DNA from: a virus
Taxonomy: Duplodnaviria; Heunggongvirae; Uroviricota; Caudoviricetes
Reading direction: 5' to 3' (one strand)
Length of the DNA stretch: 12,588 bases
IMG/VR virus record: IMGVR_UViG_2548876944_000014
In this document: piece after piece, positions 1 to 12,588 of the stretch
Position numbering within the stretch: the first letter of the stretch is position 1
How the letters are laid out: each line of letters begins with the position of its first letter
Made by a program: the position numbers and the translations under genes
Notes under the pieces: model-generated
What the model was told of the DNA's origin: nothing
The model's database searches: none
Seen by the model: the letters and a program-made list of their open reading frames with translations, nothing else

Positions 1-2
1 TA

Positions 3-488
3 TCATGCCTGTTTTGCGACCTCATTCACTACGTCATTTTTTACCATCCGGCTGATAATCTGATTACACAAATCGTCAATAATTGACTGCACTCTGTTTA
101 CTGCCATCGGTTTAAGCCCGGCATCACGTGCCAGAATATTGGGGAGTTTTGCCAGTTCCTCGCTTACGATTTCCCCCCATATAGCCATCTCTTTTCGCAC
201 ATCATCGGCGGGTATGAGTTGCGCCGTTTCCTGTTCGAACTTGAGGCGTTCACGTTCGGACTGATACCAGGCCTTACGGTCATGTGGCTCCATTTCTTCC
301 AGTGATGCCGGAACGGGAAGATCAAGAAAACAGGTCAGAATGTCAGTCACCCGATAGAGTTTCAGCTTGTCATGCCCTCCGGCTGGCTGGATGTTTTTCA
401 GCCTTGCCGCCGCAGTCTGACGACATATTCCCGCTATCGCCGCCAGTTGATTAATGTTCAGCATCAGATTTTTCAGTTCTCGATCCAT
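3..488 (-). CDS. Putative terminase small subunit (N-terminal HTH, Nu1-like), 161 aa
   Basis: ORF track 3..575 begins at a TTG; the in-frame ATG at 488..486 is preceded by GGAG at about 5 nt spacing, so that start is preferred. N-terminus LNINQLAAIAGICRQTAAARLKN looks like a helix-turn-helix as in small terminases. Sits directly downstream of the capsid gene. Stop codon at 3..5, so the gene is complete. Confidence 0.5.
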   Translation of the reverse strand: MDRELKNLMLNINQLAAIAGICRQTAAARLKNIQPAGGHDKLKLYRVTDILTCFLDLPVPASLEEMEPHDRKAWYQSERERLKFEQETAQLIPADDVRKEMAIWGEIVSEELAKLPNILARDAGLKPMAVNRVQSIIDDLCNQIISRMVKNDVVNEVAKQA

Positions 489-641
489 ACCCGCTCCAGA
501 ATGTTTTAAACATGCATCTTGCGAACAACTTTCAGAAGAGGTCAAAAAATGCGCTATATGTTGAGCATAAAACAAGCAAAATTAACATACCAAAAATAAA
601 AATACTTAAAATTCAATACAATATGAAGATGATGATGACGA

Positions 642-726
642 ATGAAAATGCAAAAACTAGCCTTTTTCCGCGCCGCTCCCGCCCCGTGGCAGACCACTCC
701 ACCGGGAGGACCCGTAAAAAAGGCGG
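642..726. repeat. 85-bp GC-rich structured element, copy A (84/85 identical to copy B at 3177..3261)
   Basis: Direct comparison of the two stretches: a single T/C difference at position 16. Lies between the capsid stop and the terS start. Contains the inverted arms AGCCTTTTT and AAAAAGGCG around an internal CTCCCG...CGGGAG stem. Confidence 0.9.
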
Positions 727-738
727 CTGTCGCCGCCC
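716..738 (-). terminator. Rho-independent terminator after the protease-capsid gene
   Basis: On the minus strand GGCGGC-GACA-GCCGCC (perfect 6-bp GC stem) is followed by TTTTTT, 7 nt after the capsid stop codon. Overlaps the end of repeat copy A. Confidence 0.6.
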
Positions 739-744
739 TTGTTG

Positions 745-2658
745 TCATGCTCCACTCGATTTCAGTAATCCGCGATAATCGAGGGCCGCGACACCTGCAT
801 CTATGCGCACTTTCCAGGCGACACCATCAACAGTAAAGCCCACCTGCTCCTCAAGATATGGCGTATCCATACCATCAAGATAAGCGACTTCTATTGTGTC
901 CATCCCCTTAGCTGCGGCTACATACCATTCCTTGCTATTGGCCTTATCAAGACGTGGCTCAACAATTACTTCTGCCATATCTTTCACCACGTTAATGATG
1001 CCGGGGTTCTGATTGATAGTGCTCTCATCACCAACCGGAAAGACTGATGACGATGACAAAATGGCGCGACGCGCGGCAGATTCCAGCGCGGCAGGGACCA
1101 GAACAAAAGCAGGGGTAATATTCAGGGAGTCGCCGTTAGCATCCTCCTGGAGGCGCATCCGCTTACGGGCTTCATCAAGCCCCACCATGTCCATATCCTT
1201 CGCAATAAGATTTTTATGATCGGCATGGAATAACGCTTTACCATCCGTAAACTTGCCGTTGCTGGTTAACAGGAGATAAACCAGATTGCCAACTGTTCTG
1301 GCGGCTGCGCGTCCCATCGCCATGGGGATTGTAGTTAACTGGGTCAGGTCATCGTTGATAATGGCCTGACGGGTAACGGAAAAAATATTCCCGTACGTGG
1401 CCAGCGCAATAGGTACACCTTTATCGCTGGTGGTGATGTATTTATATTCCGCACCTTCCGGTACTTTATCCAGCTTTGAAAAACCATTCAGACCAACGCG
1501 CTTTGCTTCATGAAAGTTTGAAAGCGAACCGGTACGCGTCCATTTCTGGAACGTTTCGCCGCTGTCCTGCCAGCCTTTCAGTACAGATTTTTCAGCCCCA
1601 CCAGCCAGAATATGAGAAAAATCACTGCTGCTGTGTGTAAAAGCCGCATTAACAACCTGCGAGCGATTAATAAAACCGCTCACAGTGATACCACGATCAA
1701 CCAGTGATGCCTGGGCCATTTCAAAAAGGCTCATCATCGCGTAAGGGTTGCCTCGTTCAGGGCGTTCATACCCAAGACGGGAATAAAGCCCCTGACGAAT
1801 TGCATCACCTGTTATGTTTCCGTTTCCGGCATAGATATGAGGCGGGGTATTTTTATTGGATGGCGTGGACTCGCGCCCCAGCTCGTTCAACAGCTTTTCA
1901 CGGGCCATTTCCGGTGTACATGATGCATCTTCCAGACACGCCATTTTGATCCCGTCGTAACGACTGCCGAACAGGCTAAACACTTCACTTATTCCATTGA
2001 TGCGCTTCTGTTCATTACCAGCAATATTTGCCGCTCCCTGTGGCGGTGTAATCATTCCTTTAATGGTTTCCGGCATATGTAAAAAATCTCCTGTGCGTTT
2101 CGATTCAATTCGCGCCATTGCTCTGACGGATGGCAACAATTCATCAGCAAAACCGTGCTTAAGGCATTCTTTCCCATCCATCCAGGTTTCATCCTCCAGC
2201 ATGGCGGTAATTTCCTGTGCTGATTTGCCCGTTTTTCTGGCATAAGCAGGGATTAACACGGTTTCCACCTTATCCAGCAAATCAGCATAATCACGCATAT
2301 CGCCAGCATTTCCGCCAGAGATCCCCCACGGTTTATGGATCATCATCATGGCGTTCTCCGGCATCACTACACGATCGCCAGCCATTGCGACCACCGAAGC
2401 CATTGAAGCCGCAACACCATCGATATAAACCGTAATGTCTGCCGGATGATTCCGTAGCAGGTTATAGATGGCGATGCCTTCAAACACATCACCACCTGGT
2501 GAATGGATCCTCAGATTGATATGTGAAACATCGCCAAGGGCTTTCAGGTCTTCCGCGAACTGCTTTGCAGTAACACCGAAGCCGCCAATCTCCTCATAGA
2601 TAGATATATCCGCCGCTCCACGAACATCCGCCGCCTTAATGGTGTACCAGCGATTCAT
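745..2658 (-). CDS. Prohead protease (ClpP-like, peptidase S14) fused to HK97-fold major capsid protein, 637 aa
   Basis: N-terminal ~180 aa has ClpP-like signatures (HSPGGDV, GVAASMASVVAMAGD, MIHKPWG). The C-terminal ~450 aa has the length and C-terminal pattern of HK97-family major capsid proteins. ATG start at 2658..2656 overlaps the TAA of the upstream small ORF (TAATG). Confidence 0.8.
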   Translation of the reverse strand: MNRWYTIKAADVRGAADISIYEEIGGFGVTAKQFAEDLKALGDVSHINLRIHSPGGDVFEGIAIYNLLRNHPADITVYIDGVAASMASVVAMAGDRVVMPENAMMMIHKPWGISGGNAGDMRDYADLLDKVETVLIPAYARKTGKSAQEITAMLEDETWMDGKECLKHGFADELLPSVRAMARIESKRTGDFLHMPETIKGMITPPQGAANIAGNEQKRINGISEVFSLFGSRYDGIKMACLEDASCTPEMAREKLLNELGRESTPSNKNTPPHIYAGNGNITGDAIRQGLYSRLGYERPERGNPYAMMSLFEMAQASLVDRGITVSGFINRSQVVNAAFTHSSSDFSHILAGGAEKSVLKGWQDSGETFQKWTRTGSLSNFHEAKRVGLNGFSKLDKVPEGAEYKYITTSDKGVPIALATYGNIFSVTRQAIINDDLTQLTTIPMAMGRAAARTVGNLVYLLLTSNGKFTDGKALFHADHKNLIAKDMDMVGLDEARKRMRLQEDANGDSLNITPAFVLVPAALESAARRAILSSSSVFPVGDESTINQNPGIINVVKDMAEVIVEPRLDKANSKEWYVAAAKGMDTIEVAYLDGMDTPYLEEQVGFTVDGVAWKVRIDAGVAALDYRGLLKSSGA

Positions 2659-2864
2659 TATTCCCCCACCGATGCAAAACCATTCTGATTAAGCCAGGTG
2701 TTTACGGCATGTCTGACAATCTGCGCCACACCTGGTAATGGTTTGTCAGGATGATGATTTATATGGTCGATCCTGTACTGCTTAAGGCGCATAACGGTCT
2801 GCGCATCCAGATGAACGGAACCACCCCTGATATCGCCCGTGTTCAGGTCATTAATACAACTCAC
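2658..2864 (-). CDS. Hypothetical small protein (68 aa), first gene of the capsid operon
   Basis: GTG start preceded by strong Shine-Dalgarno AAGAGGAAG at about 5 nt. Stop overlaps the capsid start (translational coupling). No recognisable motif. Confidence 0.45.
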   Translation of the reverse strand: MSCINDLNTGDIRGGSVHLDAQTVMRLKQYRIDHINHHPDKPLPGVAQIVRHAVNTWLNQNGFASVGE

Positions 2865-2966
2865 AGTAACTTCCTCTTACTGACTAAACTGTGCACATTA
2901 TTGATCGATAAAAGTGGTAGATAAACATATTTCTATCATAAAAATAGATTAATGAGATTCAGACAC

Positions 2967-2989
2967 AAAAAAGCCGGAGAAAATCCGGC
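2967..2989 (-). terminator. Rho-independent terminator between replication/ori module and capsid operon
   Basis: On the minus strand GCCGGA-TTTTC-TCCGGC (6-bp stem) is followed by TTTTTT. Located about 100 bp upstream of the capsid-operon start. Confidence 0.55.
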
Positions 2990-3176
2990 ATAAATATCCC
3001 GCCATCTGAACACGTTTTGACACAGGCAACTCCACCTGGCAGGTGAAAAACAGATTTATTTATATATTTCAATTAATTGCAAACTGGTCTAATGACAGGG
3101 AGAAAAAAATATTGTACAGGTGAAAACAGAAATAACTTTTAATTATCAATAAATTATCACACATGCTGCCGCCGCC

Positions 3177-3261
3177 ATGAAAATGCAAAAACCAGCCTTT
3201 TTCCGCGCCGCTCCCGCCCCGTGGCAGACCACTCCACCGGGAGGACCCGTAAAAAAGGCGG
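3177..3261. repeat. 85-bp GC-rich structured element, copy B
   Basis: 84/85 identity with 642..726. Lies between the iteron origin and the terminator at 2967..2989. Flanking sequence diverges immediately on both sides. Confidence 0.9.
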
Positions 3262-3402
3262 ATTGCTCCGGCTTCTGTTACTCGTTGCTTAAAACGGTAT
3301 GTTATCCCCGTACGGATCATCATTCCCCGCCTGTTGTTTTGGTGTGCTTCGCTGTCATAGGCTTTATCTCACAGCAGTAAATTAAAATTTTTGCGTTTTA
3401 AC

Positions 3403-3631
3403 CCTTCACCTGTTCACCTTTTGATATTTTCTCTTTTAATTCATAATGTTAAGGGGTGAACAGTTTCACAAAAACTATTCACCAACTGTTCACCACTGTT
3501 CACCCTTGAAGCTCAATAAACAATCAAAAAGGTGAACAGTGAATAGTTTGGTGAACAGTTCATAAATAACTGTTCACCCTATAATATACTGATATAAAAG
3601 ATATTTATGACAGGGTGAACAGTGGTGAACA
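3403..3631. repeat. Replication origin iteron array: nine perfect TGTTCACC / GGTGAACA octamers plus degenerate copies (P4 ori/crr type I iteron type)
   Basis: Perfect octamers at 3411, 3487, 3497, 3571 (forward) and 3455, 3531, 3550, 3614, 3624 (reverse), with AT-rich spacers (e.g. 3580..3610). Immediately downstream of the P4-alpha-like replicase gene. TGTTCACC is the type I iteron bound by P4 alpha protein, recalled from the literature. Confidence 0.75.
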
Positions 3632-3645
3632 GTTATTCCATAAGT

Positions 3646-5463
3646 TTAATTTTTGCTATCGTCATTAGTGACCGATACACATGATGGCATCCAGTCTTCT
3701 GATTCCTCCGTCAGTGTCACGTTTGAACGCAAACCGTGCTTCGTTTTCCGTTTCATATACTCCCTGCCATATTCCGCCATTGCCCCCGGCATATCTTTAC
3801 CGAAGCGCGTCAGTGTTACAGGTTTACCAAACCCATGTGCCCTCATATAAGCCAGATAGGCATGATAGAGATACCTGCGTGGGCTGAATGGCACAATTTC
3901 AGCATTACCCACTAACAGGCCATCACACATTACCGACGCCATGAGATAGCCGCAGAAGTCCACCAGCGAATCCCCCTCTCGCTTTATCGCCAGTGCTTCT
4001 TCAGATTTCTGCTGCTCATATAACAGGCGTCTGGCTTCGTCCTGGTCAGCAAACCGTGTAAGCAGATGGCGAATCACTACCGCCAGCTCACCTTCTATTT
4101 TTTCCGCCAGCATTGGATCGCGTTCGTTCTCCGGTACAACTTCCGAAAAATTGAATATCACCCGACGACGTGAGATCCCCCCGCTGCGGTCACTGAATGA
4201 CATGGCGTTATTGTTAACCGCCAGCACTACTGCCGGAATACGCGTTGAGTAGGGGGCTTTGTGTTTCGGGTCAATTGCCACCTTGTCACCGCCTGTAATG
4301 GCCTTAATCCCTGCCCCATCACCAGCGTAGCGGGTCATATCCGGCATGATAATCAGCGAAAAGCCAACCACTAACGCGCGTTCCCTTGCATCTTCCAGCG
4401 CCTTCATGCTTGCCGATACTGTGTTGGCCTTACCCGCCAGCATGGTGCAAATCTCCGCCATCACGCTTTTACCACTTCCCCCTGGACCTGTTACCTCAAT
4501 GAATAACTGCCAGTCGTACCGGTTCGCCAGCACCATGAATAAGGCAGCCAGTACGCGATCCGCCTTGCGGTCATTCTCAGCCACCGAACGGCGTAACCAC
4601 TTCCAGAAATTCGGCGCATGTGTTGCCAGCGTTTCCCCCTCTGCTGGTGGGCTGAAAGGTAATTCACTGGCAATTAACAACCAGTCGTTTTTGTTATGCT
4701 CCCGAAAATTACCTGTTCTGGTATCAAATACCCCGTTACTGAATCCAATCAGGTTACGGGCTGTATTCCCCATTACAGGCAAACTTAACTTCATGGTATC
4801 GACCGCCGATTTAATGGCGTTCTGCGAATAGCTGATCTCCGCATCAATGAAAATCTGCGCCATAGCACGCTGTAACTCTTTATCCTGAACCGGCTCCCAT
4901 ACAATGCCGTTGTAATGGTGAACAGTGTCAGAGTCGGCATGAATCGCCAGTTCACCGCCATAATGTGCCAGGAGAACTTCGCCGCGTTGACTTGCTCCCA
5001 TCTGGTTAAGCGCCAGTGATGAAGCGTTATCGTCTTTTACCCGCTCTTTTTTCTTTACAGGCAGTTCAACTACCTTTTTCTTTTCCGCCAGCTCTCCCCG
5101 CTCACGTTCCAGATATTCGCGCCAGTTCTCCCGTTTCTGGCTGTGCATTCCTTCAGGATAATAATCAGCATCCCTGACACCTGCCGCTGCCAGTTTCTGC
5201 CCGATGGTATTAACAAGCCCCGGACGCAATAACCCCGCCTGGTAGAGACGCACGCGATAGCGTCCGTCCGGTACGATTTGCAGGTTGTCCAGTTCGGCAA
5301 GTTGTTGCTCTCCAAGCCAGACAGGTGGCACGTTATCGCCAGCCAGTCGCCCGTCCTGTTCCTGCCACTGCTTCGCATGTGCCCACGCATCACTACCCGC
5401 AAAAATGATGACTTCCGTCATTTTGTCACGCGGCTGGTGTTTTAAATTTGGCGCTTTTTTCAT
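3646..5463 (-). CDS. Replication initiator, P4 alpha-like: D5_N domain plus SF3 helicase (Walker A GPGGSGKS) plus C-terminal putative iteron-binding domain, 605 aa
   Basis: Walker A GPGGSGKS, Walker B-like LIIMPD, and a D5_N-like segment (IGFSNGVFDTRTGNF). ATG at 5463 has GGAGAGAG upstream and forms an ATGA overlap with the stop of the upstream ORF; the ORF-track start at 5478 is GTG. Iterons lie directly downstream. Confidence 0.85.
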   Translation of the reverse strand: MKKAPNLKHQPRDKMTEVIIFAGSDAWAHAKQWQEQDGRLAGDNVPPVWLGEQQLAELDNLQIVPDGRYRVRLYQAGLLRPGLVNTIGQKLAAAGVRDADYYPEGMHSQKRENWREYLERERGELAEKKKVVELPVKKKERVKDDNASSLALNQMGASQRGEVLLAHYGGELAIHADSDTVHHYNGIVWEPVQDKELQRAMAQIFIDAEISYSQNAIKSAVDTMKLSLPVMGNTARNLIGFSNGVFDTRTGNFREHNKNDWLLIASELPFSPPAEGETLATHAPNFWKWLRRSVAENDRKADRVLAALFMVLANRYDWQLFIEVTGPGGSGKSVMAEICTMLAGKANTVSASMKALEDARERALVVGFSLIIMPDMTRYAGDGAGIKAITGGDKVAIDPKHKAPYSTRIPAVVLAVNNNAMSFSDRSGGISRRRVIFNFSEVVPENERDPMLAEKIEGELAVVIRHLLTRFADQDEARRLLYEQQKSEEALAIKREGDSLVDFCGYLMASVMCDGLLVGNAEIVPFSPRRYLYHAYLAYMRAHGFGKPVTLTRFGKDMPGAMAEYGREYMKRKTKHGLRSNVTLTEESEDWMPSCVSVTNDDSKN

Positions 5464-5759
5464 TTCTGCTCTCTCCACGCGGCAATCATGTTTTTCAGTT
5501 CCTGTAGTTTTTTATCCACATCCACACGTGACACATGGTTATTTCTGGAAGTCGGGATTTCCCGCCGGAATCTGCAAATAAAGATCTCCACGTTCAGCGA
5601 ACTAAGAAATGAATATCCATCACGGATAAAATAAACACGGTCAAACATCAGTTCTTTTACCGTTACTCTGTTACCGTTCTTATCCAGATAAATAGCGCCG
5701 GGGATAATTTTGTGGTGTGCATAACCGCTGGCAGTCAAGCCAGATAAATATGTTCTCAT
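5460..5759 (-). CDS. Hypothetical protein (99 aa), translationally coupled to replicase
   Basis: ATG start with GGGGA upstream; stop overlaps the replicase start (ATGA). No recognisable motif. Confidence 0.5.
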   Translation of the reverse strand: MRTYLSGLTASGYAHHKIIPGAIYLDKNGNRVTVKELMFDRVYFIRDGYSFLSSLNVEIFICRFRREIPTSRNNHVSRVDVDKKLQELKNMIAAWREQK

Positions 5760-5765
5760 GATTAT

Positions 5766-6086
5766 TTATCCCCGATTTGAATCAGTATTCGCTTTCTTTA
5801 TGGCATTTAATGCATCTGTGGCATTTTCAATGGTGCACCGTAACGAAATATCAAACCGCCCAAGCATTGCCAGTAACAAACCGATATTACCCATATCAAT
5901 GCGCATGGCCTTTTCGTCATAGTCCTCATTTTCTGACGCATGCCACATCAGGCTACCAATTGACGCAATACCCATTGATATATTGTCAGTAGCCCCATCC
6001 GCAGCGGAATAAACCTTTTTAGCAATATCATGCTCACAGTTAAAATGCGGATTAATCAGGTACTGGTAATTTGACATATCAGGCAT
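5766..6086 (-). CDS. Hypothetical acidic protein (106 aa)
   Basis: ATG at 6086..6084 overlaps the stop of the upstream 67-codon ORF by 8 nt. Same strand and operon as the replicase. No recognisable motif. Confidence 0.5.
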   Translation of the reverse strand: MPDMSNYQYLINPHFNCEHDIAKKVYSAADGATDNISMGIASIGSLMWHASENEDYDEKAMRIDMGNIGLLLAMLGRFDISLRCTIENATDALNAIKKANTDSNRG

Positions 6087-6282
6087 GGCACACCCCCTGA
6101 CGAATACGGGCGGCGAATACCATCACGCAGCCAGCCGGAGATTGCTGGCGTGCTTCCTGTTCGCTGGTGGCCTCAATGGTAATCACGCGCGGTTGTGCCG
6201 TGCTCAGGGCGATAAAACGCCAGGCGAATTTATTCAGGTCGTGCGAGTCCCGCCCTTGCGGGTGTGTGGTATGATTTCTCAT
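6079..6282 (-). CDS. Hypothetical small protein (67 aa), first gene of the replication operon
   Basis: This is the C-terminal part of the implausible 306-aa ORF-track entry. The internal ATG at 6282..6280 is preceded by GAGGT at about 7 nt (MRNH...). Overlaps the next gene. Sits just downstream of the palindromic operator region. Confidence 0.4.
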   Translation of the reverse strand: MRNHTTHPQGRDSHDLNKFAWRFIALSTAQPRVITIEATSEQEARQQSPAGCVMVFAARIRQGVCHA

Positions 6283-6378
6283 AGCTACCTCGATACGCTT
6301 TCTATCGTTGGTGGTTAGAAGCCCGGTTAGTGTTAGCGCACTGCCGGGTTTCGTCGTTTCTGCACCTTGCATCAACAA

Positions 6379-6431
6379 GGTGTTAAACACCAATTTAAGC
6401 CTAGGTGTTAAACACGTCAAGTGTTGAACAC
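6379..6431. promoter_or_regulatory. Three palindromic operator-like sites: GGTGTTAAACACC, GGTGTTAAACACG, GTGTTGAACAC
   Basis: Inverted repeats GTGTT/AACAC at 6379..6391, 6404..6416 and 6421..6431, in the roughly 200-bp divergent region between the minus-strand replication operon (start 6282) and the plus-strand RHH gene (start 6482). Confidence 0.5.
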
Positions 6432-6481
6432 TTATTTTTTTTCCTGCATACTGCATTTGTTTTTTGTAAGGGGTACACAAC

Positions 6482-6661
6482 ATGGCGACAAAAGCAGTAA
6501 ACGCAAAATCACAAACAGTTGCGGCAAGGGTTCCGCATGAAGTTATGAACAATGTTGAGGCGGTAAAAATGCCTGGTGAAAGTACAGGGCAGTTTGTAAC
6601 AGCAGCATTAAAGCGAGAAGTTGAATACCGCCAGCGTCGCAAGGCCAAAGAGCAGGAGTAA
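6482..6661 (+). CDS. Ribbon-helix-helix (Arc/CopG-like) DNA-binding protein, 59 aa; candidate repressor
   Basis: Not in the ORF track (below its 60-aa cut-off). ATG preceded by TAAGGGG. Sequence MATKAVNAKSQTVAARVPHEVMNNVEAVKMPGESTGQFVTAALKREVEYRQRRKAKEQE shows beta-strand (VAARVPHEV), helix, Gly turn, helix as in RHH folds. Followed by a second small ORF and a plus-strand terminator. Confidence 0.5.
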   Translation: MATKAVNAKSQTVAARVPHEVMNNVEAVKMPGESTGQFVTAALKREVEYRQRRKAKEQE

Positions 6662-6718
6662 CCATCACCAGCGCCGTGGTGCGGTGAACTATGGCGCACA
6701 GGGTTACAGGTATCTACG

Positions 6719-6898
6719 ATGACTGACAAATCATTAAAGAAATTATCCTCATCCAAGAAAAAACAACGCAAAAATGCGGTAAACGAACATGAACCGGAGA
6801 GATTCGCACCATGTGCGTTTATCCTTGAGAAGTACCTTAAAGAGTATTCTAGGAAAATACGCTCATTGCAGGCATGGCAGCGAATCGAGCCAGACTGA
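6719..6898 (+). CDS. Hypothetical basic small protein (59 aa)
   Basis: Open frame between the RHH gene and the plus-strand terminator. Weak ribosome-binding site; no motif. Supported mainly by the operon context. Confidence 0.25.
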   Translation: MTDKSLKKLSSSKKKQRKNAVNEHEPERFAPCAFILEKYLKEYSRKIRSLQAWQRIEPD

Positions 6899-6962
6899 TA
6901 ACATTGCCCACCAGCCAACAACCTGGTATTCTGGATATGCTCAAGTTTAGTGTTATGCCACT

Positions 6963-6990
6963 GGCGACCGCCCTTGGTCGCCTTTGTTTT
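6963..6990 (+). terminator. Rho-independent terminator for the plus-strand RHH unit
   Basis: GGCGACC-GCCCTT-GGTCGCC (perfect 7-bp stem) followed by TTTGTTTT on the plus strand. Lies between the convergent small-ORF unit and the alpA stop. Confidence 0.6.
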
Positions 6991-7007
6991 ATGTGTCATA
7001 GCCCCCC

Positions 7008-7232
7008 CTACGCTGCCTTACCTGAATTAACGCGGTCACGGCTTTGCACCCAGTCCATAACTTCGGAAAGCAACCAGCCTACAGAACGCCCCCCAAGATT
7101 ACGGCGAGACGGAAAGCCCCCTTTCTTCTCCAGTTCGTAGCGTGTAGTACGGCTGACGCCTGTTAACTTACGACATTCATCCTCACGAATTACGCGATCT
7201 GTTAGTGATTGAAATTGTGTATTTTGATTCAT
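7008..7232 (-). CDS. alpA: AlpA-family (phage Xis/AlpA-type HTH) transcriptional regulator, 74 aa
   Basis: Small HTH protein with the AlpA-like C-terminus (RSVGWLLSEVMDWVQSR). ATG with GAGGGTG Shine-Dalgarno and its own AT-rich upstream region. Typical position next to int in P4-like and PICI elements. Confidence 0.8.
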   Translation of the reverse strand: MNQNTQFQSLTDRVIREDECRKLTGVSRTTRYELEKKGGFPSRRNLGGRSVGWLLSEVMDWVQSRDRVNSGKAA

Positions 7233-7335
7233 AAAAACACCCTCGAACGTAACCGAACAAGGGCATCTTATTTACCATAGCAGTTGGTGCAACATTGGAA
7301 AAATAAACTTTATTCTAATTTATCGTTCTCCATGA

Positions 7336-8190
7336 TTAATTTTCATTAGATAACATTTTTCTTATTTTTTCTAAAGAATCGCTGCGCATTATTTTTTCTA
7401 AGAAGGGTTTTACAGTCTGAGCAATAGCAAAGGTGTCCTTTTCACCATCAGGATACAAAGATACGGCAAGCACCCCTAATGAAATTTTTCTATCTGTAGA
7501 CAACTCCCAAGATAATAAGTCAATTAATGGGATTATCTTATAATCAATAATTTTACGTCGTATGCTCTCCCAACTTCCTGCAATTGGTTTGTCTGGCTCA
7601 ACAATTGAAAGTTCACTACGCCATTTTGGTAATAGTTTTGTAAACGCTTCAATCAACTCATCATCTCTGTTATGTAGTAAGTCAACAGAAACAAGCATAT
7701 TATCTAATGTATCAGAAAGGAGATTCACTGGTTCACGCATCACAGCCCAAAACATCCCATTATCTTCTGATATTAAACTTCCAACCATCTCATTATCTAT
7801 GATGATTGGTTTATCCTTCCAATATCCTCTTTCCGCAGTCAGTTTATTAATCATTGATATATCAAACCTTGTTACAGGTTTAATTCCATCATCATAACTT
7901 AGCTCAATTAACTTCGGCTGCACTTTATGGTCATATTCTTTTTGTTTATCACAAAACCAATCGTCTTCTTTCAGCTCTCCAAATGGATCCCCGTAATTAT
8001 TATGCAACGGGTATTCAGCACCAAACATAAAACCATATTCAGGCATCTCAGAATGTTTCATTGTTAAATCATCTTGTCGCCAATATAATTGGCGAAATAG
8101 ATCTTTATCCGACAAGTTTTCTAGGCAATCATATTTGCCTAAATCAAATGACTTTGGTAAATCTTTTTTACTATTTACTTTTTTCGTCAT
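7336..8190 (-). CDS. Hypothetical protein (284 aa), AT-rich cargo gene between int and alpA; function unknown, candidate accessory/defence gene
   Basis: Long clean ORF with visibly lower GC than its neighbours. ATG overlaps the int stop (ATGA), so it is probably co-transcribed with int. Acidic, no transmembrane segment, no Walker or nuclease motif recognised. Confidence 0.6.
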   Translation of the reverse strand: MTKKVNSKKDLPKSFDLGKYDCLENLSDKDLFRQLYWRQDDLTMKHSEMPEYGFMFGAEYPLHNNYGDPFGELKEDDWFCDKQKEYDHKVQPKLIELSYDDGIKPVTRFDISMINKLTAERGYWKDKPIIIDNEMVGSLISEDNGMFWAVMREPVNLLSDTLDNMLVSVDLLHNRDDELIEAFTKLLPKWRSELSIVEPDKPIAGSWESIRRKIIDYKIIPLIDLLSWELSTDRKISLGVLAVSLYPDGEKDTFAIAQTVKPFLEKIMRSDSLEKIRKMLSNEN

Positions 8191-9407
8191 TGTATCCCTC
8201 TCAATATCACAATATTTTCATTATATCCTGCAATCATATCAAGACGCTCAACCCATAGATTCAGTGCGTCCCGTTTCGCCTGCAAATAGCGTGAATGGTT
8301 ATAGGTTTTTTGCTGACCTGGCATCTGATGCGCTGTGATGTGCTCCACGATATGCGGATCGACACCTAAATCATTCAGCATAGTTGTAAACGTGTGTCGG
8401 AAATCATGCAGCGTCCAGTGTTCCTGCTTAAGCCGCTTATGCGCATTTCGTCCATATTGCGCCACCGTGGTATCTTTTTTCAGTTCGCCGAGTAATAACC
8501 CAGTGTGTGCGTTTTGCTCCACCAGCTTCTGAATGAACGGCAAAATGCCATCAGGAATAGGTCGGAATATTGTTACCTTCGTTTTGCTGTGCTCTTTTGG
8601 CACTGTCCACAACATTTCTTTCAGATCCCATTCTTTGATCTCTGAAAGTCTGATCTCTGCCGTTCTACACCCGAACACAATTAACAAGCGCATTAACGCA
8701 CTGTAATAGGGAGCGAACACATCACCATCAATAGCGCGTAGAATTTCTTTTAGTTCGCTGTTGCTGTGCACTCTCTCGCGGATTTCTGCTCTCTTACCCA
8801 CATCAGTAACGATCAAATCGTCCAGGGCGTTGCTAAACGCGTAGCGCCGCCTGCGGCAAAACTTTAGCGCCTGTTTGCATGTCTGCATGACATGGCCCGC
8901 TGCTACTGGTGCTTTTTTTCGTACGCGGTCAAAACATGCGATCCACTGCCTTGTATCACACTTATCAAGGGGAATTGCCCCGATATGGCAAATGATGTGC
9001 TTATCCATACGCTGCACCAGCTTTATGTAATCTTTGCGGTTATCCTTCGCGTATTCCTCCAGCCAGTAGTTAATCGCTTCCTTCACCGTAACGGGTTTTA
9101 GTGCTTCTTGTACTGTGGCGCACAACTCATACCGAGGGTTTTTACCCTCAGCCAGCCATGCCCGGCACTGTGTTCGCTTTTCCCTTGCAGATTTCAGCGA
9201 CAATTCCGGGTAAGCCCCCAGCTTTAACCGCTCTGCGGCAACCTCACGGCCTCCCGTTCGGTACCGGAAATACCAGGTTAATTTGCCTCCCTTTGAGTGT
9301 TTAATCTCCAGCCCGCCCCCGTCGGAGTAAAAACGCTCTTTTTCTGCCTGGACAGCCACCAATTTTTTTAACGTTGAATCGCTCAGTTTGTTTAGTGCTT
9401 TTCCCAC
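8187..9407 (-). CDS. int: Tyrosine recombinase / integrase, P4 family (N-terminal DUF4102 arm-binding domain), 406 aa
   Basis: N-terminal DGGGL...WYFRYR...LGAYPELSLKSAREKR signature of P4-type integrases. Catalytic HDFRHTF box and C-terminal Tyr region. GTG start with AGAGGA Shine-Dalgarno. Lies at the element edge facing the chromosome. Confidence 0.9.
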   Translation of the reverse strand: MGKALNKLSDSTLKKLVAVQAEKERFYSDGGGLEIKHSKGGKLTWYFRYRTGGREVAAERLKLGAYPELSLKSAREKRTQCRAWLAEGKNPRYELCATVQEALKPVTVKEAINYWLEEYAKDNRKDYIKLVQRMDKHIICHIGAIPLDKCDTRQWIACFDRVRKKAPVAAGHVMQTCKQALKFCRRRRYAFSNALDDLIVTDVGKRAEIRERVHSNSELKEILRAIDGDVFAPYYSALMRLLIVFGCRTAEIRLSEIKEWDLKEMLWTVPKEHSKTKVTIFRPIPDGILPFIQKLVEQNAHTGLLLGELKKDTTVAQYGRNAHKRLKQEHWTLHDFRHTFTTMLNDLGVDPHIVEHITAHQMPGQQKTYNHSRYLQAKRDALNLWVERLDMIAGYNENIVILRGIQ

Positions 9408-9442
9408 TATCAGATCCTCTTTTCAGTCCTCCAGCCTCAAAA

Positions 9443-9466
9443 AACTGACCACACAACTGACCACAC
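9443..9466. repeat. Perfect tandem duplication of the 12-mer AACTGACCACAC within a C/A-rich tract upstream of int
   Basis: Read directly from the sequence (9443..9454 and 9455..9466). The surrounding roughly 150 bp is strongly C/A-biased on the plus strand. Confidence 0.7.
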
Positions 9467-9736
9467 ATTTCGCTGAAGCTCGGCAAACAACAACGAACAG
9501 CAACAAACAAGAAAGCCAATTAAATCATTGTATATCAAACACATACACAAACAATCACGAACACCCCCGAACTACAAAAAACACTAAATGAGAAAATACG
9601 GGTATTTCTCAGCCTTCACGCAGAAGGGCACCCCGAGTCGTTTGGTTGCGATGATAAATCGCAGAGGAGGATGGTAATGTCCAGCGCACGCGTTGTAAAC
9701 GAGGAAAAACGGCAGTTTTACAATCGCGTTAATAAA

Positions 9737-10009
9737 TTATTTGATATATGAATCCAGCACCTTCAGAACGACATCCAGATCTTCTTCACGTTTTAGCTCA
9801 TCCCCCTGGTGAACGATGTGTTCCGTCAGATGACCTTTAATCACTTCCCGCATCAGACCGTTTACCGCGCCACGGATAGCAGCAATCTGTTGTAAAACTG
9901 CAGCGCATTCGTGCGGCTCGTCGAGCATTTTCTTGAGCGCCACGACCTGGCCCTGAATCTTACTGGCACGCGCTTTCAGTTTCTGTTTATCACGGATTGT
10001 ATGAGACAT
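9737..10009 (-). CDS. rcnR: Ni(II)/Co(II)-responsive transcriptional repressor RcnR (CsoR/RcnR family), 90 aa
   Basis: Protein [11 protein letters not shown]...HEC... matches RcnR as I recall it. Divergent from rcnA, with TACT-G6-N-AGTA operators in the intergenic region. Confidence 0.9.
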
Positions 10010-10057
10010 GGCAACACCTGGTTAACAAGAATATGAAAAATCATAGCACTATTAATC

Positions 10058-10092
10058 TACTGGGGGGTAGTATCAGGTACTGGGGGGGAGTA
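10058..10092. promoter_or_regulatory. Two RcnR operator sites: TACTGGGGGGTAGTA and TACTGGGGGGGAGTA
   Basis: Sites at 10058..10072 and 10078..10092 in the rcnR-rcnA divergent intergenic region. They match the TACT-G6-N-AGTA RcnR recognition motif recalled from the literature. Confidence 0.8.
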
Positions 10093-10129
10093 GAATCAGA
10101 TTGCCGAATTAATACTAAGAATTATTATC

Positions 10130-10915
10130 ATGACCGAATTTACAACTCTTCTTCAGCAAGGAAACGCCTGGTTCTTCATCCCCAGCGCCATCTTACTTGG
10201 TGCGCTTCATGGCCTGGAACCAGGGCACTCAAAAACGATGATGGCGGCGTTTATCATCGCCATCAAAGGCACCATTAAACAAGCGGTGATGCTCGGACTG
10301 GCAGCAACTATTTCGCATACCGCAGTGGTCTGGTTAATTGCCTTTGGCGGGATGGTGATCAGCAAGCGCTTTACTGCTCAATCAGCAGAACCGTGGCTCC
10401 AGCTGATTTCCGCAGTGATCATTATTGGCACCGCGTTCTGGATGTTCTGGCGTACCTGGCGCGGCGAACGCAACTGGCTGGAGAATATGCACGAGTATGA
10501 TCATGAACATCATCACCATCACGAACATGGCGAGTATCAGGATGCCCATGCACGAGCCCATGCCAATGACATTAAACGACGCTTTGATGGTAGAGAGGTC
10601 ACCAACTGGCAAATTTTGTTATTTGGCTTAACCGGTGGTCTTATCCCCTGTCCGGCAGCAATTACCGTGCTGTTGATATGCATTCAGTTGAAAGCCCTGA
10701 CACTGGGCGCAACACTGGTCGTCAGTTTCAGCATTGGCCTGGCGTTAACGCTTATCACCGTAGGCGTTGGCGCAGCAATCAGCGTTCAGCAGGTCGCAAA
10801 ACGCTGGAGCGGATTTAACACTCTCGCTAAACGCGCCCCCTATTTTTCCAGTCTGTTGATTGGCTTAGTCGGTGTGTATATGGGCGTACATGGCTTCATG
10901 GGCATAATGCGATAA
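10130..10915 (+). CDS. rcnA: Nickel/cobalt efflux transporter RcnA, 261 aa
   Basis: Multi-pass membrane protein with a central His-rich loop (HEYDHEHHHHHEHGEYQDAHARAH). Conserved position next to rcnR. Confidence 0.9.
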   Translation: MTEFTTLLQQGNAWFFIPSAILLGALHGLEPGHSKTMMAAFIIAIKGTIKQAVMLGLAATISHTAVVWLIAFGGMVISKRFTAQSAEPWLQLISAVIIIGTAFWMFWRTWRGERNWLENMHEYDHEHHHHHEHGEYQDAHARAHANDIKRRFDGREVTNWQILLFGLTGGLIPCPAAITVLLICIQLKALTLGATLVVSFSIGLALTLITVGVGAAISVQQVAKRWSGFNTLAKRAPYFSSLLIGLVGVYMGVHGFMGIMR

Positions 10916-11133
10916 CTCAATCCTTTAGGCTTGCATGTTATCTTCAGCCCAGGATGATTCTTAAATCAGCTATTTCCGCTGACTCTCTGCTCGCTAAGGA
11001 TGCTTTTAGGGCATCCTTTCATTTACACTTTTTACGAAATCATGGGATCACTAACAAAATATCGCTTGTCAGTTATATTGTATGGCAGGAAAGATATGCG
11101 ACTGATATTACAGATCCCCAAAGTGGAGAGTTT

Positions 11134-11472
11134 ATGACCATTAAAAATAAGATGTTGCTGGGTGCGCTTTTGCTGGTTACCAGTGCCGCCTGGGCCGCAC
11201 CAGCCACCGCGGGTTCGACCAATACCTCGGGAATTTCTAAGTATGAGTTAAGCAGTTTCATTGCTGACTTTAAGCATTTCAAACCAGGCGATACCGTCCC
11301 AGAGATGTACCGCACCGATGAGTACAACATTAAGCAGTGGCAGTTACGTAACCTGCCCGCGCCTGATGCCGGGACGCACTGGACCTATATGGGTGGCGCG
11401 TACGTGTTGATCAGCGACACCGACGGTAAAATCATTAAAGCCTACGACGGTGAGATTTTTTATCATCGCTAA
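11134..11472 (+). CDS. rcnB: Periplasmic Ni/Co homeostasis protein RcnB (YohN), 112 aa
   Basis: ORF track gives 10954..11472, but the ATG at 11134 has a GGAGAG Shine-Dalgarno and begins a signal peptide (MTIKNKMLLGALLLVTSAAWA). Length and position match rcnB. Confidence 0.85.
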   Translation: MTIKNKMLLGALLLVTSAAWAAPATAGSTNTSGISKYELSSFIADFKHFKPGDTVPEMYRTDEYNIKQWQLRNLPAPDAGTHWTYMGGAYVLISDTDGKIIKAYDGEIFYHR

Positions 11473-11477
11473 AAAAA

Positions 11478-11497
11478 GCCCCCTCATCATGAGGGGG
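11478..11497. terminator. Hairpin terminator between convergent rcnB and yehA
   Basis: GCCCCCTCA / TGAGGGGG hairpin flanked by an A7 run on the plus strand, which gives a U-run for the minus-strand yehA transcript. Directly after the rcnB stop. Confidence 0.5.
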
Positions 11498-11553
11498 AAA
11501 TGCAGACACCTTGTTATTTTTTATTATTAGCCACTTGCTCGTCTTGCTTGTTA

Positions 11554-12588
11554 TTAGTCGTATTTCACGTTGATTAATGCGGTTGCCTCCAGTGCGCCAG
11601 ATTTAACTTTGTTTGTATCGTAGACGTAGTAACTGGCAGTTATCGGAATTGAAACCGTTGTATCTGTAAGTTTTGACTTTGCCGCAATTTCTTTTAAATT
11701 TGTGTATCCTTTACTGCTGTTAGTGATATTTAAAAGTGTGACTGACGAACCATTACTTTCAAGAATAAATCCTACGCCATTATCTTCCGCACCTTTCAGT
11801 ATTGTGTTGCTGTTGGTTAACAAGTCAGAACTTGATAAATACACCTGCATTTTCCGTGATGTTTGATTTTGTTGACCTAATAAATTTTTACAACGCAGAA
11901 TAATATCCCCTTGTTTACTATTTATTGTTGCTTTGTTACCTGTGGCTGGTAATTGTGAAACGGGAATACTGTCTAAAGTAATTAATAAATCGTCCGGTTT
12001 GCAGGTTGTGGTTATCGGGTTGTATGACAATGTCAGATTAAAGGAATAGACACCTGCATTTTGTGCCAATGCATTTCTGTAGCTATTTACACATGCATCC
12101 CATGACTTGCCACCTAATAAACACAGTAGAAATTGTACTGCGGCACTCCCGCGTGTCGATGATGAAGCACTGGATAATGTCGCAACTCCATTAATCATCA
12201 CTGAACCGCCGCCCCCCGCAGAAACATTCACTTTTGCATTACTGGCCGCAGGTGTCACCGTTACCGAATAACCACTGGTGAAACTGGTCTGATTATTTGA
12301 TAACGTGATGTTGTTTTTATTGGTCCATTCAAAATGTAAATTTAATTTAATGGTATCGTTATAAAGTCCAACAATAATATCCGACGGGCTCATAGGGGTG
12401 ATAGTATTTGTACTCACGCATGACGAATCATTAAAATTATGCTCATATGTCGCCATTTGTGTTTGAGTAAGTGCAAAATCCCCCTGAACAACCAAATTGT
12501 GCTGAACAGATAACTCACTATAACATGCCGCATAGCTCACAGGCATAACCATCATCATTACTATAAATAACATTATACGAATATTCAT
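11554..12588 (-). CDS. yehA: Fimbrial-like protein YehA (yehABCD chaperone-usher operon), 344 aa
   Basis: N-terminal signal peptide, Ser/Thr/Asn-rich fimbrial-subunit-like sequence, AT-rich. Conserved synteny rcnB-yehA. ATG start is at the last bases of the window. Confidence 0.85.
   Translation of the reverse strand: MNIRIMLFIVMMMVMPVSYAACYSELSVQHNLVVQGDFALTQTQMATYEHNFNDSSCVSTNTITPMSPSDIIVGLYNDTIKLNLHFEWTNKNNITLSNNQTSFTSGYSVTVTPAASNAKVNVSAGGGGSVMINGVATLSSASSSTRGSAAVQFLLCLLGGKSWDACVNSYRNALAQNAGVYSFNLTLSYNPITTTCKPDDLLITLDSIPVSQLPATGNKATINSKQGDIILRCKNLLGQQNQTSRKMQVYLSSSDLLTNSNTILKGAEDNGVGFILESNGSSVTLLNITNSSKGYTNLKEIAAKSKLTDTTVSIPITASYYVYDTNKVKSGALEATALINVKYD

Follow-up and report, generated by a model that had tools for sequence, protein, structure and literature searches.

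In the window, the whole 12,588-nt stretch of DNA that was analysed, the features below were found. All genes of the island lie on the minus strand except the YlcI/YnfO-family gene.

3-488, minus strand: small-terminase (TerS) homologue, DUF1441, 161 aa (PF07278, E = 2.2e-35; phrog_141, E = 2.1e-57)
489-641, minus strand: cos1 cosB-like spacer from cosN to terS; both ends align with the mEp460 cos-terS spacer, the middle is diverged
642-735, minus strand: cos1, cosQ and cosN; predicted 12-nt cohesive end GGGCGGGAGCGG at 673-684
745-2658, minus strand: fusion of ClpP-like prohead protease, scaffold/linker and major capsid protein (MCP), 637 aa (PF00574 and PF25209)
2658-2864, minus strand: conserved 68-aa gene preceding the satellite capsid gene (phrog_4934, E = 7e-34)
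3016-3270, minus strand: cos2; cosQ-cosN at 3177-3270, cohesive end at 3208-3219
3411-3631, no strand assigned: replication origin, nine exact TGTTCACC iterons and one copy with one mismatch
3646-5463, minus strand: pri-rep primase-replicase of the helicase and origin-binding type (D5_N, DUF5906, Pox_D5)
5460-6282, minus strand: three small genes, DUF4222, 106-aa hypothetical and Icd-like (PF13973, E = 1e-16; phrog_15327; PGAP names)
6482-6661, plus strand: YlcI/YnfO-family gene, the sole plus-strand gene of the island (PGAP annotation)
7008-7232, minus strand: alpA regulator, excisionase-type HTH (PF05930, E = 4.8e-16)
7336-8190, minus strand: DUF6387 accessory gene in the variable slot between int and alpA (PF19924, E = 4.6e-31)
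8187-9407, minus strand: int, tyrosine integrase with arm-binding domain (Arm-DNA-bind_3 PF13356 and Phage_integrase PF00589)
9441-9510, no strand assigned: 70-nt block with tandem TGACCACACA arm-type repeats, repeated at the opposite island end
9596-9609, minus strand: int-proximal copy of the att core AGAAATACCCGTAT, the core published for EcCI224

In the full genome context the element measures 10,477 bp, about 0.9 kb and one 93-aa gene more than the window holds. Its left end lies 881 bp past the window edge and the att core at 9596-9609 marks its right end; the window contains nearly all of the element. Two exact copies of the 14-bp core were found 10,477 bp apart, the insertion site is between thiM and rcnR, and excision in silico restored the K-12 site (222/222). 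The 70-nt arm-type block forms a direct repeat, D2, whose copies at positions 14196-14265 and 24441-24510 of L001 are 87% identical. The preliminary description of this DNA had placed a phage satellite at 1-9600, at a site other than a tRNA gene, with int, alpA, a P4-alpha-like replicase with iterons, a ClpP/capsid fusion and a terS homologue. All of these genes were seen, intact and on the minus strand, and the satellite reading was borne out. Carriage of a capsid gene and a terS homologue by the satellite is supported by the CLP_protease/Phage_capsid_4 and DUF1441/phrog_141 matches, and ARAGORN detected no tRNA in the window. The right end had been placed about correctly, whereas the left end lies outside the window. 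The attL proposed to lie leftwards was found there, after the 93-aa ORF and before thiM, and the suggested comparison with the uninterrupted K-12 site defined both the att core and the element size.

The genome of E. coli CUVET16-819 matches the element at 100%, and Ecol_224 matches it at 97.5% nucleotide identity with 96% of the query covered. The published EcCI224 entry gives the site as frmR-thiM, a size of 10.6 kb and the same att core (PMC6092414 Table S1; Fillol-Salom et al. 2018, ISME J). The att core, the site (rcnR, there 'frmR', and thiM), the size class and the gene order are the same in both, and the differences are allelic only, with capsid proteins 98% and TerS proteins 99% identical; the YlcI-family gene of EcCI224 is annotated longer. 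The cassette was found in 187 of 5,426 complete E. coli genomes, at no fewer than three att sites. We propose, as the best explanation and with high confidence, that the element is a classical Gram-negative PICI of 'Type A', a further copy of the catalogued EcCI224 at the thiM/rcnR site. The element and its class are already known: they entered the catalogue in 2018 and were given a formal definition in SatelliteFinder in 2023. In our literature search the name EcCI224 was found in a supplementary table only and in no paper text, and no experiment on the element or on EcCI224 was found.

A 'Type A' PICI is defined by int, alpA, pri-rep, one capsid gene and terS (PMC10085698). The PICI definition lists tail, holin, portal and connector genes as 'forbidden'. 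All five core components are present in the element: an integrase at one end with a duplicated att core, an alpA-type regulator downstream of int within an array transcribed in one direction apart from the YlcI gene, a primase-replicase with an iteron origin immediately 3', a capsid homologue gene, and a small-terminase homologue beside cos. Since one capsid gene and one terS gene are present without the full capsid kit, the element is a classical and not a capsid-forming PICI (cf-PICI). It carries little weight as a discovery. Its value is corrective, as one capsid gene plus terS beside int-alpA-pri is normal for E. coli PICIs and does not point to the capsid-forming class.

The capsid gene and the terS homologue derive from lambdoid phages of the mEp460/cdtI type. 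In the fusion, the two domains were matched with E values of 1.7e-35 (CLP_protease) and 3.6e-53 (Phage_capsid_4), the candidate Ser85/His108/Asp156 motifs have been retained, and the linker lacks a 29-aa segment relative to mEp460 gp05. Its identity is at most 57% to any deposited phage and at most 58% to any phage or prophage copy found. It belongs to a satellite-only clade spanning seven other genera, always in a context lacking terL, and its dN/dS of 0.05-0.09 denotes purifying selection. A homologue of the 68-aa gene immediately precedes the capsid gene in six of the seven satellite loci from these other genera, the seventh locus beginning too close to the capsid gene to show one. A PDB sequence search with the fusion returned cellular ClpP matches only. 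Judged from its sequence, the fusion is functional and satellite-specific. It most likely co-assembles with the helper coat protein or competes with it, as interference or as redirection of head size or shape, and is less likely to be required for transfer. PICI capsid genes are reported to be unnecessary for transfer; the strong purifying selection on this gene is at odds with that reported dispensability. Our literature search found no functional study of capsid genes from E. coli PICIs. A satellite-only, strongly constrained coat clade could guide experiments on their role and on helper range.

Two cos sites share a cosQ-cosN of the mEp460/cdtI type, while their cosB regions differ. The 94 nt of cos1 are a direct repeat of 3177-3270 with 95% identity. 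This site is nearly identical to the cos region of mEp460 and is similar to the cos sequences of lambda and phi80 and cos1 of EcCICFT073 printed in the supplement of PMC6092414. In cos2, cosQ-cosN is followed by a cosB of the cdtI/Tritos/HannyBb type and a remnant of the terS start from that phage type, with 92-94% identity to positions 1-204 of cdtI and Tritos and 44511-44744 of HannyBb. These cosB regions come from two different helper sublineages, a detail that could likewise steer experiments on helper range and on the role of PICI capsid genes.

Directly after cos1, in the slot held by rppA in EcCICFT073, lies the island terS homologue, and the layout is of the Rpp type, with a specificity gene following an island cos that has helper-type cosQ-cosN and a private cosB. 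The protein is 62-71% identical to TerS of mEp460 and PhiR40_1-type phages. A central stretch of 27 residues is identical to the phage TerS, whereas the C-terminal half is diverged and the acidic tail is lost. The divergence falls exactly where the phage TerS proteins are invariant, a third detail that could guide such experiments. Similarity to Rpp was not detected: blastp gave no match to RppA, a PDB sequence search gave no match to the RppC chains and nothing else relevant, and hhalign of the island TerS alignment against RppA gave a probability of 4%, confined to the N-terminal HTH motif and not significant. The hhalign comparison with lambda-type TerS was not significant either. The AlphaFold2 model made from the single sequence had a pLDDT of 46.

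A life cycle can be proposed by analogy with EcCICFT073, the experimentally studied E. coli PICI, which has two functional cos sites. Induction, helper range, use of either cos and head size are all extrapolated from that island, where Rpp and a lambda-E-type capsid gene take the place of the TerS homologue and the ClpP-MCP fusion. The gene order int-alpA-YlcI/Icd-DUF4222-pri-ori is common to both, as are the two cos sites, the 68-aa gene followed by the capsid gene, the packaging-specificity gene directly after cos1 and the terminal 93-aa gene. The Icd-like protein is 94%, the terminal 93-aa protein 74% and the YlcI/YnfO-family protein 61% identical to its counterpart there. In contrast, EcCICFT073 has a lambda-E-type coat and a D-type decoration gene in place of the fusion, RppA (144 aa) in place of the DUF1441 TerS, which has no detectable Rpp similarity, ssb and perC, another att site and another cosN. 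No phage cosB was found at either of its cos sites, whereas cos2 of the element keeps a cdtI-type cosB.

On this model, a helper phage would switch the island on through AlpA, Int would excise it, and replication by Pri-Rep would start at the origin 3' of pri. The concatemers would then be cut at cos, and the helper terminase would package the DNA into helper-made, helper-sized heads with helper tails. The helpers are probably lambdoid phages whose head is of the ClpP-MCP type, whose TerS belongs to DUF1441 and whose cohesive end is GGGCGGGAGCGG; E. coli has prophages carrying cos-terS-terL-portal-ClpP-MCP that are candidates for this role. With its cdtI-type cosB, cos2 could be used directly by the TerS of a cdtI-type phage, and cos1, with a diverged cosB, would be served by the island TerS homologue. 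The latter may act as a true TerS recruiting the helper TerL, or in a mixed oligomer with the helper TerS as Rpp does. As a counter-point, the diverged C-terminal half puts its binding of helper TerL in doubt. One helper head would hold about four island units (41.9-44.4 kb). Among Gram-positive PICIs, TerS(S) of SaPIs and Ccm of SaPIbov5 offer mechanistic analogies, for there too the satellite encodes a TerS homologue, with a recognition site of its own, and a homologue of a coat protein. Their proteins are unrelated to those of the element, however, and TerS of SaPIs works on pac rather than cos sites. The size-redirecting role of Ccm has been demonstrated, whereas any such role of the fusion is a proposal.

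A different use of the same genes deserves consideration before others, although we regard it as unlikely: with classical PICI gene content, the fusion could assemble satellite-specific, possibly small, shells on helper portals, to which the island's own TerS would direct packaging. The fusion is a self-contained shell-building gene and the sole coat gene in mEp460-type phages; its terL-less satellite clade, its low dN/dS, the deletion in the linker/scaffold region and the island's own TerS with a private cosB are all consistent with this. However, EcCICFT073 packages helper-sized DNA, and deletion of its capsid or decoration gene produced no measured change, in line with the reports on PICI transfer. 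The helper head accommodates four island units, and no portal or adaptor was found that would fit a private shell to helper parts. Similarly doubtful is the joint proposal that such shells are built and that the island TerS, in which the central helix of the phage TerS is retained, works as an Rpp-like hetero-oligomer partner, not as a stand-alone TerS. If the 68-aa gene, the fusion, TerS and private cosB did make their own shells, the island would represent an evolutionary and functional stage between classical and capsid-forming PICIs.

The replication module invites comparison with P4. The window contains 10 copies of the octamer TGTTCACC, where 0.46 would be expected, with nine of them at 3411-3631 directly 3' of pri, in both orientations and among AT-rich stretches of 84-88% AT. 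In P4 the same octamer carries the annotation 'ori type 1 repeat', and the origin position equals that of P4 crr, just 3' of the alpha gene; PICI origins are likewise located 3' of pri-rep (PMC6092414). Pri-rep is 48% identical to P4 alpha aa 290-771, covering the helicase and origin-binding domains but not the primase domain; the preliminary description was right in naming a P4-alpha-type replicon. Pri-rep is also 49% identical to Pri of EcCICFT073 and 75% identical to Pri of the cf-PICI vB_KppS-Ant. AlpA is 45% identical to P4 Vis/ORF88, and the integrase is accompanied in the attP arms by tandem arm-type repeats, as in P4. A P4 relative parasitising P2-type helpers is nevertheless very improbable. 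The N-terminal primase domain of alpha is absent, the integrase is just 22% identical to P4 Int, and both the cos sites and the late genes are of the lambdoid mEp460/cdtI type and not of the P2 type. No match to sid, delta or psu, the P4 module for capsid size and helper control, was obtained by blastp or tblastn in the element, nor were homologues of epsilon, cI, gop/beta or cII found. Because Sid, Psu and Delta are absent, P4-like membership is excluded.

The preliminary description had matched the architecture to cf-PICIs, which build their own small capsids, package themselves and take only tails from a helper. The element shares the int-regulator-pri left half with cf-PICIs (EcCIEDL933; vB_KppS-Ant, LR881103), and the primase gene is 78% identical to that of vB_KppS-Ant at the nucleotide level. 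It encodes terS and its own coat protein and maturation protease, the latter two in one fusion gene of a lineage different from the cf-PICI coat protein, which has no match in the element. However, cf-PICIs are 15-16.5 kb long and have a separate HK97-type coat protein, protease, portal, adaptor and connectors, HNH, terS and terL; these extra genes are all absent here. We compared 21 structural and lysis proteins of helper phages and 12 cf-PICI proteins with the whole element by tblastn, and of these 33 only terS, ClpP-MCP, int, alpA and pri gave matches. For tail, holin, portal and head-tail adaptor/connector, tblastn yielded chance matches only (E > 0.18), in agreement with Pfam and PHROG scans; neither the mEp460 nor the vB_KppS-Ant portal matched. 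TerL gave no significant tblastn match, and no HNH or terminase domain was found in Pfam or PHROGs. Portal, large terminase, adaptor, connector, HNH, tail and lysis genes are absent, even as fragments. Leftward extension, expected to reveal portal, terL and connectors, uncovered one 93-aa ORF only, followed by attL and thiM. Portal, terL, head-tail adaptor and connector, and HNH are the hallmark genes of cf-PICIs and count as 'forbidden' for a PICI. As the completed element has none of them within its exact boundaries, the capsid-forming reading is refuted and keeps hardly any probability; it could be saved only if a second island provided portal and terL in trans.

The two findings that the preliminary description named as speaking against its own reading were not encountered, since the completed element has no full tail module or lysis genes, as an ordinary prophage would, and its capsid and terS homologues are not pseudogenes. 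A decayed prophage remnant without a life of its own, to which phage-derived cos, terS and capsid sequences, including the truncated cdtI-type terS start at cos2, might point, is just as implausible, given intact genes under purifying selection, a replicon and an integrase, a precise att duplication with a perfect empty site, the same compact architecture at several att sites in 187 genomes, and experimentally shown mobilisation of the family.

Some minor observations concern the remaining sequence of the classical PICI. A 306-aa ORF at 6079-6999 was not accepted as a gene; the annotated Icd-like gene corresponds to no more than its final 67 codons. PADLOC assigned no defence family to the DUF6387 gene or the small ORFs. 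Rfam gave sub-threshold matches only in the window, a symR-like one at 6283-6355 (32.8 against a threshold of 61 bits) and a spurious lncRNA. Promoter and terminator scans were uninformative, promoter-like sites being more numerous in shuffled sequence. An extra HEPN-domain gene is present in close relatives of the island. The att core lies within the thiM TPP riboswitch, and insertion there may also alter the control of host thiamine genes.

Genes were called from six-frame open reading frames (ORFs) combined with Pfam and PHROG scans of the window. The integrase, alpA, replicase, ClpP/capsid fusion and small terminase genes named in the preliminary description were all recovered, intact and on the minus strand, and its remark that the insertion site shows no tRNA gene was borne out, since none was detected in the window. 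To the right of the island, rcnR, rcnA, rcnB and yehA follow.

Island genes in the window (all intact; from ORFs with Pfam/PHROG)
8187-9407, minus strand: integrase (int)
7336-8190, minus strand: DUF6387 gene
7008-7232, minus strand: alpA
5460-6282, minus strand: Icd-like gene, 106-aa gene and DUF4222 gene
3646-5463, minus strand: D5_N/DUF5906/Pox_D5 replicase (pri)
2658-2864, minus strand: 68-aa gene
745-2658, minus strand: ClpP-protease/capsid fusion
3-488, minus strand: DUF1441 small-terminase homologue (terS)

A 306-aa ORF at 6079-6999 on the minus strand was rejected as a long-open-frame artefact; the annotated Icd-like gene is only its last 67 codons, and the remainder overlaps the plus-strand YlcI gene. 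Directly upstream of the Icd-like gene and antisense to its start, a sub-threshold match to the Rfam SymR antisense RNA was observed (6283-6355, plus strand; 32.8 bits against 61, E 0.005), a candidate small regulatory RNA unless the match is due to chance. PADLOC gave no match for the DUF6387 gene in the int-alpA interval. For close relatives of the island, the genes listed under the match also include a HEPN-domain gene, a hint that accessory or defence cargo may vary.

The first 9.7 kb of the window matched E. coli CUVET16-819 with one mismatch, at base 7293, which is the single-base difference between the two within the island. The preliminary description had proposed a capsid-forming PICI (cf-PICI). 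When the sequence was extended leftwards in CUVET16-819 in search of portal, large terminase and connector genes, only one 93-aa ORF was found, followed by attL and thiM. The att core AGAAATACCCGTAT, published as that of the PICI EcCI224 (PMC6092414), is present in exactly two copies 10,477 bp apart, one at 9596-9609 and the other 881 bp to the left of the window. In the suggested comparison with an empty rcnR-flanking site, the flanks joined at this core rebuilt the uninterrupted K-12 thiM-rcnR intergenic region (222/222); the element measures 10,477 bp. Each island end has, on its inner side, a 70-nt block in which TGACCACACA is repeated in tandem; these repeats are probably integrase arm sites.

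Queries for a tblastn search of the whole element were 21 mEp460 proteins (structural and lysis) together with 12 from the cf-PICI vB_KppS-Ant. The mEp460 set matched only terS and the ClpP-MCP fusion, and the vB_KppS-Ant set only int, the regulator and pri; the remaining matches of both were chance matches with E > 0.18. Since the matches were limited to these genes, the whole element holds no gene or fragment for a portal, large terminase, adaptor, connector, HNH, decoration, tail or lysis protein by tblastn. Portal, large terminase, adaptor and connector genes, among others, define cf-PICIs and are "forbidden" in the PICI model (PMC10085698). With portal, terL, adaptor, connectors and HNH missing across the complete element, the cf-PICI reading was abandoned. 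An ordinary prophage, or decayed capsid and terS homologues, had also been considered; there is neither a tail module nor a lysis gene, and both genes are intact. The record LR881103.1 (L013, "Escherichia phage vB_KppS-Ant", 16,548 bp) was submitted as a phage obtained from an induced lysate. It has a cf-PICI gene set, with int, a regulator, a primase, coat, protease and portal genes, connectors, terS and terL; a tail module is lacking except for one gene labelled tape measure, and its primase gene is 78% identical in DNA to that of the island.

The island is 97.5% identical to that of E. coli Ecol_224 over 96% of the query, with the same gene order. The Ecol_224 island is EcCI224, one of the reference Gram-negative PICIs of 2018, listed with the att core AGAAATACCCGTAT, the site "frmR-thiM" and a length of 10.6 kb (PMC6092414); the "frmR" of that listing is rcnR. 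SatelliteFinder defines five PICI components, namely an integrase, an alpA/merR/stl regulator, a primase-replicase, a capsid-morphogenesis gene and a small terminase, and 97% of elements that carry the full five ("Type A") come from E. coli (PMC10085698). As one more copy of a catalogued PICI in a well-defined class, the element is already known. What is new is incremental: the dual cosB specificities, the pattern of TerS divergence, the satellite-only coat clade and the att core inside a riboswitch. The experimentally studied EcCICFT073 has the same layout as the island, with YlcI/Icd, DUF4222, pri and ori, then the 68-aa gene and a capsid gene, then cos1 and a packaging-specificity gene, and finally the terminal 93-aa gene (74% identical); it too has two cos sites. 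However, EcCICFT073 carries a lambda-E-type coat gene with a decoration gene and RppA (c1503, 144 aa), whereas the island carries the ClpP-MCP fusion and the DUF1441 TerS homologue.

The "P4-type" label of the preliminary description held for the replication module. The motif TGTTCACC, which carries the annotation "ori type 1 repeat" in P4, occurs 10 times in the window, where 0.46 copies would be expected. Nine of them form a cluster at 3411-3631, directly 3' of the replicase gene, in the place that crr has in P4. Pri is 48% identical to residues 290-771 of P4 alpha (the helicase and origin-binding parts) and lacks its N-terminal primase domain, and AlpA shares 45% identity with P4 Vis. Beyond this module the label did not carry, as no homologue of P4 sid, delta, psu, epsilon, cI, gop, beta or cII was found in the element.

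A 94-nt direct repeat at 642-735 and 3177-3270 (95% identical) is near-identical to the mEp460 cos region and resembles the cosQ-cosN of lambda, phi80 and EcCICFT073. Since the cdtI and Tritos records start at window position 3219, the 12-nt cohesive end GGGCGGGAGCGG was placed at 3208-3219 (cos2), and by register that of cos1 would lie at 673-684. The next ~185 nt downstream of cos2 are 92-94% identical to the left end of cdtI, Tritos and HannyBb through their terS start, after which the likeness ends; cosB of this type and the first terS codons occupy 3016-3176 (92-94% identity). Therefore, cos2 is a nearly intact cdtI-type cosQ-cosN-cosB from which terS was removed, and 3016-3176 reads as the footprint of a captured phage cos-terS junction whose terS was lost later. 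A terminator-like hairpin (2973-2989) follows the terS remnant. The cos1 spacer is mEp460-like at both ends only and runs into the island's own terS.

The island TerS is 62-71% identical to the mEp460 and PhiR40_1-type TerS. Over a central stretch of 27 residues it matches the phage protein exactly, divergence runs from about residue 105 onward, and the acidic C-terminal tail is missing. Phage TerS of the mEp460 and cdtI types have quite different N-terminal DNA-binding parts, whereas their C-terminal halves are nearly identical. In lambda gpNu1 the C-terminal part binds the large subunit. Because the C-terminal half of the island TerS has diverged, and because of this role in gpNu1, the protein may either recruit TerL itself or act through mixed oligomers with the helper TerS, like the packaging-redirection protein Rpp. 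No sequence similarity between the island TerS and Rpp was detected by blastp to RppA, a PDB search or hhalign.

In the capsid fusion, candidate Ser85/His108/Asp156 motifs are conserved, and the 29-residue Pro/Ala-rich linker segment of mEp460 gp05 is absent. The fusion is at most 57% identical to any phage copy (1,645 matching phage records). When one genome of each species was scanned, identities of 71-79% were found at seven loci (Kluyvera, Trabulsiella, Phytobacter, Yersinia, Buttiauxella, Moellerella and Rahnella); all seven are satellites, and none has terL beside the capsid gene. The 68-aa gene lies just upstream of the capsid gene in six of them, the seventh locus starting too near the gene, and two are helper-embedded PICIs that interrupt the ClpP-MCP gene of a prophage around codon 110. 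At loci with at most 58% identity and sufficient flank, portal and mostly terL adjoin the gene as in a prophage head module, although a few listed loci lack these neighbours. Within E. coli the dN/dS of the fusion is 0.05-0.09, as low as that of Pri, and the cassette is present in 187 of 5,426 complete genomes at no fewer than three att sites (>=3). The satellite-only clade, low dN/dS and spread therefore indicate a functional gene of an old, satellite-specific lineage. For the same island pairs, dS was 0.10-0.23 for the capsid gene (745-2658), 0.02-0.03 for pri (3646-5463) and 0-0.02 for terS, and this several-fold excess suggests mosaic exchange, with the capsid gene passing between islands. 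Some satellites carry a ClpP-MCP copy of their own, ~79% identical to the island's fusion, and are themselves inserted around codon 110 of the ClpP-MCP gene in another element; that element is another PICI in one locus (L007, 9219-15805) and a prophage in two others (L051 and L091). These insertions match the published "helper-embedded PICI" site C:CLP_protease:110.

In EcCICFT073, deletion of its different capsid gene or of its decoration gene left interference unrelieved, and the DNA inside particles was of phage size. The role of the fusion is most likely co-assembly or interference, and the assembly of shells on helper portals from the island's own coat protein seems improbable. By analogy with EcCICFT073, the island would be induced, excised, replicated and packaged at cos by the helper terminase into helper virions. 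The helper would be a lambdoid phage whose head is of the ClpP-MCP type and whose TerS is a DUF1441 protein; prophages of this type exist in E. coli. Packaging could be entered by two routes, at cos2 with the helper's own cdtI-type TerS or at cos1 with the island TerS. Four island units measure 41.9 kb and cos2 to cos1 across four units 44.4 kb, which is compatible with helper-sized heads, the helper genomes being 42.3-47.0 kb long.

The att core lies within the thiM TPP riboswitch aptamer (RF00059; 71.2 bits in K-12), this region being 9596-9645 in the window, 14072-14132 in the locus with the whole island (L001) and 1837-1933 in the K-12 locus (L005). Integration splits the aptamer. At the thiM-side junction the aptamer survives as its 3' half alone; P1 and P2 are broken there, and the score of 33.3 bits falls below the threshold of 54.3 bits. 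The 5' half with a promoter-like site (9699-9671) now points toward int. The thiMD genes lie downstream of the island and are co-oriented with it; a hairpin follows the last island gene, and a promoter scan found no consensus promoter between that gene and thiMD. On the other flank, rcnA (10130-10915) is 786 bp in the window and 825 bp in CUVET16-819 and K-12, the difference starting near 10427, and the window therefore stems from another strain than its best database match, CUVET16-819.

Follow-up and report, generated by a model that had tools for sequence, protein, structure and literature searches.

A sequence present twice in the window (the whole 12,588-nt stretch of viral DNA that was analysed) is very probably the conserved core of a lambda-type cos packaging site, a double-stranded DNA element carried by a 10,245-bp satellite of the PICI type. 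A sequence-only reading of the window had offered a packaging-related site as one of three roles for the repeat and had also raised a protein-binding DNA site. Both suggestions were upheld.

Self-comparison of the window placed the two copies, A and B, in direct orientation 2,535 bp apart, with 89 of 94 nt identical (642-735 and 3177-3270), a degree of identity that within 12.6 kb far exceeds chance. The 85-bp element first described (642-726 and 3177-3261; 84/85 identical) was borne out at those positions. Its sole mismatch is T658 versus C3193, and the remaining four mismatches of the longer repeat lie at 727-732 versus 3262-3267. Near-perfect identity is a peculiarity of this island, as copy B of three sister islands has five further differences from copy A to the left of the nick. 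The positions given earlier with respect to capsid terminator, terS and origin were also correct. Copy A has the stop codon (745) of a ClpP-capsid fusion gene on one side and the DUF1441/terS gene on the other, and copy B lies between an iteron origin (about 3430-3650) and the operon composed of a 68-aa gene and the capsid gene.

On the plus strand the two copies share an opening ATG and its frame (ORFs 642..836 and 3177..3380), and thus the earlier statement that the reading frames differ holds for the minus strand only. A coding role for the shared ORFs was considered and rejected. The repeat is noncoding, as had been proposed, because these ORFs diverge where the repeat ends and because their counterpart in phage cdtI has a stop as its fourth codon (ATG GAA ATG TAA). 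The earlier description followed the plus strand, but the relevant strand is the minus strand, that of the island's genes.

Read on the minus strand each copy has the order cosQ (GGGTCCT), 22 nt, ACG/GGGCGGGAGCGG/CGCGG (the slashes bound the predicted overhang) and a spacer of ~30 nt, I2-like, that extends to +43. Cleavage in this island would fall at the positions listed here.

642..735, minus strand: copy A, the cos core predicted to be recognised by TerL (cosQ, cosN and I2-like spacer) together with the capsid-gene terminator's 3' half and T-run; repeat family D1, collinear with the lambda, cdtI and mEp460 cos junctions
3177..3270, minus strand: copy B, the same cosQ, cosN and I2-like core, from alignments and from 163 E. 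coli genomes that have it in this satellite context
707..713, minus strand: copy A's cosQ, GGGTCCT, which 22 nt separate from the predicted nick downstream (23 nt in lambda)
3242..3248, minus strand: cosQ GGGTCCT of copy B, 22 nt upstream of the predicted nick
673..684, minus strand: cosN of copy A, the predicted 12-nt cohesive end; predicted top-strand nick 685/684, with ACG/ and /CGCGG flanks as in lambda
3208..3219, minus strand: cosN of copy B, predicted 12-nt cohesive end; predicted nick 3220/3219; base 1 of the cdtI record (GGGCGGGAGCGT...) aligns to 3219
716..737, minus strand: intrinsic terminator of the capsid gene (GGCGGCGACAGCCGCC plus TTTTTT; hairpin 722-737), abutting cosQ of copy A
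3251..3272, minus strand: terminator-like hairpin and T-run upstream of copy B (GCCGGAGCAATCCGCC TTTTTT), found in the sequence

The repeat reaches past cosQ because the capsid-gene terminator abuts cosQ of copy A. The hairpin at 3251..3272 has a perfect GCCGGA/TCCGGC stem in the sister islands and one altered stem base here.

The real ends of lambda align with this arrangement block by block (TTTACGGGTCCT...ACG/GGGCGG....../CGCGG). Lambda and the island share GGGTCCT, the interval of 22-23 nt, the ACG/12 nt/CGCGG motif and the overhang's left half (GGGCGG), and in both the site lies upstream of terS and belongs to a gpA-type terminase. They differ at overhang positions 7-12 (GAGCGG here versus CGACCT), in the spacer that follows cosN (CGCGGAAAAAGGCTAG versus CGCGGGTTTTCGCTAT), in cosB, which in the island is unrelated to lambda R3-I1-R2-R1, and in TerS, which is a DUF1441 protein rather than Nu1 and has no significant similarity to it. 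The cores of cdtI, Tritos, HannyBb and mEp460 are nearly identical to both island copies. The cdtI record opens with GGGCGGGAGCGTCGCGG and closes with ...GCCACG, which is exactly the predicted nick. The match to phage Tritos has those record coordinates too, and the mEp460_4F5 assembly begins 5 nt ahead of the predicted nick. Where deposited phage records start may in part be a matter of convention. The cdtI TerL has GpA_ATPase and GpA_nuclease domains.

Conservation was measured on an alignment of 34 homologous sites. A46, C47, G48, G50, G51 and C61-G65 are invariant across the 34, the cosQ block is nearly invariant or is replaced by GGTACTCC, and overhang positions 1-6 (GGGCGG) and the CG flanking the nick are conserved, with positions 7-12 free to vary. 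Conservation of cosQ, of the nick-flanking CG and of the left half of the overhang together with a variable right half is the published pattern of lambda-like cos sites (PMC4669245). Literature searches with the overhang sequence GGGCGGGAGCG matched unrelated papers only.

The genomic position is likewise conserved. The site lies upstream of terS and a gpA-type terL in 21 prophage loci and in cdtI, mEp460 and vB_EcoS-606R10, and in lambdoid phage records it falls between the lysis genes and terS. Each of the 21 prophage loci, which encode a gpA-type TerL and a portal, has one site, with the nick ~130-185 nt upstream of the DUF1441 terS where measured. The 16-kb 'phage' vB_EcoS-606R10 was considered as a possible packaged satellite and set aside, as it is a partial genome of an ordinary lambdoid phage.

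Judged by its genes the host element is a PICI satellite, having int, alpA, a primase gene, an iteron ori, the ClpP-capsid fusion and terS. Both gene set and layout are those of Gram-negative PICIs (reference layout from PMC10085698), with ~10 kb between att repeats and without terL, portal, tail or lysis genes. The partner of the att repeat listed below lies 799 nt before the window start, and hence the island is 10,245 bp.

3..488, minus strand: predicted small terminase gene of the satellite (Pfam DUF1441; PHROG 141 'terminase small subunit', E 6.7e-57; PGAP start 488, longest ORF start 575)
745..2864, minus strand: operon lying between the two cos copies and made up of a 68-aa gene (2658-2864) and the ClpP-protease/major-capsid fusion (745-2658)
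9446..9472, plus strand: att direct repeat TGACCACACAACTGACCACACATTTCG at the island's integrase end, from the source genome (locus L009, NZ_CP150989)

The TerS function of the DUF1441 protein is predicted from position and family annotation. Its identity is 65% to mEp460 TerS, whose N-terminal DNA-binding region is similar, versus only 48% over 75 aa to cdtI TerS. Comparison with solved structures gave no relative, comparison with RppA and lambda Nu1 gave no similarity and a literature search gave three incidental mentions of DUF1441. At this end of the island terS is followed by a 93-aa gene. No TerL or portal homologue was found in the island, unlike the capsid-forming PICIs (cf-PICIs), which encode their own terL, portal, head-tail connectors and HNH protein. 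A circular 10,790-bp 'plasmid' assembly is a sister island and has both copies.

The likeness of the two copies ends at +44 because cosB, the segment that TerS would read, begins there. The same point is that at which mEp460 and cdtI diverge, just before the position equivalent to R3, which in lambda is bp 48-65 (PMC9026076). The flanks had been called unrelated and indeed cosB-A and cosB-B are 57% identical in a global alignment, about background; they fall into two cosB classes.

489..641, minus strand: cosB-A, which flanks copy A between +44 and the start of terS; mEp460-type, 65% identical, with TCGTCATCATCATC at the R3-equivalent position
3030..3176, minus strand: cosB-B, the flank of copy B from +44; cdtI-type, 94.4% identical over 144 nt, ending in a remnant of the cdtI terS start (GTGTCAAAACG)
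3117..3126, minus strand: first TTTTCACCTG direct repeat of cosB-B (+94), a candidate TerS-binding (R-like) site at the same position in cdtI
3040..3049, minus strand: second TTTTCACCTG direct repeat of cosB-B (+171), a candidate TerS-binding (R-like) site at the same position in cdtI
2967..2989, minus strand: intrinsic terminator (GCCGGATTTTCTCCGGC plus TTTTTT) directly downstream of cosB-B and before the capsid operon, from a terminator search and the sequence

Copy A and its flank are collinear with the mEp460 cos region and terS, and cosB-A opens with (CAT)n, as in other satellites. Copy B and its flank are collinear with the entire cdtI cos region at ~94% identity, and cosB-B ends ~10 nt into a deleted terS. 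Phages of the cdtI and mEp460 types have one cos per genome followed by terS-terL-portal, whereas at copy B of the satellite terS has been lost and a terminator and then the capsid operon follow. These classes suggest that the satellite TerS pairs with copy A and a TerS of the cdtI class with copy B.

Upon helper induction the island would excise and replicate. By homology with lambda a TerL of the gpA type would recognise the core and make staggered nicks leaving 12-nt 5' ends. The satellite would bring the capsid/protease fusion and its TerS, but neither TerL nor portal nor tail. With helper TerL, the TerS of the satellite would start packaging at copy A, and the TerS and TerL of a cdtI-class helper would do so at copy B, in the direction of terS, att, int and ori. 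In lambda, initiation is cosB-specific; for termination cosQ, cosN and I2 are required, and the specificity of cosB plays no part (PMC4669245). As termination needs only cosQ-cosN-I2, it would be possible at either copy. The most likely working is that either site starts packaging, each with a different class of TerS, and that either terminates it.

Extension of this scheme to a dual-key system, in which copy A would be opened by the mEp460-class TerS of the satellite and copy B by the TerS of a cdtI-class helper, such that two helper lineages are parasitised and alternative lengths packaged, is possible but doubtful. As both helper classes share TerL, cosQ and cosN, one 10-kb satellite could parasitise two lineages. 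Since termination ignores cosB, the products could be unit-length molecules or 7.7-kb molecules lacking the capsid operon, and exchange of cos halves becomes possible; the A-type patch in copy B of this island might be a trace of such an exchange. The 7.7-kb molecule that packaging from A to B would give looks costly and counts against use of two sites.

A competing account that we consider quite plausible, although we lean against it, accepts the cos core but holds that only copy A matters; copy B would have been left behind by recombination with a cdtI-like prophage and would have no function or do mild harm. Copy B is absent from the sister island L092, one of five E. coli sister islands examined, and from seven satellites of other genera, which have one site ~60-75 nt past the capsid stop (the copy A position) and gave no second cos by self-BLAST or regex search; hence copy B is dispensable. 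It is, however, retained in ~163 of ~193 E. coli islands of this satellite family. Identity to E. coli phage DNA is 94% for the flank of copy B but only ~56% between the island capsid gene and its phage homologues, which points to a recent capture, and the terS start remnant is still attached to that flank. Yet the captured piece fits the limits of a functional cos almost exactly, from cosQ to ~10 nt into terS, and both R-like repeats are intact.

The PICI EcCICFT073 bears on both sides of this question. It has two functional cos sites in which cosQ and cosN are common and cosB differs (PMC6092414, PMC6739421; Fillol-Salom 2018, 2019). Both sites supported plasmid transduction (PMC6092414), which speaks against a copy B without function, but transfer rose upon deletion of cos2 (PMC6092414), and therefore a second cos need not benefit a satellite. 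The two islands share a backbone (int 66%, AlpA 66%, primase 49% and the terminal 93-aa protein 74% identical) as well as paired sites of common cosQ/cosN and different cosB, one of them directly upstream of a packaging-specificity gene. They differ in that the EcCICFT073 sites are inverted around rppA (locus L093; cos1 at 9957, plus strand, and cos2 at 10710, minus strand), whereas those of the present island are direct, 2,535 bp apart and placed around the capsid operon. The overhang of EcCICFT073 is lambda-type and its Rpp works with the TerS of the helper, whereas the present island encodes a DUF1441 TerS of full length, lacks an Rpp homologue and has one phage-type cosB.

Other systems offer partial parallels. 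P4 and SaPIbov5/SaPIbov4 also carry the cos of their helper and are packaged by the helper terminase, and two putative cos sites have been reported for SaPIbov4 (PMC6092414; bioRxiv 10.1101/2022.09.08.507074), but their terminase and cos families are unrelated (P2-type and HNH-dependent staphylococcal cos, respectively). The lambda cos-duplication constructs and dilysogen helper-packaging substrates of the Feiss laboratory likewise have two direct cos sites in one molecule, but are laboratory-made with the sites about a genome length apart, whereas in the island two such sites occur naturally, separated by 2.5 kb one way and 7.7 kb the other. Neither cos sites nor satellites with two of them are new, so the finding, although real, is an ordinary one that extends the EcCICFT073 work. 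For this satellite family it predicts exact genome ends and usable helper classes, and a natural direct repeat having one phage-type and one satellite-type cosB is a ready system for study of how the terminases of cos phages select their start and stop points.

The remaining readings deny that the repeat is a cos site. We regard as very unlikely a duplicated promoter/operator that would place the capsid operon and terS under a late-gene activator or repressor, an idea that draws on the location of both copies upstream of morphogenesis genes on the coding strand. No sigma-70-like promoter was detected at either copy, the strong terminator at 2967-2989 stands between copy B and the capsid operon, in satellites of other genera that operon has no copy upstream and lambda shares the core, where it is the genome end. 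The antisense transcript proposed to arise from a TACAAT hexamer fared no better, there being no promoter-like site at TACAAT.

Still less probable is that the repeat functions as a structured cis-acting or antisense RNA. Single sequences of the 85-mer do fold a little better than shuffled ones (z -1.6 to -3.1). Across both strands, with and without flanks, the z-scores were modest and inconsistent (-0.6 to -3.6), partly owing to the adjacent terminator hairpin. The complementary arms and the CTCCCG/CGGGAG stem described earlier are present in the sequence, but the conserved element does not include the outer arms: the arm with the T-run is a piece of the upstream terminators and is absent from the phage homologues, mEp460 lacking it and cdtI having only TTTT. 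In the 34-site alignment just 57% of cells pair in the proposed stems, covariation is at the level of shuffles (212/500), slid controls behave alike on covariation and RNAalifold gave -3.5 kcal/mol with 0 compensatory pairs; hence the suggested check for compensatory changes across homologues was negative. No Rfam match covers the element, a permissive E-value scan of the whole window having placed only a spurious eukaryotic lncRNA alignment over it. Given no covariation over 34 sites and no Rfam match, the element is not a structured RNA, and its conserved sequence blocks coincide with lambda cosQ and cosN. A conserved inverted repeat at cosQ (GGTACTCC...GGGGTACC) was also tried and rejected, as 71% of cells pair versus 72% in shuffles.

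A generic dispersed repeat of the REP, ERIC or MITE kind has almost nothing to commend it: the element is common, as had been feared (2547 of 5426 E. coli genomes, in up to 8 places each), but the median is 1 place per genome, terminal inverted repeats and target duplications are lacking and the inspected places, far from being unrelated contexts, were always the cos region of a phage or satellite beside a DUF1441 small-terminase gene. The cos assignment gives a definite function to a sequence found in about half of complete E. coli genomes, where the listed places are unannotated or lie under a hypothetical ORF; it would be the terminase cutting site of cdtI/mEp460/Gifsy-like lambdoid phages and their satellites.

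The repeat search of the window returned one family of 94 nt, with 95% identity between its two direct copies at 642-735 (copy A) and 3177-3270 (copy B). The sequence-only reading had claimed a duplicated 85-mer with one mismatch and unrelated flanks, and this was present as described: T658/C3193 is the sole mismatch within those 85 nt, four extra mismatches lie at 727-732/3262-3267, and the flanks past the repeat limits are 57% identical between copies by global alignment, which is about background. The 94-mer gave BLAST matches in 2547 of 5426 complete E. coli genomes (median one place per genome) and in lambdoid phages, where it lay at the extreme record ends or just upstream of the small terminase gene, terS. 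When the minus strand was set against the true lambda ends the blocks corresponded one for one, the lambda junction being ...TTTACGGGTCCTTTCCGGTGATCCGACAGGTTACG / GGGCGGCGACCT CGCGGGTTTTCGC... and the repeat junction ...TTTACGGGTCCTCCCGGTGGAGTGGTCTGCCACG GGGCGGGAGCGG CGCGGAAAAAGGC... Hence, the repeat contains cosQ, a 12-nt cohesive end and an I2-like spacer:

707-713 (copy A) and 3242-3248 (copy B), minus strand: cosQ, GGGTCCT, from the lambda alignment
673-684 (copy A) and 3208-3219 (copy B), minus strand: predicted 12-nt cohesive-end sequence, with conserved CG dinucleotides on both sides
about 30 nt, in both copies: spacer equivalent to lambda I2

The deposited genome of phage cdtI starts with GGGCGGGAGCGTCGCGG and finishes with ...GCCACG, exactly the predicted nick, and phage Tritos matched at the same record coordinates. 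The large terminases (TerL) of cdtI/Tritos/mEp460-type phages have gpA ATPase and nuclease domains, as in lambda terminase. Judged by these alignments, the repeat is the core of a lambda-type cos, a kind of site that is well understood. An assembly of an mEp460 derivative (mEp460_4F5, LR595868.1, bases 1-45) opens 5 nt ahead of the predicted nick and, compared with mEp460, is short of 3 nt in the overhang region; this is probably an artefact of assembly at a physical end.

The sequence-only reading had also offered a folded RNA, and the minimum-free-energy structure of the window copy does include its complementary arms and CTCCCG/CGGGAG stem. We aligned 34 homologous sites with the nick as anchor. 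Invariant or nearly invariant columns were cosQ, CCACG/GGGCGG and CGCGG..CGGCT.GTTTT, and overhang positions 7-12 varied freely across the 34 sites, a pattern also described for lambda-like phages (PMC4669245). On this alignment only 57% of the structure's cells were paired, and 212 of 500 shuffles equalled or exceeded its covariation score. Folding with a search for compensatory changes, the check which that reading had proposed, gave -3.5 kcal/mol, six invariant pairs and no compensatory change (RNAalifold, 34 sites), and Rfam had no match across the repeat. On the cosQ side, the outer arm consists of a transcription terminator's T-run (terminator GGCGGCGACAGCCGCC-TTTTTT in copy A and GCCGGAGCAATCCGGC-TTTTTT in copy B of the sister islands); this T-run is missing in mEp460, and cdtI shows just TTTT at that place. 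Given the lack of conserved pairing, covariation or an Rfam match, and an arm that is a terminator T-run, the repeat is a duplex DNA site and not a folded RNA. The operator option was rejected, and that of a packaging-related site proved correct. A short inverted repeat suspected at cosQ was without covariation.

The window is 100% identical to a locus of E. coli CUVET16-819. In that strain an island of 10,245 bp lies between thiM and rcnR, with 27-bp direct repeats at its ends, and it lacks genes for terL, portal, tail and lysis. The gene layout is canonical for a proteobacterial PICI, a phage satellite island (PMC10085698), and for a sister island there is a circular assembly of 10,790 bp. 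The genes neighbouring both copies are on the minus strand throughout:

8187-9407, minus strand: integrase
7336-8190, minus strand: DUF6387 protein
7008-7232, minus strand: AlpA
3646-5478, minus strand: D5-type primase
about 3430-3650: iteron block, unit GGTGAACAGT, between primase and copy B
2864-745, minus strand: 68-aa gene and ClpP-protease/major-capsid fusion, between copy B and copy A
488-3, minus strand: DUF1441 protein, after copy A

DUF1441 is assigned to PHROG 141, 'terminase small subunit'. The iterons are dense, both direct and inverted (families D3, D11, D20; I1, I2, I7, I12, I17), and sit directly downstream of the primase gene; the array is presumed to be the replication origin, as had been assumed from sequence. 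A weak covariance-model match to the SymR antitoxin (6283-6355, plus strand; 32.8 bits and E 0.005, short of the gathering score, 61) occupies the gap from an Icd-like gene to the divergent YlcI/YnfO gene, and may mark a small regulatory RNA in the control region of the island. An open 306-aa reading frame at 6079-6999 (minus strand) had no Pfam match; PGAP calls there only the 68-aa Icd-like gene (6079-6282) and the opposite-strand YlcI/YnfO gene (6482-6661). Cargo at the two cos positions differs among sister islands: a HEPN-domain gene takes the place of copy B in L092 (NZ_CP195467, 5033-5746), an island without copy B, and an inserted 'tail assembly protein' gene separates the capsid gene from copy A in the circular island L010 (NZ_CP148328, 8571-9173).

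Counted from the first overhang base, copies A and B are similar to +43 and diverge from +44. The cos regions of mEp460 and cdtI part from each other precisely here, at a point which falls just ahead of bp 48-65, the place of lambda R3 and of a proposed PICI R3-equivalent (PMC9026076). The copy A flank is homologous to mEp460 cosB (65%), and the TerS encoded by the adjoining gene shares 65% identity with mEp460 TerS, the N-terminal DNA-binding regions also being similar. Over 144 nt the copy B flank matches cdtI cosB at 94.4% identity; it retains two direct repeats TTTTCACCTG at +94 and +171, and stops about 10 nt inside the former cdtI terS start, with a terminator next. The cdtI and satellite TerS proteins are only distant relatives (48% over 75 aa). 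A (CAT)n/(CAC)n run (TCGTCATCATCATC, GACACCACCACCAC and similar) occupies the R3-equivalent position of copy A (628-641) and about +44 to +64 in mEp460, loci L011, L012, L048 and L088, and cos1 of EcCICFT073, a published Gram-negative PICI. The run is shared by copy A, mEp460, other-genus satellites and cos1, and is missing from the flank of cdtI type. It could represent a common TerS/Rpp recognition motif.

We sorted 80 loci of other species encoding ClpP-capsid fusion relatives by marker genes and cos profile. The 21 prophage loci with TerL and portal had one cos each, upstream of their own DUF1441 terS (nick about 130-185 nt upstream, where measured). Seven satellites, from Trabulsiella, Yersinia, Buttiauxella, Phytobacter, Kluyvera, Moellerella and Rahnella, also had one cos each, with the nick about 60-75 nt past the capsid stop, the copy A position; their capsid proteins are 71-79% identical to that of the window, and neither self-BLAST nor regex found a second copy in them. 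Both copies were present in E. coli islands L003, L009 (the window's source locus), L010 and L091, and copy A alone in L092. A capsid gene 3' end joined to copy A occurred in 193 E. coli genomes, and copy B in satellite context in 163. The cdtI-type cos and cosB adjoined a DUF1441 gene in about 770 further E. coli genomes, and thus potential cdtI-class helpers are common.

Duplication of cos in a PICI is a published phenomenon. Both EcCICFT073 cos sites are reported to permit plasmid transduction, and transfer to require cos1, recognised via Rpp-TerS (PMC6092414, PMC6739421). In CFT073, cos1 is on the gene strand directly upstream of rppA and cos2 on the opposite strand between rppA and the terminal 93-aa gene; within the CFT073 locus (NC_004431 1377599-1397742) we located the inverted sites flanking rppA at 9957 (plus) and about 10526-10745 (minus). 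The two islands share a backbone (integrase 66%, AlpA 66%, primase 49% and 93-aa protein 74% identity), but differ in packaging gene (Rpp in CFT073, full-length DUF1441 TerS here), in overhang sequence and in geometry, inverted around rpp versus direct around the capsid operon. What is new is the direct arrangement, together with a satellite-type cosB on one copy and a phage-type cosB on the other, of which no description was found in the searchable literature, whose coverage is incomplete.

Initiation in lambda depends on cosN and a cognate cosB. For termination cosQ, cosN and I2 are required, with cosB specificity immaterial (PMC4669245). The duplicated segment corresponds to this termination module, cosQ-cosN-I2, common to two phage lineages with different TerS. 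Given these rules and the shared module, we infer a two-site scheme: initiation would use satellite TerS plus helper TerL at copy A and could use the terminase of a cdtI-class helper itself at copy B, packaging would run towards terS, att and int, and termination could occur at either copy. The packaging-direction intervals are 7,710 bp (A to B) and 2,535 bp (B to A). The chief alternative holds copy B to be a functionless or mildly harmful fragment of recent capture. Its absence outside E. coli and in L092 favours this, as does the increased transfer reported upon deletion of EcCICFT073 cos2 (PMC6092414). Against it, the captured piece coincides closely with a complete cos, and about 84% of the E. 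coli islands in this satellite family keep copy B.

Between terminator and nick, copy B departs from copy A at five positions in L003, L010 and L091 (CCGGC..ATGGG..GTGTAGTGACC versus CCGCC..ACGGG..GTGGAGTGGTC; regions compared were window 3220-3262, L003 16579-16626, L010 5920-5967 and L091 about 4240-4285). The window's copy B is A-type at all five and keeps the B-type G at +27 and B-type flanks. The 84/85 identity would be best explained by a short gene-conversion patch in this copy. The A-type patch alters one stem base of the hairpin upstream of copy B (TCCGGC to TCCGCC), with one pair lost. The 12th cohesive-end base is polymorphic, G or T (L091 4228-4239 versus L091 1694-1705; L092 2694-2705). 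As the two L091 copies differ at this base, a molecule packaged from copy to copy would have a one-base end mismatch; such mismatches are tolerated in lambda and N15 experiments.

Follow-up and report, generated by a model that had tools for sequence, protein, structure and literature searches.

The iteron array at positions 3403..3631 of the window (the whole 12588-base stretch of DNA analysed here) is very probably the origin of vegetative replication in a phage-inducible chromosomal island (PICI) of the EcCI224 type. This reading rests on the position of the array immediately after a replicase gene, on its architecture, on the covariation of its sequence with that of the replicase, and on experiments published for a sibling island, EcCICFT073. 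A preliminary description of this DNA had already called the array an origin, and these four lines of evidence favor that assignment. Features of this kind are already known, ordinary and well understood, and the island that carries this one has been catalogued before. Our additions are modest: an explicit link to the origin module of satellite P4, and the recognition of a cassette formed by the iterons and the wing of the protein that presumably reads them.

The iteron array

An exact search finds ten copies of the octamer TGTTCACC in the window, of which nine are clustered at 3411-3631. Four of the clustered copies are on the plus strand (3411, 3487, 3497 and 3571) and five are on the minus strand (3455, 3531, 3550, 3614 and 3624). 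When the whole window was subjected to 200 dinucleotide-preserving shuffles, the octamer occurred on average 0.46 times per window and three times at most, and none of the 200 shuffles reached ten. The isolated tenth copy, at 4917..4924 on the minus strand and inside the replicase gene, is most likely a chance occurrence, because one stray copy fits the 0.46 expected per window. Three degenerate iterons complete the array, namely CCTTCACC at 3403, TATTCACC at 3476, and TATTCACT at 3538-3545 on the minus strand. The degenerate copy at 3403 abuts the first perfect octamer at 3411, and it is where the preliminary description had placed the start of the feature. At the other end, the edge of the array is 14 nt from the replicase stop codon (3646-3648), which closes an open reading frame occupying 3646..5478 of the minus strand. 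The nine perfect octamers that had been reported in both orientations directly after the replicase gene are therefore all present.

The twelve sites form a near-perfect dyad centered at ~3517, in which mirror positions match real sites within 0-2 bp. Each half-array consists, in order, of two tandem iterons, an AT-rich spacer of 35-36 bp, one inverted iteron, 13 bp, and three tandem iterons. The two iteron triplets face each other over a 26-bp center, with six sites on each side of 3505-3530. The gene-distal module (3403..3504, plus strand) comprises the degenerate site at 3403 and the perfect site at 3411, the AT-rich spacer, the inverted site at 3455, 13 bp, and the sites at 3476 (degenerate), 3487 and 3497. 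The gene-proximal module (3531..3631, minus strand) comprises the sites at 3531, 3538 (degenerate) and 3550, the inverted site at 3571 on the plus strand, the AT-rich spacer, and the sites at 3614 and 3624. When the array is folded as single-stranded DNA, a z score of -8.0 is obtained, which is due to the inverted modules.

On the basis of composition, the distal 36-bp spacer (3419..3454, 80.6% AT) and the proximal 35-bp spacer (3579..3613, 80.0% AT) are candidate DNA-unwinding segments. The central 26-bp segment (3505..3530), which lies on the dyad axis between the modules, is 73.1% AT. These values, compared with an AT content of 48.5% for the replicase gene, agree with the earlier remark that the spacers are AT-rich. 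Conservation was assessed by using ten TGTTCACC-type islands from six genera, in which the spacer lengths are preserved. Iteron columns are 89% identical to the window versus 53% for spacer columns (Mann-Whitney p = 2e-12). The distal spacer at 3419-3454 is an example: across genera its length is conserved and its sequence has diverged. Beyond the last iteron, the segment 3380-3402 (AATTAAAATTTTTGCGTTTTAAC, or AAACGCATATTTTTTAATTTTAT in gene orientation) is kept among TGTTCACC-type islands of several genera, and is not conserved in EcCICFT073.

The interval 3350-3700 is devoid of DnaA boxes, IHF consensus sequences and GATC sites. A promoter and terminator scan predicted neither kind of element in the array or between the array and the replicase gene; its sole terminator-like hairpin is at 2989-2973. 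Neither Rfam, at gathering thresholds, nor a tRNA search produced a match in the window, and a literature search with the bare octamer returned only primer matches.

Because no terminator is predicted between the replicase gene, pri, and the array, pri transcripts are expected to enter the array. In iteron plasmids, moreover, iterons commonly have control roles. The array might on these grounds be mainly a regulatory or copy-control element that titrates or handcuffs the replicase, or a protein roadblock separating pri from the packaging genes that follow, rather than a place where synthesis starts. However, two 80% AT spacers that are flanked by inverted sites at conserved spacing correspond to the needs of an unwinding site and not to those of an operator. 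The replication data published for the sibling EcCICFT073 also argue against a mainly regulatory array, which we regard as quite improbable. Such a role is nevertheless compatible with origin function, and could exist in addition to it.

The Pri-Rep replicase

The gene next to the putative origin (3646..5463, minus strand) encodes the 605-aa replicase Pri-Rep, which is predicted to act in trans on the array. Its ATG is at 5463, and the mechanically defined reading frame extends to a GTG at 5478. Pfam domains D5_N, DUF5906 and Pox_D5 are recognized in the protein. Residues 150-600 are 50.7% identical to P4 alpha, and the helicase core matches the structure of SaPI5 PriRep5 (PDB 7OLA) with an E value of 2.6e-10. 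Residues 502-598 match 1KA8, the solved origin-binding domain of P4 alpha (phmmer E 1.8e-24), and this match identifies a probable C-terminal winged-helix origin-binding domain at aa ~495-605 (3649..3981, minus strand). Pri-Rep of EcCICFT073 is 49% identical overall; the N-terminal domains are very similar and the C-terminal part is the most diverged.

The N-terminal domain (aa 1-150; 5014..5463, minus strand) is common to the EcCICFT073 protein and is not the primase domain of P4 alpha. In alignment, the zinc ribbon and the EGYATA motif of P4 alpha are absent from Pri-Rep. The preliminary description of an alpha-like replicase is therefore appropriate for the helicase and the C-terminal domain, but does not extend to the primase region. 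The N-terminal domain has no Pfam match even at E 10 and corresponds to phrog_2850, a PHROGs family of unknown function. An AlphaFold model of the whole protein is poor (pLDDT 41) except at aa 15-128, where an alpha/beta fold is predicted with moderate confidence (pLDDT 57-89). Foldseek found no neighbor of the model in the PDB below E 0.3.

A model of the C-terminal domain alone has a pLDDT of 39, which is too low for mapping the wing. Because both structure models are of low confidence, the wing was assigned by alignment only, with the general topology of winged-helix domains as a guide. By this assignment, the segment KRKT-KHG-LRSN, located after the helix that follows the conserved YLYHAYLAY helix, would form the beta-hairpin wing. 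The predicted hairpin spans aa ~568-582 (YMKRKTKHGLRSNV; 3718..3762, minus strand), and its sequence covaries with that of the iterons.

A DUF4222 gene at 5460-5759 (minus strand) overlaps the start of pri, and a gene of this family has the same position, just upstream of pri, in EcCICFT073. The counterpart position in P4 is that of cnr (ORF106, DUF5375). By analogy with cnr, the DUF4222 gene may encode a regulator of the initiator.

The EcCI224-type island

The 401 bp around the array are present in 766 of 5426 complete E. coli genomes (about 14%), with 100% identity in Ecol_224, where the island sits between thiM and rcnR. EcCI224 has been listed as CP018948.1 1961620-1972242, a 10.6-kb island with att core AGAAATACCCGTAT and location frmR-thiM (Fillol-Salom et al. 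2018 Table S1, PMC6092414). The window is 97.4-99.7% identical to EcCI224 (about 98%) except for a patch at 6384-6784, and the att core is found at 9596-9609. The patch, which is the only stretch that cannot be aligned to EcCI224, is a mosaic regulatory region. It overlaps an open reading frame at 6079-6999 (minus strand) whose 306-aa product ends in an Icd-like or repressor-like domain; the EcCI224 annotation has two genes at this location, one short and Icd-like, the other a divergent YlcI/YnfO gene.

The genes of the island encode an integrase, a DUF6387 protein, an excisionase/regulator-like protein, an Icd-like domain, a DUF4222 protein, Pri-Rep, a fusion of ClpP protease and capsid protein, and a TerS-like DUF1441 protein. 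This gene content fits a PICI rather than a P4-like satellite. The int gene (8187-9407), the excisionase/regulator-like open reading frame (7008-7232) and pri are all on the minus strand, and the size of 10.6 kb fits the 10-20 kb of PICIs. None of the P4 genes sid, psu, delta and epsilon is found among the Pfam, PHROG and RefSeq annotations of the window or of complete islands. Judged by its sequence, the element is a Gram-negative PICI of the EcCI224 type and not a P4-family satellite.

A single gene at 745-2658 (minus strand) encodes a 637-aa fusion of a ClpP-like prohead protease to an HK97-type major capsid protein. Possession of a capsid gene by a satellite is typical of many Gram-negative PICIs. 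The protease-capsid gene is flanked by a 94-nt direct repeat (642-735 and 3177-3270; 95% identical) that matches the genome ends and cos region of lambdoid phages: positions 1-70 of Tritos and cdtI, and 44319-44392 of the 44510 positions of mEp460. On the minus strand the repeat reads CGGGTCCTCCCGG...ACGGGGCGGGAGCGGCGCGG and resembles the cosQ/cosN sequence printed for phi4 of CFT073. The two repeats are probably two cos sites, like the cos1 and cos2 reported for EcCICFT073.

These repeats bear on the possibility that the array is itself a packaging signal, cos or pac, for the terminase of the helper phage, as its location in a non-coding stretch ahead of the capsid module might suggest. Sequences like lambdoid genome ends are instead found elsewhere, in the 94-nt repeats, and EcCICFT073 has two reported cos sites. 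Moreover, the array covaries with the replicase and not with the packaging genes. We therefore give a packaging function almost no credence, and retain the interpretation of the array as an origin.

A near-identical island (L001; NZ_CP148328.1, 10790 bp, circular) has been deposited as a "plasmid" of E. coli Z1323HEC0475, and it carries only one iteron cluster. Many replicase homologues are located on contigs of 10.4-11.3 kb. The circular sequence and these contigs fit an excised, replicating circle or the assembly of a multi-copy element, and are suggestive only.

Covariation of iterons and the replicase wing

Relatives of the replicase were collected from one-genome-per-species contigs, yielding 80 loci that span many genera. 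In 77 of these, one octamer type occurs three or more times within 350 bp after the replicase stop codon. The octamer is TGTTCACC/TATTCACC in 60 loci, TGTCTACC/TATCTACC in six, TCTCCACC in five, TGTCCGCC in three and TGTCCACC/TATCCACC in three. Across octamer types the layout of the sites is retained, and can be written 2-AT-1-3 | 3-1-AT-2.

The type of octamer is matched by the state of the wing. All 60 proteins encoded beside TGTTCACC-type arrays lack an insertion in the wing and carry G577, whereas every one of the 17 proteins associated with other iterons has a wing insertion of 1-5 residues and R or N at position 577. Wing state thus tracks iteron type without exception in 77 proteins, although these represent roughly five iteron types and so few independent events. 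Loci in which wing and iterons change together, spanning five octamer types, are L010, L015, L018, L022-L028, L030, L032-L035 and L086.

The locus from Escherichia ruysiae (L010) suggests how such changes might occur. The DNA for its helicase core is 85-98% identical to the window, but from gene nucleotide ~1680 (aa ~560) identity falls to about 40-55% and remains low through the array. Loci that keep TGTTCACC have 65-78% identity over the region past nucleotide ~1680 where L010 collapses. This pattern points to a recombination breakpoint near aa 560 in L010, and suggests that wing and iterons were exchanged as one cassette.

Among more distant relatives, the replicase of Serratia phage Scapp is 38% identical, and at the position of the array this phage has a repeat of unrelated sequence, TTGCACTTTT, which occurs in both orientations. 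No obvious array is apparent between pri and int of Pasteurella phage Pmp7, whose replicase is 34% identical. Xenorhabdus and Photorhabdus loci (L036-L083) encode full-length alpha-like proteins of ~800-846 aa with an N-terminal extension. Directly 3' of the replicase gene, within the short flanks covered here, they carry a two-module inverted TGTTCACC/TATTCACC array.

The preliminary description had proposed the octamer as a convenient marker for this element family. This proposal is not sustained, because sibling PICIs use TGTCTACC, TCTCCACC, TGTCCGCC and TGTCCACC while P4, which belongs to a different family, has TGTTCACC. As far as these sequence comparisons go, the octamer marks a specificity group of replicases and not a family of elements.

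Proposed mechanism and implications

If the array is the origin, replication presumably begins when a helper phage induces the island and Pri-Rep is produced from the unidirectional operon. Through its C-terminal winged helix, the protein would bind the TGTTCACC iterons, and with twelve sites in two inverted modules many protomers could be recruited on both sides of AT-rich segments. The DNA would then melt, perhaps at one of the 80% AT spacers or at the center. The SF3 helicase domain would load itself, probably as two oppositely oriented hexamers, an arrangement that the dyad suggests, after which host polymerase would copy the excised circle. Because no terminator separates pri from the array, read-through transcription might help initiation. 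The lack of a recognizable primase domain of the alpha type in Pri-Rep weakens the scheme at the priming step.

The analysis fixes the annotation of the 229-bp non-coding cluster as the likely island origin and of the gene preceding it as the likely initiator. It would also define a minimal replicon for a PICI carried by about 14% of complete E. coli genomes, although the practical gain is small. The natural pairs of wings and iterons (TGTTCACC, TGTCTACC, TCTCCACC, TGTCCGCC and TGTCCACC) could give mutually orthogonal replicons for PICI-based delivery vectors.

Comparison with known origins

PICIs have been described as having their origin directly after the initiator gene, on its 3' side, where iterons lie on either side of AT-rich DNA (Fillol-Salom et al. 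2018, ISME J, PMC6092414). The window likewise has, 3' of the initiator, two sets of iterons that flank AT-rich DNA. A pri-ori fragment of EcCICFT073 maintains a temperature-sensitive plasmid at the restrictive temperature, and the corresponding delta-pri construct does not; with delta-ori, colonies were "significantly reduced" and not abolished (PMC6092414), a result that counts against the origin reading. Like the window, EcCICFT073 has its origin immediately 3' of pri-rep, encodes int, pri and a regulator resembling AlpA on the same strand, and contains a capsid gene together with cos sites. The array that follows pri in EcCICFT073 also forms the 2-AT-1-3 | 3-1-AT-2 dyad, composed of TGTCTACC/TATCTACC in place of the TGTTCACC found in the window.

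The origins of SaPIs, which are PICIs of Gram-positive bacteria, consist of six to twelve iterons directly after rep, with an AT-rich middle and opposite iteron directions on each side (PMC9371898). The C-terminal winged helix of SaPI Rep reads the iterons; the origin is bound and melted, and the helicase loads itself (PMC9371898). SaPI iterons are 5-6 nt long and unrelated in sequence, whereas those of the window are octamers, and the relatedness of the SaPI protein to Pri-Rep is distant and confined to the helicase core. The two systems therefore have a common design logic and do not belong to one family.

The closest resemblance outside the PICIs is to P4. As the preliminary description had stated, the octamer is the type I iteron of P4 ori and crr: in the RefSeq record NC_001609, octamers of the TGTTCACC type carry the label "ori type 1 repeat" in both regions. 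P4 ori (9310-9413) contains six perfect copies of TGTTCACC, and crr (4291-4590), directly downstream of alpha, contains ten copies, five of which are perfect. We take these repeats to be bound by alpha, as implied by the GenBank annotation and the 1KA8 entry. Alpha and Pri-Rep share the SF3 helicase and the C-terminal winged-helix origin-binding domain (50.7% identity; match to 1KA8). They differ in that alpha has a zinc ribbon and an EGYATA/TOPRIM primase region, both of which Pri-Rep lacks. The wing reads KRKT-KHG in the window and KRHT-KQG in P4.

The resemblance extends to the layout of the sites. In the P4 ori core, the sites have offsets of 0, 10, 21, 43, 86 and 96. Those of the distal module, read in reverse, are 0, 10, 21, 42, 86 and 94, and those of the proximal module, which has the same orientation as the P4 ori core, are 0, 7, 19, 40, 83 and 93. 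The number, orientation and spacing of sites in the P4 ori core are thus those of each module in the window, within 0-3 bp. In addition, the distal AT spacer is identical to P4 crr spacers at 27-28 of 36 positions (P ≤ 0.0005). Spacer sequences have no significant similarity to P4 ori spacers (P about 0.12-0.14). From the shared offsets and the crr-like spacer we conclude that P4 ori, the P4 crr units and both modules in the window are variants of one module. An assignment of the proximal half as "ori" and the distal half as "crr" was considered and dropped, because the ori-core layout is present in each half, and sequence resemblance to crr is limited to the distal AT spacer.

The arrangement of modules differs. 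P4 has one ori module and, 4.5 kb away, two directly repeated crr units, and both ori and crr are required in cis. In the window, two modules are contiguous and inverted. A terminator lies between alpha and crr in P4, and none is predicted between the Pri-Rep gene and the array. P4 ori has type 2 repeats next to its core, whereas a search of the whole window for their decamer pattern gave no match. The earlier label of a P4-type origin is thus apt for the octamer and the ori-core layout, but not for the element, which is an EcCI224-type PICI with a single cluster and no type 2 repeats.

The cluster that directly follows alpha in P4 is crr, and not ori. This position, together with the crr-like distal spacer, raises the possibility that the array is equivalent to crr only: an accessory site that binds the replicase and, in cis, stimulates initiation at another origin of the island. 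However, the window and the complete circular sibling of 10.79 kb each contain just one TGTTCACC cluster, even with one mismatch allowed, and both modules have the P4 ori-core layout. Moreover, the corresponding pri-ori fragment of EcCICFT073 sustains a plasmid by itself. A purely auxiliary function for the array is accordingly judged very unlikely, and we favor an origin in which the cluster after the replicase gene combines two ori-like modules.

The inverted arrays of the Xenorhabdus and Photorhabdus loci suggest that the split ori and crr of P4 may be the exception. Because an identical iteron and a conserved wing occur in this PICI and in P4, which belong to different satellite families with different helpers, their initiators may recognize each other's origins, a speculation that in our view has less chance of being right than wrong. 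A resident P4-like element could then replicate or titrate the PICI origin, and the reverse, and the wing-iteron cassette could have diversified to escape such cross-talk. In the same tentative scheme, the contiguous inverted pair of modules would be the general form of alpha-type origins, and the split ori/crr of P4 a derived, looped version. The comparison with P4 also softens two statements in the PICI literature, namely that the origin has an organization unique among replicons and that Pri-Rep does not resemble P4 alpha, because this module recurs in the P4 ori core and the helicase and binding domains of alpha fall within the diversity of Pri-Rep proteins.

Follow-up and report, generated by a model that had tools for sequence, protein, structure and literature searches.

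The window analyzed here, a stretch of 12,588 nt, corresponds to a ~10-kb AlpA-type phage satellite (PICI-like) of E. coli, flanked by thiM and rcnR. In the RefSeq annotation the island reads, in order, integrase, DUF6387, AlpA, YlcI, Icd, a 106-aa ORF, DUF4222, primase, and a capsid gene. Applying the definition of Gram-negative PICIs of the AlpA type given in PMC6092414, we found an integrase, alpA, and a primase/replicase in the same orientation, an extent in the ~10–15 kb range, and a chromosomal att site; by its gene organization we class the element as an AlpA-type PICI, for which helper-phage induction and packaging are putative. The integrase (8187–9407) and an AlpA-family regulator (7008–7232, minus strand; PF05930, 58.8 bits) both lie upstream of the three small genes described below. 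The replicase is a D5/P4-family primase-helicase (3646–5463, minus strand; Pfam D5_N, DUF5906, and Pox_D5; TIGR01613) with a Shine-Dalgarno (SD) sequence at 5476–5469 (GGAGAGAG); its start is likely the ATG at 5463, matching the RefSeq start. GGTGAACAGT iterons occupy positions 3409–3638.

As the initial annotation had proposed, three small ORFs of 67, 106, and 99 aa head the replication operon and precede the primase, and a purine-rich SD can be read before every start: GAGGT at 6291–6287 for gene 1 (6079–6282), GGGGG at 6097–6093 for gene 2 (5766–6086), and GGGGA at 5773–5769 for gene 3 (5460–5759), all on the minus strand. Gene 1 begins at an ATG and is, as had been noted, hidden in the ORF track, where it is listed solely within an ORF spanning 6079–6999. 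All three genes are annotated at identical coordinates in the RefSeq record of E. coli CUVET16-819, which is 100% identical. The three frames look coding, with variation greatest at codon position 3, and their pN/pS values against relatives are 0.58, 0.37, and 0.47 for genes 1, 2, and 3, respectively. The proposal that neighboring genes overlap by 4 to 8 nt holds at two junctions, the gene 1 stop overlapping the gene 2 start by 8 nt (ATGCCTGA, 6079–6086) and gene 3 overlapping the primase by 4 nt (ATGA, 5460–5463), but fails between genes 2 and 3, where the stop (TAA, 5768–5766) and the ATG (5759) are separated by a 6-nt gap.

The gene order also withstands a check of conservation and synteny: an Icd-like gene, 0–5 small ORFs, DUF4222, and a replicase follow one another in 176 related loci, and part of this module is found in 1,488 of 5,426 complete E. 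coli genomes. Every one of the 174 loci scored has the stop codon of the Icd-like gene overlapping the following start, most often by 8 nt (129 loci) and less often by 11 nt (33 loci) or 4 nt (7 loci). A DUF4222 gene occurs in 133 of the 176 loci, nearly always immediately 5′ of the replicase, and its ATGA junction is kept across replicase types (primase, RepA helicase, and DUF927); the gap between the gene 2 slot and gene 3 is usually +2 to +6 (133 related loci). The three small genes are translationally linked to the replication operon, and some independent initiation is possible because the downstream genes each carry their own SD.

Two of the three products, initially described as showing no motif that could be named, belong to named families. 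Gene 1 matches NF033153 (Icd-like; 67 bits, cutoff 25) over residues 19–62 and bears the RefSeq product name Icd-like protein. Its BLASTP match to Icd of phage P1 is weak yet collinear (35% identity across 43 aa, pairwise E = 1e-5), with the common residues WRF...EAR...F.AR, and by these similarities gene 1 is an Icd-like protein, grouped with P1 Icd and the P4 ‘cI ORF’. To our knowledge, P1 Icd is the sole member of this family known to inhibit cell division. The Icd-like protein found no match among PDB sequence profiles, and a tblastn search of 50,697 phage records returned one match for gene 1 and none for gene 2 or gene 3.

Gene 3 matches PF13973 (DUF4222; 60.7 bits, cutoff 27) and aligns end to end (99 aa) with RgdR/ECs_1581 at 31% identity (E = 3e-13), sharing with it both its size (99 aa) and its place directly before, and overlapping, the island primase (Sakai coordinates 4305–4604 for ECs_1581 and 4601–6733 for the primase). 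The RGD tripeptide of RgdR (residues 20–22), which is important for T3SS activation (PMC3378721), is missing in gene 3, where the aligned residues are P-G-A. The structure model of gene 3 is modest (pLDDT 64.6) and suggests a small SH3-like beta-barrel with a C-terminal helix. Foldseek searches with the DUF4222 model consistently returned SH3/Sm/Tudor-like small barrels, a hint only given E values of at least 0.1 throughout, and PDB sequence profiles gave no match for DUF4222. Gene 3 is likely a small nucleic-acid-binding accessory of the replicase.

Gene 2, in contrast to its named neighbors, is an orphan in a variable slot. It has no match in Pfam, NCBIfam, or PADLOC; its sole family match is phrog_15327, whose function is unassigned, and just 18 relatives are found among 1.84 billion representative proteins. 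The AlphaFold2 model (pLDDT 81.5) predicts a two-helix hairpin (helices 19–51 and 58–104), for which Foldseek returned generic helical hairpins only from the PDB and viral structures (E of at least 0.67), and comparison with PDB sequence profiles gave matches at chance level only. Two P4 proteins were considered as counterparts and ruled out, namely epsilon (hhalign probability 0.1%) and ORF106 (no similarity). Excision, one of the functions initially expected at this position, finds no pointer here, the integrase and AlpA both being encoded upstream; a role in helper interaction fares better, having one precedent in P4 epsilon, which is joined through the same 8-nt overlap, although gene 2 itself is unlike epsilon. 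The slot of gene 2 is the one that epsilon occupies in P4, and by this analogy a product encoded in such a fast-swapping slot most likely interacts with the helper or the host; the roles proposed for genes 2 and 3 are drawn from gene position and from faint fold resemblances.

A promoter scan predicts a sigma-70 promoter for the gene 1 operon at 6392–6420 (minus strand; TTGACG-17 nt-TAAATT), and a TTGAC or TTGAA hexamer occurs at the equivalent place in loci of other genera. Divergent promoters in this region are overlapped by three GTGTTRAACAC palindromes (6380–6431), which are putative operators, with 3 exact matches against 0.00 expected; the sequence of the repeat varies from locus to locus. 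Divergent from gene 1 lies a gene of the YlcI/YnfO family (59 aa, 6482–6661, plus strand; NF041551, 59.7 bits, cutoff 30; RefSeq-annotated), homologues of which are present in 58 loci, and we infer that its product is a candidate operator-binding protein.

The interval between this promoter and gene 1 holds a predicted SymR-like cis-antisense RNA of ~80 nt (6283–6362, plus strand), complementary to the gene 1 leader and SD and composed of two hairpins, the second of which is terminator-like. Its 5′ end adjoins the gene 1 start codon and the RNA spans the SD. In the window the antisense strand folds with a minimum free energy of −35.1 kcal/mol (z = −5.2), compared to −20.5 kcal/mol (z = −1.9) for the other strand; the antisense strand is the stabler one in 91 of 92 unique leaders (mean −36.2 versus −23.6 kcal/mol). 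Covariation supports the same structure, with 96% of cells paired, compared to 33–50% when the partners are slid, and 15 compensatory pairs, a result equaled by none of 500 shuffles; compensatory changes occur at 17 of the 22 pairs in the antisense RNA structure. Many conserved pairs of the plus strand are G-U, the equivalent of which in the mRNA is an A-C mismatch, and only on the antisense strand is the second hairpin followed by a U-rich tail. A predicted extended −10 box for this RNA, TGgTATGAT (6267–6275, plus strand; TATGAT hexamer at 6270–6275), falls within codons 3–6 of gene 1; a TAnnnT hexamer lies 7 nt 5′ of the RNA start in 92 of 94 unique loci, directly preceded by TGG in 47 loci.

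The window RNA matches the Rfam SymR model (RF01809) over its full length at 32.8 bits, where the gathering threshold is 61. Matches below the threshold occur in 7 further loci (28–45 bits), so that full-length, sub-threshold SymR matches in the same place and orientation are found in 8 of 16 loci. Conversely, our covariance model R1, which was built without SymR and scores the window RNA at 77.7 bits, places SymR of K-12 at its annotated 5′ first base when filters are off (25.9 bits, rough E = 3e-5) and misses it with default filters. These matches are suggestive of common descent of the window RNA and SymR, which is not proven because the scores are sub-threshold and SymR is found only with filters off. 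A C4-type RNA was ruled out for the window, RF01695 giving no match at an E value of 1 or below, whereas a related E. coli locus (L004) has C4 (75 bits) and IsrK (80 bits) matches above the Rfam thresholds before its Icd-like domain. Sequence comparison describes an antisense RNA that appears conserved and previously uncatalogued; we found no paper on an antisense RNA at the Icd-like genes of satellites, and its novelty is not proven because the literature search was incomplete.

The 306-codon frame that contains gene 1 (6079–6999, minus strand) opens at an ATG located 8 nt beyond the alpA stop and closes at the gene 1 stop. Its span also takes in an ORF at 6719–6898. It had been set aside as spurious, a view that the comparison of loci does not support. 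Across 130 unique regions, 77 have 200 upstream codons with zero stops in this frame, compared to 3, 0, 0, 0, and 0 in the other five frames; the frame stays stop-free across genera, and the SD and ATG just 3′ of alpA are conserved. Codon-position variation in the extension of the long ORF, with just 5 unique close relatives to draw on, carries no information either way. The YlcI/YnfO gene lies antisense within this frame, and pN/pS in the overlap (0.44 versus 0.55) cannot separate the two strands because their third codon positions coincide. We therefore used a stop-avoidance test instead, in which the synonymous sites of YlcI keep the long frame open (0 stops versus 31.6±5.2 expected). That the 306-codon frame is really translated, despite running antisense through the real gene YlcI/YnfO, is a possibility that we hold tentatively and with some doubt. 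On this reading, ribosomes on AlpA-driven transcripts would initiate 8 nt after alpA and stay in frame through promoter, operator, and leader until they reach the Icd domain, past the RNA-blocked ribosome binding site (RBS).

Four known systems resemble parts of this arrangement. In the immI operon of P1 (c4, icd, ant), an Icd-family leader gene likewise has its RBS targeted by a ~77-nt small RNA, its stop lies across the start of the next gene, and it must be translated for that gene to be expressed: in the P1 record the icd RBS bears target sites for the c4 RNA (‘repression of icd ant translation’), Icd is described as ‘apparently required for expression of ant’, and icd overlaps ant1 by 4 nt. 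Unlike the window RNA, P1 c4 is processed out of the same transcript and works by way of short complementary sites, and the genes carried downstream differ, being an antirepressor in P1 and replication genes in the window. SymR is an antisense RNA of ~77 nt that starts a few nucleotides from the start codon of its target and covers the SD; lying over the RBS and start codon of symE, it prevents symE translation, acting by this block and not by decay (PMC4147584). The two-hairpin shape is common to SymR and the window RNA, and covariance models match in both directions; on the other side, the window RNA scores under the Rfam gathering threshold, its target is Icd-like rather than the AbrB-like SymE, and this target heads a coupled operon whereas SymE stands alone; nothing in the window points to SOS control.

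In the left operon of P4 (CI RNA, ‘cI ORF’, epsilon, orf151, orf106, alpha), an ORF with an Icd-like domain also follows a regulatory RNA and shares an 8-nt overlap with epsilon, the helper derepressor; further small ORFs and then the primase follow, and the replication genes are silenced through RNA, being held off by RNA-dependent premature termination (PMC4825925). P4 differs in its C4-type CI RNA and in the gene before alpha, which is DUF5375 and not DUF4222, while the window has the AlpA-type PICI organization and a capsid gene, and neither it nor its flanks showed sid, delta, or psu. The gene order is also shared by the O157 Sakai Sp7/EDL933 OI-51 island, where the Icd-like ECs_1577 has an antisense RNA match (51 bits), the 8-nt Icd overlap, small ORFs, and a DUF4222 gene (RgdR) coupled to the primase by ATGA. 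There, however, four small ORFs lie between Icd and DUF4222 compared to one in the window, the RGD motif of RgdR is not shared by gene 3 at 31% identity, and the long upstream ORF of Sp7 stops 26 nt before the Icd start, whereas that of the window runs into gene 1.

Two current labels touch these regions. The label ‘transcriptional repressor’ on the P4 cI ORF sits on a regulatory-RNA region, and the label ‘ash family protein’ covers the IsrK/C4 RNA matches in locus L004; both may merit re-examination.

We think it reasonably probable that the three ORFs open the replication operon of an AlpA-type satellite, with gene 1 as its gate. By analogy with P1, P4, and SymR, the antisense RNA probably gates the whole operon. 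In the quiescent island, it would pair with the leader and block translation of gene 1; with gene 1 free of ribosomes, the coupled 106-aa gene, DUF4222, and primase would remain untranslated, and the ribosome-free transcript would be open to Rho-dependent polarity, a step carried over from P1 and P4. With the coupled genes untranslated and the transcript exposed to Rho, replication would therefore be off. Upon induction, gene 1 would be translated by way of upstream read-through driven by AlpA, derepression at the three palindromes, or both, and ribosomes would then pass from gene 1 to the replication genes. In the E. coli satellite EcCICFT073, AlpA activates the gene or genes downstream of alpA (PMC6092414). 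By analogy with P1, the Icd-like product would also transiently inhibit host cell division.

Gene 1 and the antisense RNA could instead constitute a free-standing type I toxin-antitoxin module (addiction or abortive infection) that stabilizes the island or kills infected cells, with no replication gate and with the downstream coupling being mere operon compaction. SymE/SymR indeed has this layout, in which a cis-antisense RNA covers the RBS of a small protein that inhibits growth, and in ECOR61 a six-gene prophage locus that includes an Icd-like gene and a primase brings about programmed cell death triggered by a phage gene, with the Icd-like protein as the likely death effector (bioRxiv 10.1101/2023.04.06.535777). 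However, the ECOR61 effect required all six linked genes (bioRxiv 10.1101/2023.04.06.535777), and the overlap of the Icd stop with the next start in every locus scored, a junction shared by P1 and P4, exceeds the needs of compaction. We consider such a module unlikely as the sole explanation, although toxin-antitoxin and gating roles are mutually compatible.

Since the sense strand can also form both hairpins, the 3′ one containing the SD, the structure might work in the mRNA itself, as an SD-hiding leader or by transcription attenuation, without a separate antisense RNA. The far lower stability of the sense strand in 91 of 92 leaders, the A-C mismatches that replace conserved G-U pairs, the TAnnnT box fixed 7 nt from the RNA 5′ end in 92 of 94 loci, and the U-rich tail confined to the antisense strand all argue against this alternative, which we regard as very improbable.

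Equally poor are the prospects of the three genes being unrelated accessory cargo that plays no part in replication control, with gene 3 an RgdR-like host virulence regulator: RgdR (DUF4222), from the Sakai/EDL933 island OI-51, does activate LEE1/T3SS and repress motility (PMC3378721), 0–5 unrelated ORFs fill the slot between Icd and DUF4222, and no PADLOC defence-system model matches the three small proteins (or DUF6387, YlcI, the primase, or the long ORF), but DUF4222 occurs in 133 of 176 loci, many in hosts without LEE (UPEC and commensal strains; PMC3378721), its ATGA junction is preserved with three replicase types, RgdR binds DNA non-specifically (PMC3378721), and gene 3 has PGA in place of the RGD motif.

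A gate formed by gene 1 and its antisense RNA would follow one pattern that ties together P1 c4-icd-ant, P4 immunity, and SymE/SymR, namely a small RNA that blocks a licensing leader ORF. AlpA-type satellites are common, and the founding paper on them found no repressor (PMC6092414); the antisense RNA, the operators, and the divergent small gene may together represent the missing replication-silencing circuit. If the long frame is translated, the operon would need two keys, transcription from upstream and translation that overrides the RNA lock, and it would yield Icd in two nested forms, one of 306 and one of 67 aa. It would then also provide a clear-cut example, in bacteria, of selection acting on an antiparallel overlapping frame; a long frame kept free of stops across a real antisense gene is rarely documented so clearly in bacteria.

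The E. coli CUVET16-819 chromosome matches the 12.6-kb window at 100% identity and carries the island in the thiM-rcnR interval. On the minus strand, its genes run from a tyrosine integrase (8187–9407) through DUF6387 (7336–8190), AlpA (7008–7232), three small genes, a D5/P4-type primase (3646–5463), and a ClpP-protease/major-capsid fusion (745–2658) to DUF1441, the layout known from Gram-negative phage-inducible chromosomal islands of the AlpA type (PMC6092414). No portal or terminase accompanies the capsid fusion and DUF1441 before the thiM boundary (window 3–2658; L001 6320–9259); unlike Sakai Sp7, the island therefore does not qualify as a full capsid-forming one. Of 5,426 complete E. coli genomes, 1,488 contain at least part of the 1.1-kb region around the three small genes. 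An AT-rich stretch (3409–3638) immediately beyond the primase stop (3646) holds at least 10 copies of GGTGAACAGT in both orientations and probably serves as the replication origin of the island; a “MIR1508” match from Rfam there was rejected as a false positive caused by these repeats. In four related loci (L009 1153–1218, L010 863–928, L011 899–967, and L014 5869–5935), the interval from integrase to alpA contains the int-alpA RNA motif (Rfam RF02996) at a score above threshold; the motif was not found in the window.

The initial annotation described the small genes as ORFs of 67, 106, and 99 codons, each with its own Shine-Dalgarno (SD) sequence, and RefSeq annotates exactly these: gene 1 (6079–6282), gene 2 (5766–6086), and gene 3 (5460–5759), all on the minus strand, with a purine-rich SD preceding every start. 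The overlaps it reported are present between genes 1 and 2 (8 nt, ATGCCTGA) and between gene 3 and the primase (4 nt, ATGA, with the primase start at the ATG at 5463, as in RefSeq), but genes 2 and 3 lie 6 nt apart, so the claim fails for that junction. Compared with relatives, pN/pS was 0.58, 0.37, and 0.47 for genes 1, 2, and 3, respectively, and variable sites were most frequent at codon position 3 in all three, the pattern expected on sequence grounds of coding genes under moderate constraint. A run of five Gs (minus strand, 6093–6097) lies just before the gene 1/gene 2 junction, and in database variants one G shorter (P0001, 171 aa with 36 member sequences, and P0140) the two genes are fused into a single protein; these variants could be natural slippage or sequencing error.

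Two of the genes, all three of which had been considered devoid of a nameable motif, belong to named families. Gene 1 scored 67 bits (cutoff 25) against NCBIfam NF033153, “host cell division inhibitor Icd-like,” and aligns with the conserved core of P1 Icd. Gene 3 matched Pfam DUF4222, the one studied member of which is the 99-aa RgdR (ECs1581) of O157 island OI-51, reported to activate LEE1, repress motility, and bind DNA non-specifically (PMC3378721). RgdR occupies the same place as gene 3 and likewise joins a primase through an ATGA overlap; the two proteins share 31% identity end to end. The RGD motif that gave RgdR its name is absent from gene 3. Only gene 2 is indeed without a nameable family, as searches of Pfam, NCBIfam, and PADLOC returned no match; 18 relatives were found among 1.84 billion representative proteins, and its predicted fold, a two-helix hairpin modeled with fair confidence, had no significant structural neighbor.

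This arrangement was compared across 176 related loci, of which 160 came from viral contigs, 12 from enterobacteria of other genera, and 4 from E. coli genomes. The stop of the Icd-like gene and the start of the gene after it overlap without exception; the overlap measures 8 nt in 129 loci, 11 nt in 33, and 4 nt in 7. DUF4222, present in 133 of the 176, is nearly always the final gene ahead of the replicase, and its ATGA junction is kept with all three replicase types (primase, RepA helicase, and DUF927 protein). The interval between them holds 0 to 5 small ORFs that differ between loci, with the gene 2 family filling it in 61. Phage P4 (L179, NC_001609) has the same gene grammar: the ORF annotated as “cI gene product / transcriptional repressor” (8168–8584) carries a C-terminal Icd-like domain (residues 85–132, 73.9 bits) and shares 8 nt with the gene for the helper derepressor epsilon, beyond which lie small ORFs and the alpha primase. 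Epsilon at this 8-nt junction thus provides a precedent for the suggestion that helper-interaction functions reside in the gene 2 slot, but gene 2 itself showed no relation to epsilon on comparison, and that identity was rejected.

Opposite the gene 1 leader, where no Rfam family reached threshold, the scan of the window returned a full-length, sub-threshold match to SymR (plus strand, 6283–6355); of the first 16 loci, seven more have this match, identically placed and oriented. For 92 unique leaders, the mean folding energy was −36.2 kcal/mol for the antisense strand versus −23.6 for the mRNA strand, and the antisense strand was the more stable of the two in 91; the window itself gave −35.1 (z −5.2) and −20.5 (z −1.9), respectively. 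The antisense consensus forms two hairpins with compensatory changes in 17 of 22 pairs, many of them G-U pairs equivalent to A-C mismatches in the mRNA. In a 43-sequence alignment, 96% of cells were paired versus 33–50% when partners were slid, and none of 500 shuffles reached the observed covariation. A TAnnnT hexamer (TATGAT, TAGACT, or TATGCT) lies exactly 7 nt 5′ of the inferred RNA start in 92 of 94 unique loci, within codons 3–6 of gene 1; in the window it is a predicted extended −10 box, TGgTATGAT (6267–6275). A covariance model built without SymR matched the window at 77.7 bits and the strand opposite ECs_1577 of Sakai Sp7 at 51 bits; with filters off, its best match in 6 kb of K-12 was SymR itself, at the annotated first base (25.9 bits). 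We conclude from these comparisons that a SymR-like cis-antisense RNA is a predicted conserved partner of these Icd-like genes; common ancestry with SymR is likely, though not proven. Our literature search, incomplete in coverage, found no description of such an RNA at Icd-like genes. The K-12 symE leader and first codons (M-T-D-T-H-S; L018 3836–3912) resemble those of one Icd-like group (M-A-D-x-Q-S-T), suggesting that the symE 5′ control region may have been taken from an Icd-type element.

A different RNA is found at L004, a related E. coli locus, where IsrK (80 bits), C4 (75 bits), and a c4 target motif lie upstream of the Icd-like domain, as in P1. The P1 record places c4 just ahead of icd, with target sites a2 and b2 over the icd ribosome binding site (RBS) annotated “repression of icd ant translation,” and describes Icd as “apparently required for expression of ant.” Icd-like leaders therefore carry either a C4-type or a SymR-type RNA. 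At L004, an “ash family protein” pseudogene (4737–5165) is annotated over the IsrK and C4 matches, and some protein annotations in regions such as these and that of P4 may be read-throughs of RNA genes.

The 306-codon ORF (6079–6999, minus strand) that ends at the gene 1 stop had been dismissed as spurious, and we found the opposite. Among 130 unique upstream regions, 77 lack a stop in the gene 1 frame for 200 codons before its ATG, versus 3, 0, 0, 0, and 0 in the other five frames; among regions sharing <10% of 12-mers, 17 of 40 are stop-free. The open frame is kept in Rahnella, Hafnia, Pantoea, Serratia, Leclercia, and Kosakonia, with non-homologous middle parts, and window-type frames open with a conserved SD and ATG 8–10 nt after the alpA stop. 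Antisense to it lies a gene of a real family, YlcI/YnfO (6482–6661, plus strand). For 40 unique YlcI homologues, 31.6±5.2 antisense-frame stops (minimum 18) would be expected from synonymous-codon resampling, and none was observed; because the homologues are related, the count does not sum independent events, but their synonymous divergence is high (pS about 0.66). A T-ending codon precedes a His or Gln codon in 0 of 183 cases. Stop avoidance and the kept open frame thus indicate selection for the frame to stay open. The product of the frame may be an extended form of Icd; alternatively, the act of translating it may be what counts, moving ribosomes from alpA through the RBS that the RNA blocks. 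The latter fits slightly better, since in Sakai Sp7 a 247-codon upstream ORF stops 26 nt ahead of the Icd start, with no fusion.

Within this frame, a promoter scan predicted a leftward gene 1 promoter (TTGACG-17-TAAATT, 6420–6392, minus strand), giving an mRNA leader of ∼100 nt. A weak rightward candidate promoter (TTGAAC-17-CATACT, 6424–6452, plus strand) lies before the YlcI/YnfO gene. Three exact copies of the palindrome GTGTTRAACAC (6380–6390, 6405–6415, and 6421–6431; 0 expected by chance), candidate operators, overlap both, and the region therefore looks like a divergent operator switch. Related loci carry different palindrome sequences, suggestive of distinct immunity types; that the small YlcI-like protein may bind these sites is a guess. 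A 59-codon ORF (6719–6898, plus strand; phrog_21027, E 5e-30), absent from the RefSeq annotation, shares its frame with the YlcI gene and is likewise embedded antisense in the long ORF. A terminator-like hairpin with a T-run (6963–6982, plus strand) closes the rightward YlcI unit. Read as its reverse complement, this hairpin codes for the first residues of the long ORF, the conserved “KTKAxxGRQ,” whose apparent conservation as protein is therefore probably at the DNA or RNA level.

The operon thus comprises a promoter, three palindromes over it, a short leader, an antisense RNA over the SD, and fused junctions to the primase. SymR acts by blocking translation (PMC4147584), and in P4 RNA-dependent premature termination holds the replication genes off (PMC4825925). 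By analogy with P1, SymR, and P4, the antisense RNA would block gene 1 translation; an untranslated gene 1 would silence the coupled genes behind it and expose the transcript to polarity, and AlpA-driven induction (PMC6092414) or derepression at the operators would overcome the block. An abortive-infection or addiction role for the Icd-like gene is a live rival, given that the likely effector of phage-triggered cell death in ECOR61 is an Icd-like protein whose prophage locus has six genes, a primase among them (bioRxiv 10.1101/2023.04.06.535777); such a role is compatible with the antisense gate. The initial annotation was partly right in both observation and interpretation: the three genes are unremarkable, already annotated components of a widespread satellite module, two of them named, and what deserves pursuit is the SymR-like antisense RNA gate together with the selected overlapping long frame.

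What the first reader, a model, noticed from the sequence alone, without database searches (positions are those of the whole stretch)
6283..6990. Candidate genetic switch: palindromic operators between a divergent RHH-protein unit and the replication operon
Three GTGTT-N-AACAC palindromes lie in the divergent region. On the plus strand a 59-aa ribbon-helix-helix protein (not in the ORF track) and a second 59-codon ORF are followed by a perfect 7-bp-stem terminator and face alpA convergently. This resembles a repressor/operator module controlling the replication operon, with the RHH protein or AlpA as the likely binder. An RHH repressor in this position differs from the RNA-based immunity of P4.
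Basis: partly seen in the sequence, partly recalled or inferred. Interest (0 to 1): 0.55.

Follow-up and report, generated by a model that had tools for sequence, protein, structure and literature searches.

The report
Repressor-and-antisense-RNA switch of a phage satellite
This stretch looks like the on/off switch of an E. coli phage satellite (PICI): a small DNA-binding protein with three matching binding sites on the promoter of the replication genes, plus a previously unnoticed antisense RNA related to SymR, which would supply the repressor that has been missing for this class of element.

Summary
Three exact GTGTTNAACAC palindromes lie at 6380-6390, 6405-6415 and 6421-6431. They sit on back-to-back promoters between an Icd-like/primase operon (minus strand) and a 59-aa YlcI/YnfO-family protein (plus strand). 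The window is a PICI of the EcCICFT073 type, and EcCICFT073 itself carries the same module.

The protein models as ribbon-helix-helix. Across about 180 related loci the boxes keep their positions (-102, -77, -61 or -32 from the start codon). Their central bases change in step with beta-strand residues 12 and 14. They do not follow AlpA or the Icd-like protein. The RHH protein, not AlpA, is therefore the likely operator-binding repressor and autoregulator, with many immunity classes.

Positions 6281-6360 (plus strand) hold a conserved two-hairpin RNA, antisense to the Shine-Dalgarno region and start of the Icd-like gene. It shows strong covariation and plus-strand-specific G-U pairs, and it is a reciprocal homologue of E. 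coli SymR.

ORF2 is a real gene, but I found it only in loci with E. coli-type sequence. No binding or expression was tested, and I found no publication describing either layer.

The parts
6079..6282 (-). Icd-like gene, first gene of the leftward (replication) operon
   Evidence: NCBIfam NF033153 at 67 bits against a cut-off of 25. PGAP annotation in L001. Followed on the same strand by a 106-aa hypothetical protein, DUF4222 and a D5-type primase.
6267..6275 (+). Extended -10 promoter (TGgTATGAT) for the antisense RNA, embedded in codons 3-6 of the Icd-like gene
   Evidence: Read from the sequence. A TAnnnT hexamer preceded by G at -14 is kept at this place in all Icd-like N-terminal classes and in K-12 symR (TAGAAT). 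Inferred, not mapped.
6281..6360 (+). SymR-like two-hairpin cis-antisense RNA, complementary to the 5' UTR and Shine-Dalgarno sequence of the Icd-like mRNA and reaching its start codon
   Evidence: Rfam symR RF01809 at 32.8 bits, E 5e-4, below the gathering score. Fold z-score -5.7. 24 pairs, 16 with compensatory changes. 95.8% of cells paired, 0 of 500 shuffles as good, slid controls about 40%. 116 G-U cells against 4 A-C cells, so the plus strand is the folded strand. Model R1, built without symR, hits this site at 87 bits and the K-12 symR gene at 32.3 bits, E 1.3e-5.
6363..6382 (.). Inverted repeat CACCTTG-N6-CAAGGTG whose right arm runs into O1. It may form the 5'-terminal hairpin of the leftward transcript.
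   Evidence: Equivalent repeats abut O1 in other classes and change together with the O1 flank. Role inferred.
6380..6390 (.). Operator box O1 (GTGTTAAACAC), over the predicted start site of the leftward promoter
   Evidence: Position -102 from the RHH start codon is conserved across classes.
6392..6420 (-). Leftward promoter P_L: TTGACG (6420-6415), 17 bp, TAAATT (6397-6392)
   Evidence: The CGTCAA motif is conserved at the same place in nearly all related loci.
6405..6415 (.). Operator box O2 (GTGTTAAACAC), filling the spacer of P_L and touching its -35
   Evidence: Position -77 is conserved across classes.
6421..6431 (.). Operator box O3 (GTGTTGAACAC), overlapping the -35 of the rightward promoter
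   Evidence: Position -61. Most other classes instead have a box at -32, directly after the -10 of the RHH promoter, and one class has both.
6424..6452 (+). Rightward promoter P_R of the RHH gene: TTGAAC, 17 bp, CATACT (8 of 12 matches, below the scan threshold)
   Evidence: Read from the sequence. The -10 lies where other classes have TATACT. Inferred.
6482..6661 (+). 59-aa YlcI/YnfO-family ribbon-helix-helix protein, the proposed repressor
6719..6898 (+). ORF2, a small basic protein of unknown function, apparently co-transcribed with the RHH gene
   Evidence: phrog_21027 E 5e-30. The reading frame and the motif ERFAPCAF.LE.FLKEY are kept at about 70% DNA identity, and the ORF always starts 57 nt after the RHH stop. 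Absent outside loci with E. coli-type sequence.
6963..6990 (+). Intrinsic terminator of the RHH-ORF2 unit (hairpin plus TTTGTTTT); the tail is not U-rich on the minus strand
   Evidence: Equivalent plus-strand terminators follow the RHH or RHH-ORF2 unit in most of the loci examined.
7008..7232 (-). alpA (AlpA-family regulator), convergent with the RHH unit
   Evidence: Pfam PF05930 E 5e-16. AlpA is the activator in EcCICFT073 (PMC6092414).

Best explanation
The window is a Gram-negative phage-inducible chromosomal island (PICI) of the EcCICFT073 type. Region 6267-6990 is its immunity or maintenance switch, and it works at two levels.

1. Transcriptional layer. The 59-aa YlcI/YnfO-family protein is a ribbon-helix-helix repressor made from P_R. 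Dimers bind the three 11-bp boxes. O1 and O2 cover the start site and spacer of P_L, so the Icd-like to primase operon stays off. O3 covers the -35 of P_R, so the repressor limits its own synthesis. Arg16 probably reads the invariant GTG/CAC ends of the box, and residues 12 and 14 the variable centre. This gives many mutually non-cross-reacting immunity classes.

2. Post-transcriptional layer. An RNA of about 80 nt, homologous to SymR, is transcribed from an extended -10 promoter inside the Icd-like gene. It is fully complementary to the leader and Shine-Dalgarno sequence of the P_L transcript and reaches its start codon. It probably blocks translation of the Icd-like gene and destabilises any leaky transcript. 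Polarity on the downstream replication genes is a further possibility.

What is shown: the sequence features, the RHH fold, the covariation between boxes and protein, and the RNA structure, its strand and its homology to SymR.

What is inferred: binding, repression, expression of the RNA, and how AlpA or the helper phage lifts the block. One possibility is AlpA-driven transcription running through the convergent RHH unit, because no minus-strand terminator lies between alpA and P_L.
For: Anatomy:
- Three exact boxes lie on a consensus-like promoter.

Conserved architecture:
- The order int, alpA, RHH gene (opposite strand), boxes, Icd-like gene ... primase is conserved in Pectobacterium, Xenorhabdus, Klebsiella, Yokenella, Dryocola and Edwardsiella, and in the prototype EcCICFT073.
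- Box positions are fixed at -102, -77, -61 or -32 across classes.

Specificity tracks the RHH protein:
- The box core maps one-to-one onto RHH residues 12 and 14 in at least 10 classes. Examples: T/A with GTGTT[AG]AACAC, K/E with GTGTCAGCCAC, A/K and S/K with GTGTGGCCCAC, S/T with GTGTAAGACAC. Arg16 and the GTG..CAC ends are invariant.
- The same mapping holds in an independently fetched set of loci.
- An Edwardsiella locus with an identical RHH protein keeps the same boxes although its Icd-like protein is 53%, AlpA 31% and primase 42% identical.
- 41 locus pairs have Icd-like proteins at least 95% identical but different box classes, and 59 pairs have AlpA at least 95% identical but different classes.

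RHH fold:
- AlphaFold2 gives pLDDT 80.
- hhalign places residues 12, 14 and 16 on Arc residues 9, 11 and 13.

Conserved repressor slot:
- Of 87 SymR-like loci, 53 carry a YlcI/YnfO-type RHH gene by my pattern and 19 carry a second RHH-like family ending in ...GIEPKG with its own palindromes. Most of the remaining 15 are variants of these two types.

Antisense RNA:
-.
- In K-12 symE the LexA box occupies the place the RHH boxes occupy here.

Literature:
Against: - No experimental binding, reporter or transcript data exist.
- The boxes lie within about 120 bp of the RHH gene, so simple physical linkage contributes to their co-inheritance.
- Many boxes are only 4/5 palindromic, and some occur in inverted orientation.
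- P_R is a weak consensus match (8 of 12).
- The RNA's second hairpin is followed here by an interrupted U-run (UUUCGUCGUUUC), so termination may be inefficient.
- The Rfam symR score is well below the gathering threshold.
- Published work shows that over-expressed AlpA alone induces EcCICFT073. The RHH block must therefore be bypassable, and its quantitative importance is unknown.
- Foldseek and PDB sequence searches gave nothing significant.
Confidence: 0.62

Rival explanations
1. AlpA, the known PICI activator encoded next door, is the protein that binds the GTGTT-N-AACAC boxes.
For: AlpA is a DNA-binding regulator that controls PICI gene expression (PMC6092414). It is always adjacent to the module.
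Against: Box class is independent of AlpA. 59 locus pairs have AlpA at least 95% identical (some 100%) but different boxes. 373 same-box pairs have AlpA below 60% identity. Within the window's box class AlpA identity ranges from 27% to 100%.
Confidence: 0.03
2. The Icd-like protein, which PHROGs labels 'transcriptional repressor', binds the boxes and autoregulates its own operon.
For: phrog_6196 and phrog_1743 are annotated as transcriptional repressors. The boxes lie on its promoter.
Against: 41 locus pairs have Icd-like proteins at least 95% identical but different box classes. 330 same-class pairs are below 60% identical. One Icd-like N-terminal type occurs with five box classes. NCBIfam places the protein in the Icd cell-division-inhibitor family.
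Confidence: 0.03
3. The RHH protein and ORF2 form a self-contained type II toxin-antitoxin or similar two-gene cassette. The boxes would serve only its autoregulation and would have no role in controlling the replication operon.
Against: ORF2 is absent from the module in most genera, yet the boxes keep the same positions on P_L. ORF2 starts 57 nt after the RHH stop rather than overlapping it, matches no toxin family, and is shuffled independently of the RHH class. Two of the three boxes lie on the core of the leftward promoter, not on the RHH promoter.
Confidence: 0.08
4. The conserved hairpins act on the minus strand as part of the operon leader. They would be a processed, trans-acting immunity RNA of the P4 CI or P1 c4 kind, rather than a plus-strand antisense RNA.
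For: P1 c4 RNA lies upstream of icd on the same strand (my own knowledge). C4 and isrK relatives occur in some Gram-negative PICIs (PMC10111431). The minus strand also folds (z-score -3.8).
Against: Rfam gives no C4 or isrK match here even at E up to 10. Pairing is 95.8% on the plus strand and 81% on the minus strand, with 116 G-U cells against 4 A-C cells. The homology is to SymR in SymR's own orientation, including its promoter position.
Confidence: 0.05
5. The RHH protein has a packaging-related or other non-regulatory role. Its namesakes YlcI and YnfO lie beside the terminase small-subunit genes of lambdoid prophages. The boxes would then be recognition sites for that function.
For: K-12 ylcI lies divergent from nohD, next to the DLP12 cos region.
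Against: In the satellites the boxes sit precisely on the -35/-10 spacer and start site of one promoter and on the -35 or +1 of the other. These positions are conserved across classes. The module is at the regulatory end of the island, far from the capsid and DUF1441 genes.
Confidence: 0.04

Closest known systems
SymE/SymR of E. coli K-12 (type I toxin-antitoxin-like pair; Rfam RF01809)
   Same: An RNA of about 77-80 nt with two hairpins is transcribed from a promoter inside the first codons of the target gene and is antisense to its Shine-Dalgarno and start region. The RNAs are reciprocal covariance-model hits. They share sequence blocks (TTGTGATTAGCG...GTGTTGGCGCAC against TTGGTGGTTAGAAG...GTGTTAGCGCAC) and the same promoter spacing. 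A repressor site lies immediately beyond the second hairpin.
   Different: The target is an Icd-like gene heading a satellite replication operon, not the AbrB-fold SymE. The adjacent repressor sites are class-specific RHH boxes, not a LexA box. The score (32.8 bits) is far below Rfam's gathering score (61), so this is a distant relative and not a curated member.
Phage P22 immI region (Arc and Mnt RHH repressors controlling Pant and Pmnt)
   Same: Small RHH repressors bind operators that overlap closely spaced divergent promoters. One promoter drives the repressor and the other a lytic-function operon. (From my own knowledge of the P22 system.)
   Different: There is no sequence relationship beyond the fold. 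Here there is one RHH protein with three or four 11-bp boxes, the controlled operon is a satellite replication module, and an antisense RNA layer is added.
Phage P1/P7 immI (c4 RNA, icd, ant)
   Same: An Icd-family gene is the first, translationally gated ORF of an operon, and a small RNA occludes its ribosome-binding site. In P1, blocking icd translation shuts off the downstream gene. (From my own knowledge.)
   Different: c4 is a sense-strand, processed, trans-acting RNA, and there is no C4 match here. Here the RNA is cis-antisense, and a protein repressor is present as well.
Satellite P4 immunity (CI RNA with seqA/seqC)
   Same: A satellite with integrase, an AlpA/Vis-type regulator and a primase, in which leader RNA control acts on the replication operon.
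   Different: No CI, C4 or isrK RNA is present. Control would be by an RHH repressor plus an antisense RNA. None of psu, delta or sid is annotated in the island as seen in L001.
SaPI Stl / Gram-positive PICI Rpr master repressors
   Same: The repressor gene is divergent from the replication operon, with operators in the divergent region, and it keeps the island quiescent (PMC6092414).
   Different: Stl proteins are larger HTH proteins unrelated to this 59-aa RHH protein. Whether this RHH protein is inactivated by a helper-phage protein is unknown. Gram-negative PICIs additionally need AlpA.

Membership tests
Ribbon-helix-helix (Arc/MetJ/CopG) superfamily | N-terminal beta-strand followed by two helices joined by a G-x-S/T/N turn | tested here: met
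   The sequence QTVAARVP-HEVMNNVEAVK-mpGES-TGQFVTAALKREV fits the pattern. hhalign puts it in register with the Arc and CopG strand and helices. The AlphaFold2 model has helices at 19-28 and 35-58; the strand is not formed in the monomer model.
Ribbon-helix-helix (Arc/MetJ/CopG) superfamily | Three-dimensional similarity to solved RHH proteins | tested here: met
Ribbon-helix-helix (Arc/MetJ/CopG) superfamily | Obligate dimer that inserts a two-stranded sheet into the major groove of repeated or palindromic sites | not testable with these tools
   Indirect support only: 11-bp (pseudo)palindromic boxes whose centre covaries with the outward-facing strand residues 12 and 14.
YlcI/YnfO family (NCBIfam NF041551; DUF3950) | Score above the curated cut-off of the family model | tested here: met
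   59.7 bits against a cut-off of 30, E 2e-16. The Pfam scan gave no hit at E up to 0.01.
SymR antitoxin RNA (Rfam RF01809) | Score at or above the Rfam gathering threshold (61 bits) | tested here: not met
   32.8 bits, E 5e-4 over 1.35 kb. No match at gathering thresholds.
SymR antitoxin RNA (Rfam RF01809) | Two-hairpin structure, cis-antisense to the Shine-Dalgarno and start region of the adjacent gene, with its promoter inside that gene | tested here: met
   Structure with covariation. Plus-strand specificity. Position relative to the start codon and the -10 element matches symR. A model built without symR finds the annotated K-12 symR gene. Transcription itself was not tested.
Gram-negative PICI (Fillol-Salom et al. 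2018) | int and alpA at one end, followed by a primase-based replication module on the same strand, size about 10-15 kb, no full set of phage structural or lysis genes | tested here: met
   int 8187-9407, alpA 7008-7232, primase 3646-5478, one protease/capsid fusion gene, island about 9.7 kb between the thiM side and rcnR. The gene order matches EcCICFT073.
Gram-negative PICI (Fillol-Salom et al. 2018) | Induction and packaging by a helper phage | not testable with these tools
   No experimental data for this island.
P4-type RNA immunity (C4 / isrK Rfam families) | CI/c4-like RNA and its target repeats in the operon leader | tested here: not met
   No C4 or isrK match in 6000-7350 at E up to 10, on either strand.
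Type II toxin-antitoxin operon with an RHH antitoxin | Antitoxin gene immediately followed by (usually overlapping) a toxin gene of a recognisable family, the pair being inherited together | tested here: not met
   57-nt gap. ORF2 matches no Pfam or NCBIfam family. ORF2 is absent in most genera and recombines independently of the RHH class.

The most novel reading that the evidence does not exclude
The YlcI/YnfO RHH protein and the SymR-like antisense RNA together form the long-sought immunity system of Gram-negative PICIs, including the model element EcCICFT073. The system exists in a dozen or more heteroimmune classes, whose DNA specificity can be read from two beta-strand residues. The chromosomal symE/symR locus of E. 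coli K-12 would be a domesticated remnant of this satellite leader module, in which LexA boxes replaced the RHH operators.
Probability: 0.45. Interest if true: 0.8.

Novelty: new variant of a known kind. Interest (0 to 1): 0.68.

Why it matters
For Gram-negative PICIs the only known regulator is the activator AlpA. [quoted passage not shown] This analysis points to a specific 59-aa protein of a family with no assigned function. That protein is present in EcCICFT073 itself. This immunity class (at least 80% of the module) is found in 487 of 5,426 complete E. coli genomes, about 9%.

The analysis also gives the protein's operators and a residue-to-base specificity table that predicts which islands are heteroimmune. 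All of this can be tested directly with EMSA and reporter fusions.

It also uncovers a second, RNA-based layer and ties the well-studied SymR antitoxin RNA to a mobile-element origin.

Practically, PICIs are being engineered as antibacterial and diagnostic vehicles, so knowing their off-switch matters for controlling them.

Tried and rejected
- Rfam at gathering thresholds over the whole window found nothing. C4 and isrK, the P4/P1 immunity RNAs, were looked for specifically and are absent.
- The Pfam scan gave no hit for the RHH protein, ORF2 or the Icd-like protein at E up to 0.01. Scanning all 25 family members gave only weak hits, three of them to families I take to be RHH or RHH-antitoxin related (CB_ParB_C, DUF7557, PSK_trans_fac), at E of 0.06 or weaker.
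- tblastn of the RHH protein against 50,697 phage genomes found no match, and the Icd-like protein hit one 16.5-kb 'induced prophage'. The module therefore seems confined to satellites.
- hhalign against single Arc, CopG and YlcI sequences gave in-register but statistically weak alignments.
- My first guess at the EcCICFT073 coordinates returned a lambdoid prophage instead.
- The 306-codon minus-strand ORF at 6079-6999, which spans the whole finding, was considered. I rejected it as a mechanical read-through of the Icd-like frame: PGAP starts the gene at 6282 behind a GAGG Shine-Dalgarno sequence, and the upstream part runs antisense to two conserved genes.
- AlpA, the Icd-like protein and the primase were each tested as alternative specificity partners of the boxes and rejected.
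- Literature searches for YlcI/YnfO, DUF3950, RHH plus satellite, SymR plus Icd, and EcCICFT073 plus repressor found no description of this module. Subscription-only papers are not covered.
Full report
**What the window is**

A 99.9%-identical copy lies in the chromosome of E. coli CUVET16-819, between the thiM side and rcnR. PGAP annotates it as follows, all on one strand: integrase, DUF6387, an AlpA-type HTH regulator, an Icd-like protein, two small proteins, a D5-type primase, a ClpP-protease/major-capsid fusion and DUF1441. One gene, a 'YlcI/YnfO family protein', lies on the opposite strand.

This is the layout of Gram-negative phage-inducible chromosomal islands (PICIs). The prototype EcCICFT073 (NC_004431 1377930-1388654) has the same local order: alpA, a small hypothetical gene, the YlcI/YnfO gene on the opposite strand, the Icd-like gene, DUF4222 and primase.

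**Checking the observation**

- GTGTTNAACAC occurs exactly three times, at 6380-6390, 6405-6415 and 6421-6431. It occurs nowhere else in the window even with one mismatch allowed. The expectation from shuffles is 0.43.
- The 59-codon ORFs at 6482-6661 and 6719-6898 are as described.
- The plus-strand terminator at 6963-6982 plus TTTGTTTT, and the convergent alpA at 7008-7232, are as described.
- The scan also finds a good minus-strand promoter: TTGACG (6420-6415), 17 bp, TAAATT (6397-6392). O2 fills its spacer, O1 covers the predicted start site, and O3 abuts its -35.
- O3 also overlaps the -35 of a weaker rightward promoter that I read from the sequence: TTGAAC (6424-6429), 17 bp, CATACT (6447-6452).

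**Is the small protein an RHH protein, and is it conserved?**

- It matches NF041551 well above the cut-off.
- It has 74 homologues across Escherichia, Salmonella, Klebsiella, Pectobacterium, Serratia, Proteus and Xenorhabdus, and 17 columns are invariant among the 25 I aligned.
- Its sequence has the RHH signature: strand, helix, G-E-S-T turn, helix.
- An AlphaFold2 model reaches pLDDT 80.
- Sequence-only searches of the PDB and Foldseek were uninformative.
- hhalign places residues 12, 14 and 16 on Arc residues 9, 11 and 13. From my own knowledge, those are Arc's base-contacting strand positions.

**Do the boxes belong to this protein?**

I fetched 19 loci from genomes of other genera and 80 from IMG/VR.

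- In all the loci with enough flanking sequence, the order int, alpA, RHH gene (opposite strand), repeated boxes, Icd-like gene ... primase holds.
- The boxes stay at fixed distances from the RHH start codon: -102 and -77, plus -32 in most classes, -61 in the window's class, and both in one class.
- The conserved CGTCAA -35 sits just right of the -77 box.
- The box sequence itself differs between groups, and it does so in step with strand residues 12 and 14:

| Residues 12 / 14 | Box |
|---|---|
| T / A | GTGTT[AG]AACAC |
| K / E | GTGTCAGCCAC |
| A / K and S / K | GTGTGGCCCAC |
| S / T | GTGTAAGACAC |
| K / D | GTGTCAGACAC |
| R / D | GTGTCGGACAC |
| M / T | GTGTATTTCAC |

- Arg16 and the GTG...CAC ends never change.
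- Residue 13, and the rest of the protein, can differ (down to about 66% identity) without any change in the box.
- In a second, independently retrieved set of loci the mapping holds again. For example, QSLTAR has the same TGTAAG core as QSVTAR.

**Excluding the neighbouring proteins**

The boxes are physically next to the RHH gene, so linkage alone predicts some association. I therefore asked whether the neighbours do as well.

- 41 locus pairs have Icd-like proteins at least 95% identical but different box classes.
- 59 pairs have AlpA at least 95% identical but different classes.
- Hundreds of same-class pairs have AlpA or Icd-like proteins below 60% identity.
- An Edwardsiella hoshinae island encodes the identical RHH protein and the same boxes, but its Icd-like protein is 53%, AlpA 31%, primase 42% and integrase 22% identical.

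AlpA, the Icd-like protein and the primase are thus excluded as the specificity partner.

**A conserved 'repressor slot'**

I scanned IMG/VR for the conserved RNA motif described below, rather than for the protein. This returned 87 loci that fit the RNA pattern and have enough flanking sequence.

- 53 carry a YlcI/YnfO-type RHH gene by my sequence pattern.
- 19 carry a second RHH-like family of about 60 aa ending in ...RGIEPKG. These have their own palindromes (for example ATGGTAATTACCAT and AGGTGTACACCT) flanking the same GTCAA -35.
- Most of the other 15 are variants of these two types that my patterns missed. A few lie in unrelated contexts.

A slot filled by interchangeable small repressors, each with its matching repeats, is what immunity regions look like.

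Between the start codon of the Icd-like gene and O1 lie two hairpins.

- Rfam's only sub-threshold match in the region is SymR, on the plus strand at 6283-6355 (32.8 bits, E 5e-4; gathering score 61). There is no C4 or isrK match.
- The plus strand folds with a z-score of -5.7.
- In an alignment of 31 satellite loci plus K-12 symR, RNAalifold finds 24 pairs, and 16 of them show compensatory double changes.
- 95.8% of cells are paired. None of 500 column shuffles does as well, and register-shifted controls give about 40%.
- The structure holds 116 G-U cells and only 4 A-C cells. It therefore pairs at 95.8% on the plus strand and only 81% on the minus strand.
- A covariance model built without symR scores 87 bits at 6281-6360. 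Its only other hit, in the three sequences searched (this window and two K-12 loci), is the annotated symR gene of K-12, on the right strand (1334-1417 against annotated 1336-1412; 32.3 bits, E 1.3e-5).
- The resemblance extends into the promoter. An extended -10 (TGgTATGAT, 6267-6275) lies inside codons 3-6 of the Icd-like gene. A TAnnnT hexamer with G at -14 is kept there in every Icd-like N-terminal class. The spacing in Xenorhabdus (TAGACT-GTATGTC-AGCCAT) mirrors symR (TAGAAT-GCGTGTC-AGTCAT).
- In K-12 a sequence I read as the LexA box of symE (CTGTATATATCATCAG) sits just beyond the second hairpin, where the PICIs have their RHH boxes.

I conclude that the island encodes a distant homologue of SymR. 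It is a cis-antisense RNA covering the leader and Shine-Dalgarno sequence of the first gene of the replication operon and reaching its start codon.

**ORF2 and the terminator**

- ORF2 always starts 57 nt after the RHH stop.
- It keeps its frame and the motif ERFAPCAF.LE.FLKEY at about 70% DNA identity, and it matches phrog_21027. It is therefore a real gene.
- It is missing from the module in Xenorhabdus, Pectobacterium, Klebsiella and others. It also combines freely with different RHH classes. It is an accessory gene of unknown function.
- A plus-strand intrinsic terminator follows the RHH or RHH-ORF2 unit in most of the loci examined.
- On the minus strand the hairpin at 6963-6982 has no U-tail. 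No convincing minus-strand terminator lies between alpA and P_L. alpA transcripts could therefore read into the switch; this is an inference.

**Proposed mechanism**

In the quiescent island, the RHH protein made from P_R occupies O1 and O2 and occludes P_L. Through O3 (or the +1 box in other classes) it limits its own synthesis. Any escaping P_L transcript is caught by the SymR-like RNA, which masks the ribosome-binding site of the Icd-like gene. By analogy with P1 c4-icd-ant and SymR-symE, this should prevent translation and destabilise the message, and possibly impose polarity on the downstream genes.

Induction needs AlpA, whose expression is triggered by the helper phage (PMC6092414). How AlpA or a phage factor overcomes the RHH block is unknown. 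Convergent read-through transcription and an anti-repressor are both open possibilities.

The anatomy, fold, covariation, RNA structure, RNA strand and SymR homology are shown. Binding, repression and RNA expression are inferred.

**Comparison with what is known, and novelty**

RHH repressors on divergent promoters (P22 Arc and Mnt), RNA gating of an icd gene (P1 c4) and cis-antisense control of a start codon (SymR) are each familiar. The combination, and its place in Gram-negative PICIs, is not described in any paper I could search. The founding PICI paper states that a global repressor in these elements is unclear. A later survey mentions only C4/isrK-type immunity RNAs in some islands.

The YlcI/YnfO (DUF3950) family has no assigned function. 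Its K-12 namesake ylcI sits in a different context, divergent from nohD.

I class the finding as a new variant of a known kind, of fairly high interest. It makes an open question in satellite biology directly testable, in the model element itself. This immunity class alone is present in about 9% of complete E. coli genomes.

Noticed in passing
window 6079-6999 (-): A 306-codon open frame on the minus strand spans the whole finding. It runs antisense through the RHH gene and ORF2 and in frame into the Icd-like gene. It looks like a mechanical ORF. PGAP starts the gene at 6282, and phrog_6196 has a 26-residue N-terminal extension that probably reflects similar over-calling.
   Followed up: partly
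L105, L116, L123, L182, L198, L205 and others (IMG/VR loci): A second family of RHH-like proteins of about 60 aa ending in ...RGIEPKG occupies the same slot next to the SymR-like RNA in other islands. Their start codon overlaps the GTCAA -35. They are flanked by their own perfect palindromes (for example ATGGTAATTACCAT, AGGTGTACACCT, TACGTACGTA).
   Followed up: partly
L021 1280-1430 (E. coli K-12 symE/symR): The homology between the satellite module and symE/symR extends into the first codons of symE (MTDTHS against MADIQS) and the symR promoter. A LexA box takes the place of the RHH boxes. This suggests that symE/symR derives from a satellite leader module, or the reverse.
   Followed up: partly
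window 6363-6382: An inverted repeat CACCTTG-N6-CAAGGTG overlaps O1. Equivalent repeats (CCTTGA...TCAAGG) abut O1 in other classes and change with the O1 flank. It may be a 5'-terminal hairpin of the leftward mRNA or an extra protein site.
   Followed up: no
L102 4252-4840 (K-12 DLP12 prophage): The family namesake ylcI lies divergent from the terminase small-subunit homologue nohD, next to the cos region. It is not beside an Icd-like gene, so the family has at least two genomic contexts.
   Followed up: no
L049 (IMGVR_UViG_2529293141_000017), RHH genes at about 2501 and about 3241: One contig carries two complete RHH, box and SymR-like modules of different classes (KSQTVAAR and KSQMTTVR) about 740 bp apart. 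This is either tandem islands or a duplicated immunity region.
   Followed up: no
window 745-2658 (-) and 3-575 (-): The island's late end encodes a single ClpP-like prohead protease/major capsid fusion protein, followed by a DUF1441 protein (named in the L001 annotation). No portal or terminase gene is annotated in the island. This is a minimal capsid-related set, different from EcCICFT073's separate capsid and decoration genes.
   Followed up: no
window 7336-8190 (-): A DUF6387 gene of 284 aa sits between int and alpA and overlaps the end of int by 4 bp. A distant relative (about 25% identity) is also present in the Yokenella locus L004.
   Followed up: no
L114 9709 onward (IMG/VR): One island has an intact SymR-like RNA, but the boxes are replaced by AT-rich DNA and the RHH gene is decayed (ATGGCGACTGCATAA...). 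This looks like a natural loss of the repressor.
   Followed up: no

Follow-up and report, generated by a model that had tools for sequence, protein, structure and literature searches.

A DUF6387 gene in the exchange slot between int and alpA of an Escherichia coli PICI-type satellite, a possible module of the AlpA switch

The master repressors Stl/Rpr of SaPIs have their genes beside int within the regulatory region, and they are very divergent in sequence yet keep this position (background on Stl in PMC6092414). The DUF6387 family examined here resembles them in both respects. It may also resemble them in its proposed architecture, in which a constant DNA-binding part would be joined to a variable part able to recognize a protein of the helper phage. 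However, Stl/Rpr share neither sequence similarity nor significant fold similarity with DUF6387. Stl is divergent from the operon it controls, whereas DUF6387 is co-directional with alpA in every locus. Furthermore, Stl is required for quiescence, while DUF6387 is dispensable in some elements, and an abundant lineage lacks any gene at the corresponding position. Induction of Gram-negative PICIs reportedly proceeds through activation of AlpA (PMC6092414). Judged by analogy, Stl is the closest counterpart of DUF6387 in position and diversity, but the likeness fails in divergent orientation and in essentiality.

A second point of comparison is offered by the accessory genes of satellites. PICI 5'-end genes such as Tai and the cargo of P4/P2 hotspots are AT-rich genes that are exchanged in a defined satellite slot, as is the gene described below, and some PICI, P4, and P2 accessory genes are single non-enzymatic proteins (PMC11364771, PMC9122126). 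The locations differ: Tai genes occupy phage morons or sites downstream of pri, and P4 carries its hotspot close to cos, not between int and alpA. The P4/P2 hotspots also accommodate many systems of very different sizes, whereas in the int-alpA slot we found only three families, all of one size, and no recognized system. Satellite hotspot cargo is the closest analogy with regard to slot variation, but not with regard to diversity of cargo.

The excisionase-type regulators AlpA, Vis, and SEN1998 are neighbors of DUF6387 within the same module. AlpA is the partner proposed below for DUF6387, but it is not a homolog: AlpA has ~70 aa, whereas the DUF6387 protein has 284 aa and is acidic. Excisionases typically have ~60-100 aa and are usually basic winged-helix proteins that bind att arms, and a 284-aa protein with a pI of 4.97 falls outside this description. 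The role of directionality factor is filled by the adjacent alpA (PMC8844411).

The DUF6387 gene and its host element

The gene is located on the minus strand of the window, by which we mean the whole stretch of 12,588 nucleotides that was analyzed (Table 1). The initial annotation described a 284-aa open reading frame between int and alpA whose ATG overlaps the int stop codon, and this description is confirmed. The ATG of the gene (8190-8188) and the TGA of int (8189-8187) share the sequence ATGA, and the Shine-Dalgarno sequence GAGGG is located 5 nt upstream, in the last int codons. The lower GC content that had been noted for the gene is also evident, at 0.338 (GC3 of 0.274) compared with 0.479 for int, 0.489 for alpA, and 0.475 for the remaining island.

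Table 1. Coordinates of features in the window
Feature	Position	Strand	Description
DUF6387 family gene	7336..8190	-	284 aa, acidic, pI 4.97; conserved N-terminal motif (residues 1-38), variable middle, conserved helical C-terminal domain (~160-284)
Tyrosine integrase gene int	8187..9407	-	Arm-DNA-bind_3 and Phage_integrase domains; stop codon overlaps DUF6387 start codon
alpA, AlpA-family regulator gene	7008..7232	-	Directly follows DUF6387 in nearly all loci examined
Shine-Dalgarno sequence GAGGG of the DUF6387 gene	8196..8200	-	Within the int 3' end; read directly from the sequence
Exchangeable cassette	7263..8205	-	Last ~5 int codons with Shine-Dalgarno sequence, slot open reading frame, ~70 nt of 3' flank
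Hairpin and U-run	7233..7270	-	Conserved; directly 5' of the alpA ATG; alpA Shine-Dalgarno sequence GAGGG within the 3' arm; lies between the int-DUF6387 unit and alpA
GGTGAACAGTT repeats	3432..3647		Clustered direct and inverted repeats just downstream of the primase gene
ClpP-capsid fusion gene	745..2658	-	637-aa protein; ClpP-like prohead protease fused to major capsid protein
94-nt direct repeat, first copy	642..735		Downstream of the capsid-fusion gene
94-nt direct repeat, second copy	3177..3270		Downstream of the primase/ori region

When the whole protein was compared with Pfam models, residues 3-272 matched positions 2-252 of the 258 positions of DUF6387 (PF19924) with a score of 108.8 bits (E 4.6e-31), which is above the gathering cut-off of 28.9 bits. 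A search of a collection of 5.8 billion proteins returned 57 homologs with identities of 34-99%. The RefSeq name of the product is 'DUF6387 family protein', and the gene is present in 50 of 5,426 complete E. coli genomes at a nucleotide identity of ~99% or higher. Given the full-length family match, the homologs, and the RefSeq annotation, the open reading frame is a real gene and not a chance occurrence.

The family is large. An exhaustive profile search recovered 1,262 clusters at 50% identity with E values up to 1e-3 and 417 with E values up to 1e-10, and nearly all of these clusters are single-domain proteins of 250-330 aa. Alignments reveal a conserved N-terminal motif (LPxxFxLxxY...DLxxQLxxR), a highly variable middle, and a conserved C-terminal region of ~120 residues (LLPxWRxEL ... 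YxIIPxIDLxxW ... LFPDGE ... QTIKPF). In an alignment of 48 homologs (A1), the mean frequency of the commonest residue is 0.79 for positions 1-38, 0.51-0.56 for positions 39-205, and 0.69 for positions 206-284. The protein is acidic and helical with a weak HTH-like domain, and its C-terminal domain may be winged-helix-like. No solved fold matches the full-length model.

Searches of the window protein against PADLOC (PADLOC-DB v2.0.0), NCBIfam, and the PDB (phmmer and two profile searches) were all empty, which agrees with the earlier observation that no known defense, nuclease, NTPase, or membrane motif can be recognized; the same holds for any effector or transmembrane feature. Even at E values up to 1, PADLOC gave no match for the window protein, for two further DUF6387 members, or for the variant carried by locus L004. 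The match in PHROGs is to a family of unknown function only, and Pfam returned DUF6387 alone. In the literature searched, DUF6387 was found only in gene tables, beside an AlpA gene in a genomic island, and no published phage-resistance test was found. Neither the Pfam accession nor the RefSeq accession of the protein retrieved a publication from it. The gene had been presented as uncharacterized; it is correct that no function is assigned, but the protein belongs to a sequence family that is already catalogued, for which sequence comparison detects no relative of known function.

An identical copy of the island is present in E. coli CUVET16-819, where ~10 kb are inserted between thiM and rcnR. 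Along the minus strand, int, DUF6387, and alpA are followed by a YlcI/YnfO gene on the opposite strand, an Icd-like gene, a hypothetical gene, a DUF4222 gene, a D5-type primase gene, iterons, a ClpP-protease/major-capsid fusion gene, and a DUF1441 gene. The iteron cluster, built of GGTGAACAGTT repeats, is probably the replication origin of the satellite. Gram-negative PICIs are organized into an integration zone, a replication zone, and a late zone (PMC10111431, PMC6092414). Because its int-alpA-primase-capsid layout follows this plan, the element is assigned as a Gram-negative PICI-type satellite; int, AlpA, the D5-type primase, the iterons downstream of the primase gene, and the ClpP-capsid fusion are all features by which PICIs are recognized. 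It is not a full cfPICI, since the island annotation contains no portal or large terminase gene. The setting had been described as P4-like or PICI-like, and only the second term is accurate: psu, delta, and sid were found neither in the RefSeq annotation of the identical island nor in Pfam scans of the larger open reading frames, and thus the element is not P4-like.

The fusion of the ClpP-like prohead protease to the major capsid protein and the DUF1441 gene are the sole morphogenesis genes in this ~10-kb island, and the same module is also found in Klebsiella elements (L019-L021). As no portal or large terminase gene is annotated, the element fits neither the classical PICI nor the full cfPICI. 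We also observed a GC-rich 94-nt direct repeat, whose two copies are 95% identical and do not match any Rfam family.

Exchange of genes between int and alpA

Nucleotide similarity between the window and sister elements that carry other slot genes breaks off at 8201-8206 and again at 7262-7269. These sister elements, likewise located between thiM and rcnR, encode Int proteins that are 97% identical and AlpA proteins that are 86-92% identical to those of the window, yet the gene between them differs. The slot of L004 carries a 331-aa DUF6387 protein with only 35% identity to that of the window. The slots of L002 and L003 carry unrelated proteins of 264 and 257 aa (family B). In further loci, the slot of L037 carries an unrelated 266-aa protein (family C) after a different int, and the slot of L036 is empty, with 410 nt separating int and alpA. 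The opposite discordance is observed in Enterobacter (L005), where Int is 55% identical but DUF6387 is 70% identical. All slot occupants measured are lower in GC content (0.32-0.39) than their int genes (~0.49), and their start codons all overlap the int stop codon. Profile-profile comparison indicates that DUF6387, family B, and family C are mutually unrelated; the possibility that families B and C are diverged DUF6387 proteins was rejected at hhalign probabilities of 0.1-1%. From these sequence comparisons, the int-alpA interval is a real exchange slot.

Family B (L002:9316-10110(-), L003:9316-10089(-), and L035:5322-6095(-); alignment A2) comprises proteins of 250-264 aa without a Pfam match and includes a member in E. 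coli O157:H7. The family B genes of L002 and L003 end with a stop codon located within a 9-bp inverted repeat (TGATATCAC...GTGATATCA). The sole PADLOC match for this family is a weak one to mad1 (E 0.015). By eye, its N terminus gave the impression of an AlpA-like HTH, for which an hhalign comparison with AlpA gave no support. Family C proteins (L037:5544-6344(-) and L102:1428-2454) have ~266 aa and start on the int stop codon, and L037 has an additional HTH_17 gene between family C and alpA. Two diverged DUF6387 genes are arranged in tandem between int and alpA in Providencia (L006:8007-9684). The published open reading frame in the int-alpA slot of EcCIMP1, EcCIMP1_002, was considered as a DUF6387 gene and rejected; it is a small, unrelated open reading frame.

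To survey the slot, 80 IMG/VR loci were chosen by AlpA similarity alone, and a same-strand int is located upstream in 65 of them. Family B occupies the slot in 22 of these loci and is the commonest alternative to DUF6387, which is present in 21. The slot is empty in 20, and the remaining two carry a family C-like gene and a degenerate family B gene. This distribution bears out the expectation that the gene is variable and not conserved in all related elements. Dereplication at 90% nucleotide identity left 27 slot sequences, which comprise 9 DUF6387, 16 family B, 1 empty, and 1 unclassified cluster (the family C-like L102 together with the degenerate family B L157). Filled slots measure 807-1071 nt without exception, and none of the 65 loci holds a recognized defense system. 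The same mosaics carry alternative primase modules (D5, AAA_25, DUF927) and alternative capsid modules.

Since the slot contains one of three families or nothing, with a uniform size and no recognized defense system, it does not look like a classical defense hotspot or an open cargo bay. The pattern more closely resembles the non-orthologous replacement of one module by others of the same size, a conclusion that is provisional because the survey was limited to AlpA relatives of at least ~57% identity in IMG/VR. The initial annotation had regarded the interval as a hotspot for variable anti-phage cargo. That it is a site of exchange holds true, with different occupants beside Int proteins that are 97% identical, but three families of 0.8-1.07 kb and no defense system among the surveyed loci do not fit the remainder of that description.

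Genes of defense type are found elsewhere in related Klebsiella satellites. A HEPN-domain gene (L019:11151-11864(-)) lies between helicase and capsid genes, and an Abi_C gene (L020:4655-5419(-)) lies between two tandem satellite copies, just before the second int. The latter locus (L020:1-14876) apparently consists of two tandem satellites, in which another int-DUF6387-alpA unit comes after the ClpP-capsid/DUF1441 module.

Linkage to alpA and the hairpin in the alpA leader

DUF6387 is positioned immediately upstream of a same-strand alpA-like gene, at a distance of 43-205 nt, in essentially every intact locus (~60 loci plus those of a 293-aa subfamily). Loci of Enterobacterales invariably show the order int, DUF6387, alpA, and members with as little as 38% identity retain the 4-nt overlap with int; an overlap of int stop and start codon is seen in all three slot families. 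The 293-aa subfamily, which is 22-28% identical and very common in Salmonella and E. coli/E. albertii, has the same order in other PICI types, with a gap of 143-333 nt after int and no ATGA coupling. A Neptunomonas locus has the order int, DUF6387, and then an HTH_17 gene.

In several elements int is located elsewhere. In Haemophilus and Avibacterium satellites, DUF6387 and alpA follow the packaging genes, and int resides at the far end on the opposite strand, beside tRNA-Leu. A Klebsiella IncF plasmid carries an EARL-like island in which a divergent int lies beside DUF6387 and alpA. In ICEKp258.2, the DUF6387-then-alpA pair is found at the end of the element, and a Serratia island has the same order. 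The only exceptions to the pairing with alpA are one truncated copy beside IS fragments and two GC-richer, distant loci, where DUF6387 adjoins a cI/XRE-like repressor gene. These observations suggest that the constant partner of DUF6387 is alpA rather than int. Judging from gene order and from the existence of a family member in Salmonella Enteritidis, the DUF6387 neighbor of the AlpA-type gene in ROD21 is possibly SEN1999. The C-terminal domain of DUF6387 was also considered as an AlpA homolog, and this candidate was rejected at an hhalign probability of 0.1.

Among 50,697 phage records, DUF6387 gave 2 spurious matches, and among 72,556 plasmid records it gave 4, including one to a 16.9-kb circular satellite-like replicon. 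The family thus appears to be essentially confined to satellites and genomic islands. The circular replicon (L023; CP018459.1, 16,971 bp), deposited as a Klebsiella plasmid, carries int, DUF6387, alpA, and capsid, terminase, and head-tail adaptor genes, and it looks like an excised cfPICI-like satellite that was assembled as a plasmid.

The alpA leader of the window can form a hairpin of -17.2 kcal/mol (z = -4.0 relative to shuffled sequences). Folding of individual sequences yielded equivalent hairpins before alpA in L002, L004, L006-L010, L013, L018, L053, L058, L067, and L068, most of them with a U-run and some without. The stems vary between loci on both arms, the pairs of 5' and 3' arms being GCCCUYG and CGAGGGY, GUCCUCG and CGAGGAC, GCUCUCG and CGAGAGC, CCUUGUU and AACAAGG, CCCUCAC and GUGAGGG, CCUCCAC and GUGGAGG, and GCCUCGU and ACGAGGC. 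No Rfam family matches the hairpin of the window. This element may be a terminator or a translational operator acting on the master activator of Gram-negative PICIs. The arrangement would be most simply explained if int and DUF6387 were expressed as one unit and alpA were held off by termination and/or by masking of its Shine-Dalgarno sequence.

The initial annotation had proposed constitutive co-expression of the gene with int. The ATGA overlap on which this proposal was built is present here, but joint expression is a prediction from that overlap, and the coupling is absent from the 293-aa subfamily. A scan for promoters and terminators returned fewer promoter-like sites than shuffled controls and hence is uninformative with regard to a separate promoter. 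When 9-mers of the spacer between DUF6387 and alpA were sought elsewhere in the island, only scattered single matches were found. Palindromes in the spacers of the various loci are short, AT-rich, and not decisive, and no operator was identified with confidence.

Possible roles of the DUF6387 protein

The hypothesis that we favor, with a probability of about 0.4, is that DUF6387 belongs to the integration zone and acts, without enzymatic activity, on the AlpA switch. DUF6387 would be a binding protein that forms one module of this zone. It would probably be made together with Int from the quiescent island by means of the ATGA overlap, while the hairpin would insulate it from alpA. Its target might then be the AlpA/Int switch of the island itself, with the protein serving as a brake on alpA, an immunity determinant, or a sensor of the helper phage. 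Its constant part would consist of the N-terminal motif and the winged-helix-like C-terminal domain, and the hypervariable middle would set the specificity of binding to DNA or protein. DUF6387, family B, and family C would represent three non-homologous alternatives of the same size, like the alternative primase and capsid modules.

This role is favored because the linkage to alpA spans island classes and deep divergence (22-28% identity between subfamilies), and it holds even where int is located elsewhere, as in Haemophilus, Avibacterium, the EARL-like island, and ICEKp258.2. The narrow set of same-sized slot alternatives supports a life-cycle module, and the confinement of the family to islands likewise supports a role in the switch. 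Further support comes from the cassette, which carries ~70 nt upstream of alpA, and from the weakly HTH-like C-terminal domain. Where distant members adjoin a cI/XRE-like repressor gene, they are again beside a regulatory switch.

Some observations count against an action of DUF6387 on the switch. AT-richness and variation in presence and absence are equally typical of defense cargo. Nearly the same Int and AlpA proteins function beside unrelated slot proteins, a point against a specific protein-protein partnership, and the search for an operator yielded none with confidence. In EcCICFT073, the best-studied PICI, alpA appears to lie directly after int, and helper phage activates an alpA reporter of this element in lysogens in a study that mentions no slot protein (PMC6092414). 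Given this response and the empty slot of an abundant lineage, DUF6387 is not essential for induction.

If the favored hypothesis is extended, DUF6387, with families B and C as analogs, might supply the Stl-like component that has been missing from Gram-negative PICIs and related AlpA-type islands. Carried on a cassette and made with Int, it would hold alpA off, and its middle domain would recognize a specific helper protein. We regard this extension as speculative and rather improbable. If it is true, then swapping the cassette would re-target the satellite to a different helper.

The initial annotation instead inferred, from context, that the gene is defense cargo. Stated fully, this alternative holds that DUF6387 is a single-gene anti-phage or anti-satellite exclusion factor, an accessory gene that is expressed constitutively with int at a low level in the quiescent island. 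Without a catalytic motif, such a factor would most likely bind a phage component, by analogy with PICI-encoded Tai. The AT-rich, exchangeable cassette that comes and goes among near-identical elements would be expected of such a gene, as would a hypervariable middle between conserved ends. Accessory and immune genes of PICIs have been reported in the interval from int to the regulator or at the 5' end (PMC10085698; PMC11364771), and the HEPN and Abi_C genes at other positions of related satellites indicate that defense cargo occurs. In addition, the gene is found in a prophage accessory region in the two distant loci, one of which (L071) has a RelE-like open reading frame nearby, as judged by eye. 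However, PADLOC was empty for the window protein and four other slot proteins except for the weak mad1 match of family B (E 0.015), and no effector, nuclease, NTPase, or transmembrane feature accompanies the gene. Three families of uniform size, with a recognized defense system in 0 of 65 loci, are not what a defense slot would be expected to contain, and hardly any members occur in phages and plasmids, contexts in which defense genes commonly move about. We consider exclusion less probable than an action on the switch, yet a serious rival to it. The genomic context from which defense cargo was proposed points at least as strongly to the alpA switch, and the original interpretation is partly supported.

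Alternatively, DUF6387 might be an accessory factor directed at the host or at another mobile element, such as a regulator of host or prophage genes or an anti-defense protein, with no part in the island cycle or in phage exclusion. PICIs do carry regulators of this kind, for example the PerC-like protein of EcCIMP1 (PMC11773190), and an acidic, helical protein with a weak HTH-like domain whose gene is dispensable in some lineages would be compatible with this function. Such a factor is nevertheless improbable, since it leaves unexplained both the strict adjacency to alpA across island classes and the replacement by alternatives of the same size. Least probable of all is a cofactor that is translationally coupled to Int and biases integration against excision: although the gene is within the integration zone (PMC10111431) and its ATGA overlap persists at 38% identity and in all three slot families, the coupling is lost in the 293-aa subfamily (143-333 nt after int), int lies far away or in divergent orientation in the islands of Pasteurellaceae and of the EARL type, one and the same Int functions alongside unrelated slot proteins or none at all, and AlpA-type proteins already serve as the directionality factor (PMC8844411).

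The silencing of Gram-negative PICIs and the switching of alpA by helper phages are still described as unresolved (PMC6092414). The two best-studied PICIs belong to the lineage with an empty slot, and therefore the slot proteins have never been examined. DUF6387 is present in satellites, in pathogenicity islands of the ROD21/ICEKp258.2 type, and in related elements of clinically important Enterobacterales. The family is a concrete candidate for a new regulatory layer on island mobility, which would accord with the favored action on the AlpA switch, or for a new non-enzymatic defense protein. Either role would give a function to a widespread DUF and would explain the recurrent exchange of cassettes at the int 3' end.
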